Shown here: one piece after another, positions 1-64,000 of the stretch | Layout of the letters: each line of letters starts with the position of its first letter | Numbering within the stretch: position 1 is the stretch's first letter | Assembly (NCBI GenBank): GCA_035906055.1 | Contig: JAMIFV010000043.1 | Span: 455 to 64,454 of the forward strand | Length of the DNA: 64,000 nt | Direction: 5' to 3' | From: Alphaproteobacteria bacterium | GTDB lineage: Bacteria > Pseudomonadota > Alphaproteobacteria > Rickettsiales > JABCZZ01 | The notes under the pieces: model-generated | The model's input: the letters and a program-made list of their open reading frames with translations, nothing else | Told to the model about the DNA's origin: nothing | Databases searched by the model: none | Position numbers and translations under genes: made by a program

Positions 1-459
1 GATGATTTCCGTCACGGCAACCCCCTTGCCGCGCAAATCCGCGGCAATATCAGTTGCAACATCCGCCCCACGCGCATACAGCAGCGGGCCTTGCTTCGGG
101 TCATACTGTTTCAGGATATATTCCGTAAGCGCCCGGGCGTTGCCACCTGCGTCGGCTACCGCCGAAAATCCGGCAGCTTTTGCTTCCCCCGCCGTTGCCG
201 CTCCCACCGCGCACAGGGGTATGGCTCGTCCCGCATGCTGGCGGGCGAGCATACGCACGGCATGCCTGCTGGTAACGCATATCGCTTGCGGGGATTGCCG
301 CACTATCGCAGCCTCGAGTTGGGGCACGCATTGCATGATCGGCCTGATATCCAGCATCGGCACAAGATAAGTGGCATATCCCTTGGCCTGCAGCTCCAGG
401 GCAAGCTTCTGCGCATCTTGCAGCGGCCGCGTAACCGCAACGCTTTTTATGCCAGACAT
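1..459 (-). CDS. hemD: uroporphyrinogen-III synthase (HemD), N-terminal part; runs off left edge
   Basis: Not in the ORF track because it has no stop in the window. Manual translation from ATG at 459 gives MSGIKSVAVTRPLQDAQKLALELQAKGYATYLVPMLDIRPI...ICVTSRHAVRML...LCAVGAATAGEAKAAGF...LLYARGADVATDIAADLRGKGVAVTEII, 153 codons with no stop. The pattern is HemD-like. It overlaps the hemC stop by 13 nt, in the usual hemC-hemD order. Confidence 0.75.
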   Translation of the reverse strand, partial: MSGIKSVAVTRPLQDAQKLALELQAKGYATYLVPMLDIRPIMQCVPQLEAAIVRQSPQAICVTSRHAVRMLARQHAGRAIPLCAVGAATAGEAKAAGFSAVADAGGNARALTEYILKQYDPKQGPLLYARGADVATDIAADLRGKGVAVTEII

Positions 460-1358
460 TCCCTGCCGCCCCTTGCCAGCAGGTCGCCCGCAAGCTCTTT
501 ACCAAGGCGCGCGGCATCGCCCACCGCCCCGCGCATTTCACCTTTTACATGGTGTGTGCCATCAGGCTTTGCCACCAGCGCCGTCATGCTGACCGTATCT
601 CCCTCCACGACCGCATGCGCGGCAATGGGAGTGCGGCAGGATCCGTCCAGAGCGGCAAGCAGGCTGCGCTCCGCAGTCGCCGCAAACCAGCTTGGCTGGT
701 GGTTGAGTTGTGCCAGCATCGCATTCACCTTGCCGTCGCGTGTCCTGCTTTCAATGGCGATGATGCCCTGCCCCACCGCTGGAATAAACTGTCCTGCATC
801 CAGCCGCTCGCTGATCACATGCGCAAGCCCCAGGCGCTCAAGCCCGGCCACCGCCAGTATCGTTGCATCCGCCACATCATTCGCCAGTTTATCAAGCCGC
901 GTATTCACATTGCCGCGTAACGGCACGATCTCAAGGTCAGGGCGCAGCATTTTCAATATCGCCGACCTGCGCAACGACGACGTGCCGACACGCGCGCCCC
1001 TGCCAAGCGTTGCCAGTCCGCCCTGCCTGTCATTCATCACCAGCGCATCGCGCGCATCGGCGCGCGGCAGCACGGCGGACAGCCGGAGTTCGCCCTTCAC
1101 ATGGGTTTCCATGTCCTTGAGCGAATGCACGGCAATATCCACGCGGCCGCTCAGCATGGCCTCTTCCAGCTCCCGGGTGAACAGCCCCTTGCCCCCTATA
1201 TCGGCCAACGGCCTGTCGGTGCGCAGATCCCCGGTCGTGTCCATAGGGCATAATTCAACGCTTAATCCCTCAAATGCCTGCAATAAAGCACTCTGCACCA
1301 GCCTGGCCTGATGCAGGGCAAGGGGGCTTTTTCGCGTTCCTATGCGGATAATATCCAT
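447..1358 (-). CDS. hemC: porphobilinogen deaminase (hydroxymethylbilane synthase)
   Basis: 303 aa; IRIGTRKSPLALHQA...DTTGD...LADIGGKGLFTRELEEAML...DIAVHSLKD motifs typical of HemC. Confidence 0.95.
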   Translation of the reverse strand: MDIIRIGTRKSPLALHQARLVQSALLQAFEGLSVELCPMDTTGDLRTDRPLADIGGKGLFTRELEEAMLSGRVDIAVHSLKDMETHVKGELRLSAVLPRADARDALVMNDRQGGLATLGRGARVGTSSLRRSAILKMLRPDLEIVPLRGNVNTRLDKLANDVADATILAVAGLERLGLAHVISERLDAGQFIPAVGQGIIAIESRTRDGKVNAMLAQLNHQPSWFAATAERSLLAALDGSCRTPIAAHAVVEGDTVSMTALVAKPDGTHHVKGEMRGAVGDAARLGKELAGDLLARGGRECLA

Positions 1359-1423
1359 AAAACCACTTGTGCTGATGCGCTTTCAGGCCTTATTTAACAG
1401 CAAACCCTTATTAAGCCAAGGAT

Positions 1424-2446
1424 ATGCGTGTTCTGGGAATAGAATCCAGCTGTGATGAAACCGCAGCTGCCATTGTGACCTCCGGCAAGGAGATACTCTC
1501 CAGCGTTGTGCTCTCGCAGACCGAAGCCCATGCCCCTTATGGCGGCGTGGTGCCCGAGATCGCGGCGCGATCACATATTGAGCATATCGACCATGTGATA
1601 ACCCATGCGCTGCTGCAGGCAAACTGCCAGTGGCCGGATATTGACGCGGTTGCCGCAACCACCGGCCCCGGGCTTATCGGCGGGGTTATCGTGGGCACGA
1701 TGGCAGGCAAGGCGATTGCCTCAGTGCTGAAAAAGCCTTTTATCGCAGTCAATCACCTCGAAGGGCATGCATTGACCGCGCGCCTTACCGGCGATGTGGA
1801 GTTCCCTTTCCTGCTCATGCTGATGTCCGGCGGGCATTGTCAGGTACTGCTGGTAAACGGCGTGGGCCAGTATGAAAAGCTTGGCGGCACGCTGGACGAT
1901 GCAGCAGGCGAAGCGTTTGACAAAACGGCAAAGCTGCTTGGCCTTCCCTTCCCCGGCGGCCCGGCTGTGGAGAAAGCGGCGCACGCAGGCGATCCGCACC
2001 GGTTTACGTTTCCCATCCCCCTCAAAGGGCGCGAAGGGTGTAATTTTTCTTTCTCCGGCCTTAAAACCGCCGTGAGGATCGCCGCGCTGGAGCGCAAGAC
2101 CAGCGAAGGTATATCTTCACGGAACGTGGCGGATATCTGCGCTTCGTTCCAATATACGGTGGGCGAGATACTCATGGACAGGCTGAACAACGCCTTGCAG
2201 CTTGCCTCCGGCAACGAACAATGCCGCACGCTGGTGATGGCAGGCGGTGTTGCCGCCAACCAGTATCTGCGTGAAAAGATAAAACAAAAAGCCGATGAGT
2301 TCGGATTCACATTAATGTGCCCGCCACTCTCACTGTGCACCGATAATGCCGCCATGATCGCATGGGCGGGCATTGAACAGCTGCAACTGGGAAAAACCAG
2401 CAGCCTTGATACTGAACCCCGCGCGCGCTGGCCACTCGCCGCATAG
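1424..2446 (+). CDS. tsaD: tRNA N6-adenosine threonylcarbamoyltransferase TsaD
   Basis: 340 aa; MRVLGIESSCDETAAAIV..., VNHLEGH, SGGHCQ motifs of Kae1/TsaD family. Confidence 0.95.
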   Translation: MRVLGIESSCDETAAAIVTSGKEILSSVVLSQTEAHAPYGGVVPEIAARSHIEHIDHVITHALLQANCQWPDIDAVAATTGPGLIGGVIVGTMAGKAIASVLKKPFIAVNHLEGHALTARLTGDVEFPFLLMLMSGGHCQVLLVNGVGQYEKLGGTLDDAAGEAFDKTAKLLGLPFPGGPAVEKAAHAGDPHRFTFPIPLKGREGCNFSFSGLKTAVRIAALERKTSEGISSRNVADICASFQYTVGEILMDRLNNALQLASGNEQCRTLVMAGGVAANQYLREKIKQKADEFGFTLMCPPLSLCTDNAAMIAWAGIEQLQLGKTSSLDTEPRARWPLAA

Positions 2447-2527
2447 AAACATTACTCTGGAATGTTTACAAAAACCCTAAAGTGCAATAGTATACGGCAG
2501 GTTTTATTATTACCTTACCTATGAGAA

Positions 2528-2905
2528 ATGCATATGGCAGTGCTTGAGAGCTTACGACACATTGGCAAACGCTGGCGCGACAGCGCCCACCCCTCCATGA
2601 TGGGCATGAACTACCGCAGTTACGGCCCCAAGATGGGGTTGCCCGATTATGATGCATTCATGCAGCGCGCCAACGCATTCTACGATGAAAGCATGACCGC
2701 GAAAGAAAAAGGCGATATCCGTTACAGATTCGTCTCACTTGAAAAAGACAAACTCGGCATCGACTTTGACAATGGCGAGCTGCGCGGCATCTTTACCCGG
2801 GACGGCACGCCGTTATCGTTCTTCTCACCTAAACTGCGCGAGAACCTCAACCCCATGCAGCGTGAAGTGGAAGTAGCGGACTTCCTGCAGGTAAGCCCTT
2901 ACTGA
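2528..2905 (+). CDS. hypothetical protein
   Basis: 125-aa ORF in an otherwise empty intergenic slot with plausible composition. I recognise no family. Confidence 0.4.
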   Translation: MHMAVLESLRHIGKRWRDSAHPSMMGMNYRSYGPKMGLPDYDAFMQRANAFYDESMTAKEKGDIRYRFVSLEKDKLGIDFDNGELRGIFTRDGTPLSFFSPKLRENLNPMQREVEVADFLQVSPY

Positions 2906-2945
2906 TACTGACCCTACAGTATGCGTGAAGGGAACCGCTTTCCTT

Positions 2946-3725
2946 TTAAAAGCCCGTTATCATAATCAGGCTGCACACATTGGTATTGCTGGTGCTGTAG
3001 GTTGCTGTAACTGCGGTGGAACTGGCGCAGGTGGAACTGTACGCGCCGTTCTTCCACGTACGGATGGTGCCAAGGGCAGGTTTTCCGTCATCGAATTTAG
3101 AGTCGATGCCCTGAGCTTCCGGCCCGGTGATTACTGCGGCATATGGCGGCGAGCTGGAATAGCTCGCGCCGAAATACACCACATGCCCGTAGATGCCGTC
3201 AAAAGCATACGTATCGCTGCTAAGCGTGCCGCGATAGGAAAGGCCGAAACCTGAATTGCCGACGCGACTGCGCGGCGCATTGGTGCCCAGCGTATGTGTC
3301 GCGCCGGTAATACCGGTAAACGCGCCCTGTATCATCTTTGCATTGGCAAGATGCTGCCATACGCGCAACGTTTCATTGGCGTAGGTGCCGGTATAGTTGA
3401 TCTGCCCGTCGCCGTTGCCGCTGCAGGTAGCCACGCTGGTGGCAGAACCCGCCGCATAGCAGGTGGCGTCATTACCCAGCGAGCCAGCCGCAATGCCCCA
3501 GTAAGACGTGGCGTTCGCCATGTCACCGGGAAGTGACGAATACTTCCGCTGGAAGGCGATAGCCGCGTCTTTATATTTCTGCATGTCCACTATGATACTG
3601 CTCACTTCCGACTGGCGCAGCAGCGAGCGGCCTGTAGCCACGCTGCCGATAAGCAGACCGATTATGACCAGAACCACTGCCAGTTCGACAAGGCTGAAAC
3701 CACGCATCTTATAAACCGACTTCAT
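2946..3725 (-). CDS. prepilin-type N-terminal cleavage/methylation domain protein (type IV pilin/pseudopilin-like)
   Basis: 259 aa. N-terminus MKSVYKMRG|FSLVELAVVLVIIGLLIG has the class III signal: G at -1, F at +1, E at +5, then a hydrophobic helix. The C-terminal part has paired Cys residues. Confidence 0.8.
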   Translation of the reverse strand: MKSVYKMRGFSLVELAVVLVIIGLLIGSVATGRSLLRQSEVSSIIVDMQKYKDAAIAFQRKYSSLPGDMANATSYWGIAAGSLGNDATCYAAGSATSVATCSGNGDGQINYTGTYANETLRVWQHLANAKMIQGAFTGITGATHTLGTNAPRSRVGNSGFGLSYRGTLSSDTYAFDGIYGHVVYFGASYSSSPPYAAVITGPEAQGIDSKFDDGKPALGTIRTWKNGAYSSTCASSTAVTATYSTSNTNVCSLIMITGF

Positions 3726-3814
3726 ATGATAAACTTCCCTATTTAGTAGTAGCTGCCAGAGGCTATCCCCTCAATTATATTTCGCCTTGTATAGCGCAAT
3801 AACATGCTGGCATG

Positions 3815-4564
3815 CTAGAAATTTTTTGCGCTTCCCACCGGGTTGGCCGCAGGTATGTAGATCCGGCGCACGCTGCGGCTGGCTTTCTGCGCTATGGGAG
3901 CATATATCCTTTTTTCCGCTTCCAGCACCAGCAGCCCGCCGATCGCCGGGAAGAAACGGCGGCCAACAGACTCCATAAACTTCGCAGCGCGCAGAATATA
4001 GCGCCTGCCGCTGGGCGGGAAGAACAGCGCGTTAGTGTGCTTCAGCGGGGTGAAGGAATGCTCGGATAACACTTCACGAAGCTGGTGCAGCGTGTACGGC
4101 AGCCCGTAAGCGAACGGGCTGCGCGGCGCGCGCGCCCAGATACCGCGGCGATTGGGCGCCACCACCAGCACCCTGCCGCCCGGCGCCAGCACGCGCCATA
4201 TCTCGCTGAGCATGCCGCGCACATGTTCGCTGTTCTCGATTGCATGTACCACCAGCACGCGATGTACGCTGTTATCGGGCAAGGGAAGCTCCGCTTCGTC
4301 GGAAAGCATCGTGAGGTTGCGCGCCTGCGGCGGCCAGTGGATGACCCCCTGCTGCGCGGGCATGCACGCGATCACGCGCTGCGACTGCCCGATATAACCC
4401 ACCAGATACGGCGTGGTGAACCCGATGCCCAGCAGGACTTCGTCACGCGTTTCCGGCCAGTAATCATGCACCTGCCGCCACACGGCATTGCAGACGAACT
4501 GCCCCAGGGGGGAAGAATAGAACTCTTTCAGGGCAACTACATCAGGCCAAAGCATGGCTGGCAT
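3815..4564 (-). CDS. class I SAM-dependent methyltransferase
   Basis: 249 aa; VLLGIGF...HRVLVVHAIENSEHVRGMLSEIWRVLAPGGRVLVVAPNRRG resembles the Methyltransf_11 type fold. Confidence 0.7.
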   Translation of the reverse strand: MPAMLWPDVVALKEFYSSPLGQFVCNAVWRQVHDYWPETRDEVLLGIGFTTPYLVGYIGQSQRVIACMPAQQGVIHWPPQARNLTMLSDEAELPLPDNSVHRVLVVHAIENSEHVRGMLSEIWRVLAPGGRVLVVAPNRRGIWARAPRSPFAYGLPYTLHQLREVLSEHSFTPLKHTNALFFPPSGRRYILRAAKFMESVGRRFFPAIGGLLVLEAEKRIYAPIAQKASRSVRRIYIPAANPVGSAKNF

Positions 4565-4615
4565 TTTACCAGACTGAAGGCACGCTGTCGCGTGGTGATT
4601 GAAGCAGAAAACCCT

Positions 4616-5845
4616 TTATTTCGTGAGCGATTGCATAGGCTCTTGCATGCGTCCCATAAAATAGATGGCACCGTTCTTTGCATCCCTCAGCAAAAAGATG
4701 AACGGATGGTCCGCCCTGAACTCCTTCACGACGGGCACGGAACTGACACCCGCCATAACAGCCGTCGCGGCAGCCGCTTCGGTTCCCTGCTCATCCACCT
4801 CCACGAACGCCTTCTGGACAACGTCGCTGATGTACAGTTCACGCTTGCCGGTCATGCCGGAAAAATCCGCATGCTCCGGATCAAACGCCGCTTTCATACC
4901 AAGCTCGGGCAGTATCTTGGAAAAGCTGTACTGCGACTCAAGCCTGAAACGCGGCAGCGCGATATCCACATGCACTCCCCGTTTCAGTTCACCCAGTACG
5001 TTATTAAGCATCTGCGGGGTGAGAGATTGTTCGAACGCATCCATCCCCCCCCTGTCGCGAGGCAGCAGCACCACCATTTCAATGTCGCCGCCCTTATAAG
5101 GTATTGCCACCGCCTGCAGTATGTCGTTATCGGCATAAGTGCAATCATTACAGGTGCGCCGCATCATCCATGCGCGGCTTGTCTGCGCAGGATTGACATA
5201 AAAATCTTCCTCATGCGTTGCGGACTTCTCAAACGGATTCTGCCAGTCGGCCTTGAAATACACCGCATTGGTCAGCACAAGGCGCACATTTGTCAACGCA
5301 TTGGCGGAAACAAGGTCTTTGATGCGGCTTTGTGTCTTGCCCTCCACCCAGCGGTTGATGGTATCGGCAGCGCCCGGCGCATCTTTTTCAAAATCGACAT
5401 TGCTGGCATTCGCGTCGTAATTATCCTTCAGCAGACTGGTATAGGAAGGCAGCAGCTCATAATCCTTCTGCACCCAGACGGCGTTGGCGGTCTGGAGCGT
5501 GTACGCCCCCGAAGCGCTGCGCGCGTTCTTTTCCTTGATCAGCTCTGACATTGTGGCAGCTATGTAATCGCTGCTCATTTGCAGGTGCAGCACAGTCTGC
5601 ATTTCTGACGCGGTGGTATCTTTTGCCCCGGCGAGAGTCATCGCCAACGCCTGCGAGAGGCTCTCCGGTGAAAAGAACACATTCCCCTTCTCCGCCTTCA
5701 GTTTGCCATAAAGGTCTGTGGCGAAGTCATTGCCTGCAGCAATGGCTACAGCTTTTTCCGTATCGGTTATCGTGGACTTTGGCGTTTCCTGCGCGATGGC
5801 CTGTGTTGCTACAAACATCGCGAGTGTGGGCAATATATAACGCAT
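4616..5845 (-). CDS. secreted serpin (serine protease inhibitor family)
   Basis: 409 aa. Signal-peptide-like MRYILPTLAMFVATQAIAQE. Serpin core motifs are NVFFSPESLSQALAMTLAGA, NAVYFKADW, and hinge/RCL EQGTEAAAATAVMAGVSSVPVVKEFRADHPFIFLL. Confidence 0.9.
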   Translation of the reverse strand: MRYILPTLAMFVATQAIAQETPKSTITDTEKAVAIAAGNDFATDLYGKLKAEKGNVFFSPESLSQALAMTLAGAKDTTASEMQTVLHLQMSSDYIAATMSELIKEKNARSASGAYTLQTANAVWVQKDYELLPSYTSLLKDNYDANASNVDFEKDAPGAADTINRWVEGKTQSRIKDLVSANALTNVRLVLTNAVYFKADWQNPFEKSATHEEDFYVNPAQTSRAWMMRRTCNDCTYADNDILQAVAIPYKGGDIEMVVLLPRDRGGMDAFEQSLTPQMLNNVLGELKRGVHVDIALPRFRLESQYSFSKILPELGMKAAFDPEHADFSGMTGKRELYISDVVQKAFVEVDEQGTEAAAATAVMAGVSSVPVVKEFRADHPFIFLLRDAKNGAIYFMGRMQEPMQSLTK

Positions 5846-5854
5846 GGAAGACTC

Positions 5855-6136
5855 CTATACTGTTGGAAGTTGCTTAAAGCCTTTATCTGTTATTCCCTGT
5901 GCGGACTCTACATCCACCGAATCCACTTGTGACGCGGGCGGGCCTTCATGGCAGGCAGCTATAAGCTCCTGCACCTGCGCTTCTGTGCCTACGCACAATG
6001 CTTCCACGCTGCCGTCCTTACGGTTGCGCACAAAACCATCCACCCCGATCCTGCGCGCATGCACCAGCACGAAATTGCGAAACCCAACTCCCTGAACCCT
6101 GCCACGCACGATCAGGCGTTTTGCGATGGGTTCCAT
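5855..6136 (-). CDS. acyP: acylphosphatase
   Basis: 93 aa; VRGRVQGVGFRNFV...GFVRNRKDGSVE signature. Confidence 0.85.
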   Translation of the reverse strand: MEPIAKRLIVRGRVQGVGFRNFVLVHARRIGVDGFVRNRKDGSVEALCVGTEAQVQELIAACHEGPPASQVDSVDVESAQGITDKGFKQLPTV

Positions 6137-6139
6137 GGA

Positions 6140-7651
<1,512 letters not shown>

Positions 7652-8099
7652 TCATGCAAAAATATTCGCTAAAATGCAGAAATATGGCTAAATTAAGCCA
7701 TTGGAACCCTTCGCTTTGTAAGTTATACCTCAGAGACATTCTTTCCCCCGGCTACTCTCCGGGTAAAACCCCTTCCCTCGACACTTCCTTTGAAGCTGTA
7801 GTAGTCTCAGCCGGTAACACGCCGCTCAGTAAGCTAACCATCTCAGACGCAACCGTACTCACCAGCGCGCTTGTTCATAACATCAGCGACACCCCCAGCG
7901 GTTATGAAGCCCATTATACCGCGCTGATGCGGCATATCTGGTGACAGCCGCATTACGGTTACGCCGGAAGCGGAAGGCACGCTCGCTACAGTGTTCATGG
8001 CGCTGAGCAAGCAGTTGAATGGCCAGAAGCGCCAGCGCTAACAGCGGCTGTTCATCCATCGCAAGCGAATGAGCGCTTGGGCAAGGAAGTCTTTGGGGG

Positions 8100-8768
8100 T
8101 CATCCCCTGAATCCGGTCGCCACCAGGAATGTCTCCGCCGAGTCCTGACGCGAGGCCTTGGGCTTCACATGCTTTACCACCGCGAAATGTTTCTTCACCT
8201 CAGCCAGCAGCCCGCTCTGCGCACCGCCCTGCCACACCTTGGCCACGAACACGCCGCCGGGTTTGAGCACTTCGCAGGCGAACTGGAACGCGGCTTCCAC
8301 CAGCACCATGATGCGGATATGGTCGAGGTTCTGGTTGCCCGAAGCATTGGGAGCCATGTCGGAAAGCACGATATCCGCTCTGCCCATTTTCGCCTTGAGG
8401 ATTTCCGGCGCCGCGTCGCCCATGAAGTCCATCATGATGAGGTCAGCCCCCGGCACTGCCGGAATTTCCAGCAGGTCGATACCGATCACATTGCCTTCGC
8501 CGCAGCGCTGCACCGCCACCTGCGCCCAGCCGCCGGGCGCGGCACCGAGGTCCACCACATGCTTACCCTTGGCAAGGAATTGCAGCTTGTCGTCTATCTC
8601 GATGAGTTTAAATGCCGCGCGTGAGCGATAACCTTCCTGCCTGGCCCGCTGCACATAAGGATCATTCAGTTGTCGCTGCAACCAGCGCGCCGACGAATTG
8701 CTGCGGCTCTTCGCGGTCTTTACGCGCACGGTCATGCCGCGCGTGCCCGATTTTTTCTTCTCTGTCAT
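8100..8768 (-). CDS. rlmE: 23S rRNA (uridine-2'-O)-methyltransferase RlmE (FtsJ)
   Basis: WLQRQLNDPYV..A..EGYRSRAAFKLIEIDDK...VVDLGAAPGGWAQV motifs. The track ORF starts at 8795, inside the rplX terminator T-tract, so I prefer MTEKKK at 8768. Confidence 0.9.
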   Translation of the reverse strand: MTEKKKSGTRGMTVRVKTAKSRSNSSARWLQRQLNDPYVQRARQEGYRSRAAFKLIEIDDKLQFLAKGKHVVDLGAAPGGWAQVAVQRCGEGNVIGIDLLEIPAVPGADLIMMDFMGDAAPEILKAKMGRADIVLSDMAPNASGNQNLDHIRIMVLVEAAFQFACEVLKPGGVFVAKVWQGGAQSGLLAEVKKHFAVVKHVKPKASRQDSAETFLVATGFRG

Positions 8769-8792
8769 AGTTTTATATACCAATACCCAGGA

Positions 8793-8825
8793 CAATAAAA
8801 AACCCCTTCTTTATGGGAAGGGGTT
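8793..8825 (-). terminator. Rho-independent terminator after rplX
   Basis: Perfect 9-bp GC-rich stem: 8801-8809 AACCCCTTC pairs with 8817-8825 GAAGGGGTT, with a 7-nt loop. On the minus strand it is followed by TTTTATTG. It lies 26 nt downstream of the rplX stop. Confidence 0.65.
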
Positions 8826-8850
8826 CTTAATTTCAGTATCAAAAAGCCGC

Positions 8851-9174
8851 TTACGCTACGGTCTCACCGGAACGGCGCGCAATACGCACCTTGGAGCCGT
8901 CTGCCTGCAGTTTGTAACCAACGCGGGTGGCTTTGCCTTCTTTGGGGTCAACCAGCGCAACGTTGGAAATGTGCAGGGAAGCTTCCTTGCTGATGATGCC
9001 TGCAGCGCCGTCTTTGTCAGCGCGCTTGTGCTTCTTCATGACGTTCACGCCGGATACCACTACACGGTCGCTCTCGCGGATCACGGAAAGCACTTCACCC
9101 TTCTTGCCCTTGTCTTTGCCGGTGATAACGATCACGTTATCGCCTTTTTTGATTTTCAGTTTTTTCTGCGTCAT
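8851..9174 (-). CDS. rplX: 50S ribosomal protein L24
   Basis: 107 aa; KIKKGDNVIVITGKDKGKKGEV motif. Confidence 0.95.
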   Translation of the reverse strand: MTQKKLKIKKGDNVIVITGKDKGKKGEVLSVIRESDRVVVSGVNVMKKHKRADKDGAAGIISKEASLHISNVALVDPKEGKATRVGYKLQADGSKVRIARRSGETVA

Positions 9175-9183
9175 AAAAAATCC

Positions 9184-9246
9184 GTTGTTCGTTGTTAGTT
9201 ATTGGTTGTTAGTCATCCATGAACGAACAACTAACAACTAACAACC
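9184..9246. repeat. palindromic intergenic element built of GTTGTT(A/C) heptads (family A, copy 1)
   Basis: Sequence gttgttcgttgttagttattggttgttagt-catccatg-aacgaacaactaacaactaacaacc. The arms are self-complementary (GGTTGTTAGT/ACTAACAACC and GTTGTTCGTT/AACGAACAAC). It fills the rplN-rplX spacer. A second copy is at 16086-16149. Confidence 0.6.
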
Positions 9247-9247
9247 G

Positions 9248-9616
9248 TTATAATACTTCCGGCGCGAGCGAAACGATCTTCATGAACGATTTCGCACGCA
9301 GTTCGCGAACTACCGGGCCGAAGATACGGGTGCCGATGGGCTCGTTGTCCTTGCTGATAAGAACGGCCGCGTTGCGGTCGAAGCGGATAGCGCTGCCGTC
9401 CGGGCGGCGTACGGATGCAGCAGTGCGCACGATAACGGCGCGGTGCACCTGGCCCTTCTTCACTTTGCCGCGGGGAATCGCGTCCTTGATGGACACGACG
9501 ATCACGTCACCTACGGTCGCGGTCTTGCGCTTGGAACCACCCAGCACTTTGATGCACTGCACGCGCTTTGCGCCGGAGTTGTCAGCCACATCGAGGTTGG
9601 TTTGCATCTGAATCAT
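9248..9616 (-). CDS. rplN: 50S ribosomal protein L14
   Basis: 122 aa; [17 protein letters not shown]... Confidence 0.97.
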
Positions 9617-9657
9617 AGTCTTGTCCTTTCGATAATCCGCTTAAACGGTCATCATTC

Positions 9658-9888
9658 TTATTCGTAAACCACAGCCCATTTCTTGGATTTGGAGATCGGA
9701 CGGGATTCAACGATCTTCACCGTGTCGCCAACCTTGAACTTGTTCTGCTCGTCATGCGCGGCATATTTTTTGCTGCTGCGAACGGTCTTCTTGTAGATGG
9801 GGTGCGTAAAGCGGCGCTCAACACGAACCGTAACGGTCTTGTCTGCCTTGTCGCTGGTCACTACACCCTGCAATATACGTTTGGGCAT
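9658..9888 (-). CDS. rpsQ: 30S ribosomal protein S17
   Basis: 76 aa; [27 protein letters not shown]. Confidence 0.95.
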
Positions 9889-9897
9889 GATCTACTC

Positions 9898-10197
9898 CTA
9901 TTCAGCTTTCTTTTTAGCAGGCGCTTTTTTCGCCTTGGTTTCTTTGGCAGCACTTGCGGGAGCCTTAGCCTTGGCTGCTTTAGCAGGCTTGGCTGCGCCA
10001 GCATTTTTCTGCTGGGGATCGTTCATCACCGTCTTGATACGGGCGATCTCTTTGCGTACGGCGCTGAAGCGCGAAACCTTCACGGTCTCGCCGCTGGCGG
10101 ACTGGAAACGCAGGTTGAAAAGCTCTTTCCTGAGGGTAACAGCCATTTCCTTCAGTTCATCGGCAGTCTTGCCGCGAATATCAGCAATCTGGGTCAT
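9898..10197 (-). CDS. rpmC: 50S ribosomal protein L29 with Lys/Ala-rich C-terminal extension
   Basis: 99 aa. The first ~60 aa (IRGKTADELKEMAVTLRKELFNLRFQ...) are L29. The tail is AKPAKAAKAKAPASAAKETKAKKAPAKKKAE. Confidence 0.9.
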   Translation of the reverse strand: MTQIADIRGKTADELKEMAVTLRKELFNLRFQSASGETVKVSRFSAVRKEIARIKTVMNDPQQKNAGAAKPAKAAKAKAPASAAKETKAKKAPAKKKAE

Positions 10198-10199
10198 AC

Positions 10200-10616
10200 T
10201 CAGTGTTCTCCTACGCGAGCAATGAATTTGGTTTTGATCGGCAGCTTAGCGGCAGCGCGCTCGAACGCTTCGCGTGCTACGGCTTCGGAAACACCGTCGA
10301 TCTCGAACATTACACGGCCGGGCTTTACGCGGCATACCCAGAATTCCACGGAACCTTTACCGGAACCCATGCGCACTTCGGCGGGCTTGCGGGTAACAGG
10401 AACGTCCGGGAAGATACGGATCCAGAGACGGCCAACGCGCTTAACGTGGCGGGAGATTGCACGGCGGGCCGCCTCGATCTGGCGGGCGGTCACACGTTCC
10501 GGCTCCAGAGCCTTGAGGCCGTATTCGCCAAAATTGAGGGCGAAGCCACCCTTGGCATTGCCATGGATACGGCCCTTATGTGCCTTACGAAACTTGGTTT
10601 TTTTAGGTTGCATCAT
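10200..10616 (-). CDS. rplP: 50S ribosomal protein L16
   Basis: 138 aa; [16 protein letters not shown]... Confidence 0.97.
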
Positions 10617-10744
10617 AATATTATGTTCCCAAATAGAGGGGCAGACTTATACAGGATTTTTTCAGGAAAGCAACGGGATTCACCCCTTTTTCCCTGATTT
10701 CTCATGCTTTTTTCCGCTCGCCTATAACTCCTTCTCTTACCGTA

Positions 10745-11434
10745 TTAAATCAACTCGTTGCCGGTGGTGCGTTCAACGTCTTTCTTATCCTGCGCCATGG
10801 GGTCGTGGGCCATGATCTCGCCCTTGAACACCCACACCTTGATACCGATGATACCATAGGTGGTAAGCGCCTGAGCTACGCCGTAATCCACGTCAGCACG
10901 CAGGGTATGAAGGGGCACGCGGCCTTCGCGGTACCATTCCATACGGGCGATTTCGTTACCGCCGAGACGGCCGGAGCAGTTGATTCGGATACCGAGCGCA
11001 CCCAGACGCAGTGCGGACTGCACGGCGCGCTTCATGGCGCGACGGAATGCGATACGGCGTTCGAGCTGCTGCGCGATGCCTTCTGCAATGAGGGTGGAGT
11101 CGATCTCGGGCTTGCGGATTTCTACGATGTTAAGATGAATTTCATCCTTCGTGAGCTTACCGAGGTCTTTCTTGATCTTTTCAATATCAGCGCCTTTTTT
11201 GCCGATCACCACGCCCGGGCGGGCAGTGTGGATGGTGATGCGCGCCTTTTTGGTGGGGCGCTCGATGATAATGCGGCTGATGCCTGCGCTGCCGAGGCTT
11301 TTCTTGAGGTATTTGCGGATACCGATATCTTCATGCAGCTTACCTGCAAAGTCGCCGCCTGCGGCAAACCAGCGGGAATCCCAGGTGCGGTTTACGCCAA
11401 TACGCAGACCAATCGGATTAATCTTTTGACCCAT
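10745..11434 (-). CDS. rpsC: 30S ribosomal protein S3
   Basis: 229 aa; [24 protein letters not shown]... Confidence 0.97.
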
Positions 11435-11437
11435 TAC

Positions 11438-11806
11438 TTACTCCCCTTTTTCGCGCAGGATGATGGTGAGGTTAGAGAACGGCTTGAAGATACGAGCGCC
11501 ACGGCCGCGTGCGCGGGTATGCATACGTTTCATCACCAAGCTCTTGCCGACCCATGCTTCTGCAATCACGAGATCGTCTACGTTCATGTTGAAATTGTTT
11601 TCAGCGTTTGCCACGGCGGACTGCACAGCCTTGCGCACGTCACCGGCGATACGCTTGTTGCTGAATGCCAGCTGGATGAGCGCCTGCTCTACCTTCATGC
11701 CGCGGATGAGACCAGCCACCACATTGAGCTTGATGGGGCTGACGCGCACGCGATTCAGGATCGCCTTCGCCTCTACCACATCAGATTTCTTTTTCTGCTT
11801 CGCCAT
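11438..11806 (-). CDS. rplV: 50S ribosomal protein L22
   Basis: 122 aa; [18 protein letters not shown]...L. Confidence 0.95.
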
Positions 11807-11823
11807 ACTATCTGTCCTTTAGC

Positions 11824-12099
11824 TTACGCTGCTTTCTTGTCGCCGCCACCATGCGCCTGGAACAGGCGCGAGGGAGCGAATTCACCGAATTTGTGGCCGA
11901 CCATTTCTTCGGTCACAAGCACGGGGATAAACTTTTTGCCGTTATACACACCGAACGTGAGGTTCACGAACTGCGGCAGGATGGTGGAACGGCGGGACCA
12001 GATCTGGATGATCTGGTTACGACCGCTGGCGCGGGCCTTCTCTGCCTTTGCAAGCAGGTAACCATCAACGAACGGGCCTTTCCAAACTGAACGAGCCAT
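11824..12099 (-). CDS. rpsS: 30S ribosomal protein S19
   Basis: 91 aa; [12 protein letters not shown]...[13 protein letters not shown]...[11 protein letters not shown]. Confidence 0.97.
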
Positions 12100-12109
12100 A
12101 TATTACTCC

Positions 12110-12943
12110 TTATACTTTCTTCTTGTGGCGGCTGCGGACAATGAAATTATCCGTGCGCTTATTCTTACGGGTCTTGTTACCCTTGGTGCCCTTGCCCCAT
12201 GGCGTAACGGGATGACGGCCACCGCTCGTGCGGCCTTCACCACCACCATGCGGATGGTCTACCGGGTTCATCGCCACACCGCGTACGCAGGGGCGAATGC
12301 CTTTCCAGCGGCTGCGACCGGCCTTACCGATCGTTTCGTTCTGGTGGTCTGGGTTGGATACGGCACCGATGGTGGCCATGCACTCACCCTTAACTACGCG
12401 AACTTCGCCAGAGCGCAGCTTGAGCTGCACCATACCGGAGTCTTTGCTCACGAGCTGCACGTACGCACCGGCGGCGCGAGCCATCTGGCCGCCCTTGCCG
12501 GGCTTCATTTCCACGTTATGCACGATGGTGCCAACGGGGATGTTACGAAGCTGCATGGCAAAACCGGGCTTTACGTCGGTCTTTTCACCGGAGCAGATCA
12601 CATCACCGACAGCAAGGCGCTGCGGAGCGAGAATATAAGAGAGTTCGCCGTCCTTGTATTTGAGGAGCGCGATAAACGCGGAACGGTTGGGATCGTATTC
12701 GATACGCTCAACAGTCGCATCAACATCGAACTTGTTGCGCTTGAAATCCACGAAACGGTAACGCTGCTTGTGGCCACCGCCTACGCGGAAAGCGGTGATG
12801 CGGCCAGTATTGCTGCGGCCGCCGGTTTTGCTGATACCTTCGGTCAGGGACTTAACGGGGTCACCTTTCCACAGGTCTGCACGGTCTACTTTTACCAGGC
12901 CACGAAGCGATTTCGTGACGGGTTTATAGGTTTTTAGCGCCAT
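12110..12943 (-). CDS. rplB: 50S ribosomal protein L2
   Basis: 277 aa; [23 protein letters not shown] motifs. Confidence 0.97.
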
Positions 12944-13000
12944 AACTACATCCTTATGTTTTGCGGCTGCTTTTTATACCCTTTTTATAAAGGGAGTCGC

Positions 13001-13029
13001 TTTATAGCCATTGTTACAAAAAATGCAAA
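13001..13029 (-). promoter_or_regulatory. candidate sigma70-like promoter upstream of rplB (created by or within the insert)
   Basis: The minus strand reads TTTGCA-17 nt-TATAAA (13029..13001), 58 nt upstream of the rplB ATG. Identified by eye only. Confidence 0.3.
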
Positions 13030-13055
13030 TGGAATCTTTGGAAAAAAGTCAAAAG

Positions 13056-13463
13056 CTATGGCGCTATCAGTTTAACCTGCGGAAAATAGCCCTGATAGCG
13101 GGTTACATCACGGGTAAGCAGGGGAAGTTTTGTCACGGACGCATGGGCACCGATGAAAAAATCGGGTAGAGCCATCACGCGCTGCCCTCCACGCTGCCGG
13201 TAAAGCCAATGCGCCTTCGCCGCTAAAAAAGCTGCTTCCCAAGGCAAGTCCTGCCTTATCAGTCCGGCTTCTGCTATGATTGTATCCAACAGGCTGGCTG
13301 ATGAAAAGCGATACGATATTTCGGCATAAATAATTGGGTTTATTATCAGCATATTATCAACTGACAATGCCGCTATTTTTCCTGATGACCAACCATACCA
13401 CTCAGAATTCTCTGTAAAAAGATCCAGCAGAATATTGCTGTCAACCAGTATGCTATCCATCAC
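13056..13463 (-). CDS. vapC: PIN-domain ribonuclease toxin VapC
   Basis: 135 aa. LVDSNILLD (N-terminal Asp), YAEISY (Glu), LPDFFIGAHA (Asp) and LLTRD match the PIN acidic-residue pattern. 4-nt ATGA overlap with the upstream antitoxin. Confidence 0.85.
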   Translation of the reverse strand: MMDSILVDSNILLDLFTENSEWYGWSSGKIAALSVDNMLIINPIIYAEISYRFSSASLLDTIIAEAGLIRQDLPWEAAFLAAKAHWLYRQRGGQRVMALPDFFIGAHASVTKLPLLTRDVTRYQGYFPQVKLIAP

Positions 13464-13690
13464 CCCTCGCCGCGGGTCAGGCGCATTATCTCATCAGTAT
13501 TCACGGAGATATCCCCTTTGCCGCGCAATGCTTCCACAATACGCGAGCCACGCGCCAGTGGCTTTGAAGCGGGGTGAACCACCAGTTCGCCATGCTTCAG
13601 GGTAAATTCCACTTCCGTATGCGGGTGTAAACCGCATAAGTCGCGGAACTCTTTAGGGATTGTAACCTGCCCTTTGGTGGTGATCATCAT
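13460..13690 (-). CDS. vapB: AbrB/MazE/SpoVT-family antitoxin (VapB-type)
   Basis: MMITTKGQVTIPKEFRDLCGL is a SpoVT-AbrB swapped-hairpin motif. The track ORF (to 13765) has an implausible N-terminal extension, so I use the start at 13690. Confidence 0.8.
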   Translation of the reverse strand: MMITTKGQVTIPKEFRDLCGLHPHTEVEFTLKHGELVVHPASKPLARGSRIVEALRGKGDISVNTDEIMRLTRGEG

Positions 13691-13691
13691 A

Positions 13692-13750
13692 GTAATACCT
13701 ATTGGTAAGAGTATTACCTGCATGGTATTACTTTTGGGCAGGAAAGTCAA
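13692..13750 (-). promoter_or_regulatory. candidate vapBC promoter/operator
   Basis: Minus strand has TTGACT (13750-13745). It is followed by three copies of GTAATAC (two direct, one inverted; plus-strand 13725-13731, 13711-13717, 13692-13698) that run into the start codon. This layout is typical of autorepressed TA operators. Confidence 0.3.
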
Positions 13751-13930
13751 GAATACTTCTGTCACAAGCTCTTAACTATAGTGATTCCAATTAATAACAT
13801 TACACAAGTAATTCCCCGACTTCTGGCAAAATTAGGCATAATGTTCAAAATTATTTAGAGCAAAGAGACTCCTCGCCAAAACAACGAACAGGCAGACAAG
13901 GTGGCGGCAGCTAAACTACGCCACATCTCT

Positions 13931-13976
13931 ACTAAAACAAAAAGGGCTTTTCGGAACTATATCCGAAAAGCCCTTT
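13931..13976 (-). terminator. Rho-independent terminator directly after rplW
   Basis: Perfect 15-bp stem: 13941-13955 AAAGGGCTTTTCGGA pairs with 13962-13976 TCCGAAAAGCCCTTT, with a 6-nt loop. On the minus strand it is followed by TTGTTTTAG. It lies 21 nt after the rplW stop. Confidence 0.6.
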
Positions 13977-13996
13977 CTAAAGCATTTAACTAAGGC

Positions 13997-14329
13997 TTAA
14001 GCCACGCCACTGCTTAAATCGATCGACTGGCCCTTTTCGAGGGTTACAATCGCTTTTTTGAAATCTTCACGTTTGCCAAAAGTGCCGCGGAAGCCTTTGG
14101 TTTTCCCTTCAACATTAATGGTATTCACACTAACAACGTTAACCTTGAAGAGGGCTTCCACTGCCTGCTTCACCTGCGTCTTGGTGGCGTCGGCAGCAAC
14201 ACGGAACACGATCTTGTTCTGCTCGCTGAGCATGGTTGCCTTTTCGGTAATCACCGGGCGGGAAAGAACGTTGTAGAAAACTTCCTTCATTACCGGCGCG
14301 CCTTTTGCTTCTTTCTTTGCTTTTGCCAT
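13997..14329 (-). CDS. rplW: 50S ribosomal protein L23
   Basis: 110 aa; [38 protein letters not shown]. Confidence 0.95.
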
Positions 14330-14341
14330 GATCCTAGCTCC

Positions 14342-14962
14342 TTACGACAGGCGCGCTTCCAGGAACGCAACGGCGTCCTTGGTGAGCACGAGTTCATTGT
14401 GGTTGAGAATATCGTACACGTTCGCACCCTGGCTCGGCAGTACATCCACGCCCTTGATGTTGCGTGCTGCTTTGGCGAAAGCCTCGTCGAGCTCCGCGCC
14501 GCCGATGATGAGGGGCTTGGTAAAGCCGAATTTTTCGAAAGCGGCGGCCATAACCTTGGTCTTGGCTTCCTTTACCTTGAGGGAGTCCACGATCACCAGC
14601 TTGCCCTTAGCCTGTTTGTCGGACAGTGCGATACGCAGCGCGAGGTCACGGATCTTCTTGTTCAGGCTGATCGCATGACTGCGCACAACCGGACCGAAGA
14701 TGGTCGCACCGCCACGGAACTGCGGGGAGCGCAGCGAACCGGCACGGGCACGGCCCGAACCCTTCTGCTTCCACGGCTTCTTGGTGGTGCCGCTGATTTC
14801 GCTGACGCCCTTGGTCTTGTGGGTGCCTGCCTGCTTCTTGGCACGCTGGTATTGTACCATACGCGCAAGGATGTCCTTGCGGAACGGTGCACCGAATACG
14901 GCGTCAGAGAGCTCGATGTCCCCTGCGGCCTTGTTTTCCAGTGTCTTTACTGCGACTTTCAT
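14342..14962 (-). CDS. rplD: 50S ribosomal protein L4
   Basis: MKVAVKTLENKAAGDIELSDAVFG...KGSGRARAGS. Start placed at 14962 after the RBS AGAGGA. The track's extra 12 codons would be read out of repeat family B. Confidence 0.93.
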   Translation of the reverse strand: MKVAVKTLENKAAGDIELSDAVFGAPFRKDILARMVQYQRAKKQAGTHKTKGVSEISGTTKKPWKQKGSGRARAGSLRSPQFRGGATIFGPVVRSHAISLNKKIRDLALRIALSDKQAKGKLVIVDSLKVKEAKTKVMAAAFEKFGFTKPLIIGGAELDEAFAKAARNIKGVDVLPSQGANVYDILNHNELVLTKDAVAFLEARLS

Positions 14963-14977
14963 ATTTTCCTCTTTTTT

Positions 14978-15034
14978 CTCGTACTCGGTACTCGGCAATC
15001 CGTACTCAAAACCGAGTACGCGGTACCGAGTACG
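14978..15034. repeat. nested palindromic element built of CGAGTAC/GGTAC units (family B, copy 1)
   Basis: Sequence ctCGTACTCGGTACtcggcaatcCGTACTCaaaaccGAGTACGcgGTACCGAGTACG, with outer 12-bp and inner 7-bp stems. It lies in the rplC-rplD spacer. A related copy is at 24097-24142. Confidence 0.6.
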
Positions 15035-15037
15035 TTT

Positions 15038-15751
15038 TTATTCGGCCTTTTTCTCTTCGGTCGCTGCTGCGGCAGCTGCCGTGCGGACACCTGCGGGCAT
15101 CGGCACGTTAGCGGGCGCGGCGCGCTTTACAGCGTCCTTCACCAGCACATAGCTGTTCTTGGAACCCGGAACGGCACCGCTGATATAGATAAGGCCTTTA
15201 GCATCATCTACCTGCACAACCTGCAGGTTGGACACGGTAACGCGTTCGGTGCCGAGGTGACCGGCCATCTTCTTGCCCTTGAACACTTTACCCGGATCCT
15301 GGCGCTGACCGGTGGAACCGTGCGAGCGATGGGAAACGGATACGCCGTGGGACGCTTCCAGACCGGCAAAATTCCAGCGCTTCATAACGCCGGCAAAGCC
15401 TTTACCGATGGTGGAACCGATTACGTCTACGAACTGGCCGGGAACATAATGGCTGGCTACGAGCTCAGCGCCTACTGAGGGCAGGTTGGTTTCTTCCACG
15501 CGGAACTCGACCATCTTGCGGCCCGGTTCAACCTTGGCTTTGGCATAGTGCCCGCGAAGCGCCTTGGAGACGTTCTTCACTTTTGCTTTACCAGAGGAAA
15601 GCTGCACGGCGGAATAACCGTCGCGTGCCTTGGTCTTGTGAGCGACCACGCGCAGCTCGTCGAGCTGCAATACGGTCACTGGAATATGTACGCCGTCTTC
15701 ATCGAACAGGCGGGACATGCCCAGCTTCTTTGCGATTATACCGGTTCTCAT
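15038..15751 (-). CDS. rplC: 50S ribosomal protein L3
   Basis: 237 aa; [16 protein letters not shown]...[11 protein letters not shown]. Confidence 0.97.
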
Positions 15752-16074
15752 GCTGCCTTCTCCCCACCAAGCTGGATTTCAACATCCACACCTGCGGACA
15801 GGTCGAGCTTCATCAGCGCGTCCACGGTCTGCGGCGTCGGATCCAGTATGTCAATCAGACGTTTGTGCGTGCGGATTTCAAACTGCTCACGCGATTTTTT
15901 ATCAATGTGCGGCGAACGGTTCACCGTGAAGCGCTCGATACGGCGCGGCAGCGGTACCGGACCACGCACCTGTGCGCCCGTCCTTTTCGCGGTATTCACG
16001 ATCTCGCTGGTCGAATGATCAAGCATCATATGATCAAACGCTTTGAGACGGATGCGTATTTTCTGACTGTTCAT
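15748..16074 (-). CDS. rpsJ: 30S ribosomal protein S10
   Basis: 108 aa; [14 protein letters not shown]......V..A...GA.V.GP.PLP. Confidence 0.97.
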
Positions 16075-16085
16075 ACTTTATTCCT

Positions 16086-16149
16086 AGTTATTAGTTGTTC
16101 GTTGTTCGTTGTTGGTGAAGTTGCGAACAACTAACAACCAACAACGAAG
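16086..16149. repeat. palindromic GTTGTT(A/C)-heptad element (family A, copy 2)
   Basis: Sequence agttattagttgttcgttgttcgttgttggt-gaagttgc-gaacaactaacaaccaacaacgaag, with an 11-bp stem TTCGTTGTTGG/CCAACAACGAA. It fills the tuf-rpsJ spacer. Confidence 0.6.
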
Positions 16150-16159
16150 AACCACTTTC

Positions 16160-17347
<1,188 letters not shown>

Positions 17348-17377
17348 GGGATACTCCTTAGGTTTTGATCTTTGTGG

Positions 17378-19453
17378 TTAAGCAACTTTTTTCTTGATTT
17401 CGTCTACCATGCTGGTCGGCACCTGTTCATAGTGGTCGAACTGCATGGTGTACTGTGCGCGGCCCTGCGTCATCGAACGCAGCGTATTCACGTAGCCGAA
17501 CATTTTGGCGAGCGGAACCATTGCATCTACGACAATGGCGTTACCGCGCATATCCTGCCCCTGGATCTGGCCACGGCGTCCGGTAAGGTCGCCGATCACA
17601 GAACCGGTATAGTCTTCAGGGGTTACCACTTCCACCTTCATGATGGGCTCCAGCAGGCGGGGTTCGCCTTTGGGCATGCCTTCACGGAAAGCGGCACGGG
17701 CAGCGATTTCGAATGCAAGCACGCTGGAGTCTACATCGTGGTAGGCGCCGTCGATCAGCGTGGCTTTAAAGTCAATGGTGGGGTAACCCGCAACAACGCC
17801 GTTATCCAGGGATGCTTCGAGGCCCTTTTCAACACCCGGCACGTATTCCTTGGGAACCGAACCGCCGACGATCTTGCTTTCGAATACGAAGCCGGAGCCG
17901 GGGGGCAGCGGTTCGAGTTCGAGGATGATACGCGCGAACTGACCGGAACCGCCGGACTGTTTCTTGTGCGTATAGTCGATCGTGGTCTTCTTGGTGATGG
18001 TTTCGCGGTAAGCCACCATGGGCGCACCCACGTTCGCTTCAACCTTGAATTCGCGCTTCATGCGGTCCACGATGATTTCGAGGTGCAATTCGCCCATGCC
18101 CTTGAGGATCGTCTGGCCGGTTTCTTCGTCGGAAGAAACGCGGAGCGACGGATCTTCGGAAGCGAGGCGGGAAAGCGCCATGCCCATCTTTTCCTGGTCG
18201 GCCTTGGTCTTGGGTTCCACAGCCAATTCGATAACGGGCTCGGGGAACTCCATACGCTCAAGGATCACTGCCGCATCCGGATCGGAGAGCGTGTCACCCG
18301 TGGTCGTGTCTTTCAGACCGGCCAGCGCGATGATGTCGCCAGCATAAGCAACCTTGATGTCTTCGCGGGAATTCGCATGCATGAGCAGCATACGGCCCAC
18401 GCGTTCGCGCTTGTCCTTGATCGTGTTCTGCACGTAAGAACCGGATTCCAGCTTGCCGGAATAGATGCGCGCGAAGGTCAGCGAACCTACGAACGGATCG
18501 GTCATGATCTTAAACGCCAGCGCGGAGAACTTTTCGTTGTCGTCAGCCTTACGGGTGATCTCGGCATCGGTCTTCACGTCGATCGCGGTGATGGACGGAA
18601 TGTCCAGCGGGCTCGGCAGGAAGTCCACTACTGCGTCAAGCATCGGCTGTACGCCCTTGTTCTTGAAGGCAGCGCCATTCACCACGGGAACGAACTTGAA
18701 GCTTACGGTACCTTTACGGATACAGGCCTTGAGCTGCTCTTCGGTCGGCTCAGTGCCGTTGAGGTATGCTTCCATGACCGCATCGTCCATTTCAACGGCG
18801 ATCTCAAGCATTTTTTCGCGGGCCTTCCTGGCGGCGTCCTGCAGGTCAGCGCGGATATCAACAATGTCGAATTTCGCGCCGAGCTCTTCACCCTTCCACA
18901 CGATTTCCTTCATCTTGATAAGGTCGACTACGCCTTCGTATTTGTCTTCGGAACCGATCGGTAACTGGATCACGAGGGGCACAGTGCCCAGACGATCGAT
19001 CATCATCTGTACGGTACGCTCGAAATTGGCACCGGTACGGTCCATCTTGTTCACGAAGCAGATACGCGGAACGCGGTATTTGTCAGCCTGGCGCCATACG
19101 GTTTCAGACTGGGGCTCTACGCCCGCTACGGAGTCGAACACGGCAACGGCGCCGTCGAGTACGCGCATGGAGCGCTCCACTTCGATGGTGAAGTCCACGT
19201 GGCCGGGAGTGTCAATGATGTTAATGCGCTTGTCGTTCCAGAAGCAGGTGGTAGCAGCGGAGGTAATGGTGATACCGCGCTCCTGTTCCTGTTCCATCCA
19301 GTCCATCGTAGCAGCGCCTTCATGCACTTCGCCGATCTTGTGCGATTTGCCGGTGTAATAAAGGATACGTTCGGTGGTGGTGGTCTTACCTGCGTCGATA
19401 TGCGCGCAGATACCGATATTGCGATAGTCTTTAAGATGTGTTTTGCGGGACAT
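17378..19453 (-). CDS. fusA: elongation factor G
   Basis: 691 aa; [28 protein letters not shown]. Confidence 0.99.
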
Positions 19454-19477
19454 GGTGGGTTCCTGTTCTTCTTATAA

Positions 19478-19960
<483 letters not shown>

Positions 19961-19964
19961 TCAA

Positions 19965-20039
19965 TGTCATTCCCACGCAAGCGGGAATCTAGTTTTTCTT
20001 TGGTCAGGCACGTGATCCCGGCCTTCGCCGGGATGACGG
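19965..20039. repeat. inverted doublet of GTCA-stem-loop-TC hairpins (REPIN-like; family C)
   Basis: 19965-19990 is TGTCATTCCCacgcaagcGGGAATCT. 20012-20039 is GTGATCCCGGccttcgCCGGGATGACGG, in opposite orientation. A further GCGGCaaaGCCGC hairpin is at 20048-20060. Together they inflate the rpsL-rpsG spacer to 124 nt. Confidence 0.6.
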
Positions 20040-20072
20040 TTCCTCACGCGGCAAAGCCGCCAAGGCTTACCG

Positions 20073-20444
20073 TCACTTGGGACGCTTAGCGCCGTAGAGC
20101 GAGCGCGACTGTTTGCGGTTCTTAACGCCCTGCGTATCGAGCGTACCGCGAATGATATGATAGCGAACACCCGGCAAATCCTTTACACGGCCGCCGCGGA
20201 TCATCACGACAGAGTGTTCTTGCAGGTTGTGGCCTTCGCCGGGAATATAGCTGGTAACTTCAAAACCGTTAGTGAGACGAACGCGGGCCACCTTACGAAG
20301 CGCGGAGTTAGGCTTCTTCGGCGTGGTGGTATATACGCGGGTGCAAACACCGCGCTTCTGCGGGCACGCTTCCATAGCGGGCACTTTGTTGCGGTGGGTC
20401 GGCTTTACGCGCGGTTTGCGCACGAGCTGGTTAATCGTTGGCAT
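20073..20444 (-). CDS. rpsL: 30S ribosomal protein S12
   Basis: 123 aa; [12 protein letters not shown]...[16 protein letters not shown]. Confidence 0.98.
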
Positions 20445-20904
20445 GCAACTTCCTTTGGTTCGTCGTTCACATTTTCACACATCACCCTGACACACTGCGC
20501 ATCGGGGAAGGTCTCTCCGGCATAAAGCATTGATTTTTTTTACAAATTCATGCCATTTAAGGCGCTTTTTGGATCAAAGAGGCGCGTAACATAGACATGA
20601 GCCCCCGGAACGTCAAGGGAAATTTATGTGTTTTTTAGATCACGGCCCGTGCCACTTATGAGCACATAATGCCATACCCTCTTAACCACGTAACGATTTC
20701 TTTACCTTTTGCTCCTAGCGTTCGCGTTTAACGGTGGCATTTTTTTGTGCCGGCCGTGATATTTTTACTTGCATTCCCGCTTTGGGTCGGGCTTAAAAGA
20801 AATCAAGAAAAACCCCGCATAAGGGGCCATCTACCGTCGCCGGTACACCACCTGTAGTAATCTGGCCATCCGGCCCGCCTAAGAAAGTTGCGAGTAAAAC
20901 AACC

Positions 20905-22497
20905 ATGATCCTCTTCCCGCGCGATGAGATTCCTGCGATTGCACCGGCCGCCGCCTCCCCGCTGCGCCCGCATGCGCACCGCAGGATCAACCGCCTGCGC
21001 GTATCGTGGTTCGTGCTGGGCGCATTGTGCGGCGTGCTCGTGGGGGTGAGCGCGGGCAAGCTTTCCGGCCCGCAGGAAACCGCTTCCGCCCCTGTTAAGG
21101 AAGTCATCGCCCAACCGGGTGCAGCCCCGGTTGCCGCAGCACCTGAACCCGCCGCAACAACCATTACCGGGGAACCGCCTGCACACATGCAGGCAGCCGC
21201 AGCCCCTTTGATTGAGCCCCTCCCAGAAGCTGCGACGCAGCCGGAAGTCCCCGTAGCAGCAGAAATGGCTGCCACCGCGCAGCCTGCCGCCATCACGCAA
21301 GCCCCAGCCGCAGCAGCGCCCGCACCGGAAGAGCCAGCCATCACCCTGCCCGCGACTTTTACTATCAAAGTGGAGAAAAAACAGACGCTCGCCTCCATTT
21401 TCATGGAGAATGGCGTGCCGGAGCCCGAAGCCAACGAGGCGGTGGACGCATTGAAGAAATACCTCAATCCCAAGCGCATCACCGCCGGGCAGATATTCAG
21501 CCTGAAACTGGACAAGAATAACCAGATCATGGGCGCCACCACGATTCTGGGCATGGAGATCGAAGCCTCTCCCGTGCGTACGGTAAAGCTGCAGCGTGAC
21601 TCGAAAGGCAAGCTGGTGGCGGGTGAAGTAAAGGCCGCGCTCAGCACGGGCATGGCGCGCGCTGGCGGCAGGATCCGCTCCAGCCTCTACCAGACCGCCA
21701 TCGACTCCGGCATCCCGGTTAAAATGGTCGGCGAGATCATCCAGGCCTTCAGCTACGACGTCGACTTCCAGCGCGACGTGAAGCAGGGCGATAAAATCGA
21801 CGTCGTGTTCGAACGTATCCATACGAATAAAAACGTCACCACCGGCACCGGAAAAATGCTCTACGCCTCGCTCACGCTGGGCGGCAAGGAGATGACCATC
21901 TACCGGCACACCGCCGCCGACGGCTTCACGGGGTATTACAACGCCAAGGGCGAATCGGTACGCAAGGCACTGCTGCGCACGCCTATCAACGGCGCGCATA
22001 TCACGTCGGGGTTTGGCATGCGCCGCCACCCCATCCTGGGTTACTCCAAAATGCATAAGGGCATGGATTTCGGCGCGCCTACCGGCACTCCCATCTATGC
22101 CGCTGGTGACGGCGTGATCGAGGAAGCGGGCCGCAAGGGCGGTTACGGCAACTATGTGCGCATCCGCCACACCAAATCCTACGCCACCGCATACGGCCAT
22201 GCCAGCCGCATTGCCAAAGGCATCCGCCCCGGCATGCGCGTGCGTCAGGGGCAGGTCATCGCGTATGTAGGCTCCACCGGCGCTTCCACTGGCCCGCATC
22301 TGCATTATGAAGTGATCGCAGGAAACTCACAGGTTAACCCGGCAGGCGTCAAGTTCCGCACCGGCCAGCAGCTCACCGGCAAGGAGTTTGCCGCGTTCAG
22401 AAAGAGCGTGAAGCAGGTGGAAAGCCTTACCGCTTCCGCCCCCGCCTCCAGAAAAACGCAGGTTGCTTCTGCTGGAAGCGCATCCCCTAAGCCTTAA
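20905..22497 (+). CDS. M23 family peptidoglycan metalloendopeptidase
   Basis: 530 aa. N-terminal TM segment, then a Pro/Ala-rich linker. C-terminal HKGMDFGAPTGTPIYAAGDG...GYGNYVRIRH...GSTGASTGPHLHYEV. The start codon is uncertain. Confidence 0.88.
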   Translation: MILFPRDEIPAIAPAAASPLRPHAHRRINRLRVSWFVLGALCGVLVGVSAGKLSGPQETASAPVKEVIAQPGAAPVAAAPEPAATTITGEPPAHMQAAAAPLIEPLPEAATQPEVPVAAEMAATAQPAAITQAPAAAAPAPEEPAITLPATFTIKVEKKQTLASIFMENGVPEPEANEAVDALKKYLNPKRITAGQIFSLKLDKNNQIMGATTILGMEIEASPVRTVKLQRDSKGKLVAGEVKAALSTGMARAGGRIRSSLYQTAIDSGIPVKMVGEIIQAFSYDVDFQRDVKQGDKIDVVFERIHTNKNVTTGTGKMLYASLTLGGKEMTIYRHTAADGFTGYYNAKGESVRKALLRTPINGAHITSGFGMRRHPILGYSKMHKGMDFGAPTGTPIYAAGDGVIEEAGRKGGYGNYVRIRHTKSYATAYGHASRIAKGIRPGMRVRQGQVIAYVGSTGASTGPHLHYEVIAGNSQVNPAGVKFRTGQQLTGKEFAAFRKSVKQVESLTASAPASRKTQVASAGSASPKP

Positions 22498-23548
22498 GAA
22501 TATTCACATGCCCCATCTTGCGGCCTGCGCGGGTTTCGGTTTTTCCGTAAAGATGCAGCTTGGCGTTGGGGTTCTTCAGGTATTCAGGCCAGAGATTCAC
22601 ATCGTCACCGATGAGGTTTTTCATTTCCGCATCTGAATGGCGCGCCGGGCTGCCAAGGGGCAAACCGCACACCACGCGGATGATCTGTTCAAACTGGCCG
22701 GTGACGCAGGCATCCATCGTCCAGTGGCCGGAATTATGCGGGCGCGGCGCCAGCTCGTTCACGAGGATGCGGTTATCCTTCGTCACGAACATCTCCACCG
22801 CCAGCAGCCCCACCACCTCCAGCGATGCGGCGATGCGCACGGCCATATCCTCCGCTTGCCGAGCCAGCACGGCGTCAATGGGCGCGGGCGCGATCGTGGT
22901 ATCGAGCATATGGTCCTTGTGGATGTTCTGCACGGGCACATACGGAGCCGTTTCGCCCCCTGCCCCGCGCGCCACGATCACGGATATCTCCATGGAAAAA
23001 TCCACGTATCCTTCCAGCACGGCTTCCGCTCCTTTTATCGCTTCCCATGCGGCCTCCGCTTCGCTTTCCTTGCGGATCGTCACCTGCCCTTTGCCGTCAT
23101 AGCCCAGTTCAGCCGTTTTGAGGATTGCCGGAAGCCCAACCTGCTTGATTGCAGCGGGAAAATCCGCCAGCGCGCGGATTTCCGCGAACGCAGCGGTGCC
23201 GATACCCAGCGCCTGCACCGCCTTCTTCTCGCGGATACGGTTGCGGCTTGCCTTCAGCACTTCGGCTGAAGGGCGCACAGGTTTCTGCCCTTCCAGCAGG
23301 GTAAGGCTCTCAAACGGCACGTTCTCGAACTCGAACGTCACGACATCCACGGAATCCGCAAATGCCTGCAAGGCCTTGATATCGTCATATTCGGCAACCG
23401 TAGTCTTGCTGGCCACATGTGATGCAGGAGAGCCGGGTTCAGGGGTAAATACATGCACTTTATAGCCAAGCCCTGCAGCGGCCATGGCCATCATGCGCCC
23501 CAATTGCCCGCCGCCGATGATACCTATGGTAGAGCCGGGTGCTATCAT
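22487..23548 (-). CDS. purK: 5-(carboxyamino)imidazole ribonucleotide synthase
   Basis: 353 aa; ATP-grasp; [14 protein letters not shown]...; 4-nt overlap with purE. Confidence 0.93.
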
Positions 23549-24030
23549 GGCTTGAGTTTTATCGAGTCCGTTTGTTTTACGCGGAATTTCTGCAGCTTTG
23601 CAGAGAGCTTTGCATCGTTCAGCGCGAGGATGGAAACGGCAAGCAGCCCGGCATTGATGGAACCTGCCTTGCCGATGGCAAGCGAACCCACCGGAATACC
23701 GGCGGGCATCTGCGCGATGGAAAGCAGGCTATCCAGCCCTTTGAGCGTCTTGCTTTCCACGGGAACGCCCAGCACCGGCAGATGCGTCATGGAAGCAGCC
23801 ATGCCGGGAAGGTGCGCAGCCCCCCCTGCCCCGGCGATGATGAGCTTGAAACCTTTACCGGCTGCGCCGGTGGCAAAGTCATACAGGCGTTTGGGCGTGC
23901 GGTGCGCGGAGATGACCAGCACCTCATGCGATACGCCGAACTCTTCAAGCTGCATGGCGGCGTGCTGCATGGTTTCCCAGTCGGACTGGCTTCCCATGAT
24001 GATGGCCACATCGGCTTGCTTGCTCTTCAT
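23545..24030 (-). CDS. purE: 5-(carboxyamino)imidazole ribonucleotide mutase
   Basis: 161 aa; [14 protein letters not shown]...SAHRTP...[14 protein letters not shown]. Confidence 0.96.
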
Positions 24031-24096
24031 ATTCCCTCAGAAAAAAGGGTTATATATACTGCCATGCTTAAAAGTTCCATGATTATTCGTTATTTC

Positions 24097-24142
24097 GCAC
24101 TCGGTACCGCGTACTCGGTTAACCGAGTACCGAGTACGCGGC
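24097..24142. repeat. palindromic CGAGTAC/GGTAC element (family B, copy 2)
   Basis: gcaCTCGGTACCGCGTACTCGGTTAACCGAGTACCGAGTACGcggc. It shares both arms with the reverse complement of copy 1 (14978-15034). It lies upstream of purE. Confidence 0.6.
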
Positions 24143-24371
24143 ACGCCCTGGCACGTTGCACAAAAAACACACCTGAAAACCAATATACCACACAGTGTTA
24201 ATTTTCTATTACTAGGCCTACTTTTCTATTTATTATTTTTTTGCATACTATATATAGTGTGTTTATTAAAAAATGGTGGCTGCGTTCAATTGCACAGATT
24301 TCTGTGGTGAATTTGGCAAAACCATCGCGGGATACACCGTAATCAGGTAGGTCAAAAAAGTGTAGATTCGC

Positions 24372-25676
<1,305 letters not shown>

Positions 25677-25677
25677 T

Positions 25678-25745
25678 TGTCATACCGCACTTGTTGCGGT
25701 ATCTCATGCAAAGTAAGGAGACCCCGCAATAAATGCGGGGTGACA
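25678..25745. repeat. inverted doublet of GTCA-hairpin repeats (REPIN-like; family D)
   Basis: 25678-25705 is TGTCATACCGCacttgtTGCGGTATCTC. 25717-25745 is GGAGACCCCGCaataaatGCGGGGTGACA. The first is a diverged inverted copy of the second. The element starts 2 nt after the kinase stop. Confidence 0.6.
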
Positions 25746-25747
25746 AT

Positions 25748-26356
25748 ATGCAAGATTTCCGCCCCACCCTGTTGCACCATATCCTTGAACTCGTGCCGTT
25801 TGACGGCTGGAGCGATTACACGTTCCGCGAAGCCGCCAGTCGCGCCGGGATCACGGAAACCGAGGCCACACGGGCCTTTGGCGGCGGCATCCGCGACTGT
25901 GTACGCTATTACTTTGACCAGATAGATGAGCAGCTTAAAAAACAATACCCACCCGGCTCGCTTTCAGCCTCACGTGTGCCTGAGCGCGTTGAAACGCTGG
26001 TGATGGCGCGTTACGCACTCATGCTGCCTCACCGTGAGGCGGTGAAAAGCGCCGCAAGTGGAAATTTACTGCCATGGAACGTTAAAGGCGCGTTGAAATC
26101 ACTCTACCACATGACCGACACGATCTGGCGTCTGGCGGGCGACCAGTCTACCGACTATAATTTTTATACCAAACGCATGACGCTGGCGGCAGTGCATGTG
26201 CCTACGTTCCTTTACTGGCTGAACGACCATTCCGCCAACCTTGAAGATACGCGGCGATTCCTTAAAAAGAGACTTGCCGGAGTTGCAGAATTCGGAAAGA
26301 AAAAGAAAAGTTTGGCATCAAAACTTAATGCATTCTCTTATTATGCAAAACGCTAA
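25748..26356 (+). CDS. COQ9-family protein
   Basis: MQDFRPTLLHHILELVPFDGWSDYTFREAASRAGI... matches the bacterial COQ9 / rpsU-divergently-transcribed family pattern as I recall it. Start moved to 25748, out of the hairpin. Confidence 0.7.
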   Translation: MQDFRPTLLHHILELVPFDGWSDYTFREAASRAGITETEATRAFGGGIRDCVRYYFDQIDEQLKKQYPPGSLSASRVPERVETLVMARYALMLPHREAVKSAASGNLLPWNVKGALKSLYHMTDTIWRLAGDQSTDYNFYTKRMTLAAVHVPTFLYWLNDHSANLEDTRRFLKKRLAGVAEFGKKKKSLASKLNAFSYYAKR

Positions 26357-26379
26357 CCTGACCTTAAAGAAAACACCCT

Positions 26380-27210
26380 ATGACCTCACCTAAAAAAATA
26401 TCTGTCGGCAACGTTACCTTTGCCAATGACCTGCCCTTCGCACTCATCGCCGGACCTTGCCAGATGGAGAGCCGCGACCACGCCATGATGATGGCCGAAA
26501 GCATCCAGAAGATCGCTGAGAACGTTGGCGTACCGTTCATCTATAAAACCTCTTACGACAAGGCCAACCGCACCAGCCTTAAAGGCCAGCGCGGCATCGG
26601 GCTTGCAAAGTCGCTGCCTGTGTTTGAAGAAATTAAAAAAACCTTCGGCTGTCCGGTGCTGACCGACGTGCATAACGAGGCCCAGTGCGCCGAAATCGCG
26701 CATGTGGTGGACATCCTGCAGATTCCCGCATTCCTCTGCCGCCAGACCGACCTGCTGCTTGCCGCCGCCAGGACCGGCTGTGTGGTGAATGTGAAGAAAG
26801 GCCAGTTCCTCGCCCCGTGGGACATGAAAAACGTGGCCGACAAGGTAGTGGCAGGCGGCAATGAACGCGTGCTGCTCACCGAGCGCGGCGCATCGTTCGG
26901 CTATAACACCCTCGTCACCGATTTCCGCGCGTTACCCATCATGGCGGAAACCGGCTTCCCGGTAATATTCGACGCCACCCACTCCGTACAGCAGCCGGGC
27001 GGGCAAGGGACGTCCTCCGGCGGTGACCGCCGCTATGTGCCGCCGCTCGCACGCGCCGCCGTTGCCGTGGGCGTGGCGGGCGTATTCATGGAAACCCATC
27101 AGGACCCTGACAACGCGCCGTCCGACGGCCCCAACATGGTCAAACTCAATGAGCTTGCAGATTTGGTAAAATCGCTTAAAGACATTGACGCGTTAACGAA
27201 AAAGAAATGA
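26380..27210 (+). CDS. kdsA: 3-deoxy-8-phosphooctulonate synthase
   Basis: 276 aa; [12 protein letters not shown]...[11 protein letters not shown]...DATHSVQ.PGG. Confidence 0.96.
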
Positions 27211-27212
27211 CT

Positions 27213-27250
27213 TGTCACCCCGCGCGAGCAACGCGAGTTGCGGGGTCTGG
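27213..27250. repeat. family D hairpin (inverted orientation), left flank of GIY-YIG gene
   Basis: TGTCACCCCGC-gcgagcaacgcgagtt-GCGGGGTCTGG. The reverse complement begins CCAGACCCCGC and ends GCGGGGTGACA, the same termini as 27568-27596. Confidence 0.6.
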
Positions 27251-27271
27251 CCATACAGCAGGGCGGAACAC

Positions 27272-28892
<1,621 letters not shown>

Positions 28893-28998
28893 ACTTCACC
28901 AAATTGTAACATTACAGACATAAAATCGTAGCCTGACGTCTTTAAAATAGCGGCTATCGTATTTTTATAAACCGGTAAATTACAGTCTGGAATCCAAC

Positions 28999-30912
28999 GT
29001 GGCACCTAAGAAAACCAGTTTTGAAGCCTCAAATAACCCTACGCTGAGAATGTTCCTCAGTGTGTTCGGCGATCCGGACACCGTGCAAAGGGGCCTTCAG
29101 GAATACTGGCAGGACAAAGGCAGCTTTACCTCGCCAGCGGAAATCTACAATTTCCTGATGGACAAAAAAGTTGCTGAGGGAGCAATATCGCAACACGTTG
29201 CGAAAAATCTTAAAACTACATTTAAAGATAGCTTTTCGCCAGAACACAGCACCGGCTTTCATTCCGCCCATCGCGAACCCGTCATCAGCGCTCTGGCACG
29301 CCTTTATGCGCAAACAAGCGGCCACGACTCTCCTGTATGGCACATTGAGGGCGATATTGGCAATTTAAGCGGATTGAATACTGCAATGAACAAAGCAGCC
29401 GCAGAACTGCAGGCTTCCGACCCTCAGGCCTTTAATGGCCTGCTTCAAGCAAACGCCATCAAAGCCGAGGATGCCAAGGCGGCAGAAAAACTGGGGCGTG
29501 CAATGGCAGACCGCGTGATGTATGCTATCTGCCAGATAACGGCCAACAGACTGCAAACGAAATGCGATACTGTCGGAATCCGCACAGGCGGAGATGAGTT
29601 CACAGTTATTGCCACCTCTCAGAACAATCCATTGAATGAGAAAGCCATCAAAACCCTTCTGCGCGATGCCCAACGCGATGTAGCCGCCTTCGTGACAACA
29701 GCAGACCTCACGCTTGTTCCCCATGGGCGCGACAGACGTAAAATAGGGGTTGGCGTTGGCCTGGCCCCGTATGACCTGCGCTATGCAACACGTGATGAGC
29801 ATCTGGAGATCGAGGCAGGACTTACCCGGTCGAAAGATGAATCCGACAGGATTCTACATGGCAATAAGCGAAAAATGTCTAACATGGAAATGCAGCCGGT
29901 AAATCTCACCGCTTTATCGCAGGCACTCTCAGGCTATCCTCTGCCCATTGTTCACACAGCAAGCCCTCAGCAAGAAGATTATGACCCATCACGCGTTCCC
30001 CCGGAATCCGCACGCCAGAACGCGTTACTTCAAAAGTTGGGAGCTAAATATACGGAACTAAGCGCTGCGGAACAGAAGGCCATTAATGCCACTATTGCGC
30101 TTACCCGTGAAAACGACATCGTCGTCAATCTGCCTATGTTTGGCAATATGAGCCAGACCCAGCTACCTTACTTCCGTAAGGTGGCAGACAAGGAAGATAA
30201 AGGCCCCCGCCTTATCAATATTGATTTCAGCAATATGGCTGGCGGCAACAAACTTGGATATGAAGTAGGCGATGCCATGGCGCGGCGCTTCAGGGATGTA
30301 ACTATCGGTGCCATGCTGAAAACTAAGCTGCCGGAAGTGGATATAGAAGGCAAAACAAAAAGCCTTGCGGATTTTCTGCCTTTCCTCGCGGCACGCCCCG
30401 GCGGTAAATTCGCCTTGCTGCTGCCGGACAGTGTTAGCGACGATGTTCTCAACAGCTTCAGAATCAATCTGGAAGCAGGGCTCAAAGCGGTTTCAATGAA
30501 ACCTCTGGATCTGGGACAGGATAAAGAAAGAATCATCAGGGACATCCGCCAGAAGGCAGCGTGGAGCGCTGAGAAAGGCAACGATGATTTTCTGGCAAAG
30601 ACCTTTGGTGCCAACCTCGAAAGATTGCAAACCGCAAAAGGCGAGATTGAAATCACCTTGGACAAGATCGTGGCCCAGAACAGTGGAGTTTCCGGTTCTT
30701 CGGTGGTGATGACGCACACTCCGCAGGGCAGGAACCTTGACTATAACCTATCACTTCGCGATCAGATGGAGCCGCTGGAAGTGGAAGCCAGGACGCTTCA
30801 GGACGCTATCACCTCGGCACATGCGGATGCAGCCCACGGTGGCGGAAGAAGCTTTGTTGGCCGTGAACTAGCAAAGAAAGCTCGCACCGGAGGCGGTCTT
30901 CCGCCCCACTGA
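28999..30912 (+). CDS. hypothetical protein with two divergent GGDEF-like (nucleotidyl cyclase palm) regions
   Basis: 637 aa with a GTG start. Region 1 is HIEGDIGNLSGLN...GRAMADRVM...GIRTGGDEFTVIA. Region 2 is LINIDFSNMAGGNKLGYEVGDAMARRF...AARPGGKFALLLPD. No TM segment, signal peptide or recognisable sensor domain. GC appears lower than in the neighbouring genes. Confidence 0.6.
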   Translation: MAPKKTSFEASNNPTLRMFLSVFGDPDTVQRGLQEYWQDKGSFTSPAEIYNFLMDKKVAEGAISQHVAKNLKTTFKDSFSPEHSTGFHSAHREPVISALARLYAQTSGHDSPVWHIEGDIGNLSGLNTAMNKAAAELQASDPQAFNGLLQANAIKAEDAKAAEKLGRAMADRVMYAICQITANRLQTKCDTVGIRTGGDEFTVIATSQNNPLNEKAIKTLLRDAQRDVAAFVTTADLTLVPHGRDRRKIGVGVGLAPYDLRYATRDEHLEIEAGLTRSKDESDRILHGNKRKMSNMEMQPVNLTALSQALSGYPLPIVHTASPQQEDYDPSRVPPESARQNALLQKLGAKYTELSAAEQKAINATIALTRENDIVVNLPMFGNMSQTQLPYFRKVADKEDKGPRLINIDFSNMAGGNKLGYEVGDAMARRFRDVTIGAMLKTKLPEVDIEGKTKSLADFLPFLAARPGGKFALLLPDSVSDDVLNSFRINLEAGLKAVSMKPLDLGQDKERIIRDIRQKAAWSAEKGNDDFLAKTFGANLERLQTAKGEIEITLDKIVAQNSGVSGSSVVMTHTPQGRNLDYNLSLRDQMEPLEVEARTLQDAITSAHADAAHGGGRSFVGRELAKKARTGGGLPPH

Positions 30913-31006
30913 TTTTTGGCCGGTCGCTTATAGCTGATTGACTTAACGTCATTTTCCGTTTTTAAAAAACACCCCGATCCCTCCAATCAGGCGAACAGGT
31001 ATACAC

Positions 31007-31915
31007 ATGTCCGGCGGCTCCACGAAAGTTATCATCATCTCCCTTTGCGCCAATTTCGGCATCGCGCTGTCCAAGCTGGGCGGCTCGCTCTACACAGGCA
31101 GCGCGGCGCTGCTGGCCGAAGCCGTGCACAGCTTCTCCGACTGCGGCAATCAGGCACTTTTGCTCTGGGGCGGGCATGTGGCCAAAAAGGGTCCGTCCGA
31201 TAAATACCCGCTGGGGCGCGGCAAGGAGATGTTCTTCTGGTCGTTCGTAGTGGCGCTGCTGCTGTTCAGCATGGGCGGCATTTTCAGCCTGTATGAGGGC
31301 ATCCATAAACTGCATAGCACCGAGCCGCTTTCCAACCCGCTCGTAGGCGTGGTCATACTGGGCATCGCCGTGGCGCTGGAAGGGTTCTCTTTCTATGCCT
31401 GCCTAAGGGAAGTGCAGCTACAGAACAAGCACAAATCCATGTGGGACTGGATACGCAATACCATGTCCGCCGACCTGCTGGTCATCTTCCTTGAAGACCT
31501 TGCCGCCCTGCTGGGCCTTATGTTTGCACTGGTGGCGCTTACGCTCGCATGGATCACCGGCAACCCGTTCTATGACGCGCTGGGCTCCTGCCTTATCGGC
31601 GTGCTGCTGATCGGGGTAGCGGTGATACTGGCGCGCGAAGTGAAGCCCATGCTGATCGGCGAGCGCCCGGCGGAAGAGTACGAACCGAAACTTCAGGCGA
31701 TACTGGATGCCATCATGCCCGGAGCGAAACTGATGCGTCTCATCGCGCTGCAACAGGGCGTGGACGCAGTGCTGCTGGCCTACAAGATCACTCCAGCGGG
31801 CGGTGCAGCCGACATCCGTACGGCTATTGCATCGGTCAACAGCTTCGAGGCGAAAGTGCGCGAGAGCTGCCCCGAGGTCAAATGGCAGTTCGCGGAACTT
31901 GACGATAAGGATTAA
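31007..31915 (+). CDS. cation diffusion facilitator family transporter
   Basis: 302 aa; SLYTGSAALLAEAVHSFSDCGNQ motif and six predicted TM helices. Confidence 0.85.
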   Translation: MSGGSTKVIIISLCANFGIALSKLGGSLYTGSAALLAEAVHSFSDCGNQALLLWGGHVAKKGPSDKYPLGRGKEMFFWSFVVALLLFSMGGIFSLYEGIHKLHSTEPLSNPLVGVVILGIAVALEGFSFYACLREVQLQNKHKSMWDWIRNTMSADLLVIFLEDLAALLGLMFALVALTLAWITGNPFYDALGSCLIGVLLIGVAVILAREVKPMLIGERPAEEYEPKLQAILDAIMPGAKLMRLIALQQGVDAVLLAYKITPAGGAADIRTAIASVNSFEAKVRESCPEVKWQFAELDDKD

Positions 31916-32259
31916 TAAGACGGTGTAGCGGGCATGTCGTTGAGTTCTTCAGGCGACATGTCGAACGGGGTAAGCGCTTTTTCCTGCTGGGGCTGAACCG
32001 GAGCCTGCGGCACGGCCTGCTGCGGGGACAGGTATTGCGGATTGACGGGAATGCGCTTCTGTTCGCCCTCCTTACGCCCTGTCAGTGCGCGTTTATTGGC
32101 ATCACTCTGCGCCTGCCCGCTGGAGGTAAAGCATTCCCAGCTTTCACAGCGCTCGCCGATCACAGGCATGTGCCGCCCAAGATCGTCCGCCCATCCGCAG
32201 CCCTGCAATGCAAGCAATACGGAGAAAACCGGGAGAGTGCGCGTAAATATCTTTGTCAT
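31912..32259 (-). CDS. hypothetical lipoprotein
   Basis: 115 aa; lipobox VLLALQG|C after a signal sequence; Pro/Gln-rich C-terminus. Confidence 0.6.
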   Translation of the reverse strand: MTKIFTRTLPVFSVLLALQGCGWADDLGRHMPVIGERCESWECFTSSGQAQSDANKRALTGRKEGEQKRIPVNPQYLSPQQAVPQAPVQPQQEKALTPFDMSPEELNDMPATPSY

Positions 32260-32420
32260 AAAGGTGATGTTAACGTTTATTGCCTGCCTGATGCAACAGT
32301 ATTTTTACGCTCCGCCGCCTGTTGCATTCACGCCCTCGCCACGGCATGCATCGCCACGCTTGAACCTGCACTCCGGTGGTGTAATATCGCCGTCCCGTAT
32401 CAGGTATGTGAGGTATCGCC

Positions 32421-33449
32421 ATGTTCACCAAACGCATGTTCGTTAAACGCCTGCTGTTTTCCGTTCTCGCAATGTATACTGTCGCACTCTCCCTTGCGCC
32501 AGATGTTTATGCCAGGGACATTACGCTGCTGAACGTATCCTACGACCCCACGCGCGAATTCTATGACGAATATAACGCACAGTTTGCCAAAGACTGGCAG
32601 GCCAAAACCGGGAAACCGGTAAAAGTGAAGCAGTCGCATGGCGGCTCGGCCAAGCAGGCTCGCTCAGTAATGGAAGGCCTGAGGGCCGACGTGGTGACGC
32701 TGGCGCTGGCGTACGACATTGACGCGATCGCAGAGCGCACCGGCAAGCTGCCTGCCAACTGGCAGACCCTGCTGCCCAATAACAGCTCGCCCTACACGTC
32801 GGTGGTGGTATTCCTCGTGAAGAAGGACAATCCCAAAAGCATCAGGGACTGGGACGACCTCATCCGTGAAGATGTAAAAGTCATCACCGCCAATCCCAAG
32901 ACCTCCGGCGGCGCACGCTGGAACTACCTCGCGGCATGGGCATGGGCACTCAAGAAAAACAACGGCGACGAAGAAGCCACCAGAGCCTACATGAAGTCGC
33001 TGTTCAAGAACGTGCCGACGCTGGATTCCGGCGCACGCGGCTCCACCACCAGCTTCACCGAACGCAATATGGGCGACGTGCTCATCGCGTGGGAGAATGA
33101 AGCGCTCATGGTCACGCATGACATCGCCAAAGATAAATTCGAGATCGTCTATCCCTCCCAGACCATCCTCGCCGAACCGCCCGTTGCGGTGGTGGAAGGC
33201 AATGCCGACAAGAACGGCAACGCTGAAGTGGCCAGGGCGTACCTTGAGAACCTTTATACCCCTGAAGCGCAGGAGATCGCCGTGAAGCATTTCTACCGCC
33301 CGTCGGAAAAAACCGTGGCGGAGAAATACGCTTCGCTCTTCCCCACCCCGGCGCTGGTGACCATTGCCGATTTCGGCGGGTGGAAGGCCGCGCAGGAAAA
33401 ACATTTCGCCGAAGGCGGCACGTTCGACCAGATTTACGCCAGCAAATAA
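32421..33449 (+). CDS. sbp: sulfate/thiosulfate ABC transporter substrate-binding protein
   Basis: 342 aa. [19 protein letters not shown]...[31 protein letters not shown] closely parallels E. coli Sbp/CysP. Confidence 0.9.
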
Positions 33450-33468
33450 CCATGACAGATGAGAACAC

Positions 33469-34404
33469 ATGACCTCAGCCATATCGATAAAACAGCTCCA
33501 GAAGACCTACCGCGAGAAAAAATCCGGCCAGAATAAGGTTGCGCTCAAGGGCATCGACCTTGAAATACCGCGCGGTTCGTTCTTCGGCCTGCTGGGCCCT
33601 AACGGCGCAGGCAAATCCACGATGATCAACATCATGGCCGGGCTGGTCATCAAGACCGGCGGCACGGTCACCATCTGCGGGCACGACATCGAAAAGGACA
33701 TGCGCGCCGCGCGCCAGTCCATCGGCGTGGTGCCGCAGGAGCTGGTGCTCGATACCTTCTTCACCGTGCGTGAAGCGCTTGATATCCATGCCGGGTATTA
33801 CGGCATTCCTAAGCCTAAGCGCCGCACCGACGAAATAATCGAAGCGATGGGGCTCACCGATAAAGCCGACGCGCATTCCCGCCGCCTTTCCGGCGGCATG
33901 CGCCGCCGCCTGCTCATAGCCAAAGCGCTCGTGCACAACCCGCCCGTGCTCATTCTTGATGAACCCACCGCCGGTGTGGACGTGGAACTGCGCACGCAGC
34001 TCTGGACGTATGTGCGCAAGCTGAACAAGGAAGGCGTCACCATTCTGCTTACCACGCACTACCTCGAAGAGGCAGAAGAGCTATGCGACCAGATCGCCAT
34101 CATCAACCACGGCGAAGTCATCGCCAGCGAAAGCAAGCGAAGCCTCATGGCGCGCATGGACAGCAAACAACTCGTGCTTAAACTCACCGCTCCGCTCAAT
34201 GCCATCCCCACCCCGCTATTGTCGCTCAGCCCCACGCTGCTGCCCGAAGGCGACCTCGCCATCAGTTACCAGCCTAGCAAGGCGAATATGGAAGAGATCC
34301 TTGGCCGCGTGCGTTCCTGCGGCCTTTCCATCCGCGACCTTGCCACCCACGAAGCAGACCTTGAGGACGTATTCCGCCACCTCACCAGCGGCAAAGCCGC
34401 CTGA
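33469..34404 (+). CDS. ABC transporter ATP-binding protein (ABC-2/YadG-like)
   Basis: Walker A GPNGAGKST, signature LSGGMRRRL, Walker B ILDEPTAGVD. No permease gene follows. Confidence 0.9.
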   Translation: MTSAISIKQLQKTYREKKSGQNKVALKGIDLEIPRGSFFGLLGPNGAGKSTMINIMAGLVIKTGGTVTICGHDIEKDMRAARQSIGVVPQELVLDTFFTVREALDIHAGYYGIPKPKRRTDEIIEAMGLTDKADAHSRRLSGGMRRRLLIAKALVHNPPVLILDEPTAGVDVELRTQLWTYVRKLNKEGVTILLTTHYLEEAEELCDQIAIINHGEVIASESKRSLMARMDSKQLVLKLTAPLNAIPTPLLSLSPTLLPEGDLAISYQPSKANMEEILGRVRSCGLSIRDLATHEADLEDVFRHLTSGKAA

Positions 34405-34551
34405 TAGCATATTAATTTCAGCCTATTGCACGGAAGCCCTTGCAAACGTCCCACTTAGCTTGGCGGTCGCTTCATGCCTGGCTTCATATCCTCCGATCCA
34501 GCCAAAATAGGCTGGCTATAGCCCCGCGCTTAGGCTAAATCATGTGCACAC

Positions 34552-34628
34552 GCACCCGTAGCTCAACTGGATAGAGTATTGCCCTCCGAAGGCAAGGGTT
34601 GCTGGTTCAAATCCAGTCGGGTGCGCCA
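34552..34628 (+). tRNA. tRNA-Arg (anticodon CCG)
   Basis: Manual fold. Acceptor GCACCCG/CGGGTGC, D arm GCTC-AACTGGATA-GAGT, anticodon arm TTGCC-CTCCGAA-GGCAA, T arm GCTGG-TTCAAAT-CCAGT, discriminator G, encoded CCA. Confidence 0.9.
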
Positions 34629-34636
34629 GTTTTCGC

Positions 34637-36655
34637 TTAAGCGGCGGACTTGATCAGCACCTTTTCCCTTGGGCCGTCAGCAAGGATGCGCGAGCGCCCC
34701 ACCACAATGATACGGTCGCATGCCGACAGCAGGTGATGGCTGTGCGTGCTGATAAGCATGGTGCAGGTGCCTTTGAGCGCCGCAAGCTGGCGCGCCAGAT
34801 GTTCTTCCAGCTGCGCGTCCAGCCCGTTCGTCGGTTCGTCCAGCAGCAGCAATTGCGGCTCAAATGCAATCGCCCGTGCCAGCGCCACCAGTTGTTTCTG
34901 CCCTCCTGAAAGCGCATTGCCGCGCTGTCCTGCCTCGGTCGTCCAGTTGAGGCCGTTCTCCTGGAAGCTCTTTATCAGGCCGGTTATTTCAAGCGCCTTG
35001 CGGCGCGCTTCAGAAGAAAGCTGCGGTCTGCCGGCGCGAATATTCTCTTCGATCGTGCCGTCGATCAGCGAGACGTCCTGTGGTTTGTAACCTATCATGC
35101 GCGAAATATCGTCCGCAGTCATCGTGGATACGGGAATATTATCGATCAGCACCTGCCCCGCATCGGGGTGGATAAGCCCGGTGACAAGGCGCATCAATGT
35201 GGTTTTACCGCTGCCCGGCGCCCCGGCGATGCCCACCATCTCACCGTGCCGGATCTGCAGGGTCACATCCTTGAGCACAGGATGCCCCCCATGCCCCATA
35301 TTGCAGGTTACGTTATCCAGCCGCACTGAAGCTTGCGCCATCTCATGCGCAGCAACAGGCTTGCGCGGCGCATAGCCGGTGGGCAATATCCGGTTTAACT
35401 CCCTCAGCGCATTGCGCAGTTCATAGTACCGCACAAACAGCGTGGTGACCGAGGAAAAGCTCGCAATCATCCTCGCCGTGAGCATGGAGGCCGCCAGTAA
35501 CCCGCCGGAAGTAAGGCTGCCCGCTTCCACCATGTAGGCCCCCCCCACCAGCACGACGGCATAGGAAAGAAACGACAGCTCATTGCTGGCCGACTGCCCG
35601 ATGCCAAACCACACGCGCGCCATGCTGGAGGAATAGGACGCCGTATTACTCGCGCCATACCATTTATTGGCAATGGCGTTCTCGGCATATTTGCCCAGCA
35701 GCGCGTCGCGGGAGTGGATAATGTCCGCCAGCAGGCCAAGGCGCTTCTCGCTGGCACGGCTGGAATTCTTTTCATAGCGCAGCGCCGGGCGGATAATGAG
35801 GGCGTTTATCACCACCACCATAAGCCCGAAGCCAAGCCCCACAAACACCAGCGGCCCCGCAACCAGTGTGATTGCCAGCGCAAACAGGATGAGGAACGGC
35901 AGATCCGCCAGCGCCAGCATGTAAGTGGACGATACGAAATCGCGGTAATGCACCAGCTGCTTGTAACGCTCAAGCACCATGCCTATCTCAGGCAGGGCAT
36001 TGGGCTTCGTGTTCATGAGGCTGCGCAGTATCGTGCGGTCAAAGCCCGCGTCGCTGGAGCGTGCCACGCGTTCCGACACCAGCGTGCGGATGACACGCAG
36101 CGAGAAATCCATCACGGCGATGATGCCCATGCCTATGAGCAGCGCCCACATCGTCGCGGTTATGCCGTTGGCCAGCACTTTGTCGTATACGAAGCTGCTG
36201 AACAGCGGCAATGCCAGCGCGAACATGTTCACCAGCACACCGCACAGGAATATCTGCGCCAGCTTCGGCGTATGCCTGCGGATATGCGTCATCACACGGT
36301 CCGCTTCACCGTAAGGCTGAAGGATCACCAGTATCTCGGCCACATTGTTCAGGTCGTCGGGCGCTACGCCGCGGGCGACAGTGCCGTTTTCATTTACGAT
36401 GCAGCCGTTTTCCGCAGCACCGGCGACCGGAACATAACCGCCATCGTTTAGCAGCAGCACGCAGCCCACCTGTCCGTCTTCGTCGGGCAGCGCCTGATAC
36501 AGCAGCGGCATGCGCTTATGCACCATGCCTACGCTGGCAAGCTGATCTTTAAGCTCATTGTCACTGGGAGCCGCACGCTCAGATGCAAGCAATACACCGC
36601 GCGTTGCAAGCACTGCTGAAATGGCCCCACCGAGCGACTGGACCGCCATTATCAC
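34637..36655 (-). CDS. type I secretion system permease/ATPase (ABC exporter) with ~130-aa N-terminal extra domain
   Basis: 672 aa. TM domain, then Walker [10 protein letters not shown], signature [14 protein letters not shown], Walker B LLLLDEPT. The start (GTG 36655 or ATG 36649) overlaps or abuts the stop of the RTX gene. Confidence 0.92.
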
Positions 36656-39600
36656 GCCCCGTAATGCACATTAAGCTGTGCGATCTGTGTTATATGGGCT
36701 GGCTCGGAATAATAGCGGTAGACGTAGTCGGAGCCGGAGCCGGTGACCGTGAAATCGCCAGCGGCGGTGAAAGTGTCGCCTGTATCCAGCCTGAAAGCAA
36801 GCGTGGAACTGTTACCCGTATCCACCAGACCTCGTATGTCGCTGGCGGAAAGGGAGTAGGTGTTACCGCTAGCCGAATTGCGCACGTCCAGCGACTCGAT
36901 GGATACGTAACGGGAGCCGTCGAAGCTGTTGGCTGCCAGAGAGGTAAGCCCCGCTATTATCAGGCTGTCAGTGTCGCCGCCGCCGTCTATCAGCGTGAAG
37001 GTCGCCAAATCGCTGGCATTAATATAAAAGCTGTCATTGCCGAGGCCGCCATTAAGCGTGTCCGCCCCGCCGCCGCCGCTAATGATATCGTTACCGCTGC
37101 CACCATTGATGACATTGGCAGAACTGTTGCCATAGAGCACGTCGTCATAGCCAGAACCGGTGATGTTCTCGACATTGGTGATGGTACTGTAGGAATAGAT
37201 GCCGGTGGAACCCGTCCTCGCCTGATAGACGGAGAAGCCGCTGCCCCAGTAGTAGGCCTTGTCGGAAGAGCCGAAGAATGCGCCATCACTGAAAAAGACC
37301 TGCACGCCCGTGCTAGCCGAACTATACCAGTTATTGTCAAATATCACGGTATCGGTGCCGCTGCCACCGTCGATGGTATTGCTGCCCACCGTGGCATATA
37401 TAGTGTCGTTGCCGCCAAGGCCGTAAATGGCGTTCGTGCCGCCCTGCGCGTTGATCTGGTTGTTACCGCCGTTACCCACAAGGATGTCGTTACCGCCAGC
37501 GCCCAGGATATTCTCGATATTGACGAGGAAATCAGTACCGGAATACCCCGTGCCGAACCCGGTGTAAGCAAGGGCTGAACCTGTGGGGCTGCTGCCTGCC
37601 GCGATCGTCAGCGTGGATATGCCCCGGTCAATGTGATCGGCCACGCCGTTACTGTTGATATCAGCGGTGCCATCAAGGTAGATCACCGTATTGTTGTTAG
37701 TATTGACATAATACGTATCGGTTCCGCCGCCGCCGTCGACGCGGTCATTATCCGTCATGCGGATAAAGTCATTGCCGGAACCGCCGAAGATAAAATCCGT
37801 GCCATTGCCCGGATCATAATCCATCGCGGTGGTGGTGCCCCAGATAACGTCGTTGTACGCGCTGGCGATTATGCGGTCGATCCCGCCCTGCGTATACGTA
37901 TCGCCGATGGCGTGTGAAGAAGCGTCCGCAGCGGTTACGCCCCATCCGGCGCCGCTGGAAGCGTTTACCGTTATGGTCTGGCCGAGGCTGTTTCTCGCCG
38001 TACGGCTTACGGAATCAAAATTGACCAGCACGCCCACAGGGGAACTGTTATAATAGATCGTATCATAAGCGCCTGACGTGGTGATTACGCTGTCGGTAGC
38101 GCTATTGAGGTAAAAGGCATTGGTACCCGCACCGCCGTCCAGATATTTGGTGCCGCTGCTGGAGCTGTACAGGTTGTCGTTACCGATGCCACCGTAGAGA
38201 TAATCCGTACCAGCGTTACTGTAGAGGGTGTCGTTGCCATCGTTACCATACAGCACATCGTTGCCGTTACTGCCGGTAATGGTGTCGGCACCGCTTCCGC
38301 CGAGGATCGACGTGATCGAGCTGACGCCGGTGGTCGGCGTGAATGCATACAAGTCGCCGTTGGCAAGGCCAGCCGTGCCTGCGCCCGTCAGCAGGTTGAC
38401 GACAAGACCGGTAGAGTCCGCGGTGTAATTGATCGTGTTGGTTTGTCCTACCCCAAGGTTAGCGCCGTTAGTGCCATCATAACGCACGCCTGCATGCTGG
38501 CTGTAGAAATAATTATTTCCGCTGCCGCCATAAAGCGCGTCATTACCTGCAATGCCGGTATAGAACGTATTATTCCCGTCGCCGCCATAGAGTGTGTCGT
38601 TGCCGGTGCCGCCGGTAAGCGTGTCGTTGCCGTCGCCGCCATAGATCGTATCGTCGCCGCCTCCGCTGGAAATCACGTCGTCACCCGCACCGGCGGTAAT
38701 GGTTTCGGTGGCCGCCGTGCCGGTGATCGTGTCATTGTTCTGCGTGGCGATAAGCCGGGTAATGCCGCTGAACGTGTCGTTTAAGCCCGTGCCTGCCGCT
38801 GTGCCGGAGAGCAATATGGTAAGGCCGGTAGTGGTAACCGTGCTGTAATCGAGCGTGTTCACGCCGCCGCCGCCGGTGATGGAATTCGTGCCCAGCCCCG
38901 GCCTGAACGTATCATCGCCCGAACCGCCGATCAGCGTATCGTCATTGTCGCCCGTGGTAATCGTATTGCCGCCATTGCCGACGGTGATATGGTTGTTGCC
39001 CGCCCCGGCGTTGATCACGTTAGCACCGTCGCCAAGCACGATCGTGTCAGCACCTGCGCCCGCCGTCACGGTGTAATTGCCGCCACCGGCCTGAATATCG
39101 TTAGCGCCGTCCCCTGCCTGGATATTGCCGCCGCCGGAGGTAAGCCGGATAATATCGTCACCGGCACCGCCGGTAATCGTATAGTAGCCGGTGCCGCCGG
39201 TGATAGTGTTGGTGCCGTCACCCGCCGTTATCGTGCTGTCGCCATTACCGACCACGATAGTGTCCGCACCGCTGCCGGTAGTAATCATGTAAGCGCCTGC
39301 GCCAGCGGTAACGCTGTTCACGCCGTCGCCCGCAAATATTTCTCCGCTGCCGTCACCGACAGAGATCGTGTCATCGCCCGAGCCTGTGGTTACGCGGTTA
39401 TAACCGGCCCCCAGCGTCACGCTGTTGGTGCCGTCACCCGCGTCGACGATATTATCACCCGCCAAGGCCGTGATCGTATCGTTGCCGGAACCGGTGGATG
39501 CCGAGTTATTGCCCGCCCCCAGATCCACGATGTTGTTGCCGTTGCCCAGTGCCACCGTATCGTTGCCTTCGCGGGCATAGATGGTTTTGTCCCCATCTCC

Positions 39601-40917
39601 GCCGGTGATTGTGTCGTTATTGCGTCCGGCATGCACTTCGTCATTGCCGGTGGAAAGGGCGATGATGTTGGGCTGATCCTGCGTAGGCAGGATGTAAATC
39701 TCCTGCAGCCTGCCCTGATTTTCGTAAACCAGCGACTGGTCGGTCACCTGGCTCACATCGGTAACGTCCATATACAGGAAACGGAACGTCTGCTGACTGT
39801 GGAACTGTTGCGCACGCGTGGTCTTGCCGGTCACATCCACGGTAATATCGAAGCTGCCCGTTCCAGCAGTATCATAAATGAGGGTAAAAGAATCCTGCGC
39901 CAGCACGCTGCTTGAAGAAAGCGTCCAGTTGCCGCCGCCATTGTCGGTAGCGCCCAGAATGGAAACACCCGCCGGAACCCCGGATATCTGGACGTCATCC
40001 AGTGTAATGAAATAGCCTGCCACATTCAGGATAAACTGCTTGGCGTAATTGCTGGTGCTGACGGCGGGGTTGCTGTTGCCAACCGCTGGCCCCTGCGCGT
40101 AGATCAGGTCGTTGCCTGCGGTGCCGGTGATCGTGGCAGCGGAAAACTGCAATGCGTTGCGCGGGCCGATCTGCGCGTCCGCACCCGAACCCGCCGCACC
40201 GCCACCGCCATAAATGATGGTGGTGCCGGGCATGGTCGTGGTGTCATAAGTCGTGCTTACAACGTTGCCCATGAACAATGTGGTAATCGGCGTCAGGCTT
40301 AAAGGGGGCGGAACACCGGGAGGAGAAGCCGACGCCTGCGGGGGCGGCTTGTATTCATGCGGCGGTTCGTAGCTGTAATCCGAAGTATGCAGGTTCTGGA
40401 TGATCTTCTGTGCCTTATCGAGCATCTTTTCCGCAGCGGAACCTTCAGTGTTCTGGCTAGTGGACGACGTGCTCTGGGACGAGGAAGACGACGACTCATC
40501 CTGCTTGTGCTGCTCTTTTTCCGTCTCGGCCTGTGCCTTGGCCTCCTTGACGGCTTTCTCCACCGCTTCTTCCAGCTCGGCCCTGGTAAACTCCTTGGAG
40601 AGGTCTTCTTCGGCGGGCTTCTGCTCCTGCATGTCCGCCGACGTAAGCAAGGTGGAGCTGTCTACGGCACGCAATGTGGAATTCACCTGCGCCAGCAGCG
40701 CGTCCGCCGCCATCTTCTGACCTTGAAATTCTATTTCCGCAGGGGACTCGCTCATTGCTGAAAGCCCCGCGCCCGGCAGCACGATCAGGCTTCCGTCCTG
40801 TAACTGCAGCAAAATATCCACGTCGACAATGTCGATCCTGCTGATGGAGGAAAACGCCACATCAGAAAGGACATACGCCCCTGCCGCATTCGGTTTTACA
40901 AGTGCCTTCTGTGACAT
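36652..40917 (-). CDS. large RTX / hemolysin-type calcium-binding repeat protein (putative T1SS substrate, adhesin-like)
   Basis: 1421 aa. N-terminus ...ISRIDIVDVDILLQLQDGSLIVLPGAG resembles Bap/LapA-type prefix modules. Next comes a charged, Ser-rich and Pro-rich linker. The central region has hundreds of residues of GxGxD/N nonapeptide-like repeats, including canonical GGAGDDVISSGGGDDTIYGGDGNDTLTGGTGNDTLYGG. No Cys-rich or signal-peptide features. The acidic, Gly-rich C-terminal region is typical of T1SS cargo. Confidence 0.9.
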   Translation of the reverse strand: MSQKALVKPNAAGAYVLSDVAFSSISRIDIVDVDILLQLQDGSLIVLPGAGLSAMSESPAEIEFQGQKMAADALLAQVNSTLRAVDSSTLLTSADMQEQKPAEEDLSKEFTRAELEEAVEKAVKEAKAQAETEKEQHKQDESSSSSSQSTSSTSQNTEGSAAEKMLDKAQKIIQNLHTSDYSYEPPHEYKPPPQASASPPGVPPPLSLTPITTLFMGNVVSTTYDTTTMPGTTIIYGGGGAAGSGADAQIGPRNALQFSAATITGTAGNDLIYAQGPAVGNSNPAVSTSNYAKQFILNVAGYFITLDDVQISGVPAGVSILGATDNGGGNWTLSSSSVLAQDSFTLIYDTAGTGSFDITVDVTGKTTRAQQFHSQQTFRFLYMDVTDVSQVTDQSLVYENQGRLQEIYILPTQDQPNIIALSTGNDEVHAGRNNDTITGGDGDKTIYAREGNDTVALGNGNNIVDLGAGNNSASTGSGNDTITALAGDNIVDAGDGTNSVTLGAGYNRVTTGSGDDTISVGDGSGEIFAGDGVNSVTAGAGAYMITTGSGADTIVVGNGDSTITAGDGTNTITGGTGYYTITGGAGDDIIRLTSGGGNIQAGDGANDIQAGGGNYTVTAGAGADTIVLGDGANVINAGAGNNHITVGNGGNTITTGDNDDTLIGGSGDDTFRPGLGTNSITGGGGVNTLDYSTVTTTGLTILLSGTAAGTGLNDTFSGITRLIATQNNDTITGTAATETITAGAGDDVISSGGGDDTIYGGDGNDTLTGGTGNDTLYGGDGNNTFYTGIAGNDALYGGSGNNYFYSQHAGVRYDGTNGANLGVGQTNTINYTADSTGLVVNLLTGAGTAGLANGDLYAFTPTTGVSSITSILGGSGADTITGSNGNDVLYGNDGNDTLYSNAGTDYLYGGIGNDNLYSSSSGTKYLDGGAGTNAFYLNSATDSVITTSGAYDTIYYNSSPVGVLVNFDSVSRTARNSLGQTITVNASSGAGWGVTAADASSHAIGDTYTQGGIDRIIASAYNDVIWGTTTAMDYDPGNGTDFIFGGSGNDFIRMTDNDRVDGGGGTDTYYVNTNNNTVIYLDGTADINSNGVADHIDRGISTLTIAAGSSPTGSALAYTGFGTGYSGTDFLVNIENILGAGGNDILVGNGGNNQINAQGGTNAIYGLGGNDTIYATVGSNTIDGGSGTDTVIFDNNWYSSASTGVQVFFSDGAFFGSSDKAYYWGSGFSVYQARTGSTGIYSYSTITNVENITGSGYDDVLYGNSSANVINGGSGNDIISGGGGADTLNGGLGNDSFYINASDLATFTLIDGGGDTDSLIIAGLTSLAANSFDGSRYVSIESLDVRNSASGNTYSLSASDIRGLVDTGNSSTLAFRLDTGDTFTAAGDFTVTGSGSDYVYRYYSEPAHITQIAQLNVHYGA

Positions 40918-40956
40918 ATCTGCGGTTTTCCGAGACCCTTACGCGTTATAACGATC

Positions 40957-42333
40957 TCAACCTTGCCCTCCTTCCATGCGATCCCTCAGGCTGCGCGCCT
41001 CGGTCACCATTTCTTCCACAAGGATGCTCTGGTGACTGATGGAGGTCGAGATTGATTCTATAATAGTAGATAATGACTCAAAACCCGTTAACTTTTCTTT
41101 AATATCCCACAAATGACGGCCTGATCCAACACCTGCCTGTTCAATCGCCCCGGCCTTTTCCACCATATTCCTGAAGGAAGCCATAACATCGCTATGCGAG
41201 CGCCGCTGGGAATCGAGCACTGCCGTCAACGAGCTCGCCAATTGCACATGAATATCAGATACCTGCTGAAGAACACGCTGCTGTTCCAGATTAGAGGCAA
41301 CAAGGGAGCGCAATTCTTCCAGCGTGCGTTCGCCGGTTTCCTTCATACGCGGACCGAACCCCAGCAGTTCGTTGAGCTTGGTGGTGCCGTTGATGCTGTT
41401 TTCAAACGACTTAAAAAGAACATCGAGTTTTGTCAGAAGCTTATCCATTCTATTGGCCAGCAGCACGTTGCTTTGCCAGTTCTTGCCAGCCCCCGGCTCC
41501 ACCCCCTCCAGCTCCATTGAGGCGAGCGTCGCGATCGTCTGCGACTGCATGGCGATATTGGGATTGCTCTTGCGCGTGATCTGCGTCAGGTCATGCATCA
41601 CATTACGCGCGCACATTACTACACGGCTGACGAAATGGCGCAGGTTGGTCATCATGATGGACAGCATGAGACTGGTCACAAGGCCAAACATGGACGCGGA
41701 AAACGCGATGCCCATGCCCGCCAGCGGCTTGCGCAATTCATGGATAAGCCGCTTGAACTGTTCTTCGGGGCTTTCACTGCTGCCGCTCATGCCGCCAAGC
41801 ATTTCCGAAATGCCGGTCAGCGTTTGCAGCAGACCGATGAACGTGCCGAGCAGGCCAAGCGCGATCATGAAGCCGACAAGGAACTGCGGAAATTCCAGCT
41901 TGCTGTTATAATCGTCCAGCAGCGCGTGCAGTTCGCTTTCGATCGCGTTCTGGTCAAGCTGCGAGCTCAGCGTGCCGCCCGTTTCAGCGATATGCTTCAG
42001 GTAATGCCTTACGTAGCGCTCACTGATCCAGGGCTCTTCGAGCAGTTCCTTCATCGGCACACCGGCGGCAGCTTCCTTGCCAAAGCGCTCGATGACGCGG
42101 AAATCCTTCTGCGCGCTGCGCAGACGTTGCAATATGATAAGCGTGCCGTACAACGCCGTGCAGATGATCGCGCCGCTGATGGCGAGATCCTTTTCAATCG
42201 CTTCCTTGACGAAATCGCTGAAATAAAACGCCAGCAACAGAATAAGCACCAGCGGCGACATCACCTTGATCGTCACCACCACTTCGCGGTAAAGAATCGG
42301 GTCTTTTTTTGCCAGGCTGCGAAATACGTTCAT
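40957..42333 (-). CDS. MotA/TolQ/ExbB proton-channel family-like protein with long C-terminal helical tail
   Basis: 458 aa. Two N-terminal TM helices, then FLVGFMIALGLLGTFIGLLQTL and GMGIAFSASMFGLVTSLMLSIMMTNL, which match the MotA_ExbB core (GLLGT..G ... A...T..GL). About 220 C-terminal residues are heptad-like and charged. ATGA overlap with the HlyD gene stop. Confidence 0.7.
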   Translation of the reverse strand: MNVFRSLAKKDPILYREVVVTIKVMSPLVLILLLAFYFSDFVKEAIEKDLAISGAIICTALYGTLIILQRLRSAQKDFRVIERFGKEAAAGVPMKELLEEPWISERYVRHYLKHIAETGGTLSSQLDQNAIESELHALLDDYNSKLEFPQFLVGFMIALGLLGTFIGLLQTLTGISEMLGGMSGSSESPEEQFKRLIHELRKPLAGMGIAFSASMFGLVTSLMLSIMMTNLRHFVSRVVMCARNVMHDLTQITRKSNPNIAMQSQTIATLASMELEGVEPGAGKNWQSNVLLANRMDKLLTKLDVLFKSFENSINGTTKLNELLGFGPRMKETGERTLEELRSLVASNLEQQRVLQQVSDIHVQLASSLTAVLDSQRRSHSDVMASFRNMVEKAGAIEQAGVGSGRHLWDIKEKLTGFESLSTIIESISTSISHQSILVEEMVTEARSLRDRMEGGQG

Positions 42334-43676
42334 ATGGAATCCTTAAATATACTGTAAGTGAATTTTCTGACCGGAGACAGAATGAGGTTGAGCACGGTGC
42401 GTTTGCCCGTGACAATATCCGCTGTTGCCGTCATGCCGGGTGACATGGAAAGCCCCTGATAGCTTGACGGCAGCGCGCTGACCAGAACGCTGACGCGGTA
42501 AAACACCTCCCCGCGCGCATCGGCGATGGTGTCGGCGCTGATCTCCTTCACCTTGCCTTTGAGCACACCGAGTTCGCCCACATCGTAGGCGGAAAGGCGC
42601 ACCGTCGCGTCAAGCCCCGGTGCCAGATACCCTCTGTCCTTGGGCAAGGCCTGCGCTTCAATAAGTATCTCGCTCGTGGAGGGGATCAGCTCGAGTATCT
42701 TGTCGCCTGCGCGAATAACCCCACCGATAGTGTTCACCGTGATGCGGTTCACCGTGCCGTCGATCGGCGAACGTATGTCCGTGCGGCGGTAACGATCGGA
42801 ATCGCCGCGCAATACCTTCTCAAGTCGTTCGATCTCCGCAAGCGCCGCCACATAATCGGTCTGGGCGCTCGTTACGAAATCCGACTGGATGGCTTTCTTC
42901 CTCGCATTCTCCTCGGCTATGGCCGCTTCCAGCGTGGGGATGCTGCTGGCCGCATCGTTGGTTTCGGTCTCCAGCCTGCCTTCACGGCTGCGCGCTTCAA
43001 GCAGTTCCAGCTTTGAAGACGACCCGCGCGCGGCCATTTCCTCGATCAGCCCGGAGCGGTTATGCGCCACCCCCAGTTCACCCCTGAGCTTTACCACGCG
43101 CGTTTTTGCCTCGTTAAGGCGGGCGGTATGCTGGTTGATCGCCTCCGCATGCACCTTCATCTCCTGCGCCAGTTTTTCCCTGCGCGAAGCGAACAGCTTC
43201 TCTTCGGCCCTGCCAACAGGCGTGTTTGCCAGCTCTTCGGGAAGCGTAAAGTCAGCACTTCCCCTGGACTCGCTCTCCAGCCTCGCGGCACGCAGTTTCT
43301 GCGTCGTGATCTTGGCTTTGGTCTCTTCCAGATTGGCCCCCGCCGATACATTATCAATCGTCAGCAGCAGGTCGCCCTTCTTTACCGCAGCACCTTCCAC
43401 AACGGCAATCGAACCGATGATGCCACCTTCGAGATGCTGTATGGACTGGCTACGCCCGGCCGCGATGATCTTGCCGTTCACGCGCACCACCCGGTCGATT
43501 TCGGATACATAAGCCCACAGCAATGCCGCAACCACGCAGAATGCGACCAGCAGCACGTACAGCATCGTTCCTTCCATGCGACCGGGCGCGCGCGGCGGCG
43601 GCACGGCACCACCAGGCGGCTGTGAGGAGGCCGCGCTGTCAATGCCCTTCAAGAAGTATCTCAACATGGCCTGCAT
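42330..43676 (-). CDS. HlyD-family type I secretion periplasmic adaptor (MFP)
   Basis: 448 aa. One N-terminal TM helix. Lipoyl-like VNGKIIAAGRSQSIQHLEGGIIGSIAVVEGAAVKKGDLLLTID, a long coiled-coil hairpin, and C-terminal beta-barrel motifs. Confidence 0.9.
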   Translation of the reverse strand: MQAMLRYFLKGIDSAASSQPPGGAVPPPRAPGRMEGTMLYVLLVAFCVVAALLWAYVSEIDRVVRVNGKIIAAGRSQSIQHLEGGIIGSIAVVEGAAVKKGDLLLTIDNVSAGANLEETKAKITTQKLRAARLESESRGSADFTLPEELANTPVGRAEEKLFASRREKLAQEMKVHAEAINQHTARLNEAKTRVVKLRGELGVAHNRSGLIEEMAARGSSSKLELLEARSREGRLETETNDAASSIPTLEAAIAEENARKKAIQSDFVTSAQTDYVAALAEIERLEKVLRGDSDRYRRTDIRSPIDGTVNRITVNTIGGVIRAGDKILELIPSTSEILIEAQALPKDRGYLAPGLDATVRLSAYDVGELGVLKGKVKEISADTIADARGEVFYRVSVLVSALPSSYQGLSMSPGMTATADIVTGKRTVLNLILSPVRKFTYSIFKDSI

Positions 43677-44262
43677 TCTTACTTTCGCTAGCGTTAAGGG
43701 GCTGCAGTATCCTGCTGTTAATCTTGTCCCCGGTCGTAAACCCCTTATCGATAAGGAACTTCCTTACATACAGCGCACGGTAATACGCAAGGCGCTGCGC
43801 GACGCTGTACGCCTCACCGCCCAGATAGGAATTGATAATGATCTTCTGGCTAGGCGACTTTCTGATTTCCACCAGCGCGTCCACCAGCTTTTGCGACGAC
43901 CCGTCGTCGAGGTCAACGCCGGACGCGGAATAATTGATGACCAGCTTACCTGCGCTCTTGACGATGTCTGCCTGCGTGCGCGCCGAATCATCGAGGAACC
44001 TGCTTGCCTCGGCGCTGTCGATCACCACGTCCTCATTGGCTACGGGTGCCGCTTGTTTAGCAGGCGTCACCTGCGCCTGCTGCTGTTGCTCAATCACTTT
44101 TTTCTGCTCGATGATGTCCTGCAGTTTCTTTTCCACCTTGTTGGCGGAAAGCGACAAGGCAATAACGAATACCACCAGCACGAACACCAGCGTCAGCACC
44201 ACGTTGCTGAGCACGTCCACAAAGCCCGGCCAGTAATTTTGTTCTTTTCCGCCGCTGTCCAT
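43639..44262 (-). CDS. MotB/OmpA-like protein (stator B-subunit-like)
   Basis: 207 aa. N-terminus NYWPGFVDVLSNVVLTLVFVLVVFVIAL parallels the MotB W..[13 protein letters not shown] plug/TM segment, including the Asp just before the helix. The C-terminus ...GGEAYSVAQRLAYYRALYVRKFLIDKGF is a divergent OmpA_C-like motif. Confidence 0.65.
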   Translation of the reverse strand: MDSGGKEQNYWPGFVDVLSNVVLTLVFVLVVFVIALSLSANKVEKKLQDIIEQKKVIEQQQQAQVTPAKQAAPVANEDVVIDSAEASRFLDDSARTQADIVKSAGKLVINYSASGVDLDDGSSQKLVDALVEIRKSPSQKIIINSYLGGEAYSVAQRLAYYRALYVRKFLIDKGFTTGDKINSRILQPLNASESKNAGHVEILLEGH

Positions 44263-44264
44263 GT

Positions 44265-46487
44265 TCAGTCCTTCTTCGCCACCTGCGTGTTCCTGGTATG
44301 CTGCGCCACCAGCAGGGGCACAAGATCGCCCATCTGCCGGTGCACCTGATACGCCGCCATGATGCGCGTAACTTCCATACGCATCATGTTCATGCGGTTG
44401 TTATAAAGCTGCCCGTGCGCGTCCAATAGCTCGAAAATGGAACGGCTGCCGTTCTTGTACTGGTCGGTGAACTCAGCCACCACCTTCTCGCTGGCAGCGA
44501 TGGCATCGCGCATGAGCCCGATACGCTGGTCGGCGGCATGAATGGAATTGTAACTGGCGACCATCGCTTCCTCGAGGCGGGACTTTACGTCCAGCGAACG
44601 CAGGCGCGCTTCCTTGGATTTTTCGATTGCCGTGAGGCCCGAACCAATCTCCATGCCGCCGTTGAGCGTCCAGCGCGCCACCAGCATCAGGCGCTTGTCG
44701 CGCTGGCTGGGATAAACGCCGTCCACCGGGTTGCCGTTGGCCGCGCCGCCTGCATTATAAATATCGGTATCCGAATATTCGAGGCCCAGCTTGGGAACCG
44801 CTTTGGAAAAGGCATTGTTGCGCGTGGAGTCGGCAATATCCACTTTATTGCGGCTGACGATATAATCCGGGTTCTGCCTGATCGCGGCCTGCAGCGCTTC
44901 ATCAAGCGACACGGGCACATCAGGCACGGTGATCGAGATTGCGGCAAGCTGCGCAGGCGTTATCTGTGTAAGACGACGGAATTCCGCGAGACTGGTTTCA
45001 TATTCGCCCTGCGCTTCCGCCTGCGCCGCTTCCGCATTGCTCGCATGCACCTTGATACGTTCAAGATCCCCCACCGTTGCACCGCCCACTTCAACCCTTG
45101 TGGCCATATAGTCCGAAAGCTCATTCAGGCGCGTGCGGTACTGACCGGCGAGGTCATAGGCGATCTTGGACTGCACCAGCCTGAGATAGGCGCTGATGGT
45201 GTCATAGGCGATACCGTCCCGCTCGGCGGCGGCCTGATTCTTGATAAGCGATTCCTTATCAGTGCTATTGAGAATCTCCGCCACCACCTCCAGATCAATC
45301 AATGGCTGGCTCACCGCAAGCATGCGATCGGTTCGGGTATGCTTGTCATTGAGCACGCGGTTGCCGAACACGTCGTTATACGACGCAGGCGCCGACTGCT
45401 CTTTGCCGCGCGAAAACTTTACATCCACAGACGGCAGCATGCGTGAATAGGCCGTCATCTTTTCCAGTTGCGCTGATTTCGTGGTGGAATGGCCTGCCTT
45501 AATCTCAAGATTGTTTTTTAGCGCGAAAGCAACCGCTTCATCCATGCGAATGGGCTCCAGCACACTGGCCGCGCGGGCATACTGCCCTACATTCAGGCTG
45601 ACGATGCCATCGAAATGCTTAAGGAAACTAGTGATGACACTGTATTTAACCGCTGGAATTGAAGTAAAAGGATCATCGGCCAGCGCTATGCCTGGAAGCT
45701 CATGCGCAGGCGGTATTGCAGGTGCCTGCACCTGCTCTGCCACAGGTACAGACGCTACAGCAGACGCGACCGCTGGCGCTGGCTCGCCAGTGGCCTCCCG
45801 CACAGGGGCGAGGGCGGGCTTTTCAGACATAGTCACAGAAGCTGGCGCGGGCGTATCCTGCACCATCGCAAGCGGAGAGCTGGCCGCACCGGCGGACGGA
45901 GCCAGCATCGGCGCGGATATTGTGGCCGGAGCCTGTGCCGCCTGCGCAACCGGCGCGGCAGCGGGAGCAGTGACCGCATGCTGTGAATTCACACGGGGCA
46001 GCACCCTTATGCCGTCCGTCATCTCCGCAGATGCAGGTGTGACCACTGAAGCAGCTTCACTGGCTTCGGCTTGCTGCTGCCACGGCAAAGGCCCGGAAAG
46101 TGCAGCGCCTGCACGCGCAGGCGCGGCAACGGCCTGCCAGGGCAGCGCAGCGGACTGCTGCGCCGGGGACGTAACCGTTTTCTGTTGCTTGAGGGATTCC
46201 ACCGCTTCTTCCAGCGACTGTGCGGCTTCCTGCAGTGATCTGGCGGAGCGCTCCAGCGCCGCCAGCGAATGCGTACTGGTTGCATCCTGCGCCATACCCT
46301 GCGCAAGTGCGTGGCGCGGCGTGGCGGGAGCGGTCAGGGCAAGCGGGCTACTTTCGGCAGCGTGCACAAGGGAAATTTTGCTAACGGCGCAGACTAAACA
46401 AAACGCCAGCACCGGCCAGCAATTTTGCCTCCCAACCCTACCCTGTTTTATATGCATTTTGTTATTGTCCGCGTCCGGTTCGGACAA
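44265..46487 (-). CDS. TolC-family outer membrane protein with ~300-aa low-complexity N-terminal extension
   Basis: 740 aa. Signal-like WPVLAFCLVCAVSKISLVHA, then a long Ala/Pro/Gln/Ser-rich region. From about residue 300 the sequence shows the TolC-type two-repeat pattern (MDEAVAFALKNNLEIKAG...LPSVDV...). The start could be 46457. Confidence 0.85.
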   Translation of the reverse strand: MSEPDADNNKMHIKQGRVGRQNCWPVLAFCLVCAVSKISLVHAAESSPLALTAPATPRHALAQGMAQDATSTHSLAALERSARSLQEAAQSLEEAVESLKQQKTVTSPAQQSAALPWQAVAAPARAGAALSGPLPWQQQAEASEAASVVTPASAEMTDGIRVLPRVNSQHAVTAPAAAPVAQAAQAPATISAPMLAPSAGAASSPLAMVQDTPAPASVTMSEKPALAPVREATGEPAPAVASAVASVPVAEQVQAPAIPPAHELPGIALADDPFTSIPAVKYSVITSFLKHFDGIVSLNVGQYARAASVLEPIRMDEAVAFALKNNLEIKAGHSTTKSAQLEKMTAYSRMLPSVDVKFSRGKEQSAPASYNDVFGNRVLNDKHTRTDRMLAVSQPLIDLEVVAEILNSTDKESLIKNQAAAERDGIAYDTISAYLRLVQSKIAYDLAGQYRTRLNELSDYMATRVEVGGATVGDLERIKVHASNAEAAQAEAQGEYETSLAEFRRLTQITPAQLAAISITVPDVPVSLDEALQAAIRQNPDYIVSRNKVDIADSTRNNAFSKAVPKLGLEYSDTDIYNAGGAANGNPVDGVYPSQRDKRLMLVARWTLNGGMEIGSGLTAIEKSKEARLRSLDVKSRLEEAMVASYNSIHAADQRIGLMRDAIAASEKVVAEFTDQYKNGSRSIFELLDAHGQLYNNRMNMMRMEVTRIMAAYQVHRQMGDLVPLLVAQHTRNTQVAKKD

Positions 46488-46587
46488 AACCTACAAAATT
46501 GTCCGGCAAGTCTCAATCAATATTTAGTGATTGCGGACGTAAATTAATACAACATAGGCTATTTCGAGCGCAAAGCGCAGTTAACGG

Positions 46588-48969
46588 CTATTTCCACCAG
46601 TTTGCGTGGCGGATGACGCCGTCGGGCGAGCGCCTGCCGGAAAGCGCGTCGGTTTCCTCGCGCGAAAGTACGCTGTTTGCCTCCAGCCCCAGAAGCCGTG
46701 CGCCGTGTTGCACGATATGCCCCCACGAGCAGCCGTTCACATAGAGCATGCCTTCCACGTCGAGCGTGCCGCCGTCATTGATAAAACCGAGCGCCTTGAG
46801 TTTTCGCCCCTGCCAGAGGCGCTGCAGCAGCCCCACCATGCCTTCAGGCCGTGTATGGGTAACGAGCAGCAGCGAAGTGATGTGAGCAGGCAGCAACGCG
46901 TCCAGCACTTCGTCAGGCACGCAATGCTCCTTCTCGCCTGCGTTGCGGGCCTCGCGCAGCTTGCCCGGCTCCTGCACATAAATGATGCTATGCGCAACGC
47001 CGTGGCTGGTCAGGCGTAGCGATGCCTTGAGCACTTCCATCAACTGGTGCGTGCCGCAGGCCAGCAGCGCAAGCTTTGCTGATTCCTGTTTATGCCCCGC
47101 CCAGGTGAGGCGCAATGCGCCCTGCTTCCAGAGCTGTACGCATTCTTCTTCGCTGAACATTACCGGTGCGGGCACTTTTGCCATGACCATCGTCCATAGC
47201 TGTCCCTGCGTCTGATACGCCTCGCGCATGAGATAGGCGGCGCTGTTATATTCCGCCGGGAAGAACACGCGGCTGATATCGGCGCTTTCCGACATCATGC
47301 ATTCCGCCATCGAAGGGTCCTGATGCGAAAGCTCATTCTTGCCGTTCTCCCATGTATTGGAGGTCAGCACCAGCGGCACGGAAAGCCAGCCCGGCGGCTT
47401 GCCCGCCTCTTTCTGGTGGCGGGAGAAGATCACCTCCTGCCTTGCGATGCCGTGCATCTTTTCACCGAACGCCTCATAGGTAACGATAAGGTTGATGCCG
47501 CCCTTATTGCCCAACGCGGCGGCGGCCACGGCTTCTTCATTGAGCGCGGTGATCACCGCACCCATGCGCGATTCCGTATTGCCGTCCTCCGGGTCGGTCA
47601 CGCGGAAGTCGGCGAATTTCAGCGTATCATCCATGCGGTTGGAAAGCATTTCGTCCGGGTTGCCCACACGCGCGCGCAAGTGCGGGTTAAGCATCACCGT
47701 ATCACGGTACATGCGGTCGATGGCGTCCATGGGGCTATGTTTGGAGTCGCGGAACGGATTGGCGCGGTTATTTGCCACCTTCAAAAGCGCGAGGCTCGGG
47801 ATGGTTTCCAGATTAACCTTGCGGCTGGCGATGGGATTATCACGCTCCGGCACCCTGCCCGTTTGCTCGTGATTGCGAAGCGCAGCAGCCGCTTCCTGCA
47901 ATTCGTCCTGCGGCACGAATAATTTATGCACATGCCAGTTGAACAGCTTTTGCGCTTTGGCGTTCTTTGACGGATTTTCCACCAGCGGCAGGTTATGCGC
48001 AGGGTTCTTGCCTGCATTATAAAAACCCGCACCTTTGGGCGCCACGGCGATGATGTAGGGCATGCGCACCATGGACGACGCTTTTTCGGCGTTTCGCTGA
48101 AGTGCCTTTTCCGCCTCGATGATCGCCCATGCGAATGCCAGCGGGTCGCGCCCGTCGATGATGACGGGATCAAAATTATGCAGCTTCAGGTAACGCGCAA
48201 ACCAGCGTGCGCCGCCCTGCTGCGCCATAGTCGTGCGCTGGTCGATGCGCCTGCCATTGGCGATCATCACCGGCACTACCAGCCCGCTATCCTTGGCGCG
48301 CCACCAGCGCGGCGCCCAGTCCGTACCCTTCTGTTCTTCCCATGCGCCATCACTGAGGAACGCCACAAGACGCTCACCCGGCAGCGGCACATGCACATAT
48401 TGCAGGCCCGCAAAACCCAGATACCCGCCTTCCATCACGCCGCCCGCCGTATGGGCGTTGACGTGGCTGCCAAGCGGCGATTCCGGTAAGCCCTCCTTGG
48501 TGAGCGCATAGGAATAAAAGTCGCGTGAAAAGCGCGTAAGGCCTTCGTCGCTGACATTGTAACGCGCAACATGCACATCGGTGGCATTGCCCACCAGCAG
48601 GTTGGCGCTGTCGATACCCGATACCGCATGCCCCTGCTCCATGAGCCAGCCGCGCGTGAATCCCGTTATGGCATTGGCCAGCAGGTAGCCCACATAGGCG
48701 GGCACCATATTGAGCGAACCGCCCAGATGCCCTTGCGGGTCGGGTTTGAAATCTTCCGCGTCAAGCGGCCTGCCGTCTAGGAAAATATTGCGTGCATACA
48801 CCTGATGCACTGCCAGCCACATGGCTGCGTTAGCCAGTTTATCCGCTGCTATACATAACGGCGCAGCTTGCGGGTATTGTTCCAGTAACGCCGTTATTCT
48901 TTGCTGGGTCTGGGGAGTGTGGCGGATAACGCCATATCCTTTGCGCCAGTCATTGATGTTTTTTGGCAT
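46588..48969 (-). CDS. phosphoketolase-family protein (divergent)
   Basis: 793 aa, which is the XFP length. GHLGGSLNMVPAYVGYL parallels GHWGTTPGLNFIY. MEGGYLGF parallels EGGELGY. PGERLVAFLSDGAWEE parallels NPDLIVACVVGDGEAE. Confidence 0.7.
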   Translation of the reverse strand: MPKNINDWRKGYGVIRHTPQTQQRITALLEQYPQAAPLCIAADKLANAAMWLAVHQVYARNIFLDGRPLDAEDFKPDPQGHLGGSLNMVPAYVGYLLANAITGFTRGWLMEQGHAVSGIDSANLLVGNATDVHVARYNVSDEGLTRFSRDFYSYALTKEGLPESPLGSHVNAHTAGGVMEGGYLGFAGLQYVHVPLPGERLVAFLSDGAWEEQKGTDWAPRWWRAKDSGLVVPVMIANGRRIDQRTTMAQQGGARWFARYLKLHNFDPVIIDGRDPLAFAWAIIEAEKALQRNAEKASSMVRMPYIIAVAPKGAGFYNAGKNPAHNLPLVENPSKNAKAQKLFNWHVHKLFVPQDELQEAAAALRNHEQTGRVPERDNPIASRKVNLETIPSLALLKVANNRANPFRDSKHSPMDAIDRMYRDTVMLNPHLRARVGNPDEMLSNRMDDTLKFADFRVTDPEDGNTESRMGAVITALNEEAVAAAALGNKGGINLIVTYEAFGEKMHGIARQEVIFSRHQKEAGKPPGWLSVPLVLTSNTWENGKNELSHQDPSMAECMMSESADISRVFFPAEYNSAAYLMREAYQTQGQLWTMVMAKVPAPVMFSEEECVQLWKQGALRLTWAGHKQESAKLALLACGTHQLMEVLKASLRLTSHGVAHSIIYVQEPGKLREARNAGEKEHCVPDEVLDALLPAHITSLLLVTHTRPEGMVGLLQRLWQGRKLKALGFINDGGTLDVEGMLYVNGCSWGHIVQHGARLLGLEANSVLSREETDALSGRRSPDGVIRHANWWK

Positions 48970-49168
48970 GTAATCGTATTATAGCATATTTTGCGAAAAT
49001 TCCCACGAAGAATAATGCAGTTATCCGCAAGCCGCCGCATAAGCGGTTCTAATAATTCAAGACTTGTCGCGCGTCTTGAATTCAGGCTATGTAATCGCCA
49101 TATTATGGCGTGTAAACAAACAATCCCGCCGCAAGCGGCGGGGTATTAAGGTAAGGGGGATGAAGAAC

Positions 49169-50092
49169 ATGAACTACATGAAGACCGCTATACTGCTTGC
49201 TGCCATGACTGCACTATTCTGCGGCGTGGGTTTCATGCTGGGCGGCCAGCAGGGCATGATGACGGCGTTTGTCATTGCACTGGGCATGAACTTCTTCTCC
49301 TGGTGGTTCTCCGATAAAATGGTGCTGCGCATGTACGGCGCGAAGGAAGTGAACTCCGGCGATGTATACGCCATAACCGCCGAGCTGGCACAGAATGCAC
49401 AGCTTCCCATGCCAAAGGTCTATGTGATCGACTCCGCCCAGCCCAACGCATTCGCCACGGGCCGCAGCCCCACCAGTGGCGCGGTGGCAGTGACGCGCGG
49501 CATCACTGAGATACTCAGCAGGCGTGAACTGCGCGGCGTCATCGCGCATGAGCTTGCACACATCAAAAACCGCGACACGCTGACCATGACCATCACCGCC
49601 ACCATTGCCGGTGCGCTGGGCATGCTGACCAATTTCTTCATGTTCTTTGGCCGTGGAAACCGCGACCGACCCGTCAACCCGCTGGTAGGCATGATGGTGA
49701 TGATACTCGCCCCGCTCGCCGCATCGCTGGTGCAGTTCGCCATTTCACGCACACGTGAATATGCCGCCGACCATAGCGGCGCGGAAATCAGCAACGACCC
49801 CGAAGCGCTGGCATCGGCGCTGGAAAAAATCCAGCACGGCGCACAACGCGTGGATAACCACATCGCCGAGCAGAACCCGGCCACGGCGCATATGTTCATC
49901 ATCAATCCGCTGCATATGCGGGCGATGGACAACCTGTTCTCCACCCACCCCAGCACCGTCAACCGCGTGAACCGCCTGCGCCAGATGAGCCCCGGCGGCG
50001 GCATGAGCACCTCTTCACGGCAGGAAGGCCCCTGGGGCGGCGGCCCTGCGCCAAAACAAGGCCCATGGGACAGGGTTGCCTGCCCCCCCTGA
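49169..50092 (+). CDS. htpX: zinc metalloprotease HtpX
   Basis: [17 protein letters not shown]..., HExxH as [12 protein letters not shown], and C-terminal [10 protein letters not shown]. Start chosen 8 nt after GGGGGA. The track ORF begins upstream at 49064. Confidence 0.92.
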
Positions 50093-50110
50093 TTCCGTTA
50101 CGTTTATGGC

Positions 50111-50986
50111 ATGAGCAAAATCACCGATACACTACCGCCTTCCCCGGTCTCGCCCCTGCCGCCCAACAACCGCGTGATGCATATCGGCGGCGTACAGTAT
50201 CTCGTTAATGCGCGCCATGGCGGCTTCCTTGCCAGCCAGAATGACTTTTTCATCGGAAACGCGCTTATCAAATACGGTGAATACGGCGAGAATGAACTGC
50301 ATCTTTTCCAGCAATTGCTGACACCTGAACAGGTGGTGGTTGAGGTCGGCGCCAATATCGGCGCGTTCACCGTGCCGCTGGCGAAGCGCGTAGGCGCAAA
50401 GGGGCGCATCATCGCCATTGAACCGCAGCGCATCATCCACCAGTATCTGTGCGCCAACGTTTCGCTAAACGGCCTGCCCAACGTGGAAACCCATCATGCA
50501 GGCTGTGGCGCGCGCAACGGCTCCATGATCGTGCCGCCCGTGCCTTATTTCGCGCCGGGGCAGGGAAATTTCGGTCGTGTGGCGCTCGGCGTTCAGGGCG
50601 AAGGCGAACCGGTAAGCATCCGCACGGTGGACGACATCGTCGGCGAGCGCACGGTGCATATGCTCAAAGTCACTGTGGAAGGCATGGAAGCCGAGGTGCT
50701 GCGCGGGGCAAAGCGCATGCTGCGCAAACACCGCCCGCTGGTTCATGTGGAAAACGACCGCCCCGAAAAAAGCGAAGCCCTGATCAGCCTGCTGTTCCAG
50801 TATGGCTACCGCTGCTTCTGGCACATGACGAATCTTTTCAACCCGATGAACTTTTTTGAGCAGAAAACGAATATCTACGGCAACACCCCGTTGCTCAGCA
50901 TGCTATGCATTCCGGTGGAATCCAACATGGATATGCGTCACTTCAGGGAAGCGGCCGACGCAAAGTCCCATCCCCTGCGCCGCTGA
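50111..50986 (+). CDS. FkbM-family methyltransferase
   Basis: 291 aa; VVVEVGANIGAFTVPLAKRVGAKGRIIAIEP.....L..N...N.L.NV pattern. Confidence 0.8.
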   Translation: MSKITDTLPPSPVSPLPPNNRVMHIGGVQYLVNARHGGFLASQNDFFIGNALIKYGEYGENELHLFQQLLTPEQVVVEVGANIGAFTVPLAKRVGAKGRIIAIEPQRIIHQYLCANVSLNGLPNVETHHAGCGARNGSMIVPPVPYFAPGQGNFGRVALGVQGEGEPVSIRTVDDIVGERTVHMLKVTVEGMEAEVLRGAKRMLRKHRPLVHVENDRPEKSEALISLLFQYGYRCFWHMTNLFNPMNFFEQKTNIYGNTPLLSMLCIPVESNMDMRHFREAADAKSHPLRR

Positions 50987-50997
50987 TACAGCTATCT

Positions 50998-52089
50998 TCA
51001 CTTACGACCTTTTTTCAAGGAAAACGGCCTCTCCACGCATACATACAGCGCTATCGCCGGTAGCAGCGTTACGGCAAACATTATTGCCATCAGCACCAAG
51101 TGGCTGGTTATATTCAGTTCATACAGGTGCAATTTTGCAAAGATCAGGAAAGCGGCCTTTAGCGTAAGGCCATGTATCAGGTAGTAAGAGTAGCTCATGT
51201 TCCCCAGCCAGCGTAGCGGTGTCCAGATAAACACGGCGGAGAGAAGAGAATCAGCTTTTATGAAACAGTGATAGCATACCTCGTAGAAGGCCCAGAAAAG
51301 CAGCACTGCCCTGAATACATCTCCCGCTTTTCCATCCACTGGCAATACCGGCACGACAAAACTAAAGGCAATAGCGATATACCCAAAGACCGCCCTGCGA
51401 TTGCTCACAAGGGAATTATCGATAGTTTCAAACAATATAATACCCGCGACGAACATTATTAACCGGATATGCCCGCCGCAAATCGTACAATAGCCTGCAT
51501 ATAAGGCGGTCAGCGACATAAAGAATGCCACGCGCCATCGCGGGCTCTTTTTTCGAAGCTGGAATGACGCTATTAGTATTGGAATAAGCAGATAAAAGAA
51601 GATTTCATAGCTCAGCGTCCAGGCGACCGTGATGATCGGCGTTATGGGAAATATGCCCGGAAGAAGCAGGAAGTTCTCCAGCAGGTATATTGCGCCGCCC
51701 AGCGGGTCGGAAGGAATTTTATTTTCCCTGGGGAACACCATGCTCAGAACAATATACATCAGGAACACTACGGTAAACGCCGGATAAATTCTCTGCACCC
51801 TGCGCATCATAAAGCCCAGAAACGGCTGTTCTCTCTTTATGAGAGAACCGTATATAAGATAGCCGCTCAATACGAAGAACAAATCGACACCGATATTGCC
51901 TGCAATATGCAGGTAGTCATTCAGCATGCCTGCCGTTGGGGTGATATATGGCTGAACCAGCGACGCGTAATGCACAAGAAACACAAGGAAAACAGCATAT
52001 CCACGCAAGCCTTCCATGCGGCGCAGATTCTGGCTTCCTCCTCTGGACAACTCAAAATAGTTACTGGCGCGCGCGTACAATGCCCTCAC
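50998..52089 (-). CDS. acyltransferase family 3 (O-acyltransferase, ExoZ/ExoH-like)
   Basis: 363 aa polytopic membrane protein; LRGYAVFLVFLVH...GVDLFFVLSGYLI motif. Confidence 0.85.
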   Translation of the reverse strand: MRALYARASNYFELSRGGSQNLRRMEGLRGYAVFLVFLVHYASLVQPYITPTAGMLNDYLHIAGNIGVDLFFVLSGYLIYGSLIKREQPFLGFMMRRVQRIYPAFTVVFLMYIVLSMVFPRENKIPSDPLGGAIYLLENFLLLPGIFPITPIITVAWTLSYEIFFYLLIPILIASFQLRKKSPRWRVAFFMSLTALYAGYCTICGGHIRLIMFVAGIILFETIDNSLVSNRRAVFGYIAIAFSFVVPVLPVDGKAGDVFRAVLLFWAFYEVCYHCFIKADSLLSAVFIWTPLRWLGNMSYSYYLIHGLTLKAAFLIFAKLHLYELNITSHLVLMAIMFAVTLLPAIALYVCVERPFSLKKGRK

Positions 52090-52261
52090 AGGTCATGACT
52101 CCTCTGATTAATAAATAGCCTGCACGTGCGGGGAACTGCCGCACACGGGTTGACGATAGCTTCACACTGGTCGCGGGAAGCTTTACTGGTTAGGCTCAGA
52201 GCTCCTCCCATCAGGGAGAGGGGAATTTGTGTGTCCTGAGCCTAGTTAGCCCGGCTTGTCG

Positions 52262-53281
52262 TTATCTGGCTTTATGACTGCCAGTGTTGTGGTGGTATAA
52301 ATTAGAAATGACCTGCGCGTAGGCGGGGCGTTGCCACACACGGATCGAGGAGACTTTCATGGTCGCAGGAAGTTTAGTTGATTCATCCGGAGCGCCGCCC
52401 CAGCCTTCGGGTTTTCCGACTGATACATTAGCGATGATATAAAATGGCTTATGCATGTCTTGCGGGGTCGGGTACTTATGGATGAGTTTGCGGTCCAGAT
52501 ACCAGCAGATATATTCCGGGCCCCAGTCCACCGCGTACTCATGAAAGTCTGCGCTCAGGTCAATACCGGCGTCAACCTTGTTATGAATCGCGGTCTTCTT
52601 CCTGGGAATATTCGTGTGCAGGTTGGTATACAAGACCGTGGTATCTTCGCCCAGCACTTCAAAAATATCGATTTCAGGCGGCCAGGTTTTATCCGCAGGA
52701 ATCAACCAGAACGCTGGCCAGACCCCCTTGCCTTTGGGAATCTTTGCAGTAATGGAGAATATTCCGTACTGCTGCGAATAGGGAAAACTGGAAATCGATG
52801 ACCCCATATACCCGGTCGGGTCTTCCGGGCCGACGGTTCTGGCCAGTTCCGCAGGCATCTTCTTGACGGAAAAATCCAGCGTGCCCGACCAGGTTAACGG
52901 GGAAAGCTCATTACCCATTTTTTTTATCATGTCGCCATTAGGGTCGGCGTTAGCAGTGGTATTTGACGTCCATGCCGGAAAATAATCCTTGGGAAGCGGC
53001 CACACTTTAGCAGCGCCTCTGGGAGCATGGTTCCAGATATACCCCGCAGCCCAGGAAAACGAGGCATCCGTAAATGGCCTTGCACCGACATCAGTCTGAG
53101 TGCCGCCGGGGCGCCAGACAGGCTGGCTGCTGAAGTTTTCGGCCAGCGTCTGCGTGGCCCCTTCCAGCGACAGCGCATTTTTATCCGACGGCAGAGCGGA
53201 AGAAGGGTTCAGCGCCGCAATCACTAAAAAGCACATGGCGCAGCCGACTGAACTTCTTCTGAGCAATGCCTTTATGCTCAT
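52262..53281 (-). CDS. glycoside hydrolase family 16 (beta-glucanase, ExoK-like), secreted
   Basis: Catalytic motif WPPEIDIFEVLG (ExDxxE) preceded by GVWPAFWL. Signal peptide MSIKALLRRSSVGCAMCFLVIAAL. Start set at 53281, giving an ATGA overlap with the upstream gene. Confidence 0.85.
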   Translation of the reverse strand: MSIKALLRRSSVGCAMCFLVIAALNPSSALPSDKNALSLEGATQTLAENFSSQPVWRPGGTQTDVGARPFTDASFSWAAGYIWNHAPRGAAKVWPLPKDYFPAWTSNTTANADPNGDMIKKMGNELSPLTWSGTLDFSVKKMPAELARTVGPEDPTGYMGSSISSFPYSQQYGIFSITAKIPKGKGVWPAFWLIPADKTWPPEIDIFEVLGEDTTVLYTNLHTNIPRKKTAIHNKVDAGIDLSADFHEYAVDWGPEYICWYLDRKLIHKYPTPQDMHKPFYIIANVSVGKPEGWGGAPDESTKLPATMKVSSIRVWQRPAYAQVISNLYHHNTGSHKAR

Positions 53282-54237
53282 GAAAATCTTCCCTCTGTTT
53301 CCGATGCCCACCTGCCTAACGCGACTTCCAGATTCCTGTTCTGGAACGACGCATTGGCCAGCAACCAGTTGGGATGGATATTGGTAGACCTGACAAGCTT
53401 GGTAACCCTGTCAGGATGAATGCCCAGATTAAACACGGAGAACGGCTTCAATAAGTACGCCAGCAGCATCAGCATGAACCTGGGCAGGGTATATTCCTTC
53501 GCATCGGGGAAATAGCTCCGCTTAACGGCTTTTACTATGGACTCCGTGGTATATCTTTCGGGGTAGCAGCCGTTAAATGTAATGCTGCCCCTGTGCTTGT
53601 CTTCCGCAACGAAAATAAAATCTATAAGGTCCTCGACAAAAATGCAGCTTTTGATCGTATCTTTTCTTCCGGGGTAAACAAACAGCCCCTTCTTGAGCAT
53701 GGCTATGAGCCTTGTAAAATTACCGTTCTCGTTAGGGCCAAACACGACTGCAGGCCTTACAATGACCAGTTCATTGTCCGCTGCGCTTTCCTGCCAGCGC
53801 CTGAAAATATTTTCCGACAGGTATTTCGACCAGCCGTATGCGGTCTGCGGAGTGGGCGCGGTCAATTCGGATTTCAGGTCCTCACCCGGCCCGTAAACCG
53901 ATATTGAACTTGTAAAGATGACGCTCTTGACCTTGTTCTTATTGGCGAAACTCACAACCTCAGTGGCACCGCCGATATTGGTTTCATAATACTGGTAATC
54001 GGGATGACCCGGCGTGGTATGAACCGCAGCGAGATGATAGATCTTTTCAATCTCCCCCTCGACCGCAAAACCGGATAAATTGCGTACGTCCCACGTTATG
54101 TAGGTCACGCCCGGCAGTTTGTTTGCCGCCTCCCTGATATCGACTGATATGACATCAAAAGCAGCCGAATCGACCAAACGTTTAATAAGGCGGGTTCCAA
54201 TAAAACCACTGCCACCAAATACAATTACTTTTTTCAC
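53278..54237 (-). CDS. NAD-dependent epimerase/dehydratase family protein
   Basis: 319 aa; MKKVIVFGGSGFIGTRL Rossmann motif and YGWSK (YxxxK). Confidence 0.88.
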   Translation of the reverse strand: MKKVIVFGGSGFIGTRLIKRLVDSAAFDVISVDIREAANKLPGVTYITWDVRNLSGFAVEGEIEKIYHLAAVHTTPGHPDYQYYETNIGGATEVVSFANKNKVKSVIFTSSISVYGPGEDLKSELTAPTPQTAYGWSKYLSENIFRRWQESAADNELVIVRPAVVFGPNENGNFTRLIAMLKKGLFVYPGRKDTIKSCIFVEDLIDFIFVAEDKHRGSITFNGCYPERYTTESIVKAVKRSYFPDAKEYTLPRFMLMLLAYLLKPFSVFNLGIHPDRVTKLVRSTNIHPNWLLANASFQNRNLEVALGRWASETEGRFS

Positions 54238-54361
54238 AACTGACCTAAATAAAAAAATTATAATAAATAATCGCAGGCGATGAACGCAAAGATCGCCTGA
54301 CTTTAAATCAATTAGGCTTCTTACCTTACATAATTTCTAAAATTATGTAACATGCTTTTTC

Positions 54362-55573
54362 TTAAGGCGTGCTATGCAAAATTGCCGCCTTTTTTTCGAT
54401 CTTTTCTTTTTCCAGCATCGGCAGCACGGAATAAAAAATAAATACCCCGATGCTGAAGGGGCCAAGAAAGTCAACTTCCACAAATGCCCGGATGATAAAC
54501 ATTATTGAAAAGCCCAGGCATGCAAAACCGGTAGCCGTTGCGCCATAACGATTCAGATGCATTACGGACACTGCCAGATTCATTAATATGAGAATAAGTA
54601 TAAAGCTCACCCCTATCAGCCCCAGATCCACAAATGCCTGTATAAACAGGTTATGGAAATGAAACCCTACCCTGCTTCCAACTTCAAATTCCGCCCAGTA
54701 GCGCTCGGGCAGGGATTGCCCCCGCACCCAGAACGCGGAATATCCATGACCGAACACCGGGCTTTCCAACCCGTTTTTTATTCCTTCGGACCAGAGATAG
54801 GTACGTCCGGTTAATGTCGGGTCTTTATCGGTGGCTTTGAATACCAGGGCGGAGATATCATTATAGAAAATGCCACCGGCCAGTAAAAACAATACGCCCG
54901 CGACAATAAGGGAGATGCGTTTGAGCAGTGTCGCCCTGAAAAAAATCAGGCAGCCAAGCACGATGCAGGTCGTGAGTATCGTAGAAAGCAGCGCCCCGAT
55001 GGAGCCGCTCAACAGCATACAGGCAAGCCCCATCGCGGCAGGAATGATTGCGAACACAATTTTTGAAGCCAGCGTGTCTTTAGTAAACAGGATTATCAGC
55101 GAAGCAAAGATACCGATCTCGGCGAATAACCCAACCATGTTCTTGGAACCAAAAAGTCCCTGGAATGAAAAGCTACCGGTGGAAAACGCACTCAGTAAGA
55201 TAAAAAACACACCTAAGCTCATCCCTTTCAGGTAGTGCCGGATATCAACCAGCCGTGCCATGAGCACGGTGCAGATAAGCATAGAAAAGAATTCCAGCGC
55301 CTGAAGCAGGGATATTGCCGGATGGCCTGACCAGAACACGGAGAGAATTGCGAACGCTGCGATGCACAGATGGGGTGCCACGCTCCATGAGAGCCTCAGG
55401 CAATAATAGTTCGTATACAACAGCCGTGAAAACCATATCCCGTAAAGCACTAAAATCGGCACCATGGCAAACAGGTGAGAAAACGCCAATATCACTGTGG
55501 AAAGCGCAACGCTGAATATAGAGAAAGCTGAGGACAGTGTTGTATTCATGTGCGTCACATTTGTTTTCTGCAA
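54362..55573 (-). CDS. O-antigen ligase/polymerase-like membrane protein (Wzy/ExoQ-like)
   Basis: 403 aa, about 10-12 TM helices, with a periodic loop containing HGYSAFW...FHFHNLFIQ, typical of the O-antigen ligase family. The start may be 55549. Confidence 0.75.
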   Translation of the reverse strand: MQKTNVTHMNTTLSSAFSIFSVALSTVILAFSHLFAMVPILVLYGIWFSRLLYTNYYCLRLSWSVAPHLCIAAFAILSVFWSGHPAISLLQALEFFSMLICTVLMARLVDIRHYLKGMSLGVFFILLSAFSTGSFSFQGLFGSKNMVGLFAEIGIFASLIILFTKDTLASKIVFAIIPAAMGLACMLLSGSIGALLSTILTTCIVLGCLIFFRATLLKRISLIVAGVLFLLAGGIFYNDISALVFKATDKDPTLTGRTYLWSEGIKNGLESPVFGHGYSAFWVRGQSLPERYWAEFEVGSRVGFHFHNLFIQAFVDLGLIGVSFILILILMNLAVSVMHLNRYGATATGFACLGFSIMFIIRAFVEVDFLGPFSIGVFIFYSVLPMLEKEKIEKKAAILHSTP

Positions 55574-56508
55574 CTTGCGCGCTGAAATATTTTCTTTAAT
55601 TTAGAACAGGCTGGCCTTCTTAGTTCACCAATCACCGCAGGATTGCCGGCCATGATGCACAACGCGGAAAGCAGCTTTCTTTCTTTCAGCCTGTCGATCA
55701 GCGCCGTGAACGTAAGCGCCACATCAAGATTCCTCCGGCGTCCGGCAAGCGCGGCGTGTATTTCAGGCCGCAGGTCATCATGCTTCTTTCTGAAAGACTC
55801 ATCCGTGTAGATTATTCTTTCAATATCCGCCTTCTGCAACCTGTGGGACGTCGATCCTGCGCGCACATTATACAGATAGCCCGCCGTGGAGTCGATACGG
55901 CATACCGCTCCTGCCGCCAGCGCATCCGCCATTAACAGGTAATCTTCCCCGATGCGTATATGCTCATCATAGGTAATGCGGTGCCTTGTCAGAAAGTCCC
56001 TGGAAATAATGGGTTTCAAATACCCTAAAGCGTTTCCGCCCAGAAAATAGCTGTTTCCTTCAATAAACCACTGCAAGGTCATTACAGGAGCCTGTAGGAA
56101 TTTCCGCGAAGTGAACATTATCTTTTGCTGGCCATCGGGATAGTTCATCAGGAGATTATCCACGACGATCTGCGCGTTCTGGCTTTCAGCAAGCGTAAGG
56201 CACCGTGACAACCGACCGGGTAAAAATTCGTCGTCGCCATCTAAAACAGCGATCCACTTTCCCCTGGCGGCAGCAATGCCCAGATTGCGCGCCGCCCCTG
56301 GCCCGGAATTTTCTGGGGATTGCAGTATTACCAGCCGGGGATCGGTGATGCCCTTTACCATGGACAATGTGTTATCCGTTGAAAAATCGTCAACAAAGAT
56401 CACTTCTAAATCAACGCCCTGCTGTGAAAGCGCGCTCGAAACAGCTTTTACAATGTAGGGTTCAACATTGTATGCGGCAATTATCACGGAGACTGTCGGT
56501 TGCGTCAT
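55555..56508 (-). CDS. glycosyltransferase family 2
   Basis: VSVIIAAYNVEPYI...VIFVDDFSTDNT...DGDDEF motifs. Confidence 0.9.
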   Translation of the reverse strand: MTQPTVSVIIAAYNVEPYIVKAVSSALSQQGVDLEVIFVDDFSTDNTLSMVKGITDPRLVILQSPENSGPGAARNLGIAAARGKWIAVLDGDDEFLPGRLSRCLTLAESQNAQIVVDNLLMNYPDGQQKIMFTSRKFLQAPVMTLQWFIEGNSYFLGGNALGYLKPIISRDFLTRHRITYDEHIRIGEDYLLMADALAAGAVCRIDSTAGYLYNVRAGSTSHRLQKADIERIIYTDESFRKKHDDLRPEIHAALAGRRRNLDVALTFTALIDRLKERKLLSALCIMAGNPAVIGELRRPACSKLKKIFQRASCRKQM

Positions 56509-56575
56509 ATCAATTCCGGCTCATACAAGTGACACTGACCCTATAAATAAGTCTGCCCGCTACGTAAGTAAACGG

Positions 56576-58459
56576 TTACTTTGGAAAATAGGCATCCACA
56601 GCGCGAATGGCACCCGCCTTGGAAAAATGCCCGTAATCGCTGTAATAATATACGTCATCCTGCCGGTATGCGCAGCGCGACTGCTCGCACAGATGCTGCA
56701 TGGGATTGATAAACACCGCCGCAGATGATAACATCTCAAGGCGTGCGTTAATCTCTGGCGAAAACGACACTTTTGCATAGGCGGTGCCCGGCGCCATCCG
56801 CGCGCCGGATATATAATCGATATGCTGCACGTCGGCAAAAAACTGCGGCGTCTGCCCCAGCACAACGACTGTAACACCCAGCCCTTTTAAAGCCGCAATG
56901 GTTTGCGGCAGATCTTCCAGCGTACGCTGCGGCACATCCGTCCACCGCGCGGAGAGCACTACCGTGTCAATCTTCTGCTCCCTGATGATCGCGAGCACGC
57001 GCTGGTTGGAAGGCTGGCAGCCAACACGCGCATAGGAGTAATAGGCGAGTATGGGCGGGCAACCGGCAAACGTGTATTGCATCACGTCCGCATCCAGCGG
57101 GCTGGTGGCATGCAGAATACCGGGAATATACTGGGCGGCAAAGGAATCCCCCCATAGCAGCACGCGCTTTTTTCCGCCGTGCGTGCGGGTACAGCCTGCC
57201 GCATCCCAAGGGGTGGGCTTTGCCGGGTTGGTATTAAAACAGGTTATACCCCCCCACTCCTCATTTCCTTCGATTTTCTGAAGTGTAAAATCAGGATACC
57301 GCGATGGCATCCCCTCTTTCTTGCTTATAAACGCCCCCAGCAATACACCGCTGATGATGGCAGCAATCCCCAATCCAAACACCGCCTTGCGTTTATCATA
57401 ACCTGTATGGCGCAAGGGCTGCTCGATATATTTCCATGAAGCCGCCGCAAGCAAGATGCTAATGGCAATCAGGCCTGACGCCTCAACAATGCCGGGGGCA
57501 CGCAGCATCAGGTAATGGAAAAAAGCTATCAGCGGCCAGTGTACCAGGTAAAGTGAATAGGAGATTAAGCCTATGAAAACCAGATAGCGTGACGCCAGTA
57601 TGCGGTTCGCCAGCGGAAGGGATTGCGTCCTTTGCCCCGCCAGAATTATAAATGCGGCGCCCATGCAGGGAAAAAGCGCGTTCCAGCCCGGAAAGGGAGT
57701 GCCTTCATCCAGGGCAAACAGGCCATAAGCAATTAACGCGCAACCGGATAATGAAAGCCCCTCACGCCACTGCCGGTTCAGCGTGAGCGGTGAGACGGTA
57801 ATGAGGATTCCCAGCATCAGCTCCCATGCCCTTGTGGGCAGAAGGAAGAAACCGGCAGTTGGCCCCACGAAAATGGCGGCCACACCCATGGCGAAGCTGA
57901 GGAGGGATAAGGGCACCAGCCATAAAAGCCAGCGCTGACGCAGGAAACGGTATATGCCCCAGAGTAACAGCGGCGCAAAGATATAGAATTGTTCCTCTAC
58001 AGAGAGTGACCATGTGTGCAGAATGGGTTTGGTGGTCGCCTGTGCGGCAAAATATCCCGATGTTTTCCAGAAGAATATGTTGGACAGAAACAGGCTGGAG
58101 GCGACTATGCTTCTGCCGAACTCCGCAAAATCGTCAGGGAGAAGAATATAATACGCTGCCAGCGCCGTAAGGAAGATAGTGGCGATATAGGCAGGGAATA
58201 TACGGCGGATGCGCTTGAAGTAAAAACTGGCAATGCTGAATTTTCCCCTGGCGATATCGTCGAGGATGCTTCTGGAAATCACATAACCGGAAATGACAAA
58301 GAATATATCAACCCCGGTATAGCCCCCCGGAAACCCCAGGCCGAAATGGAATGCCACCACCCCCAGCACGGCTACGGCACGCAATCCGTCAACATCATGC
58401 CTGTAAGGGGTATGGGAGAGTCTCGTAATATCAGGAGAGTTCAATGCACCGGCGGACAT
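56576..58459 (-). CDS. acyltransferase-3 domain protein with C-terminal SGNH domain (OafA/YrhL-like O-acetyltransferase)
   Basis: 627 aa; DGLRAVAVLGVVAFHF...GVDIFFVISGYVI; 10 or more TM helices; C-terminal LLWGDSFAAQY SGNH-like block. Confidence 0.88.
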   Translation of the reverse strand: MSAGALNSPDITRLSHTPYRHDVDGLRAVAVLGVVAFHFGLGFPGGYTGVDIFFVISGYVISRSILDDIARGKFSIASFYFKRIRRIFPAYIATIFLTALAAYYILLPDDFAEFGRSIVASSLFLSNIFFWKTSGYFAAQATTKPILHTWSLSVEEQFYIFAPLLLWGIYRFLRQRWLLWLVPLSLLSFAMGVAAIFVGPTAGFFLLPTRAWELMLGILITVSPLTLNRQWREGLSLSGCALIAYGLFALDEGTPFPGWNALFPCMGAAFIILAGQRTQSLPLANRILASRYLVFIGLISYSLYLVHWPLIAFFHYLMLRAPGIVEASGLIAISILLAAASWKYIEQPLRHTGYDKRKAVFGLGIAAIISGVLLGAFISKKEGMPSRYPDFTLQKIEGNEEWGGITCFNTNPAKPTPWDAAGCTRTHGGKKRVLLWGDSFAAQYIPGILHATSPLDADVMQYTFAGCPPILAYYSYARVGCQPSNQRVLAIIREQKIDTVVLSARWTDVPQRTLEDLPQTIAALKGLGVTVVVLGQTPQFFADVQHIDYISGARMAPGTAYAKVSFSPEINARLEMLSSAAVFINPMQHLCEQSRCAYRQDDVYYYSDYGHFSKAGAIRAVDAYFPK

Positions 58460-58598
58460 AGGAGTAAGAAGGCAACAATGTTACAGAGGCTTTTTAATTC
58501 CATCGAGGATGTAACATGAAACAGGCAAGAATCATAGCTGACTGTTACTCCATATCAGCTTACCCTGAGTAGCGCCGCACGCGGAGCTTGCGTACGGA

Positions 58599-59177
58599 TT
58601 AAACCCTTATCCAGTCATCCTCGCATTCAAAGCTTCTGATCATCCTTGCCGGGTTGCCCACCGCAATGGATTTGGCCGGAATGTTACCGGCAACAACCGA
58701 GCCCGCGCCTATCACCGAATGATCACCGATAGAGCTGCCCGCTAGAATAATGCTTCTGGCCCCTACCCAGACATTCTTTCCCAAGCTCACATCCTGAGTT
58801 TTAGTAGGCTCTCCCAGCGACACTCCGTGGAAGTCGGAATCTAAAATATACACCATGTCGCCAATCTTGGAGTCACTGCCAACCGTAATTTTTTTCGTCG
58901 CACAAATGTTGACTCCGTCGTTGAGGTACACCCTGTCCCCCAGTTCGATAACCGCACCTTCAAATGCGGAAATATGCTGCCTGGTCCTGAACGACCTCAA
59001 TGTGCAGCTTCTGCCGAAACGTATCGCCCCGTGGCAGCATAACTTTGGCAGCAACCCGTCAATGACAGGCCTTGTCCGGAAAGAAGCGGTGTGTGTGTAT
59101 CGTAGATAAAAGGCAATGCTGCAAACCCTACGATATACTTTTCTTACGACAGTAAACACTGCAGACCGCCATTTCAT
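58599..59177 (-). CDS. hexapeptide-repeat acetyltransferase (LbH family)
   Basis: C-terminal NVWVGARSIILAGSSIGDHSVIGAGSVVAGNIPAKSIAVGNPARMI. Confidence 0.85.
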   Translation of the reverse strand: MKWRSAVFTVVRKVYRRVCSIAFYLRYTHTASFRTRPVIDGLLPKLCCHGAIRFGRSCTLRSFRTRQHISAFEGAVIELGDRVYLNDGVNICATKKITVGSDSKIGDMVYILDSDFHGVSLGEPTKTQDVSLGKNVWVGARSIILAGSSIGDHSVIGAGSVVAGNIPAKSIAVGNPARMIRSFECEDDWIRV

Positions 59178-59186
59178 TGGCGATGG

Positions 59187-60239
59187 CTAGGAACTGGCAA
59201 GAAAACGGTTATACGCTTCTGTATGTTCCTGCGCACATCGCGATGGAGAGAATGTTGTCAAATCACAATAAAGCGATTTGTCCCTGTTTAGGACATTTCC
59301 TGCTTCAAGTAAAGTGCCGGAAGTCAGTTCATCCTCATACAGATACAGCCAGTGCTTACCGACACTATCCTGAATCTCCTGATTGGTAGGGCTCCATGCG
59401 GCAATCACCGGAACGTTTAATGAAAGCGCGGTGTAAATAGTGCCGGAATTGAAATAGTCATTGCCCGGAAACACTAATATGTCGCTCATGGCATATAACC
59501 CTACGATTTCATCTTCCGGCACCCGCCTGAAATCCAGCTTAACGTTCCTGTTGTGTTCCAATATACGCTCAATGGAGCGTGTAAGCTCCTGCCCCCCCGC
59601 GCCCGCGATCATCAGGTAATTGGACTGCTCGGGCAGTTCCTTGAAAGCACTGGCAACCAGATCCGGCCTTTTGTTCTGGCGCAGCGTTCCGATGAAGGAA
59701 TATATTCTCTGGTCCTGGGCAATCCCGAAAGAAGCGCGTTTCGCCTGTATATCCACGTTCGATGCAAGCACCCCACGGTAATGCGGGTGGTGCGCCACAC
59801 AAAACCGTTTTTTATGCAATTGCGGAAAAGCATCCTTGATTTGCCCGATACCGTTGTTAGTTAACGAAATGCAAATATCCACTTCCGCCATGAATTTCTG
59901 CATGAATTCGTTCCAGTACGGATTGTTGCGCAAGGCATGGCTATGCGGATAGAGGTCATGCACCGTCCATACAACATACCCCCCGGACCTTTTTATCCTG
60001 CGTATGGTACTAAAGAACTGGAACCTAATCCATTTTCCGCGAAGGGAATTCCATTTTCTGGTACAAATCTCGGGTATGATTTCAGGCCAGTGGATGTGAA
60101 AAACATCCCCCTTCTGCCGTGAGAAATGCTTGGTCCAGTCCTCAACTTCGACCCCGATCTCCCTCAATGCGCCGACGAGAATATCAACGAAACGATTCTC
60201 ATTCTTAACCCCGACCGCCGGAAACATTATAACACGCAT
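59187..60239 (-). CDS. glycosyltransferase family 1/4
   Basis: MRVIMFPAVG... and a C-terminal GT1 pattern (LVFPGNDYFNSGTIYTALSLNVPVIA). The start is chosen at 60239 rather than the track's 60299. Confidence 0.75.
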   Translation of the reverse strand: MRVIMFPAVGVKNENRFVDILVGALREIGVEVEDWTKHFSRQKGDVFHIHWPEIIPEICTRKWNSLRGKWIRFQFFSTIRRIKRSGGYVVWTVHDLYPHSHALRNNPYWNEFMQKFMAEVDICISLTNNGIGQIKDAFPQLHKKRFCVAHHPHYRGVLASNVDIQAKRASFGIAQDQRIYSFIGTLRQNKRPDLVASAFKELPEQSNYLMIAGAGGQELTRSIERILEHNRNVKLDFRRVPEDEIVGLYAMSDILVFPGNDYFNSGTIYTALSLNVPVIAAWSPTNQEIQDSVGKHWLYLYEDELTSGTLLEAGNVLNRDKSLYCDLTTFSPSRCAQEHTEAYNRFLASS

Positions 60240-60310
60240 ATGAACAAACTCTTTTTGAGAGAACCGGGCCTGACGATATCGGTCTCCGCAGGATTTCACG
60301 ATAGTAAGGG

Positions 60311-61318
60311 CTATGGAATTTTATGAGTCAGCTTATCCACTACGGCCTTCCAGAAACCCAGCGACCAGCCCAGATGCATGACCATTGCAGACAGGCCAGA
60401 CATTACATAGGCAGGGTTGGCGGCCTTGGCGGCTAAAATGATTGCATACATATTGCAAAGCGCCGCCCACGCCAGCAACGGAAGAGCAAAGACAATCGAT
60501 ATCTTGGATAATAGTATCAGGCATGCCGCCGGAAAAACGAATACCGGCAGCAATTGCCGGACTTTGATCTTACTCTTGTGCTTGAATATATTTCTGGCGC
60601 GGCCATAACCATAATTTATGTACTGTTTGAATAAACGCACGGGGCTGCTGCGGGGAAAGTAGCCAGCAGCAACCCGGTTAGTAAGCCATATCTTATACCC
60701 TGCAGCGGCAAGCCTTGTATCCAGTTCGGCATCTTCGTTGTGGGAAAAATCTTCATCGTAGCCCCCCACCTCTTCAAAAGGGCCTATTTTCATCAGTGCG
60801 TGGTGGCCATGGTCTACCCACTTGCCATCCATTTCCGAAGCCCTGTGGGAAGATCCGCCGTTTCCTAATTTAGAGTTTTGCGCTGCGGCAGTTGCCATCT
60901 GGAATAGAGTGTCATTCCCCTGCGAGATAATCGACACGGTTACCGAATCAGCGCCCGTCCGCTCCATTTCCGCAAGCAACGTATCACAATAATGCGCGGG
61001 ATACGTCGCGTGGGCATCTATGCGGATCACTATATCCGCGAAGTCCCGGAAAGTTCTAACCGCCAGATTTACCCCGGCGGACTGGAGTTTCTTTGGATTA
61101 TCCAGCAGCCTGATTTCAGGAAACTCCTTGATTAAGCCCGTCACGATCTGCCGGGTGCCGTCTGTGCTTCCGCCGTCTGCCACCACGAGCAAGGGTATAA
61201 ATCCCGGCTTCGGATCAAGTATGGACCTTATTACTTTTTCAATGTAGGCGCTCTCGTTCAAACACGGTATAACTATAAGAACATGCTTTTGTTCCAGCAT
61301 CTTTCCCTCCTCAACCAT
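60311..61318 (-). CDS. glycosyltransferase family 2 with C-terminal membrane anchor
   Basis: VLIVIPCLNESAYIEKVI...VVADGGSTDGT...DAHA... and NEDAELD, followed by 3-4 TM helices. Confidence 0.88.
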   Translation of the reverse strand: MVEEGKMLEQKHVLIVIPCLNESAYIEKVIRSILDPKPGFIPLLVVADGGSTDGTRQIVTGLIKEFPEIRLLDNPKKLQSAGVNLAVRTFRDFADIVIRIDAHATYPAHYCDTLLAEMERTGADSVTVSIISQGNDTLFQMATAAAQNSKLGNGGSSHRASEMDGKWVDHGHHALMKIGPFEEVGGYDEDFSHNEDAELDTRLAAAGYKIWLTNRVAAGYFPRSSPVRLFKQYINYGYGRARNIFKHKSKIKVRQLLPVFVFPAACLILLSKISIVFALPLLAWAALCNMYAIILAAKAANPAYVMSGLSAMVMHLGWSLGFWKAVVDKLTHKIP

Positions 61319-62441
61319 TCAAAAGGTTTTCCAGCGATTGCACCAGATCCCTGCAATCCGGCTCACTGTAAGACCATGTCTTTTTAGGGACGCCTGATAT
61401 CTGGCTTTCCAGTGCCCTGAAAGTATCGCCATTCAACTGTGTAAAAAAAAGCTTCAAATCAGCCGCAATATTATCCGATAGTAAAACCCCTGCCCCAGTC
61501 TTTTCAAGAAATTTTCCGGTATTGACTGAACGCAGTGCGATGGGCACGGCACCAAAGGCTCCGCCTTCATATATTCTGTTAGGCAGAAGCCAGCTGGAAT
61601 TCTGTCCTTCCTCATACATGTCTATAGCCCAGGAGAAATGAACTTCCGAATATATTTTTTCCAAATCGCTCTTCAGGTACGTCCCCCCATAATTAAGAAA
61701 GGGACTGGAAGCCACCACCTCAAAAAAATCCGGCATCTGGTCAAGGGCGGGCTTGCCGCGCATTATAACGTTCACCTTTCCTTCCAGTTGTCCGGCAAGG
61801 GTCGAAAGCAGGCTCAGGCTTTTCCTGCAGCGCAATATGCCAAACCAGCCGATAGTCCAGACGGGCCCAATCGACCTGCTTTGGTGGACTGCGACTGATC
61901 CGGCGCACAGCAGCTTATTCTCCTGTATACGCACAGGAAGCCTTACCCCGGATAGCGGGGTGAAATAGTTATCCATAAACGCCTGCGAGCTTGTGATTAA
62001 AAGCGAAGCGGAACGGGCATAATGCCCCTCCAGCTTCCTGAGTATTGCCCCTGCCGCGCCCTTGCCCAGTAACAGGCGATGGATGTCCAGACACTCGTAA
62101 ACGATGACCGCCTTATCCTGCAAATATTTTTTCGCATGGCTTGCTACCGCCAGCATCTCCAGATTTCTGGCGATAACGATGTCCGCTTCGTTAAATAGCG
62201 GCTTATGCTTATGCAGCGTCGCTATCAGCTTTACTACGCTGAACACCCTGTGAATAAAATTGCCATTATATGTTGTGCCAAACTGCACCATGCGGTCTGC
62301 ATGGGGATTGTCACAGACCTTGCCCCTGCTGAAGCCCGCAATAACCACGTCAGCCCCGCCGAGTTTCAGCATGTAGGCGCGGTTATGTATTGCAGCATCG
62401 GAAAGATCATGGGCAAGGATCAGAATACGTCTCTTAGTCAT
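61311..62441 (-). CDS. glycosyltransferase (GT1/GT4-like)
   Basis: MTKRRILILAHDLSDAAIHNRAYMLKLGGADV... The track ORF's 56-codon N-terminal extension is rejected. Confidence 0.65.
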   Translation of the reverse strand: MTKRRILILAHDLSDAAIHNRAYMLKLGGADVVIAGFSRGKVCDNPHADRMVQFGTTYNGNFIHRVFSVVKLIATLHKHKPLFNEADIVIARNLEMLAVASHAKKYLQDKAVIVYECLDIHRLLLGKGAAGAILRKLEGHYARSASLLITSSQAFMDNYFTPLSGVRLPVRIQENKLLCAGSVAVHQSRSIGPVWTIGWFGILRCRKSLSLLSTLAGQLEGKVNVIMRGKPALDQMPDFFEVVASSPFLNYGGTYLKSDLEKIYSEVHFSWAIDMYEEGQNSSWLLPNRIYEGGAFGAVPIALRSVNTGKFLEKTGAGVLLSDNIAADLKLFFTQLNGDTFRALESQISGVPKKTWSYSEPDCRDLVQSLENLLNG

Positions 62442-62642
62442 TTTACCTAAGTATTCTATGCATTTATGAAGTTTGACAATTACGCAAAAGGGCTGATACT
62501 CAGCGCTCTTCAATGCACCGCATTTTAAAACGGTATTTTTAATACGTTTTTCAACAATAACATGTACTCTGTTTTTTGAAACGTATTTTTTAGCGTTTGC
62601 AGTATACACCCGGATAGTAATAGCCTACCACGTTGCCGCCTT

Positions 62643-64000
62643 ATGAATTCGATTGAGAACAAACACGAATACTCAGACATAAAATCGCATGCAGCGCGCG
62701 GCTTTAAATACTCCTTTCTATCCCAGGGCATAAAAATAATAGTCCAGTTCCTGACCGTCATTGTGATGGCAAAGCTGCTCACGCCGGAAGATTTCGGCCT
62801 GATCGCCAAGGTTGCGCCTGTTTATGCGCTGGCCCTTTTATTCAACGACCTCGGATTAAGTCAGGCCACTATCCAGAAACCTTCCTTGCAAAACGAACAG
62901 ATAAATACTTTTTTCTGGATAAATGTATTTTTTGGGTTGTTCGTCACGCTGGTGTTAATCGCCGCAAGCCCGCTGGTGGCTGCTTTTTACAGTGACCCGC
63001 GTACTATCGGCCTTACCATCGCCTTTGCCATTCTGGTTTTTATAGCCAGCCTCGGCAACCAGCATGGCGCCCTGATGCTGCGCAGGATGGATTTTCGTGC
63101 GCAGGGACTGATAAACAGTGCAGGCGCTTTATCCGCAATGGCGGTATCCATTGTGGCGGGTTTATTATATCCCACCTATTGGGCGCTTTTTGCCGGTGTG
63201 GCGGCGGGTTGCCTTGTTCCCACTGCGGGCGCGTGGTTTTTTGTCAACTGGCGCCCCTCATTGCCCAGCATCGCTCCCGAAACAAAAGCGATGCTGCGTT
63301 ATGGCGTGGGCATTACCAGCGGAAACCTTGTCGATTTCTTCGTAACGAATTTCACCAATGTGATTACCGGGTGGAAGCTGGGAGACAGGCAACTTGGCAT
63401 TTATGACCGTTCCAACAAACTACTCTATTCGCCGCTTCAGCAGATATTATTGCCGATAAGCAGCGTCGTGCTGCCTGTGTTGTACCGCTTACACGACAAT
63501 AACGAAAAATATAAAGTCATATTCCTCAGGGCGCTGGGCGCGTTGACGCTGCTGATAGTGCCGGGCGTTATCTGGCTGAGTATTATTTCAGACCATGTGA
63601 TAGAGACATTTCTAGGAGCCAAATGGGTGGAAGCTTCGCCGGTGTTTGCCGTCTTATCTCTTGCCGCCATTCCCCAGATAATCAACTCCTCGGCAAACTG
63701 GCTGCTCATTACCCAGGGTAGGTCTAAGGACTATGCCCGCCTGAGCGCGATCAGCGGAATCATCACTATCTTGGCGGTGATCGCCGGGTTGCAGTTTGGA
63801 ATATTCGGGGTGGCAGTCGCCATAACGTTTGTGCAGTTCCTGAAAATGCCGCTTTACTGGACCGTTGCCTGCCAGAAGGGGCCGGTTCGCCTGCTGGACG
63901 TGCTGCAGTTCATGCAGCCGCATCTGTTAGGCCTGGCAGGAACGATTCCCCTGATATTCGGTTTTGTCGAGCTCAATATCATAACAAATTCCCTGGCGTT
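62643..64000 (+). CDS. Wzx-type polysaccharide flippase (MOP/PST family), 3' end outside window
   Basis: Not in the track because it has no stop. Manual translation from ATG 62643 gives MNSIENKHEYSDIKSHAARGFKYSFLSQGIKIIVQFLTVIVMAKLLTPEDFGLIA...LRYGVGITSGNLVDFF.... More than 450 codons are open, with multiple TM helices. Confidence 0.8.
   Translation, partial: MNSIENKHEYSDIKSHAARGFKYSFLSQGIKIIVQFLTVIVMAKLLTPEDFGLIAKVAPVYALALLFNDLGLSQATIQKPSLQNEQINTFFWINVFFGLFVTLVLIAASPLVAAFYSDPRTIGLTIAFAILVFIASLGNQHGALMLRRMDFRAQGLINSAGALSAMAVSIVAGLLYPTYWALFAGVAAGCLVPTAGAWFFVNWRPSLPSIAPETKAMLRYGVGITSGNLVDFFVTNFTNVITGWKLGDRQLGIYDRSNKLLYSPLQQILLPISSVVLPVLYRLHDNNEKYKVIFLRALGALTLLIVPGVIWLSIISDHVIETFLGAKWVEASPVFAVLSLAAIPQIINSSANWLLITQGRSKDYARLSAISGIITILAVIAGLQFGIFGVAVAITFVQFLKMPLYWTVACQKGPVRLLDVLQFMQPHLLGLAGTIPLIFGFVELNIITNSLA

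Follow-up and report, generated by a model that had tools for sequence, protein, structure and literature searches.

A VapBC toxin-antitoxin cassette as a probably old, tolerated insertion between rplW and rplB of an alphaproteobacterial ribosomal protein operon

The ribosomal protein genes rplW and rplB, both intact, were found 1053 bp apart in the window (the whole 64,000-nt stretch of DNA analysed here), counted from the rplW stop (13997) to the rplB ATG (12943), with all features on the minus strand (Table 1). The same gap measures 0-40 bp in most of 80 alphaproteobacterial loci, and the GC content within it was 0.39-0.50 vs 0.55-0.61 in the flanks. An earlier description of this DNA (the sequence-only reading) had pointed to an abnormally wide and AT-richer gap at this junction, and was right on both points. 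Downstream of the gap lie nine ribosomal protein genes (rplB, rpsS, rplV, rpsC, rplP, rpmC, rpsQ, rplN and rplX, the last at 8851-9174 in the ORF map), not eight as first counted. A Logan assembly, L001, reproduces the junction with 100% identity along 4809 nt; L001 is probably the same sample as the window, so this match rules out an assembler artefact only. A metagenome-derived contig whose only other copy probably stems from the same reads would be compatible with a chimera, in which assembly or binning had fused the ribosomal protein operon with a toxin-antitoxin (TA) locus. However, the junction is alike in two separate assemblies, both flanks run into ancestral sequence seamlessly at single-nucleotide resolution, and the rplW-vapBC-rplB architecture recurs in unrelated samples, L088 (ERZ12298641) and L089 (SRR18649409), which leaves such a chimera with a probability close to nil.

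Table 1 Features of the rplW-rplB junction, listed from rplW to rplB (coordinates are those of the window)
Feature	Position	Strand	Basis
rplW, ribosomal protein L23, 110 aa, intact	13997..14329	-	Pfam Ribosomal_L23 E 4e-33, full length
AT-rich 222-nt segment, rplW stop to old cassette border	13775..13996	-	no L088 counterpart
Intrinsic-terminator-like hairpin, 18-bp stem, 6-nt loop, U-run to about 13926	13938..13979	-	terminator scan
TAAGAGC, relic of original left cassette border	13768..13774	-	alignment and L088 sequence
vapBC promoter-like site, TTGACT (13750-13745)-17-TACCAT (13727-13722)	13722..13750	-	promoter scan
Operator-like repeats, -10 box through vapB start codon	13692..13731	-	motif count and comparison
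vapB antitoxin, 76 aa, AbrB/SpoVT/MazE-type N-terminal DNA-binding domain	13460..13690	-	Pfam PF04014 E 4.6e-7; TIGR01439 E 4.8e-9
vapC toxin, 134 aa, PIN-domain ribonuclease	13056..13460	-	Pfam PIN E 5e-7
Right cassette border, 17 nt past vapC stop, then ancestral spacer start (AAGATTCCA)	13029..13055	-	L088 comparison
Ancestral rplW-rplB spacer kept downstream of insert	12944..13028	-	alignments with relatives
rplB, L2, 277 aa, intact	12110..12943	-	Pfam Ribosomal_L2_N and Ribosomal_L2_C; ORF map

The gap holds a vapBC pair, as had been proposed from an AbrB-type and a PIN-type ORF on condition that profile searches recovered both domains. Both ORFs scored above the curated cut-offs: VapB reached 30.1 bits for MazE_antitoxin (cut-off 24.7) and 35.8 for TIGR01439 AbrB (28.3), and VapC 30.8 for Pfam PF01850 PIN (23.6). 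All four PIN catalytic acidic residues are present in VapC, and D7, E47, D100 and D118 were invariant in an alignment of 33 homologous sequences. The AF2 model of VapC had a pLDDT of 95.4, and its best PDB matches in Foldseek were VapC toxins with TM scores of about 0.74, the top ones being R. felis VapC2 (3zvk), Shigella VapC, and the Caulobacter and M. tuberculosis VapCs. The two genes lie in the same orientation and overlap, as claimed before; the supposed ATGA, though, is found in the relative L088, and the window has GTGATG, in which TGA and ATG share 1 nt (GTG as the vapC start instead would give a 4-nt GTGA overlap with vapB). A small AbrB/SpoVT antitoxin gene directly upstream of the toxin gene, with a stop/start overlap, is the arrangement of VapBC modules. 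Scores against NCBIfam NF047959, the VapC equivalog, were far under the cut-off (21.8 bits vs 80), which by sequence places VapC in the PIN/VapC superfamily but outside that equivalog. Single-sequence PDB searches with VapB and VapC gave no matches, and the profile PDB search with VapC gave only weak ones, none better than E 0.035, among which a designed-repeat protein was judged spurious. PADLOC anti-phage defence models matched neither protein at E <= 0.1.

Among known systems, the pair is nearest to Rickettsia felis VapBC2, Shigella flexneri/Salmonella VapBC and NTHi VapBC-1, in which a small AbrB/SpoVT antitoxin gene likewise comes directly before a PIN toxin gene of similar size (about 134 aa) that it overlaps and that encodes the four acidic active-site residues, and the predicted VapC model superposes on their fold (TM 0.70-0.75). 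It differs from the solved VapCs in sequence, with just 13-22% identity to any of them, and in location: known AbrB-type VapBC pairs occupy plasmid, island or ordinary intergenic sites, while this one sits inside a ribosomal protein operon. Members of the same subfamily, from plasmids of Rhizobium, Sinorhizobium, Paracoccus and Synechocystis and from metagenomes (P0002-P0120), are 50-60% identical at the amino acid level over the full length, and plasmid and chromosomal members share the partner type and the operator core GTAWTACTCTTAC. Their contexts are different: between nhaA and mnmE, between etfA and nadE, upstream of valS, or after clpB. Only the window and the L088/L089 copies lie between rplW and rplB among the subfamily contexts examined. 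A wider set of 3975 VapC homologues was collected, in which the plasmid-borne ones were annotated as VapC and several were paired with an AbrB/MazE/SpoVT gene. Subfamily members beyond the junction were scattered over unrelated contexts and 139 plasmids, as expected for selfish TA modules.

The TTGACT box reported in front of vapB was recovered at the same place, and its L088 counterpart reads TTGACT-17-TACCTT. The triple GTAATAC repeat was recovered as three copies, two of them direct (13731-13725 and 13717-13711) and the third inverted (GTATTAC, 13698-13692). This 7-mer occurs 10 times in the 64 kb vs 3.0 expected, and three of the 10 copies fall within 40 nt upstream of vapB. Among 100 loci, the composite operator pattern was restricted to L001, L088 and L089. 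The array is kept in L088 although the VapBC proteins are just 55-57% identical, and its core is also found ahead of family members at the unrelated loci L090 and L094; the extra GTAATAC copy that forms the -10 box is shared by the window and L088 cassettes and absent from other family members. With repeats that overlap the region from the -10 box to the ATG and are conserved between divergent cassettes, the array is a predicted autoregulatory operator, and the R. felis VapBC2-DNA complex entry likewise has repeats overlapping the promoter. VapB would bind DNA through its N-terminal AbrB fold and the toxin through its C-terminal tail, neutralising the PIN ribonuclease VapC, and VapB or the VapBC complex would act at the GTAATAC/GTATTAC repeats to repress the module's sigma-70-type promoter. 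Here and below, we infer transcriptional behaviour, toxicity and repression from sequence, with promoters, terminator and read-through predicted from consensus and conservation.

Between rplW and the cassette lies a segment with a GC content of about 0.39-0.43 and TTAA at both ends. In L088 the rplW stop directly abuts TAAGAGC, with no counterpart of the segment. It has no second copy in the window or the 100 loci and no inverted termini, by which a repeated or MITE-like element was ruled out. The segment carries the terminator candidate, described before as a perfect 15-bp stem 21 nt after rplW. This core (13976-13962/13955-13941) was confirmed as part of a longer stem, a 100% complementary inverted repeat with 7 GC pairs, followed by the tail UUUUUGUUUU. 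The hairpin folds with a dG of -28.6 kcal/mol (z -6.2; 0 of 200 shuffles folded as well), and it combines a GC-containing stem-loop with a U-tract on the transcribed strand after a stop codon, as a Rho-independent terminator does. It was not present in L088, L084 or L082. By this comparison, the terminator is not integral to the cassette, for it sits in the segment that the homologous L088 cassette is missing. The window lineage may have gained the segment and its terminator later, between rplW and the vapB promoter, and the putative terminator would probably insulate vapBC from strong upstream S10 transcription. An Rfam scan of the region found nothing at the gathering threshold. A hit to RF02363, the Prochlorococcus island sRNA Yfr11 (PMC2518516), scored 42.5 bits vs a threshold of 44 and was dismissed as spurious, since half of it lies in the rplW coding sequence and the remainder is the terminator hairpin.

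Both cassette borders could be placed. The TAA of TAAGAGC is the rplW stop codon in L088, and in both loci this motif precedes the -35 box by 17 nt. At the other end, the distance from the vapC stop to the rplW-stop relic is again 17 nt in both. Alignment to empty sites matched the right border GGCATAAATTCCGGTTGC of L088 to GGCGTAAATTCTGATTGC in L082 (p about 0.001) and that of the window, AGATTCCATTTGC, to L086 (p about 0.002). Target-site duplication at the left border of the window was rejected, as 51% of shuffles scored as well when 13996-13900 was compared with the ancestral spacer; a second copy of the rplW 3' end placed after vapC was rejected too (p 0.10 in the window, longer stretches in L088 not significant), the short GGCATAA-ATTCC relic of L088 being the sole significant similarity to that end. 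No transposase or integrase ORF and no terminal inverted repeats were detected in the 1053-bp gap, and the cassette was therefore not classed as a transposon, IS, MITE or integrative island.

Downstream of the right border, the ancestral spacer consists of TTGCAT (13028-13023), 16 nt, TATAAA (13006-13001), the conserved leader AGCAGCCGCAAAACAT and a Shine-Dalgarno site, and it includes a lineage-specific 13-nt extra piece. Comparison of seven lineages of an uncultured alphaproteobacterial clade showed that the hexamers and the 16-nt spacing of TTGCNN-16-TATAAN upstream of rplB are invariant and the intervening sequence variable, running from GC-rich in L082 to AT-rich in L097; two hexamers at a fixed spacing within 16-18 nt around a variable spacer are what a sigma-70-type promoter would present, and we regard the element as a predicted rplB promoter. 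The element and the GCCGCAAA leader are conserved in insertion-free relatives with spacers of 77-83 bp. Both also persist in the lineage of L097, whose rplB is physically apart from rplW and heads a separate locus; in L097-L100, the motif stands before an rplB that follows a TPR gene, and the cluster is split exactly at rplW-rplB. Instead of a promoter, the conserved motif might represent an RNA element, the spacer of L082 being well folded (z -3.4); no significant RNA structure was seen in the vapC-rplB spacer (z -0.66). A promoter-like TTTGCA-17-TATAAA in front of rplB had been reported in the sequence-only reading as a possible new promoter, with the insert appearing to split the operon transcriptionally. 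The element stands, but it is neither new nor a part of the insert: since it is ancestral and kept in both insertion-free and detached lineages, the operon most probably consisted of two parts at rplW-rplB beforehand, and the insert did not create the division. No terminator was found between vapC and rplB by terminator scan or folding, so transcripts from the vapB promoter would probably run into rplB beside those from the ancestral promoter. In the literature that we searched, neither a TA module within the S10 operon nor an internal promoter at rplB was described.

To place the insertion in time, the junction was compared across relatives, as had been suggested for this locus. The relatives were metagenome and Logan contigs only, and an L23 scan of GTDB genomes found no close relative (best identity 60-64%). 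The cassette was present in two lineages and the junction empty in their sisters. The second carrier lineage, L088/L089, has a homologous vapBC with the same junction, operator and borders (VapB is 55% identical between the window and L088), and the sister lineages of both carriers, L084/85, L095/96, L082/83/87 and L086, are without the cassette. The closest of these to the window, L084, is about 90% identical at the nucleotide level in the flanks and has a 77-bp spacer. The ribosomal-protein tree was (L097,((L088,(L082,L086)),(L095,(window,L084)))), with bootstrap values of at least 185/200.

Two insertions would suffice for this distribution, compared with one gain and at least three independent clean losses for a single ancient insertion. 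A similar VapBC cassette could have integrated separately in the window and L088 lineages at a GGCGTAA target at the rplW stop, and the sole target-duplication candidate, the 7-nt direct repeat GGCGTAA/GGCATAA flanking the L088 cassette, resembles the product of such an event. The family member L101 lies at the 3' end of clpB alongside a 36-nt duplication of that end (33/36 identical, reached in 0 of 2000 shuffles), which suggests that the family inserts at gene 3' ends. Of the 80 alphaproteobacterial loci, 7 also have rplW and rplB separated by accessory DNA (0.9-5.5 kb), for example in Rhodobacterales; the cargo there is diverse and of another kind, with a sulfotransferase, weak HEPN_AbiU2-like and NHL-repeat matches and unknown ORFs but no TA pair. 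In a VapC tree of 120 sequences, the window and L088 toxins grouped only weakly, forming a clade of at most five members in 56 of 100 bootstraps. Against two separate events, however, both cassettes share derived non-coding features that other family members lack, namely the extra GTAATAC as -10 box and the 17-nt borders, and neither an integrase or transposase gene nor terminal inverted repeats were seen within the cassette or close to it. The 55-57% amino acid identity of the VapBC proteins fits fast-evolving proteins at this species distance, the host proteins L23 and L22 being 72% and 68% identical between the window and L088. We consider repeated site-specific insertion doubtful.

An old cassette insertion at the rplW stop, tolerated in a promoter-containing spacer, is our best explanation, to which as a whole, including a conventional and apparently functional type II VapBC module, we assign a probability of roughly 0.72. 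We infer the order of events as follows. The unusually long spacer of this clade (77-83 nt) would already have borne the rplB promoter-like element and leader when the cassette was inserted right at the rplW stop codon, and the insertion would have been tolerated because rplB to rplX did not need transcription from upstream. This single, old insertion would have been inherited by the second subclade, L088/L089, and later lost, or replaced by an empty allele, in the sister lineages named above.

Whether the module also acts on its neighbours, as suggested in the sequence-only reading, was considered. A promoter controlled by VapB or VapBC and reading into rplB-rplX, or the activity of VapC itself, might tune ribosomal protein supply or translation under stress. 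The open path from vapC into rplB and the long-term preservation of an intact cassette in two lineages are consistent with this, and the terminator added in the window would leave the downstream genes to the vapB and rplB promoters only. The 3' end of vapC (13066-13054) is also complementary to the rplB start region (12947-12935) at 12 of 13 positions; however, a 13-nt complementarity of this kind is estimated to occur by chance about 0.4 times per 1.1-kb region. The closest relatives without the cassette keep the same rplB promoter-like element and leader, from which we conclude that the cassette is dispensable, and the spread of the subfamily argues further against a regulatory role, which we hold to be very unlikely. 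A related reading treats the rplW-rplB spacer as a long-lived 'safe harbour' flanked by essential genes, where VapBC has resided since before the two subclades diverged and its autoregulated, stress-derepressible promoter feeds the nine ribosomal protein genes, reinforced by the terminator in the window; this appears improbable. The cassette is probably a tolerated long-term passenger that did not itself split the operon.

As a TA module the cassette is unremarkable, and the point of interest is its genomic context. The S10 cluster, often deemed nearly inviolable, has a soft spot between rplW and rplB in this clade, where a conserved internal promoter-like element would have allowed a TA insertion in two lineages and a full physical split in another; in Rhodobacterales, assorted accessory cargo occupies the same junction. 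The locus illustrates cleanly, in nature, how an essential operon may become permissive to selfish DNA through an internal promoter that was there before. In annotation, new regulation should not be read from a wide gap between ribosomal genes alone. The window and L084 form a presence/absence pair for the effects of a TA module among essential genes, and if the 'safe harbour' reading were true, the supply of ribosomal proteins would depend in part on how a TA switch is set.

A gap of 1053 bp separates rplW from rplB in the window, as against 0-40 bp in most of 80 alphaproteobacterial loci retrieved with L23, and its GC content (0.39-0.50) lies below that of the flanks (0.55-0.61). The gap holds, as the sequence-only reading had proposed, an AbrB-type antitoxin and a PIN toxin gene on the same strand, and both products passed profile searches: VapB scored 30.1 bits against PF04014 (cut-off 24.7) and 35.8 bits against TIGR01439 (cut-off 28.3), and VapC scored 30.8 bits against Pfam PIN (cut-off 23.6). 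Some details of that reading needed correction. The vapB/vapC junction is GTGATG rather than an ATGA overlap, with one base common to the vapB TGA and the vapC ATG (four with a GTG start), and nine rather than eight ribosomal protein genes, rplB through rplX, follow the gap. A Logan contig from a second assembly (L001) was 100% identical to the window across 4.8 kb; as one set of reads probably underlies both, the match excludes an assembler artefact only.

Coordinates of the cassette, its neighbours and other features in the window
Feature	Position	Strand	Basis
IMP dehydrogenase gene	6140-7597	minus	
FtsJ/RlmE methyltransferase gene	8100-8795	minus	
rplX	8851-9174	minus	
heptad-repeat hairpin directly upstream of rplX	9184-9245	minus	dG -25.4, z -4.8
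rplB (L2)	12110-12943	minus	full length, profile search
extra rplB leader segment	12970-12989	minus	
vapC	13056-13460	minus	134 aa; Pfam PIN
vapB	13460-13690	minus	76 aa; AbrB/MazE/SpoVT models
promoter-like TTGACT-17-TACCAT	13750-13722	minus	promoter scan
rplW (L23)	13997-14329	minus	full length, profile search
heptad-repeat hairpin directly upstream of rpsJ	16087-16152	minus	dG -30.7, z -5.9
GIY-YIG nuclease-domain ORF	27212-27583	plus	123 aa; GC 0.46 (low)

VapC had 3975 homologues at E <= 1e-3, the top non-self match being 60% identical, and 33 of these, when aligned, all kept the four PIN active-site residues (D7, E47, D100 and D118). PDB searches by sequence alone gave negative or weak matches; an AlphaFold2 model (pLDDT 95.4, pTM 0.88) had VapC toxins as all its top PDB matches (TM about 0.70-0.75, identity 13-22%), including Rickettsia felis VapC2 (3zvk), Shigella and Salmonella VapC, Caulobacter VapC1 and several M. 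tuberculosis VapCs. Together with a score of 21.8 bits against the NCBIfam VapC equivalog, below its cut-off of 80, the invariant active site and the fold matches identify the predicted protein as a divergent but canonical PIN toxin, for which these comparisons allow no RNA target to be inferred. PADLOC defence models gave no match to the cassette proteins. The subfamily was found, annotated as VapC, on 139 plasmids (Rhizobium, Sinorhizobium, Paracoccus, Synechocystis and others), and an AbrB/MazE/SpoVT gene also lay under the match in 4 of 12 plasmid records among the matches listed. Its chromosomal sites were unrelated, namely between nhaA and mnmE (locus L090), upstream of valS (L093), between etfA and nadE (L094) and after clpB (L101), and this distribution is as expected for a mobile, selfish TA family. 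In L101 (230-330, 1039-1198), the VapBC pair lies right after clpB between 36-nt duplicates of the clpB 3' end (33/36 identical, equalled by 0 of 2000 shuffles), which hints that the family may target the 3' ends of genes and duplicate the target on insertion.

A scan of GTDB representatives with L23 found no close relative (best identity 60-64%), and relatives were drawn from metagenome and Logan contigs by looking up exact proteins and scanning for a DNA pattern. The host tree of concatenated L3, L4, L23, L2, S19, L22 and S3 had the topology (L097,((L088,(L082,L086)),(L095,(window,L084)))), with at least 185 of 200 bootstraps at every ingroup node; members of the clade lie close together (Kimura distance <= 0.19), with named alphaproteobacteria far off at 0.35-0.5. 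L084/L085 lack the cassette and have a 77-bp rplW-rplB spacer, with flanks about 90% identical to the window in nucleotides and L23 95% identical; L095/L096, L082/L083/L087 and L086 lack it too, with spacers of 80-83 bp. The counterpart of these short spacers in the window, by alignment, is 13028-12944. Before rplB, all seven lineages keep TTGCNN, exactly 16 nt, TATAAN and then a GCCGCAAA(A/G)C leader with a Shine-Dalgarno site, while the 16-nt stretch itself varies from GC-rich to AT-rich. In L097-L100 (16 contigs; L097:1825-3831) the S10 cluster is split exactly between rplW and rplB, and the detached rplB, now following a TPR-repeat gene and argF, still carries a TTGCAT-16-TATAAA motif and the leader. 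Hexamers at fixed spacing, kept despite a changed upstream gene, are a classic promoter signature, and we therefore infer that rplB-rplX already had its own promoter in this clade. The TTTGCA-17-TATAAA element that had been noticed before rplB is this motif; it is present but ancestral, not insert-derived, so the earlier proposal of a new promoter and a split operon fails. Relative to all relatives, the window carries about 13 additional nt in its rplB leader, placed after the TATAAA box and before the conserved GCCGCAAAAC sequence; they make up a CTTTTTATA direct repeat and a small CCCTTT/AAAGGG hairpin.

The promoter-like element before vapB has the expected TTGACT box, and the GTAATAC repeats said to be triple are two direct copies and one inverted copy (GTATTAC) overlapping it. 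GTAATAC sites number 10 in the 64-kb window, where about 3 are expected by chance, and 3 of the 10 fall within 40 nt at this promoter. A homologous AbrB-PIN pair occupies exactly the rplW-rplB junction in a second carrier lineage, L088 (ERZ12298641, a 63.7-kb scaffold) and L089 (SRR18649409), VapB and VapC of L088 being 55% and 57% identical to those of the window. Its promoter-like site, TTGACT-17-TACCTT, matches the window layout and bears the same 2 + 1 array, a composite pattern found among 100 loci only in L001, L088 and L089. In both the window (13774-13768) and L088, 17 nt separate TAAGAGC from the -35 box downstream of it, and in both the vapC stop is 17 nt from the start of the ancestral spacer. 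The TAA of TAAGAGC in L088 is the rplW stop codon, and the right border GGCATAAATTCCGGTTGC aligns with the L082 empty site GGCGTAAATTCTGATTGC (15/18, p about 0.001), so the L088 cassette is flanked by GGCGTAA ... GGCATAA.

Because these borders and the extra operator copy are common to the window and L088, we favour a single old VapBC insertion, by which an ancestor shared by both subclades received the cassette at its rplW stop codon. The cassette would then have been lost, or swapped for the empty allele, in L084, L095 and L082 plus L086, and the highly conserved genes on either side could have allowed such a swap by recombination; the terminator segment would have been gained afterwards in the window lineage. 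VapBC identity of 55-57% is compatible with that of the fastest-evolving ribosomal proteins at the same distance (L23 72%, L22 68%). Independent site-specific insertions in the two lineages would require fewer events, and the 7-nt direct repeat around the L088 cassette, the clpB duplicates in L101 and the weak grouping of the window and L088 VapCs (56 of 100 bootstraps) point that way; given the shared borders and operator copy, we consider them unlikely. As for the last step of the single-insertion history, the perfect 15-bp inverted repeat noted 21 nt past rplW was confirmed; the stem as a whole reaches 18 bp and is followed by a U-rich stretch (dG -28.6 kcal/mol, z -6.2; 0 of 200 shuffles fold as well). 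This hairpin falls inside the 222 nt between the rplW stop and TAAGAGC (13775-13996), which have no counterpart in L088 and no second copy in the window or 100 loci; the candidate terminator thus appears to be a lineage-specific addition, later than the cassette. An Rfam match to Yfr11, a Prochlorococcus sRNA, at 13936-14064 on the minus strand (42.5 bits against a threshold of 44, E 1e-5) spans the rplW 3' coding end and the hairpin, and was judged spurious.

The window's ribosomal protein cluster stops after rplX, where the methyltransferase and IMP dehydrogenase genes follow instead of rplE, rpsN and rpsH, and upstream of rpsL (20073-22497 region) lies an opposite-strand M23 peptidase, not rpoBC. 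L082 carries ORFs with no Pfam match between fusA and tuf (1091-1507, 138 aa) and between rplX and rplE (8982-9428, 148 aa), the latter where the window cluster is broken. Two lineage-specific heptad-repeat hairpins, both of the form (GTTGTTN)3...(AACAACN)3, precede rpsJ and rplX, the one at rplX being followed by U6 and the rplX ATG; they contain 12 of 13 heptad-motif matches in the window (1.1 expected), and the thirteenth (13880-13892) lies in the 222-nt segment. These hairpins had no match in 102 loci, including relatives covering the tuf-rpsJ spacer. The GIY-YIG ORF is squeezed in with spacers of 2 and 8 nt, a KdsA-like gene (Pfam DAHP_synth_1) lying on one side and enolase on the other. 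Large, mutually unrelated rplW-rplB insertions (gaps 0.9-5.5 kb) were seen in 7 of the 80 alphaproteobacterial loci, mostly Rhodobacterales (L053, L066, L073, L075, L076, L077 and L078). They carry, among other things, a sulfotransferase (L076), an ORF with a weak HEPN_AbiU2-like match below threshold (L075), an NHL-repeat match that is also sub-threshold (L077), and several ORFs for which Pfam gave no match. In L076, from Marimonas arenosa, a 53-aa ORF (3003-3164) within the rplW-rplB gap repeats the L23 C-terminal end, suggesting that this insertion may have duplicated the rplW 3' end.

Judged from its sequence, the module would work as a standard type II TA system, in which VapC is neutralised by VapB and the two together repress their own promoter via the repeats. 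In the window, the hairpin would end most transcription arriving from upstream of rplW, and vapBC would be transcribed from its own promoter. The stretch from vapC to rplB showed no terminator or significant structure (z -0.66), so transcription of vapBC would continue into rplB, adding to that from the ancestral rplB promoter. Between the 3' end of vapC and the start of rplB, 12 of 13 positions are complementary, a match estimated to be within chance expectation. Co-option of the module to regulate translation genes seems very improbable: the nearest relatives have the same rplB promoter and leader without the cassette, and the VapBC family is otherwise scattered and plasmid-borne.

The TA module itself is an ordinary VapBC. 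What is unusual is where it sits, inside the S10 cluster, and a search of a limited literature collection found no report of a TA module there. The comparative data make that position understandable, since the rplW-rplB junction was probably a soft spot with its own promoter beforehand, and the recurrent use of the junction is a tidy evolutionary observation.

Follow-up and report, generated by a model that had tools for sequence, protein, structure and literature searches.

A tandem-palm GGDEF-type protein with one intact and one variant site at an alphaproteobacterial eno locus

The usual view of GGDEF enzymes is that two identical active domains have to come together as a dimer under the control of a sensor. 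Cas10 (Csm1/Cmr2) carries two GGDEF-type palms, one of them catalytic, on a single chain, and makes cyclic oligonucleotides in an asymmetric donor/acceptor site with one active centre. Class III cyclases with C1-C2 pseudo-heterodimers, such as human soluble AC, also pair two homologous palms of which one site is degenerate. A third arrangement is found in mCpol, the minimal CRISPR polymerase of Panoptes systems, a stand-alone, sensor-less palm enzyme that is active without a trigger in phage-bacterium conflict (PMC12657230, PMC12657218); its single small palm forms a symmetric homodimer around two ATP, and a 2TM-beta or CARF-TM effector is encoded next to it (PMC12657230). GGDEF domains have been noted in polyvalent proteins as well (Iyer et al. 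2017, PMC5512222). In our literature searches no tandem or dual GGDEF-GGDEF enzyme equivalent to the protein described here came up, and neither Pfam, NCBIfam nor PADLOC holds a model for its family.

We re-derived the open reading frame from the window, that is, the whole stretch of 64,000 nucleotides that was analysed, and collected its features in Table 1. A second candidate start lies at M18; gene callers used this ATG at 29050 for the Logan protein P0001, which is identical to the window protein, while we favour the longer GTG form because of the N-termini of the homologs. The gene sits between chromosomal housekeeping genes. Upstream of it lies eno (27591-28892) and downstream, at 31007-31915, a gene for a cation-efflux (CDF) protein; its other neighbours in the window include kdsA and genes coding for GIY-YIG and sulfate-binding proteins. 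The enolase reached at most 76-77% identity among GTDB representatives, with the nearest named matches in unclassified 'Alphaproteobacteria/Rickettsiales bacterium' MAGs, and the host reads as a Rhodospirillales-like alphaproteobacterium. We found no mobile-element or phage genes near it in the window, and no meaningful direct or inverted repeats flanking it. The spacer downstream of eno is likely to contain its own promoter and RBS; a search of this spacer returned no consensus sigma-70 site, and a search around the gene no convincing promoter or terminator. The preliminary description had called the gene compositionally unlike eno and the CDF gene, and the values agree (GC 0.52 vs 0.58; GC3 0.54 vs 0.73 in the flanks).

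Table 1. Features of the tandem-palm gene, in window coordinates
Feature	Position	Strand	Details
Spacer	28893..28998	+	106 bp, AT-rich; from eno stop to GTG start; part of the divergent cassette
CDS, tandem-palm protein	28999..30912	+	GTG start, 637 aa; ATG start at 29050, 620 aa
N-terminal four-helix domain, residues 1-81	28999..29241	+	Model helices H14-21, H26-40, H46-59, H65-77
Palm 1, residues 82-290, predicted catalytic GGDEF-type	29242..29868	+	Foldseek, Pfam GGDEF, conservation, omega 0.02-0.04
Palm 1 helical insert, 33 residues (128-160), family-specific	29380..29478	+	Between alpha1 and the KLGRAMADRV helix; two model helices
GGDEF signature, palm 1	29587..29601	+	GGDE invariant; fifth residue L, I, F, M or W across the family
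Inter-palm linker, residues 291-367	29869..30099	+	Partly low-confidence/disordered in the model
Palm 2, residues 368-585, variant GGDEF-type	30100..30753	+	3icl profile match, hhalign, conservation, omega 0.07-0.17
GGKF motif, palm 2	30400..30411	+	Translation and family conservation
C-terminal long helix (586-612), basic Gly-rich tail, stop	30754..30912	+	pLDDT <50 at 615-619 and 629-637

From the N- to the C-terminus the protein consists of a helical domain, palm 1, a linker, palm 2 and a C-terminal helix. Taken whole, it scores below threshold with Pfam GGDEF (PF00990; 17.9 bits, gathering score 23.8) and with TIGR00254 (19.1 bits, threshold 37.4), and phmmer against the PDB gave only E=1.3. 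Palm 1 minus its insert reached 22.7 bits with Pfam GGDEF over profile positions 19-112 of 161, while palm 2 alone had no match in Pfam; among family members, 16 of 30 matched Pfam GGDEF at E<=0.01, the best with E 1e-6. The family profile, compared with the GGDEF chains of the PDB, aligned both halves to solved GGDEF domains, palm 1 to 5euh and palm 2 to 3icl (positions 344-436 of the A2 profile on 3icl residues 2-90, E=0.007), and hhalign placed palm 1 on palm 2 with the motifs in register (P=5.5e-4). An AlphaFold (AF2) model built from a 30-sequence alignment was confident (pLDDT 87.7, pTM 0.87), and its top 20+ Foldseek matches in the PDB were all GGDEF domains (prob 1.0, target-normalised TM 0.55-0.63). 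In both halves of the model the order of secondary structure suits a GGDEF palm (beta-alpha-alpha-beta-beta-alpha-beta, signature on the beta2-beta3 hairpin). Foldseek, the family profile and hhalign are thus in agreement with the earlier reading of two tandem GGDEF-like palms, one intact and one altered.

Palm 1 reads IEGDIxNLxGLN ... RxGGDEF and palm 2 NIDFSNMAGGN ... RPGGKF; checked by translation, IEGDIGNLSGLN is encoded at 29344-29379 and INIDFSNMAGGN at 30214-30249. In palm 1 the canonical TGLxNRR appears as TGFxxxHR, and the further residues are D119, N127, D171, R195, G197-G198-D199-E200-F201, G250/G254 on beta4 and K279. By motif register with PleD (D327, N335, D344), we take D119 to be the metal-binding Asp and N127/D171 the guanine-recognition pair, and R195 and K279 are taken as the phosphate-contacting Arg and Lys. 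The canonical Lys of the beta1-alpha1 motif, which we assign to the PleD K332 position, is replaced by Gly or Ser. Palm 2 contains D373-x-V-x-x-L-P (family consensus DxVTGLP) and D409, N417 and D425, which the same register presumably makes the counterparts of the three PleD residues. It has G468-G469-K470-F471 where GG[DE]EF is expected, and inserts at ~443-462 and ~506-560. The large insertion reported for palm 1 is real and forms two helices in the model; it is also more variable (dN 0.17-0.28). As had been stated, the protein lacks an I-site: RxxD is absent, the family consensus upstream of RxGGDE being LxxxGxVxAIRxGGDEL, and the positions -7/-4 from R195 (C188/V191 in one count, other residues in another) give RxxD in neither count. 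No sensor, transmembrane or signal sequence was found either (maximum Kyte-Doolittle 19-residue mean 0.98), nor a recognisable secretion signal in the window protein.

Conservation was counted in an alignment of 30 family sequences, with n=29 in some columns. In palm 1, R195, G198, D199 and E200 are present in 30/30 and G197 in 29/30, D119 and N127 in 29/29, and position 171 is D in 23 sequences and N in 6. In palm 2, D409, N417, G468 and F471 are found in 30/30 and G469 in 29/30; position 425 holds D in 21 sequences and N in 9, and K occupies position 470 in 28 sequences, R in the other 2. The invariance of R195, G198, D199, E200, G468 and F471 shows that the GGDEF pentapeptide is not a product of chance, and the coincidence that the preliminary description had kept in view is contradicted by these residues and by the GGDEF fold. 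The GG[DE]EF signature with its preceding Arg is present in palm 1 and absent from palm 2. Although the catalytic acids of palm 2 are indeed missing, describing them as lost understates what replaced them: GG-K-F is strictly conserved, and we therefore regard palm 2 as a variant site and not as a decayed one. Palm 1 is under very strong purifying selection, with an omega of 0.02-0.04 vs 0.07-0.32 elsewhere and 0.09-0.13 overall. A region-by-region search for dN/dS >1 returned none, omega being <0.35 in every region.

The best structural matches of the protein are the GGDEF diguanylate cyclases (PF00990; PleD, WspR, DgcZ), with which it shares the palm fold, the beta1 metal Asp, the Asn/Asp guanine pair, the RxGG[DE]E hairpin, the beta4 Gly, the Lys after beta4 and the entry motif (DxVTGLP / TGxxxHR). 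It differs from them in having two palms per chain without a sensor or dimerisation domain or RxxD I-site, in the 33-residue insert of palm 1, in NLGG for the FK of DxDxFK, and in the GG-K-F of the second palm. The two-palm chain with one catalytic site recalls Cas10, but the order of the palms is reversed, with the intact site in the first palm, neither an HD domain, a Zn-finger D2 nor cas/CRISPR neighbours were detected, and the specificity residues are guanine-type. The window protein had no HD or Cas matches in Pfam, csm/cmr genes are absent among its neighbours, and among family members we observed only weak matches to Csm1_B (3/30) and Cas10d (3/30). Like mCpol it is a stand-alone, sensor-less palm enzyme of the Cas10/GGDEF type; unlike mCpol it has two fused, non-identical palms, and no 2TM-beta/CARF-TM neighbour was seen in ~10 loci. 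Class III cyclases resemble it in the pairing of palms but differ in that its active-site motifs are GGDEF-type, and it had no Pfam match to the class III cyclase profile (PF00211) even at E<=10. Whole-chain Foldseek alignments extended over Csm1/Cmr2 (prob 0.7-0.9) with a TM of only 0.19-0.27, and over ~450-470 columns of soluble AC (first model) with a TM of ~0.2 (0.19-0.27). The pseudo-heterodimer analogy with Cas10 and class III cyclases drawn in the preliminary description is plausible in view of the dominant tandem pair and the whole-chain alignments, but the global TM is low.

To call this protein an orphan is right as to its rarity and wrong as to its isolation. A word-indexed search of 5.8 billion proteins retrieved 5 homologs, and a second word-indexed profile search added two distant members and no more. 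An exhaustive profile search of 1.84 billion cluster representatives, however, returned 244 relatives, 28 of them at E<=1e-30. Scanning 185k species genomes for the pattern gave no match, and scanning metagenomes only 2 loci. The phylogenetic distribution, which had been proposed as a check, placed the relatives in predatory or uncultured alphaproteobacteria and in giant injected phage proteins. Tandem palms occur in 121 of 161 relatives examined (79 intact + GGKF-type, 42 intact + intact), making this the prevailing architecture of the family. Many relatives, among them modules of phage giant proteins, combine palm 1 with the N-terminal helical domain; the sub-HMM of this domain matches 46/161 relatives, and matches on viral contigs span query residues 33-296. 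In some relatives the C-terminus is formed by glycine-zipper membrane segments resembling tape-measure and tail-lysin regions. A conserved partner gene was sought across ~10 loci and none was found, the neighbours differing at nearly every locus, and the linkage upstream to eno is kept only within the immediate clade.

The GGDEF modules of giant phage proteins are genuinely related to the window protein by sequence (hmmsearch E 1e-8 to 1e-18). They fall into its RxGGDE[LIV] clade and mostly contain the same tandem pair, some also sharing the N-terminal helical domain. In contrast to the window protein, which is a free-standing chromosomal protein of 637 aa with a GGKF second palm, they lie inside injected proteins of 2,000-7,800 aa with InPase, LPD, ART, Acb1 and NUDIX domains, usually with both palms intact. 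L094 and P0120 have an inorganic-pyrophosphatase (InPase) domain near the module, in keeping with an active enzyme that releases PPi and serves in conflict, and LPD1/5/38/39, ART, Acb1 or NUDIX are found as well. P0120, P0094, P0042, L094 and L096 qualify as large polyvalent proteins; the window protein, with its N-domain and two palms only, does not. It had no tblastn match in annotated phages and plasmids and no match in PHROGs.

Comparison with sister genomes revealed divergent alleles at the eno-CDF locus. The window allele is only 39-40% identical in protein (nt 51%) to the L001 and L091 alleles, whereas eno of the same genomes is 97% and the CDF gene 87-89% identical to the window. The boundaries of divergence are sharp and fall at the ends of the tandem-palm gene, with nucleotide identity to L001/L091 dropping from ~0.87 to 0.28-0.66 from the spacer on; divergence is greatest in the inter-palm linker, which is 24% identical to L001. 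At least four allele classes, deeply divergent from one another, carry the ORF intact and in synteny. We dropped arms-race positive selection as the cause of this divergence, given the uniformly low omega, and favour allele replacement or ancient allele classes.

The explanation that we favour over its rivals is an active tandem-palm nucleotidyltransferase of the GGDEF superfamily, in which palm 1 carries out the catalysis and palm 2 binds a nucleotide as its non-catalytic partner, a reading that we consider evenly balanced between right and wrong. Fold, tandem layout, conserved residues and purifying selection are demonstrated by the analyses above; its substrate, asymmetry and product we infer as follows. 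The protein would be soluble and sensor-less, a nucleotidyltransferase or cyclase on a single chain whose fused palms replace the homodimer that ordinary diguanylate cyclases have to form. Because palm 1 keeps D119, G197-E200, R195, K279, N127 and D171, it should bind Mg-GTP and perform nucleotidyl transfer. Palm 2, which retains the scaffold (D409, N417, D425, GG) with Lys-Phe for the catalytic acids, would most likely hold the acceptor nucleotide or an intermediate. The outcome would be an asymmetric donor/acceptor site like that of Cas10 or the C1/C2 cyclases, and the product a di- or oligonucleotide, linear or cyclic, that contains G. Against this reading count the sub-threshold Pfam and NCBIfam scores of the window protein, the absence of a Pfam match for palm 2 alone, the low global TM to Cas10 and soluble AC, and the Gly or Ser at the PleD K332 position. 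A conserved chain with one catalytic and one Lys-substituted site would, if true, be a different solution from dimerisation, the same as in Cas10 and the C1/C2 cyclases, and its product could differ from c-di-GMP.

Many of the same residues would also suit an ordinary endogenous diguanylate cyclase, in which palm 1 homodimers make c-di-GMP for the control of motility or exopolysaccharide and palm 2 is a degenerate GGDEF domain with a regulatory or scaffold role, as in many GGDEF-EAL proteins. This alternative is favoured by the N127/D171 guanine pair and the full set of catalytic residues, and by the precedent of degenerate GGDEF domains as receptors, which is well known. Some genomic settings agree with it too: P0012 lies between chemotaxis (MCP/CheB) genes and an exopolysaccharide (EPS) cluster, a che cluster lies ~6 kb away from P0052, which belongs to the predator Micavibrio aeruginosavorus, and a glycosyltransferase gene comes after P0005. 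We nevertheless hold it to be rather unlikely, since no sensor, dimerisation domain or I-site is present, the tandem pair is conserved even in injected phage proteins and GG-K-F is not drifting. Moreover, the neighbours vary at nearly every locus, it would be unusual for a housekeeping signalling gene to show divergent alleles and a foreign GC3 at a fixed locus, and the family is extremely rare, unlike canonical diguanylate cyclases. At the other extreme, the gene could be a domesticated, decaying fragment of a polyvalent protein from a phage or conjugative element, now functionless in its host. The homologous modules in giant phage proteins and the foreign GC3 of the window allele would fit such an origin, but the selection data largely refute it and make it highly improbable: the ORF is intact and syntenic across the allele classes, the catalytic residues are invariant, omega is low overall and lowest in palm 1, and no phage genes or repeats lie nearby.

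An anti-phage defence enzyme, Cas10-like or mCpol/Panoptes-like, that makes its signal constitutively or on infection for an effector encoded elsewhere, would account for the Cas10-like layout of two palms, the weak Csm1_B and Cas10d matches and the whole-chain Foldseek alignments to Csm1/Cmr2. Defence loci typically show divergent alleles and an unusual composition, and mCpol sets a precedent for stand-alone, sensor-less palm enzymes that act constitutively in immunity (PMC12657230). Against this, none of the ~10 loci inspected has an effector, CARF, TM or cas gene next to the palm gene, and the window protein has no match in PADLOC. The specificity residues look guanine-type, where Cas10 and mCpol have the Ser/Asn ATP-type, and it is among phages that the closest elaborated relatives occur, as polyvalent proteins carrying the anti-CBASS domain Acb1. 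We judge a defence function to be improbable.

Returning to the tandem-palm nucleotidyltransferase, its palm architecture and its relatives in predatory or uncultured bacteria and in phages indicate that a nucleotide signal is probably made in an unusual way. A role as a nucleotide-signal generator in inter-organism conflict, as an effector or counter-defence-type module, is possible but doubtful. The preliminary description had offered a new second-messenger synthase or a secreted effector, and for a part in conflict the support is circumstantial. Such a role is suggested by the presence of the module in injected phage polyvalent proteins, with InPase close by in some, and in Micavibrio, by the glycine-zipper ends of some relatives and by the divergent, compositionally foreign alleles; it is opposed by the lack of a signal peptide, TM, secretion signal, mobile-element genes or repeats, or dN/dS >1 in the analyses above, by the absence of a tblastn match in annotated phages or plasmids and by the classical c-di-GMP setting of P0012. 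Bolder still, and unlikely, is that the family is an unrecognised class of single-chain asymmetric GGDEF-superfamily synthases with a catalytic GGDE palm and a GG-K-F palm for the acceptor, functionally convergent with Cas10. They would make a non-canonical linear or cyclic G-containing oligonucleotide by which predatory or host-associated alphaproteobacteria, and phages through their injected polyvalent proteins, would manipulate or jam the nucleotide signalling of target cells. The phage (InPase, Acb1, NUDIX, ART) and predator contexts point to a weapon, offensive or counter-defensive, that works by producing nucleotide signals. A 2017 study reportedly proposed such a use, and we know of no test of that proposal. 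With a family of ~250 in 1.8 billion and a confident structural model, the question is directly testable.

The tandem-palm gene, here X, opens with a GTG codon, and its reading frame together with the translation of exact motif coordinates (table) bore out the extent and length given in the preliminary description. The identical Logan protein P0001 is called from an alternative in-frame ATG (29050), but we favour the 637-aa GTG form because homolog N-termini align upstream of the Met at 29050. The GC content of X is ~0.51-0.53 vs ~0.58-0.60 outside the gene, and its GC3 is 0.54 vs 0.73 in four flanking genes, in agreement with the distinct composition relative to eno and the CDF gene remarked on earlier. 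The earlier reading of a protein devoid of transmembrane or signal sequences also held, as no TM-like hydrophobic stretch (19-residue windows, maximum 0.98) and no signal peptide were found. In the AT-rich spacer 5' of X lies a perfect palindrome, ATAGC-G-GCTAT (window 28947-28957), which could be an operator or a chance occurrence.

Next, we studied the fold of the protein. Searches with the X sequence gave a sub-threshold match to Pfam GGDEF (E=0.0028, 17.9 bits vs a threshold of 23.8, residues 163-229 only), another to TIGR00254 (19.1 bits vs 37.4), and a best E of 1.3 in a phmmer search of the PDB. Both halves of a profile built from a 30-sequence family alignment (A2) matched GGDEF domains of known structure: palm 1 aligned to 5euh (E=0.013) and palm 2 (profile 344-436) to residues 2-90 of 3icl (E=0.007), beginning at the canonical entry motif (DfVTGLP vs DTVTGLPNR). 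Individually, 16 of the 30 members matched Pfam GGDEF (best E 1e-6); palm 1 of X without its 33-residue insert reached 22.7 bits over profile positions 19-112 of 161, and palm 2 of X alone had no Pfam match. When the two palm sub-alignments were compared with hhalign, they matched each other with P=5.5e-4 and their motifs in register (IEaDIxNLGGLN vs vHiDFnNmaGGN; RxGGDE vs qGG-KF). The AlphaFold2 model, with a pLDDT of 68 from six sequences and 87.7 (pTM 0.87) from A2, showed the beta-alpha-alpha-beta-beta-alpha-beta order in both halves. GGDEF domains were the top Foldseek PDB matches of both models (prob 1.0, target-normalised TM 0.55-0.63), among them 3ign (1.7e-4), WspR, SiaD, DgcB and PleD. 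Soluble adenylyl cyclase aligned over the whole chain (~450-470 columns), and Csm1/Cmr2 over 617-675 columns with prob 0.7-0.9 but a TM of only 0.19-0.27. The two tandem GGDEF-like palms proposed in the preliminary description were thus recovered, and a chance pentapeptide, the reading it reserved for searches finding no palm or GGDEF fold, is rejected because profile, hhalign and structure searches all give GGDEF palms.

Column statistics over the 30 A2 members outlined two differently conserved sites. In palm 1, T85 (29/29), G86 (27/29), H91 and R92 of the canonical TGLxNRR (28/29 each), D119, N122 and N127 (29/29 each), D171 (D in 23, N in 6) and K279 (29/30) are retained, and R195, G198, D199 and E200 are invariant (30/30 each), as is G250. 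In palm 2, D373, D409, N417, G468 and F471 are invariant (30/30 each), as is G566, G469 is present in 29/30, D425 is D in 21 and N in 9, position 466 is Q in 19, R in 5 and K in 3, and position 470 is K in 28 and R in 2. The catalytic acidic pair noted earlier as lost from palm 2 is indeed replaced by Lys-Phe, but judging from these columns the replacement is a conserved feature and not decay. By motif register and general knowledge of PleD, we take D119 and D409 to be its metal-binding D327, N127 and N417 its N335, D171 and D425 its D344, R195 its R366 and K279 its AK Lys (K442). N335 and D344 of PleD form the guanine-reading pair. While canonical GGDEF domains carry DxDxFK, the family motif D-I-x-N-L-G-G-L-N has Gly/Ser in place of the Lys. 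The large palm 1 insertion and the missing RxxD I-site that had been described were both confirmed, the former as a helical segment and the latter for either palm.

Features of the window and of the X protein (nucleotide positions in the window unless given as residues)
Feature	Position	Strand	Remarks
COQ9-family protein, bacterial	25733-26356	+	Pfam E 2e-26; adjoins PAS/HisKA histidine kinase
Small GIY-YIG nuclease-domain protein, 123 aa	27212-27583	+	between kdsA and eno
Enolase gene (eno)	27591-28892		upstream neighbour of X
X, 637-aa ORF	28999..30912	+	GTG start
IEGDIGNLSGLN motif	29344-29379		palm 1
GGDEF motif	29587-29601		palm 1
INIDFSNMAGGN motif	30214-30249		palm 2
GGKF motif	30400-30411		palm 2
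Cation-efflux (CDF) gene	31007-31915		downstream neighbour of X
115-aa ORF	31912-32259	-	lipoprotein-like signal (…LLALQGCGW…), Pro/Gln-rich tail
tRNA-Arg (CCG)	34552-34628	+	between ABC-transporter ATPase gene and type I secretion locus
Type I secretion locus	34637-43676	-	next four rows
ABC exporter, 672 aa	34637-36655	-	
RTX protein, 1,421 aa	36652-40917	-	14 HemolysinCabind stretches
MotA/ExbB-family protein, 458 aa	40957-42333	-	
HlyD-family adaptor	42330-43676	-	
N-terminal domain (N)	residues 1-81		four helices; AlphaFold2 model
Palm 1 (P1)	residues 82-290		helical insert 128-160 (33 residues); AlphaFold2 model
Inter-palm linker	residues 291-367		partly disordered; AlphaFold2 model
Palm 2 (P2)	residues 368-585		inserts ~443-462 and ~506-560; AlphaFold2 model
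C-terminal helix	residues 586-612		then low-confidence basic/Gly tail; AlphaFold2 model

In a word-indexed search of 5.8 billion proteins, X had no more than five homologs, of which one is identical and the other four share 38-39% identity with it. Searching 1.84 billion cluster representatives exhaustively with a profile gave 244 relatives at E<=1e-3, of which 92 reached <=1e-10 and 28 reached <=1e-30; these 28 share the full X architecture. RxGGDE[LIVF] is near-universal among the relatives. We ran N, P1 and P2 sub-HMMs on 161 of them and, with the proviso that these HMMs are family-derived and that weak calls of a second domain may be partial, found a tandem pair in 121, intact plus GGKF-type in 79 (43 P1-P2, 36 N-P1-P2) and intact plus intact in 42 (38 P1-P1, 3 N-P1-P1, 1 InPase-P1-P1); 29 had P1 only. 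The giant relatives are large polyvalent proteins. P0120 (3,897 aa), encoded beside an SU10-type adaptor on a phage contig, carries InPase, GGDEF, LPD5, LPD1 and LPD39; P0094 (4,196 aa) has the anti-CBASS domain Acb1 and P0042 (4,156 aa, Trinickia) has NUDIX. Two ~80-kb IMG/VR contigs encode relatives of 3,000 aa (L094, 5583-14585) and 3,093 aa (L096, 6162-15443). In the former InPase (651-783) lies ~90 residues before the palm module (875-1022), an order repeated in P0120, and LPD5, LPD1 and LPD38 follow; the latter has ART-PolyVal and an InPase downstream of the palm module. In injected phage proteins, InPase and a palm seem to form a 'synthase plus PPi remover' pair that recurs. GGDEF domains have already been noted in polyvalent proteins, with the proposal that invading elements use cyclic-nucleotide signals (Iyer et al. 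2017, PMC5512222). A mid-sized relative, P0052 (1,533 aa; QQG36150.1; L092 10001-14602), from the Micavibrio aeruginosavorus MAG CP066681, has a weak N-terminal match to eukaryote-type 3'5'-cyclic-nucleotide phosphodiesterases (PDEase_I, residues 129-186) and may combine a nucleotide synthase and a degrader in one protein of a bacterial predator. Its C-terminal glycine-zipper hydrophobic/TM segments, which resemble internal tape-measure and tail-lysin regions, have counterparts in the tails of P0007, P0011, P0015 and P0062. P0013, with the full X architecture, lies on a 73-kb alphaproteobacterial contig (JADMIO010957412.1, L008, GCA_016307145.1) where its GC3 is 0.54 vs 0.79 in the flanks; contig numbers in this assembly run to almost one million, so it probably stems from a eukaryote genome project that includes a bacterial associate.

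The window stems from an alphaproteobacterium that lacks close sequenced relatives: among 185k species representatives, the best matches to its enolase (Magnetospirillaceae, Tagaea, Azospirillum) reach no more than 76-77% identity. X relatives were absent from 80 other alphaproteobacterial eno loci, nor was a second one found elsewhere in the window. Within the immediate clade (window/L003, L001, L091, L002 and L005) X is always 3' of eno, followed by different genes (CDF, glycosyltransferase, alcohol dehydrogenase). The neighbours of more distant relatives are unrelated housekeeping genes, namely M23 peptidase and RsfS in one case, RNase H and DUF815 in another (1.76-Mb contig), pseudouridine synthase and P-type ATPase in Micavibrio, and CheB with an EPS cluster in a fourth, and no recurrent partner gene was found across the inspected loci. 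Between the window and L001, amino acid identity is 96.8% for eno, 87% for CDF and 39% for X; against L005 it is 93.9% for eno and 33% for X. Nucleotide identity to L001/L091 is 50-51% in X vs ~86% in the flanks, falling exactly at the eno stop and recovering exactly at the CDF start. This pattern, together with the foreign GC3 of the window and L007 alleles, points to deeply diverged allele classes, and recombination most likely brought in the window allele. Uniform fast evolution is disfavoured, since eno dS places the window, L001 and L091 equally far apart (0.86-0.90) while the identity of X is 79% for L001 vs L091 (dN 0.14) and ~40% for the window vs either (dN 0.62-0.64, dS being saturated in deep allele comparisons). 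Nor was positive selection detectable: among three ~80%-identical alleles (L001, L090, L091) no region of X had omega >1.

In the same three alleles overall omega was 0.09-0.13. Palm 1 is the most constrained part, with 0.02-0.04 in its core vs 0.07-0.32 for the N-domain, insert, linker, palm 2 and C-terminus, as would be expected of a catalytic domain. That X is a decaying phage fragment is scarcely credible and largely refuted by these values. X is instead most likely a sensor-less single-chain nucleotidyltransferase. In the mechanism that we infer, which extends to GTP use, asymmetry and product, palm 1 would bind Mg-GTP and catalyse transfer, and palm 2, with Lys-Phe in place of the acidic pair, would hold the acceptor nucleotide or an intermediate, the two forming an asymmetric active centre by analogy with Cas10 or C1/C2 cyclases. 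A single centre does not preclude cyclisation, which enzymes such as Cas10 and the cGAS type can achieve by moving the intermediate to a new position.

As to its role, the relatives and the behaviour of the locus lead us to suggest, tentatively, that X generates a nucleotide signal in conflict, effector or counter-defence-like. An endogenous c-di-GMP cyclase is a somewhat doubtful alternative; the intact GGDEF site of palm 1 speaks for it, and the missing I-site and sensor speak against it. That X is the synthase of a defence system with an unlinked effector is unlikely.

Its fold and active-site motifs make X a member of the GGDEF superfamily, but it falls below curated Pfam and NCBIfam thresholds. 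It would work like GGDEF/Cas10-type palm enzymes. The context and domains that define Cas10, mCpol/Panoptes (PMC12657230), class III cyclases and polyvalent proteins are absent from it. We found no literature description of a GGDEF-GGDEF enzyme in a single chain whose second site is a conserved GG-K-F, and no model for the family in Pfam, NCBIfam, PADLOC or PHROG.

Finally, other features of the window were recorded. COQ9 homologs are characteristic of alphaproteobacteria. The 115-aa ORF, which has no Pfam match and overlaps the CDF gene by 4 nt at its stop codon, is identical in L003 and only partly conserved in L001. A MotA/ExbB-like gene within a type I secretion operon is unusual, and the adjoining tRNA-Arg (CCG), at the border of the RTX island, may be an integration hotspot. 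Large RTX proteins and type I secretion are reportedly prominent in Micavibrio, according to the ARL-13 genome paper.

Follow-up and report, generated by a model that had tools for sequence, protein, structure and literature searches.

The 64,000-nt stretch of DNA analysed here (the window) carries, between positions 34637 and 46487, six minus-strand open reading frames in the order TolC-like protein, MotB-like protein, HlyD adaptor, MotA-like protein, RTX cargo and ABC exporter (Table 1). The six-gene type I secretion system (T1SS) operon described in the initial annotation was thus recovered at the same coordinates with family matches for all of its components, and its observation that both subunit genes of a stator-type channel are interleaved with the T1SS genes was confirmed. 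The genes are tightly packed, and by their ORF coordinates the TolC-like and MotB-like genes are 2 nt apart, the MotB-like and HlyD genes overlap by 38 nt, the HlyD and MotA-like genes share an ATGA, 39 nt separate the MotA-like gene from the cargo gene, and the cargo and ABC genes share a GTGA. These junctions had been read as evidence for one translationally coupled unit. Such coupling is possible; the MotB/HlyD overlap hinges on the HlyD start codon chosen. An internal ATG of the HlyD gene (Met38, ~43565) is preceded by a GGAAGGA Shine-Dalgarno sequence and agrees with the starts of the TIGR01843 and SiiD alignments and with the gene calls at homologous loci; Met38 is therefore a plausible start, and it replaces the overlap with a gap of ~70 nt. 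For the TolC-like gene, Met11 (position 46457) is the probable start and provides its product with a normal signal peptide. The 3' boundary of the operon is formed by a tRNA-Arg(CCG) gene located 8 nt past the ABC stop codon.

Table 1. Features of the operon and its flank, in window coordinates.
Feature	Position	Strand	Evidence
TolC-like outer-membrane channel, 740 aa	44265..46487	-	OEP PF02321, TIGR01844
SiiA-like (MotB-type) B subunit, 207 aa	43639..44262	-	hhalign, HMM, structure match
Asp16 codon, motif NYWPGFVD	44215..44217	-	invariant in homologues; codon checked
RLAYYR motif (R157-L158-x3-R162)	43777..43794	-	conservation, hhalign; translation checked
HlyD-family periplasmic adaptor, 448 aa, start uncertain	42330..43676	-	TIGR01843
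SiiB-like (MotA/ExbB-type) A subunit, 458 aa	40957..42333	-	PF01618, hhalign, HMM
RTX-repeat cargo, 1421 aa	36652..40917	-	17 HemolysinCabind stretches
Cargo N-terminal domain, residues 1-95	40633..40917	-	conservation; hhalign vs SiiE N-terminus
Predicted coiled coil of cargo, residues 100-140	40498..40620	-	sequence reading
T1SS ABC exporter, 672 aa	34637..36655	-	TIGR03375, ABC_tran, ABC_membrane
tRNA-Arg(CCG), flank, not a component	34552..34628	+	ARAGORN

The three canonical secretion components are counterparts of SiiC, SiiD and SiiF, encoded in the Salmonella pathogenicity island SPI-4. The TolC-like protein, the SiiC counterpart, matches the OEP family PF02321 (119.6 bits) and aligns with TIGR01844 over residues 315-734; it also has a signal peptide and an N-terminal extension of ~300 aa, which includes a coiled coil and a stretch rich in Ala and Pro and has no equivalent in SiiC. 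The HlyD adaptor corresponds to SiiD (26% identity, E 2e-24) and exceeds the TIGR01843 cut-off of 208.65 with a score of 330.9 bits. The ABC exporter, the counterpart of SiiF, has ABC_tran and ABC_membrane matches; with TIGR03375, one of the models proposed initially, it falls short at 454 bits against a cut-off of 693. Its alignment with HlyB is limited to residues 134-667, and its N-terminal ~130 aa have no sequence match to any known C39-like domain, including the one reported for SiiF (PMC12607715).

The cargo contains 17 HemolysinCabind stretches (E 1e-64), is built from RTX nonapeptide and 18-residue repeats, is acidic and rich in Gly, Thr, Ser and Asp, and presumably carries its secretion signal in the C-terminal region. 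The giant surface protein of the initial annotation is thus an RTX cargo as described, but with 1421 aa it is large rather than giant, as homologous cargos span about 1000 to >3100 aa. The N-terminal domain is present at 73 of the 79 related loci described below and is similar to the N-terminus of SiiE, the SPI-4 cargo (hhalign, 88.8%, E 2.5e-6, 68 columns, the SiiE side comprising two sequences). Because of this conservation and similarity, it is presumed to be a retention handle. The predicted Glu/Lys/Ala-rich coiled coil behind it reproduces the domain order of SiiE, in which the N-terminal domain is likewise followed by a charged coiled coil, and the latter influences SiiE retention (PMC6272769). 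No match was found between the cargo and the named adhesin retention-module models in NCBIfam.

The B subunit has a single transmembrane helix, joined by a variable linker to a compact OmpA-like domain. Its score against OmpA PF00691 (22.2 bits) is under the gathering score of 27.2, and its N-terminus has weak matches to PRK09039 and ZorB, whereas comparison of its family with the SiiA family by hhalign gives 97.9% (E 4e-13, 166 columns) in an alignment spanning the transmembrane helix through the peptidoglycan-binding motif; MotB and ExbD of E. coli give a probability of 0.3%. The SiiA-family HMM scores 35.1 bits on the B subunit and below 0 on E. coli ExbD and TolR, with MotB not reported, and the reciprocal plain HMMs give 35.1 and 28.8 bits. 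The best structural match of the predicted periplasmic domain is the SiiA periplasmic domain (SiiA-PD, 6qvp; target-normalised TM 0.83, rmsd 2.4-2.5 A), compared with a TM of 0.5-0.7 for the remaining OmpA-like domains. All 25 aligned homologues and the genome loci carry the motif NYWPGFVDxLSNVV, which includes Asp16, without change; its counterpart in the SiiA family is NPWPSFVDTFSTVL with Asp13. Asp16 is the presumed proton-carrying residue, equivalent to Asp13 of SiiA and Asp32/33 of MotB. Residues R157, A159, Y160 and R162 are also invariant among aligned homologues, and hhalign places RLAYYR on the SiiA sequence RLGYER; judging by its spacing, which equals that of SiiA R162-L163-x3-R167, it appears to be a reduced peptidoglycan-binding motif.

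The A subunit exceeds the gathering score of MotA_ExbB PF01618 (33.9 versus 22.9 bits), so that of the Pfam assignments suggested initially this one was borne out, whereas the OmpA match of its partner stayed below threshold. It has four hydrophobic segments (residues 18-36, 50-68, 151-169 and 204-222) and a C-terminal tail of ~225 aa that is helical throughout and contains GFGPRMKE as an invariant motif. In the alignment of homologues, conservation is highest in the channel helices TM3 and TM4, and the TM2-TM3 loop, which presumably faces the cytoplasm, is extremely conserved. The predicted fold matches ExbB and TolQ with a Foldseek probability of 1.0. Family comparison by hhalign connects the A subunit with SiiB from TM1 to TM4 (97.3%, E 1.6e-11, 196 columns), while E. 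coli ExbB, TolQ and MotA give 0.7%, 1.2% and 2.5%; the C-terminal tails do not align in this comparison. Similarly, the SiiB HMM scores 47.0 bits on the A subunit and at most 2.5 bits on TolQ, ExbB and MotA, and plain HMMs run in both directions score 47.0 and 39.4 bits, all controls staying at or below 2.5 bits. The PF01618 match above threshold, the ExbB/TolQ-like predicted fold and the OmpA-like domain behind an invariant transmembrane Asp support the earlier assignment of the two proteins to a MotAB/ExbBD-type ion channel, as its A and B subunits.

The initial annotation knew of no characterised T1SS with such a pair. This does not hold, as the Salmonella SPI-4 operon siiABCDEF encodes the MotB-like SiiA and the MotA-like SiiB, specific homologues of the window pair, together with SiiC, SiiD, SiiF and the cargo SiiE (10.1101/641415; PMC12607715; PMC6272769), and the operon therefore largely falls within an already characterised system. 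SiiAB is counted among the 5:2 motors, and ZorAB belongs to the same pentamer:dimer family (PMC12204202). SiiAB conducts protons in a D13-dependent manner, and peptidoglycan binding by SiiA requires R162 and R167 (10.1101/641415). When siiA and siiB are deleted, SiiE is secreted into the supernatant as before (PMC12607715), whereas siiAB deletion reduces adhesion and invasion, SiiE retention is lowered by CCCP, and SiiB binds SiiF; the channel is thus dispensable for export and governs surface retention of the adhesin SiiE (10.1101/641415, PMC12607715, PMC6272769, 10.1101/2021.05.14.443827). The roles suggested initially for the window pair, namely pmf-dependent retention or release and peptidoglycan anchoring, agree with this literature.

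All six components of the window operon match those of SPI-4 one to one. SiiA (210 aa) and the B subunit (207 aa) share an N-terminal xNxWPxFVD motif that contains the critical Asp, a variable linker and a compact OmpA-like domain with R-L-x3-R; SiiB (462 aa) and the A subunit (458 aa) share four hydrophobic segments and a helical tail; and siiF follows siiE, as the ABC gene follows the cargo gene in the window and in most related loci. The profile homology of the pair is specific to the Sii proteins relative to the Mot, Exb and Tol controls from E. coli. At the same time, the sequences are very divergent from SiiA and SiiB, their identity being below pairwise or PDB-scale HMM detection and visible by profile comparison only. 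The window order TolC-MotB-HlyD-MotA-cargo-ABC is interleaved, in contrast to siiA-siiB-siiC-siiD-siiE-siiF, the GFGPRMKE motif is owned by the window clade, and the hosts are environmental Alpha- and Betaproteobacteria rather than enteric Gammaproteobacteria. The cargo repeats are RTX in the window versus 53 BIg domains in SiiE; this and the moderate match to the SiiE N-terminus count against an SPI-4-type reading.

The arrangement is conserved across genomes, as the initial annotation had proposed to check. Among 79 genome loci retrieved through the MotA-like protein, all from environmental Alpha- and Betaproteobacteria, 76 retain MotB-HlyD-MotA with adjoining cargo and ABC genes as far as the contigs reach, and four further metagenome contigs with independent gene calls have the same arrangement. 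The MotB-like/adaptor/MotA-like order persists in relatives as remote as E 1e-27 to 1e-56, and on the longer contigs among these an RTX cargo comes next, in part together with an ABC exporter. Throughout, the HlyD gene is flanked by the two motor genes. The motor pair is never lost over ~80 loci, while the TolC-like, ABC and cargo genes change position; in the Oxalobacteraceae loci, for instance, the ABC gene precedes the cargo gene. No seventh gene common to lineages was found beside the cassette in the related loci. The arrangement is far beyond chance, and the six genes are strictly co-inherited.

Since the pair are distant relatives of SiiA and SiiB, the operon extends the known SiiAB-type T1SS and founds no new kind of system; what lies outside the characterised systems is a large, divergent and interleaved clade with RTX cargo. 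We consider it likely that the operon encodes an SPI-4-type (SiiABCDEF-like) T1SS in which the pair exerts pmf-dependent control of cargo retention. In the proposed mechanism, the ABC exporter, HlyD adaptor and TolC-like channel would use ATP to export the RTX protein with its C-terminus leading, and the SiiA-like and SiiB-like proteins would form an inner-membrane MotAB/ExbBD-type unit, presumably of 5:2 stoichiometry. Protons would be carried by Asp16 of the B subunit, whose compact OmpA-like domain would anchor the unit to peptidoglycan, and the A subunit would turn the proton flow into movement, either conformational or rotary. This movement may reach the secretion machine via the TM2-TM3 loop and the long helical tail, both of which by MotA-type topology would be on the cytoplasmic side, where the ABC nucleotide-binding domains are located, possibly through ABC or adaptor contact. 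By analogy with SiiAB, the output would be not export but the state of the cargo, whose N-terminal domain and coiled coil would be either lodged in the channel (display) or freed (release).

Alternatively, the pair could be a part of the export engine, with pmf needed for RTX translocation, for example in opening or assembling the adaptor-TolC conduit or in pulling the chain, giving a T1SS with two energy sources instead of a retention switch. The constant sandwiching of the adaptor gene, the very tight junctions, the persistence of the pair at loci where other gene positions vary and the extreme conservation of the TM2-TM3 loop would fit this role, and ExbBD and TolQR do power outer-membrane processes (PMC12204202). 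However, we regard it as rather unlikely, given that secretion is spared by siiA/siiB deletion in the only studied homologue (PMC12607715), that none of the three canonical T1SS parts is missing and each looks complete, and that canonical T1SS export has no need of such a pair. A static peptidoglycan anchor or assembly scaffold for the conduit, for which ion flow would be irrelevant, is less probable still: the proximity of the OmpA-like domain to the peptidoglycan-binding domain of SiiA and the unusual periplasmic extension of the TolC-like protein are consistent with it, but such an anchor would leave a 458-aa partner with four transmembrane segments superfluous, and it fits poorly with the invariance of the transmembrane Asp and its surrounding motif in every homologue, with TM3/TM4 as the most conserved part of the A subunit and with proton conduction by SiiAB (10.1101/641415).

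The similarity to Zorya deserves separate consideration. ZorA1 (1.5e-11) and ZorB3 (1.9e-5) are the best library matches outside Pfam, and ZorA reportedly has a long helical cytoplasmic tail, to which the tail of the A subunit could be compared, although the latter is much shorter (~225 aa). A reading of the pair as an envelope sensor of the Zorya kind, serving anti-phage or stress signalling and merely located in a T1SS locus, is nevertheless highly improbable and largely refuted by gene context: no candidate ZorC, ZorD, ZorE or other effector-type gene adjoins the operon in the window, no extra gene is conserved beside the cassette in related loci, and nearly every locus joins the pair to T1SS genes and to a cargo whose N-terminal domain matches, in place of a defence island. 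Moreover, the ZorA and ZorB scores are well below the model cut-offs, and Zor is the nearest named profile family for SiiB and SiiA as well as for both window proteins. Because the A subunit scores about equally on the ZorA1 model (41.7 bits over TM3-TM4) and the SiiB model, the window pair, SiiAB and ZorAB may be three sister branches, between which function need not transfer.

With MotAB/PomAB, ExbBD and TolQR the A subunit has the Pfam MotA_ExbB family in common, and MotB resembles the B subunit in its single transmembrane helix with Asp and its OmpA-like peptidoglycan-binding domain. In contrast, the window pair is at noise level against the E. coli representatives by hhalign and HMM, has a long C-terminal tail and a T1SS as the coupled machine, and its system contains no counterpart of the FliG, TonB or TolA partners. 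T1SSs of the LapA type also hold a large repetitive cargo at the surface via an N-terminal module with regulated release (PMC6272769), but in these systems (LapBCE) retention is under the control of LapG, a protease, and LapD, a c-di-GMP receptor, whose genes are absent from the window. The canonical HlyB-HlyD-TolC system likewise uses an ABC protein, an adaptor and an outer-membrane channel to export RTX cargo with a C-terminal signal, without two co-inherited proton-channel membrane proteins and without a dedicated N-terminal cargo domain. Finally, the tight interleaving and possible translational coupling in the window operon could mean a more integral role of the motor than in SPI-4.

The six-gene cassette encodes a highly divergent SiiAB-type type I secretion system (T1SS), distinguished by motor genes interleaved with the secretion genes, a cargo of the RTX type and an extension of its TolC-like protein; the concept itself is already known from the SPI-4 system of Salmonella. 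All six minus-strand ORFs are present exactly where the initial annotation had placed them, in the order TolC-like channel (OEP), MotB-like B subunit, HlyD adaptor (MFP), MotA-like A subunit, cargo and ABC exporter. The canonical T1SS core, comprised of a HlyD-family adaptor, a T1SS ABC exporter and a TolC-family channel, appears to be complete. Among the families originally named for these proteins, PF01618 and TIGR01843 exceed their thresholds in the MotA-like and HlyD proteins, and PF00691 matches the MotB-like protein, yet below its gathering score. TIGR01844 (118.6 bits) and TIGR03375 are the best models for the TolC-like protein and the ABC exporter, both below their cut-offs, and the Pfam families OEP, ABC_tran and ABC_membrane all score above gathering in the T1SS genes of the window.

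Genes of the cassette and its neighbouring or internal features (window positions)
Feature	Position	Strand	Description
TolC-like (OEP)	44265-46487	-	740 aa; OEP PF02321 119.6 bits; TIGR01844 aligned over residues 315-734
MotB-like (B subunit)	43639-44262	-	207 aa; OmpA PF00691 22.2 bits, below gathering score 27.2; weak N-terminal PRK09039 and ZorB1 matches
HlyD adaptor	42330-43676	-	448 aa; TIGR01843 330.9 bits, above cut-off
MotA-like (A subunit)	40957-42333	-	458 aa; MotA_ExbB PF01618 33.9 bits, above gathering score 22.9; weak ZorA matches
RTX cargo	36652-40917	-	1421 aa; 17 HemolysinCabind stretches
ABC exporter	34637-36655	-	672 aa; best model TIGR03375 454 bits, below cut-off
A subunit tail	40957-41640	-	recurring G.GRHL.EIKE module
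TolC-like extension	45540-46457	-	residues ~11-315; ~300 aa past signal peptide
ABC exporter N-terminus	36266-36655	-	residues ~1-130
Cargo repeat run	~38870-39630	-	residues ~430-680; 18-residue Gly/Asp/Thr-rich repeats
tRNA-Arg(CCG)	34552-34628	+	8 nt past ABC exporter stop codon
Phosphoketolase (XFP) gene	46588-48969	-	same strand, 100 nt upstream of operon

The close gene junctions reported in the initial annotation are as described in the ORF table, with the reservation that the overlap between the MotB-like and HlyD genes depends on the start codon and, with a start at HlyD Met38, may instead be a gap of ~70 nt. The overlap is doubtful because Met38 is preceded by a Shine-Dalgarno sequence (GGAAGGA) and coincides with the start of the alignments to TIGR01843 and SiiD, and because gene calls in homologous loci put a short gap between these two genes. 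The TolC-like protein probably starts at Met11, which would give it a normal signal peptide. Promoter and terminator scans found sites fewer than, or no more than, in shuffled sequence and do not inform the operon structure.

Sequence features, the predicted model and fold comparison assign the pair of A and B subunits to the MotAB/ExbBD/TolQR superfamily. This assignment follows from the Foldseek search with the A subunit as modelled by AlphaFold (mean pLDDT 72.7, transmembrane core 80-94), in which ExbB (7ajq, E 2e-4) and TolQ are the top matches, with PomA, ZorA and MotA lower. The A subunit has four hydrophobic segments and an extremely conserved TM2-TM3 loop, and shows almost no variation in TM3 and TM4 (GLLGTFIGLL.TLTGIS and PLAGMGIAFSASMFGL). 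Every homologue of the B subunit carries the N-terminal motif N-[YF]-W-P-G-F-V-D-x-L-[SA]-N-V-V, which leads into a single transmembrane helix, followed by a variable low-confidence linker and a C-terminal domain of ~100 aa. Asp16 is invariant among the homologues, as are R157, A159, Y160 and R162 of the C-terminal domain, and the periplasmic-domain model has pLDDT > 90. The MotA/MotB-type identity first proposed for both proteins is borne out by the PF01618 match, the predicted ExbB/TolQ fold and the invariant Asp16.

The A subunit ends in an all-helical tail of ~225 aa with an invariant GFGPRMKE motif, and no Pfam family covers it. The tail differs in length between homologues, the MotA-like family ranging from 418 to ~700 aa; this variation, reminiscent of ZorA tails, results from insertions and internal duplications. 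In the family alignment (A1), the module recurring in the window tail is duplicated in the homologous proteins P0005 and P0008.

Fold and profile-profile comparisons point to SiiA and SiiB as specific relatives of the pair. Neither the MotB-like sequence nor profiles of its family and of its C-terminal domain detected SiiA-PD (6qvp) in the PDB by phmmer and hmmsearch; SiiA-PD was found solely by fold search and profile-profile comparison. In Foldseek, SiiA-PD has the best TM-score against the periplasmic domain of the B subunit (TMt 0.83, rmsd 2.4-2.5 A; rank 3 by E-value), while other OmpA-like domains reach TM 0.5-0.7, and RLAYYR of the B subunit aligns to RLGYER of SiiA, a reduced R-L-x3-R peptidoglycan motif. 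The hhalign comparison of the MotB-like family (alignment A2) with the SiiA family gave 97.9% (E 4e-13) over 166 columns that begin at the transmembrane motif and extend as far as RLAYYR/RLGYER, against 0.3% each for E. coli MotB and ExbD. For the MotA-like family (A1) and the SiiB family it gave 97.3% (E 1.6e-11) over 196 columns spanning TM1-TM4, against 0.7% for E. coli ExbB, 1.2% for TolQ and 2.5% for MotA. The SiiB and SiiA HMMs score 47.0 and 35.1 bits against the window A and B subunits, and the window-family HMMs score 39.4 bits against SiiB and 28.8 bits against SiiA; the E. coli controls reach at most 2.5 bits with any of these HMMs (with the SiiA HMM, ExbD and TolR are below 0 and MotB is unreported). 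SiiB and the window A subunit also have the same length class and segment layout.

The full-length SiiA query was validated before use: 103 of 104 residues are identical to 6qvp, and it is 98% identical to proteins under the NCBI name "SPI-4 type I secretion system auxiliary protein SiiA". From then on, only database sequences entered the comparisons (protein P0241, A4 and the Sii loci L081-L084). They comprised an alignment of the SiiA family and a set of SiiB proteins, each encoded directly downstream of siiA, from Salmonella, Yersinia mollaretii, Hamiltonella and one metagenome contig. Single-sequence search with SiiA returned 45 protein clusters (Salmonella, Yersinia, Hamiltonella and a few metagenome contigs), none of them from the window clade, and NCBIfam gave no matching SiiA or SiiB model at E <= 10. 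Among the other components, the HlyD adaptor and SiiD have 26% identity; the TolC-like protein gave no BLASTP match to SiiC, which is uninformative for the very divergent OEP family, the two proteins having only a common Pfam family. By these similarities and that of the cargo N-terminus described below, all six SPI-4 components have counterparts in the window.

In Salmonella, SiiC, SiiD and SiiF constitute the T1SS for the 595-kDa adhesin SiiE (10.1101/641415; PMC12607715; PMC6272769; 10.1101/2021.05.14.443827), and SiiA (210 aa, MotB-like) together with SiiB (MotA/ExbB-like) forms an inner-membrane proton channel (10.1101/641415; PMC12607715). Asp13 of SiiA is required for proton flux and invasion, and its OmpA-like domain, SiiA-PD, attaches to peptidoglycan via Arg162 and Arg167 (10.1101/641415). 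When siiAB is deleted, SiiE secretion continues and adhesion is impaired (PMC12607715). [quoted passage not shown] Complex formation, proton conduction, peptidoglycan binding, ABC contact and retention control are experimentally known for Salmonella SiiAB only (10.1101/641415; PMC12607715), and a 2025 paper counts "type I secretion (SiiAB)" among the 5:2 motors (PMC12204202). The initial annotation had recognized the biology correctly, a T1SS with a stator-type pair; its premise that no characterised T1SS with such a pair was known gives way to the SPI-4 precedent.

With SiiA and SiiB homologues, a predicted SiiA-PD fold, a single cluster and a SiiE-like cargo N-terminus, the window system belongs to the SiiAB-type T1SS when this is broadly defined as a T1SS with SiiA/SiiB homologues. 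It differs from the narrow SPI-4 type in three respects: i) the SPI-4 order is siiA-siiB-siiC-siiD-siiE(-siiF), with the pair at the operon head, whereas the window has OEP-B-MFP-A-cargo-ABC; ii) the SPI-4 cargo is a giant BIg-domain protein, whereas the window cargo has HemolysinCabind matches only; and iii) the SPI-4 clade is detectable by single-sequence search, unlike the window clade. The Salmonella and Yersinia loci (L081, L082) have the order A-B-OEP-MFP, then a BIg adhesin. Hamiltonella (L083) also has A-B-OEP-MFP, and its sole BIg-domain sequence is a fragment on the other strand, upstream of these genes. The metagenome contig (L084) breaks off behind its third gene.

The window clade is large, uncharacterised and environmental, and spans Alpha- and Betaproteobacteria. 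Homologues of the A subunit number in the hundreds: 1.84 billion cluster representatives, searched exhaustively with HMMER, gave 101 matches at E <= 1e-30, 821 at E <= 1e-10 (a count that may take in other long-tailed MotA-like proteins) and 1384 at E <= 0.001. Scanning of genomes that represent individual species yielded 79 loci, found in Magnetospirillum, Oleispirillum, Rhodospirillaceae, Micavibrio MAGs and Rickettsiales MAGs among the Alphaproteobacteria, and in Herbaspirillum, Herminiimonas, Oxalicibacterium, Duganella, Burkholderiaceae MAGs and one Nitrosomonas MAG among the Betaproteobacteria; the named locus nearest to the window is that of the uncultured Nitrosomonas MAG (68% identity). 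Three MAG contigs labelled Bacteroidota, Candidatus Limiplasma and Candidatus Sulfotelmatobacter (L014, L018 and L029) carry cassettes whose gene order, scores and cargo N-termini resemble those of the Magnetospirillum and Rhodospirillales loci, which is likely due to mis-binning or recent transfer.

Six-frame ORFs of the 79 loci were searched with the six window proteins. In 76 of them the HlyD and MotB-like genes precede the MotA-like gene, with the RTX cargo and ABC exporter alongside wherever the contig extends; the exceptions (L010, L030, L074) deviate or look degraded. The constant core is the triad of MotB-like, adaptor and MotA-like genes. Around it, the cargo and ABC genes are swapped in Oxalobacteraceae, and the TolC-like gene stands at the cluster end in some Magnetospirillum-like loci. 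When the flanking ORFs were clustered, no seventh gene proved common to the alpha- and betaproteobacterial loci. Metagenome contigs with independent gene calls and Pfam labels have the same cassette, and relatives at E 1e-56, 1e-38 and 1e-27 keep the MotB-like/adaptor/MotA-like order, followed by cargo and ABC where the contig reaches. The cassette is a single co-inherited unit, and chance adjacency of a Tol/Exb pair is rejected on this synteny.

An N-terminal domain of ~90 aa is conserved in the cargo of 73 of the 79 loci (...VDVDLVL.TKDG.R.VLPGA...AM...PP.V.F.DG...LL..VG). In the window cargo it is followed by a Glu/Lys/Ala-rich coiled coil, and SiiE has a similar N-terminal beta domain, then a similar charged coiled coil. 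The hhalign match between the cargo N-domain profile (A6) and the SiiE N-terminus (A7) is moderate, with only two SiiE sequences in the latter profile (88.8%, E 2.5e-6, 68 columns). The N-terminal region of SiiE governs retention and release (PMC6272769). Farther along the window cargo is a long run of 18-residue repeats with GxGxD every 36 residues (e.g. 476, 512, 548, 584, 620), distinct from the canonical RTX nonapeptide blocks downstream. The cargo of a distant relative (L093:8518-11451; MotA-like E 5e-38) matches both Big_12 and HemolysinCabind and is a hybrid of the BIg-type SiiE and the RTX-type window cargo.

By analogy with the assembly, ion flow, contacts and output of SiiAB, the components identified here by homology would most likely divide the work as follows. 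The ABC exporter, adaptor and TolC-like channel would carry out ATP-driven export of the cargo. In the SiiAB-like unit, held in place by peptidoglycan, proton flow via Asp16 would drive a movement, which would be relayed via the TM2-TM3 loop and the presumably cytoplasmic tail of the A subunit to the ABC exporter or the adaptor. As an outcome, the N-terminal handle of the cargo would be kept in the conduit for surface display or let go. The main rival explanation is that the motor is required for export itself; the constant position of the adaptor gene, sandwiched between the motor genes, is compatible with it, but the phenotype of the SPI-4 deletion is contrary to it. That the pair serves purely as an anchor is unlikely in view of the invariant Asp16.

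Other systems with related proteins fit the cassette less well. ZorA models score 18-23 bits against the window A subunit, with cut-offs of 100-500, and the PADLOC ZorA1 model reaches 41.7 bits over TM3-TM4 only; SiiB and SiiA also match Zor models, and SiiAB, the window clade and ZorAB probably represent one long-tailed branch of the superfamily. No Zorya effector genes (ZorC/ZorD or ZorE, ZorF, ZorG) were seen adjoining the operon in the window, nor any conserved extra gene in the related loci. A Zorya-like role is therefore rejected, on the missing partner genes and the sub-cut-off ZorA scores. A Lap-type adhesin T1SS is also rejected for missing partner genes, as no NCBIfam or Pfam match to a LapG, LapD or LapA-type retention module was found in the cargo or its neighbours.

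On a wider reading, which we put forward tentatively and consider rather unlikely, the SiiAB-type motor would not be peculiar to Salmonella but would mark out a T1SS subclass that is both widespread and ancient. In this subclass a proton-driven 5:2 unit, linked mechanically to the adaptor and ABC exporter, would work on a dedicated N-terminal handle of the cargo. It is likewise a speculative suggestion that the motor genes of such a subclass always flank the adaptor gene, and that the coupling interfaces are the TM2-TM3 loop, the GFGPRMKE motif and the co-evolving cargo N-domain. If true, this T1SS subclass would use ATP for export and the proton-motive force to hold, tension or release its cargo, and hundreds of natural variants would be available for solving the SiiAB mechanism.

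How SiiAB uses the proton-motive force on a T1SS adhesin has been a question since 2014, with Salmonella as the sole subject. The window clade is much larger and more diverse than the 45 clusters of the SiiA family, and its members in the cultivable Herbaspirillum, Herminiimonas and Magnetospirillum offer new genetic models. Comparative leverage is provided by the invariant channel, loop and tail residues, the cargo N-domain travelling with the motor, and the constant MotB-adaptor-MotA triad. With so broad a clade, a co-travelling N-domain and invariant motifs, the SiiAB mechanism becomes more tractable, although a specialist in T1SS or 5:2 motors would not be astonished. Proteins now labelled "hypothetical", "OmpA-like" or "ExbB/TolQ" could also be correctly annotated.

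The operon ends right at the tRNA-Arg gene. Genes for tRNAs are classic insertion sites of islands. No integrase was seen near the operon or this tRNA gene, and the GC content (0.56-0.59) is the same as in the flanks. On the other side, the phosphoketolase gene is probably unrelated to the cassette, since it does not adjoin it in other lineages. Two further peculiarities concern the T1SS proteins themselves. The extension of the TolC-like protein, which may be a periplasmic tether, consists of a short coiled coil, after which comes a long low-complexity stretch rich in Ala, Pro and Gln. Judged by the stop-to-stop lengths of their ORFs, many related loci probably have extensions of this kind, while SiiC (439 aa) and at least one relative (L090, 442 aa) are without it. 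The N-terminus of the ABC exporter matches neither the C39-like domain of HlyB nor the first 140 positions of TIGR03375, and could be another appendix or else a C39-like domain that has diverged very far.

Follow-up and report, generated by a model that had tools for sequence, protein, structure and literature searches.

A MotA/ExbB-like protein with a long helical C-terminal tail encoded within an RTX type I secretion cassette

A MotAB-like gene pair within a type I secretion cassette

The window, by which we mean the whole stretch of 64,000 nt that was analyzed, carries on its minus strand a type I secretion (T1SS) cassette in the order TolC-like outer-membrane factor, MotB-like B subunit, HlyD adaptor, MotA/ExbB-like A subunit, RTX cargo and ABC exporter. 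The TolC-like protein (44265..46487, minus strand; 740 aa) matches Pfam OEP (E = 2e-34) and TIGR01844 (E = 3e-34) and has an Ala/Pro-rich N-terminal extension of approximately 300 aa, with the OEP match beginning at aa 316. The HlyD-family type I secretion adaptor (42330..43676, minus strand; 448 aa) matches TIGR01843 above its cut-off (E = 1e-98) as well as Pfam HlyD_3, and the stop of its gene overlaps the start of the A-subunit gene. The latter extends from 42333 to 40957 on the minus strand and encodes, from an ATG start, an open reading frame of 458 aa. An earlier reading of this DNA, made from the sequence alone, had placed a gene at 40957-42333; the open reading frame is real and the peptides quoted from it are found exactly in the translation of the 458-aa protein, while the strand, which that reading omitted, is the minus strand. 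The RTX repeat cargo (36652..40917, minus strand; 1421 aa) matches HemolysinCabind in 17 stretches (E = 1e-64), and its stop is overlapped by the start of an LssB-type type I secretion ABC exporter (34637..36655, minus strand; 672 aa), which matches ABC_tran, ABC_membrane and, below the cut-off of that model, TIGR03375 (E = 7e-136). A domain of approximately 100 aa at the N-terminus of the cargo is conserved in the cargo of 29 other cassettes (E down to 1e-23, and below 1e-5 in 26 of the 29). Pfam and NCBIfam scans of this cargo N-terminus and of the N-terminus of the ABC protein gave nothing significant. The wider neighbors in the window include genes for a phosphoketolase, solute ABC transport, an M48 peptidase and similar functions.

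The MotB-like gene (43639..44262, minus strand; 207 aa) lies two genes upstream of the A-subunit gene and was absent from the sequence-only reading. It was assigned from HMM and profile matches and from an invariant aspartate, Asp16. The protein consists of an N-terminal transmembrane helix (WPGFVD16xLSNVV), a Gln-rich linker and an OmpA-like C-terminal domain. Asp16, which opens the single membrane helix, is invariant together with its flanks across 21 to 64 B-subunit sequences. ZorB and MotB HMMs match the N-terminus, Pfam OmpA matches under its cut-off (E = 1.8e-4), and the best PDB match of a B-subunit profile is C. jejuni MotB (E = 1.7e-3). The peptidoglycan-binding motif reads L158-A-x2-R162-A-x2-V166-x3-L170, with A159, R162 and L170 invariant. 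We consider it very likely that the A and B genes constitute a MotAB-like unit dedicated to type I secretion.

The order TolC-B-HlyD-A-cargo-ABC, with every gene on the same strand, was found in nearly all of 79 related loci with enough flanking sequence, from Alpha- and Betaproteobacteria, and identically in two distant members, from Pseudomonas and Roseateles; across the family it is kept in Alpha-, Beta- and some Gammaproteobacteria. This conservation shows the link to the neighboring ABC exporter that had been proposed earlier to be real. In the Roseateles cassette, HDOD and GGDEF/EAL signaling genes lie directly 3′ of the A gene. A word search yielded 412 homologues of the A subunit, and HMMER at E ≤ 1e-3 gave 1454 representatives of clusters at 50% identity, with culturable carriers including Herbaspirillum, Magnetospirillum, Methylovorus, Pandoraea and Roseateles. 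Plasmids searched by tblastn with the A subunit gave no match.

Membrane core and helical tail of the A subunit

Hydropathy, charge bias, invariant columns and alignment to MotA delimit a membrane core at aa 1-258 (41560..42333, minus strand). It comprises TM1, TM2, a conserved cytoplasmic loop of approximately 80 aa, TM3 (GLLGTFIGLL), a periplasmic loop of 33 aa, which is unusually long and conserved, TM4 (FSASMFGL) and an ARNVMHDL helix, with the four hydrophobic segments at approximately aa 24-45, 50-68, 151-172 and 206-228. Invariant columns include P149, G163, T164, P203, S214, R232 and R243, and the FSASMFGL segment is invariant as well. Pfam MotA_ExbB (PF01618) matches aa 106-240 with E = 3e-8 and 33.9 bits, above the cut-off of 22.9. 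In Foldseek searches with the full-length AF2 model (pLDDT 78), ExbB and TolQ structures ranked best (7ajq, 5sv0 and 9ddm; E = 6e-4 to 1e-3, TM-score 0.5-0.6 on the target), followed at lower rank by ZorA and PomA. A full-length profile of the A family gave no real match among PDB sequences and MotA was found by the core-only profile alone, which matched solved flagellar MotA in register (aa 76-183 on aa 78-188, E = 4e-3), placing Thr164 on the GT motif of the latter. The G163-T164 pair of TM3 and the Ser-rich TM4 thus preserve the small and polar residues by which this superfamily lines its ion path. The four transmembrane helices and the MotA_ExbB core that had been read from the sequence are thus corroborated by the Pfam match, hydropathy, fold matches and the MotA alignment. 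We moderately favor reading the 458-aa protein as the channel-forming A subunit in an ion-driven, stator-like complex of the MotAB/ExbBD type, dedicated to its own T1SS operon.

Positively charged residues are enriched before TM1 (5 K/R against 2 D/E) and after TM4 (5 against 1), which fits an N-in/C-in topology. The in-register MotA alignment likewise places the TM2-TM3 loop in the cytoplasm, and hence the C-terminal tail also. The tail, from about residue 230 to residue 458, is entirely helical and heptad-periodic. After a variable linker at aa 259-284 (41482..41559, minus strand), which is modeled with low confidence (pLDDT below 50 for aa 264-287) and is unalignable and variable in length among homologues, AF2 and periodicity define a conserved helical part at aa 285-457 (40963..41481, minus strand), predicted as three helices at about aa 283-324, 326-400 and 405-456 (285-323, 328-399 and 406-457 as AF2 helices). 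The tail-only model has a pLDDT of 83.8 and a pTM of 0.34, the arrangement of the helices in the monomer being uncertain. The hydrophobic periodicity of 3.45-3.55 residues exceeds that of shuffled controls (p = 0.002-0.02) and, together with the three predicted helices, agrees with the heptad-like character ascribed earlier to the C-terminal half. Also in line with that reading, which held that flagellar MotA, ExbB and TolQ lack such a tail, the solved chains of ExbB, TolQ and PomA measure 214-250 aa. It had named a periplasmic tail with a known fold as evidence against itself; the predicted topology is cytoplasmic, searches of the tail against Pfam and NCBIfam gave nothing significant, and Foldseek of the tail-only model against PDB returned zero matches. 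A cytoplasmic and coiled-coil-like tail therefore appears likely.

The tail is present in all 118 close homologues in which it could be measured, with lengths of 175-464 aa (median 306), and it is therefore not a chance extension. In an alignment of 38 sequences its invariant columns are G325, G327, P328, R329, M330, E332, E335, H407 and L408, and these lie within two turn motifs. The first turn motif, LLGFGPRMKETGE (aa 323-335; 41329..41367, minus strand), joins tail helices 1 and 2; G325, G327, P328, R329, E332 and E335, but not M330, are also invariant in 73 sequences, the motif was found in 108 of 119 close homologues, and in Herbaspirillum it reads FGPRMHET. The second, GSGRHLWDIKE (aa 403-413; 41095..41127, minus strand), joins helices 2 and 3. 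The translations of both were checked, and across the family they take the near-invariant forms LLGFGPRMKE and GRHLWEIKE. In some homologues the tail is lengthened by module duplication, and in four of them (P0005-P0008) it is the module bearing the second motif that is duplicated, 84 aa apart. We also considered an internal repeat of the two tail halves, for which hhalign pairs the turn motifs in register, and rejected it at E = 0.02 and a probability of 2%. In distant subfamilies core and cassette are both retained, and the tails are helical and of similar size, with sequences unrelated to the present one.

These features bear on whether the tail might be mainly a structural scaffold, serving oligomerization of the A ring or positioning or clustering of the machine, for example at a pole, and transmitting neither signal nor force. 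Long helices with heptad periodicity are typical of oligomerization domains, module duplication alters tail length with no evident correlate, and the distant subfamilies exchange the tail sequence while retaining a helical tail of similar size. However, the invariant Gly, Pro, Arg and His residues of the turn motifs, which do not belong to the heptads and are common to Alpha- and Betaproteobacteria, point to a specific contact or hinge rather than to generic bundling, and other 5:2 motors assemble without such tails. We therefore regard a mainly structural role as improbable.

Relationship to known ion-driven motors

Several systems with MotA-like subunits offer comparisons. The flagellar stators MotA/MotB and PomA/PomB share with the A subunit the four membrane helices, the cytoplasmic TM2-TM3 loop of ~80 aa and the in-register alignment, and MotB, the source of the best PDB match, shares with the B subunit the critical Asp and the OmpA-like domain. 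However, the neighborhood lacks flagellar genes, the tail has three times the length, another gene stands between A and B, and the loop sequence (ERFG..EPW..RYVRHYL) is specific to the present family. ExbB/ExbD-TonB and TolQ/TolR-TolA, which provide the best structural matches of the core, are driven by proton-motive force and pass the energy to a partner, but ExbB and TolQ span the membrane with three helices, carry no long tail, show no linkage to ABC exporters, and work by way of TonB or TolA, a third component missing from the present cassette. The one further known example of a 5:2-type ion-driven motor associated with protein secretion is GldL/GldM, of type IX secretion and gliding (Hennell James et al. 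2021, cited in PMC12204202). Secretion system and phylum both differ from the present case, GldM supplies a long periplasmic output arm where the present protein has a cytoplasmic tail, and we saw no sequence relation.

The architecture of the A subunit had been likened to that of ZorA of the Zorya defense system, and the resemblance extends to the partner: in both cases a MotA-family core with a long cytoplasmic helical tail is combined with a peptidoglycan-binding MotB-like protein. If the likeness were functional, the two proteins would belong to a Zorya-type anti-phage module that senses envelope damage and signals through the tail. PADLOC ZorA1 is indeed the best-scoring single HMM on the A subunit (E = 1.5e-11), and ZorB models match the B subunit (E = 2e-5). 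However, the PADLOC and NCBIfam ZorA matches are restricted to the membrane core, and the NCBIfam scores lie far below their cut-offs (ZorA_4, 22.9 against 500 bits; ZorA_2, 22.1 against 100; ZorA_1, 18.3 against 190). The core profile reaches ZorA in PDB only at E = 5-10, compared with 4e-3 for flagellar MotA. The ZorA tail is a pentameric coiled coil of ~500 aa and ~70 nm (PMC11946911), continuous and signaling to ZorC/ZorD, while the present tail has 230 aa and two conserved helix breaks and, although helical and heptad-periodic, shows no sequence or fold match to it. No ZorC, D, E, F or G genes occur in the window and none were seen in related loci, and the A and B genes are always separated by hlyD inside a T1SS cassette. 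A Zorya module is thus extremely improbable and close to refuted, and the ZorA-like architecture holds as an analogy only. Since ZorA and ZorB HMMs match these secretion proteins, annotation of defense systems from single genes would mislabel them.

The closest known counterpart appears to be the SiiAB accessory motor of Salmonella, a published precedent that the sequence-only reading did not mention; SiiB is compared here through its published description rather than its sequence. The genes for a proton channel composed of SiiA (210 aa, with Asp13 and peptidoglycan binding) and SiiB (462 aa) lie within SPI-4 (10.1101/641415). The two proteins control the retention of SiiE rather than secretion itself (PMC12607715; PMC6272769) and are listed as the type I secretion example among pentamer:dimer motors (PMC12204202). 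Two-hybrid assays show binding of SiiB to the ABC protein SiiF (PMC12607715). In both systems a MotB-like and MotA-like pair is encoded within a T1SS operon with TolC-type, HlyD-type, ABC and cargo genes. The sizes are close (207 aa for the B subunit and 210 aa for SiiA; 458 aa for the A subunit and 462 aa for SiiB), and both SiiB and the A subunit have a long region after the membrane core. The B subunit and SiiA share an Asp before a single membrane helix (Asp16 and Asp13), a disordered linker and an OmpA-like peptidoglycan-binding domain. siiB (STM4258) was formerly annotated as a “putative methyl-accepting chemotaxis protein,” as are some members of the present family. The two systems differ in gene order (siiABCDEF as opposed to TolC-B-HlyD-A-cargo-ABC), in cargo (a BIg adhesin of 5559 aa in SPI-4 and an RTX protein of 1421 aa in the window) and in the OmpA motif, which in the B subunit (L-A-x2-R-A-x2-V-x3-L) is fuller than the reduced L-x3-R of SiiA. 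Both proteins have residues numbered R162 and R167, but this is a coincidence of numbering; in the motif alignment R162 of the B subunit pairs with R167 of SiiA. Searched against PDB chains at E ≤ 10, a profile of 21 B-subunit sequences found MotB, Pal and ATP-synthase b but not the published crystal structure of the SiiA periplasmic domain (SiiA-PD), which may not be in the set, and no Salmonella protein was among the homologues listed, including those from a search seeded with an Enterobacter-like relative (P0145). SiiAB has been studied in Salmonella only, and its use of proton-motive force for type I secretion is still called unclear in the literature of 2019-2025 consulted here. In the present family the SiiAB-like design, in which genes for a MotB-like protein and for a MotA-like protein with a long tail are interspersed among T1SS genes, forms the constant core of a cassette that is widespread.

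Possible roles of the motor and its tail

By analogy with MotAB, ExbBD, TolQR, ZorAB and SiiAB, the complex would be an A5B2 assembly, with five A subunits around two B subunits. Anchoring of B to peptidoglycan would allow proton flow via Asp16 to rotate the A ring or to take it through a conformational cycle. If SiiAB is a valid guide, the engine of secretion would be the ABC ATPase rather than the stator-like motor, which may instead spend proton-motive force to control a step in the export of the large RTX cargo, most likely its retention versus release, or its passage. The five tails could then form a cytoplasmic output or coupling arm touching the ABC exporter or the incoming cargo. We put forward this role of the tail, as an arm coupling the motor to exporter or cargo, only tentatively; a tail that reaches them would fit the reported SiiB-SiiF two-hybrid interaction (PMC12607715). 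The sequence-only reading had asked whether tail length co-varies with cargo, and we found no correlation with the length of the cargo (Spearman rho = -0.24, p = 0.19, n = 31). The N-terminal domain of the ABC protein is present in the exporter of the window and absent from the Herbaspirillum cassettes, in which the tail persists, indicating that this domain is not a universal partner of the tail. In the same way, the unrelated tail sequences of distant subfamilies suggest that contact with a partner is not made via a universally conserved sequence.

Alternatively, the output of the motor may be periplasmic, as in ExbBD-TonB and TolQR-TolA, with force exerted on HlyD, the TolC-like channel or the N-terminal domain of the cargo through B or the periplasmic loop of the A ring, and with the cytoplasmic tail serving as an input or regulatory gate. 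In Salmonella, CheM chemoreceptors are interaction partners of both SiiA and SiiB and move SiiE away from release and toward retention, which suggests that signals feed into the channel (10.1101/2021.05.14.443827). The signaling genes immediately after the Roseateles A gene, the conserved N-terminal domain of the cargo, which could serve as a retained plug, and the unusual length and conservation of the TM3-TM4 loop are also consistent with such an arrangement. However, the cassette encodes no third component resembling TonB or TolA, that of the window has no signaling genes of its own, and the conservation of the tail, which peaks in the two turn motifs, is silent on the direction of signaling. 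We consider a periplasmic output rather doubtful.

The most novel form of the coupling-arm reading would be that these cassettes represent an undescribed large T1SS family of environmental Alpha-, Beta- and Gammaproteobacteria with a built-in 5:2 proton motor, whose pentameric tail acts mechanically on the ABC exporter or on the RTX cargo in its unfolded state. Although we judge this to be unlikely, it would mean that type I secretion, or the retention of its cargo, can be jointly driven or gated by ATP and proton-motive force, and that SiiB-type and ZorA-type tails follow one principle, a rotary stator with a helical-tail output into the cytoplasm. The family also provides comparisons that Salmonella alone cannot, namely invariant tail motifs (GFGPRMKE and GRHLWEIKE) and variation of tail length by duplication; the conserved N-terminal domain of the cargo and the cassettes with and without the ABC N-terminal domain are further comparative material. 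A Methylovorus homologue (P0285), a candidate “MotA-ABC fusion” that we considered as a Rosetta stone and rejected, is a deletion in which residues 1-399 of the A subunit run into the final ~147 aa of an ABC ATPase domain.

A motor-like protein pair within a type I secretion cassette

Judged from their sequences, the A and B proteins bear every hallmark of a MotAB/ExbBD-type ion-driven unit. The A-subunit ORF (42333..40957, -) begins with ATG and encodes 458 aa, in which hydropathy gave four membrane-length segments (aa ~24-45, 50-68, 151-172 and 206-228) and the Pfam MotA_ExbB model matched aa 106-240 (E=3e-8; 33.9 bits, gathering cut-off 22.9). An AlphaFold2 model from an alignment of 38 homologues was helical throughout (pLDDT 78); the best Foldseek matches of its core were solved ExbB and TolQ chains (E ~6e-4, target TM-score 0.5-0.6), with ZorA and PomA structures ranked below them. 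A core-only profile matched solved flagellar MotA in register (aa 76-183 against 78-188, E=4e-3), placing Thr164 on the MotA 'GT'. Since the TM2-TM3 loop of MotA is cytoplasmic, and K/R exceed D/E upstream of TM1 and downstream of TM4 in the A subunit, the tail that follows TM4 is predicted to be cytoplasmic.

The MotB-like B subunit (44262..43639, -; 207 aa) has one membrane helix, a linker rich in Gln and, at its C-terminus, an OmpA-like domain. Its strictly conserved N-terminal string, NYWPGFVD16xLSNVV, runs into the membrane helix, the OmpA-like domain bears the peptidoglycan-binding motif L158-A-x2-R162-A-x2-V166-x3-L170, and its profile matched solved C. jejuni MotB (E=1.7e-3). The N-terminal half (aa 8-107) also matched alphaproteobacterial NCBIfam PRK09039 'peptidoglycan-binding protein' models (E=1e-9, far below cut-off), which may point to kinship with a further uncharacterised MotB-like family. 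If the pair assembles as its family does, it would form an A5B2 complex in which proton flow through Asp16 moves the A ring around a B subunit part that is anchored to peptidoglycan.

The pair is an integral part of a type I secretion cassette of six genes, all on one strand and overlapping or closely spaced: a TolC-like protein (46487..44265, -), B, an HlyD-family adaptor (43676..42330, -; TIGR01843, E=1e-98), A, an RTX cargo of 1421 aa (40917..36652, -) and an LssB-type ABC exporter (36655..34637, -). A scan taking one genome per species yielded 79 related loci in Rhodospirillales, Magnetospirillum, Micavibrio, other Alphaproteobacteria and Oxalobacteraceae (Herbaspirillum, Herminiimonas). 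Nearly all of those with enough flank had the order TolC, B, HlyD, A, then cargo and ABC, the last two being swapped in Herbaspirillum, and the core order recurred in two distant family members.

A word-indexed search returned 412 A-subunit homologues, many aligning end to end at 40-78% identity, and an exhaustive HMMER search gave 1454, 846 and 104 cluster representatives at E<=1e-3, 1e-10 and 1e-30, respectively. The only annotations among family members were 'hypothetical protein', 'biopolymer transporter ExbB' and 'methyl-accepting chemotaxis protein', the last of which is wrong. One homologue, P0285 of Methylovorus sp. MP688 (546 aa), is annotated 'ATP-binding cassette domain-containing protein'; over aa 1-399 it shares 98% identity with the MotA-like protein from a related Methylovorus, and its aa 400-546 are the final ~147 aa of a type I secretion ABC ATPase domain. 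It looks like a decayed cassette in which a deletion has run the A gene into the ABC gene that follows it.

The cytoplasmic tail of the A subunit

The final ~230 residues form three long predicted helices (aa ~283-324, 326-400 and 405-456), preceded by a variable, low-confidence linker (aa ~259-284). Modeled alone, the tail reached pLDDT 83.8 with a pTM of 0.34, so the packing of its helices is not fixed by the model. The hydrophobic periodicity of the helices was 3.45-3.55 residues, above shuffled controls (p=0.002-0.02). The sequence-only reading, which had described four TM helices, a MotA_ExbB core and a heptad-like helical tail, is thus borne out by hydropathy, Pfam, the AlphaFold2 model and periodicity.

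The tail is a conserved feature. It was present in 118 of 118 close homologues (175-464 aa, median 306), and its invariant columns sit at two helix breaks, with the motifs LLG325-F-G327-P-R-M-K-E332 and G-R-H407-L408-W-x-I-K-E. The first is retained in Herbaspirillum as FGPRMHET at 37% overall identity, and the homologues P0005-P0008 carry a duplicated GRHLxEIKE-bearing module, 84 residues apart. Distant subfamilies (an Enterobacter-like protein, Pseudomonas, Roseateles, Methylovorus) retain the core and a similar-sized helical tail, in which neither motif was found. The tail matched no Pfam family, nor any PDB fold by Foldseek.

The role of the tail is the least certain step. Tentatively, we see the tail as an arm that couples to the ABC exporter or to incoming cargo, a possibility raised by the sequence-only reading; of the check it had suggested, co-variation of tail length with cargo, none was seen for the length of the cargo (rho=-0.24, p=0.19, n=31). 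This lack of tracking, the Herbaspirillum exporters without the N-terminal domain and the replacement of tail sequences in distant subfamilies together speak against the tail being a simple ruler for cargo or having one partner throughout the family. That the tail instead serves as a regulatory input is a rather doubtful reading, and that it is a scaffold seems improbable.

Likeness to SiiAB and to Zorya

The closest described counterpart is SiiAB of Salmonella SPI-4, the type I secretion representative among pentamer:dimer motors (PMC12204202). In SiiA (210 aa), Asp13 precedes a membrane helix (14-38), which a disordered linker joins to an OmpA-like domain that binds peptidoglycan; SiiB has 462 aa, and the two together conduct protons (10.1101/641415). 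SiiAB is needed for surface retention of SiiE and for invasion and is dispensable for SiiE secretion (PMC12607715; PMC6272769), and two-hybrid assays show SiiB interacting with SiiF, the ABC protein (PMC12607715). Sizes and architectures are close to ours (207 and 458 aa), with SiiB compared by published description only. However, SiiA has a reduced L-x3-R where our B subunit has a fuller OmpA motif, gene order and cargo type differ, and the solved structures that the B-subunit profile matched, down to a threshold of E<=10, did not include the SiiA periplasmic domain. For these reasons we file the pair as working like SiiAB by analogy rather than as a proven family member; it is an addition to a known kind, possibly a new subfamily. 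On the same analogy, the motor may modulate an export step, such as cargo retention versus release, or passage, while the ABC ATPase would still be the secretion engine. Full-text literature searches returned no description of such a cassette outside Salmonella SiiAB. The family supplies motifs, naturally varying tail lengths and hosts that can be cultured, which is comparative material for asking what SiiAB-type motors contribute to type I secretion, a question that is still open.

The tail had also been likened to ZorA of the Zorya defence system. PADLOC ZorA1 and ZorB matched A (E=1.5e-11) and B (E=2e-5) in their membrane parts only, NCBIfam ZorA models scored 18-23 bits against cut-offs of 100-500, the core profile reached PDB ZorA only at E=5-10, and no Zorya partner genes lie among those flanking the cassette in the window. 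Whereas the ZorA tail has ~500 aa and, as a pentameric coiled coil of ~70 nm, signals to ZorC/ZorD (PMC11946911), the tail here has 230 aa and two conserved breaks. We reject Zorya membership and take the two to be analogous in design. Single-gene defence annotation would give false positives on this family.

Other features of the cassette

The cargo begins with a ~100-aa domain (aa 1-110; 40588-40917, -) including …IDIVDVDILLQLQDGSLIVLPG…, followed by a helical, charged segment and by linkers rich in Ser and Pro. This domain matched no Pfam or NCBIfam family and is conserved in cargo genes of 29 other alpha- and betaproteobacterial cassettes (E down to 1e-23, 26 of the 29 below 1e-5; loci within L001-L077). 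The arrangement is reminiscent of the beta-sheet and coiled-coil region at the N-terminus of SiiE, which governs its retention. The exporter likewise has a ~120-aa N-terminal domain (aa 1-120; 36295-36655, -) without a family match, the LssB model being matched only from model position 141 onwards; Herbaspirillum ABC proteins (~567 aa) apparently lack it. In the TolC-like protein (740 aa, putative TTG start), the OEP domain starts at aa 316, after an extension (aa 1-315; 45540-46487, -) whose first ~300 residues are Ala/Pro/Ser-rich and of low complexity. As annotated, the HlyD ORF overlaps the end of the B gene by 38 bases (43639-43676); its true start may be an in-frame Met (M34 or M38) just before the membrane helix.

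Cassette G+C (0.57-0.60) is not distinct from that of the flanks, whose genes in the window are housekeeping. tRNA genes are common island insertion sites, and the cassette is bounded by one, since tRNA-Arg(CCG) (34552-34628, +) lies 9 bases past the exporter stop on the opposite strand. The Roseateles cassette (L083; GCA_021353235.1, 2748-17353) has the order ABC, TolC, B, HlyD, A, followed by HDOD and GGDEF/EAL signalling genes and an adhesin-like cargo of >4972 aa with RTX and PA14 domains; these signalling genes suggest c-di-GMP control of some family members.
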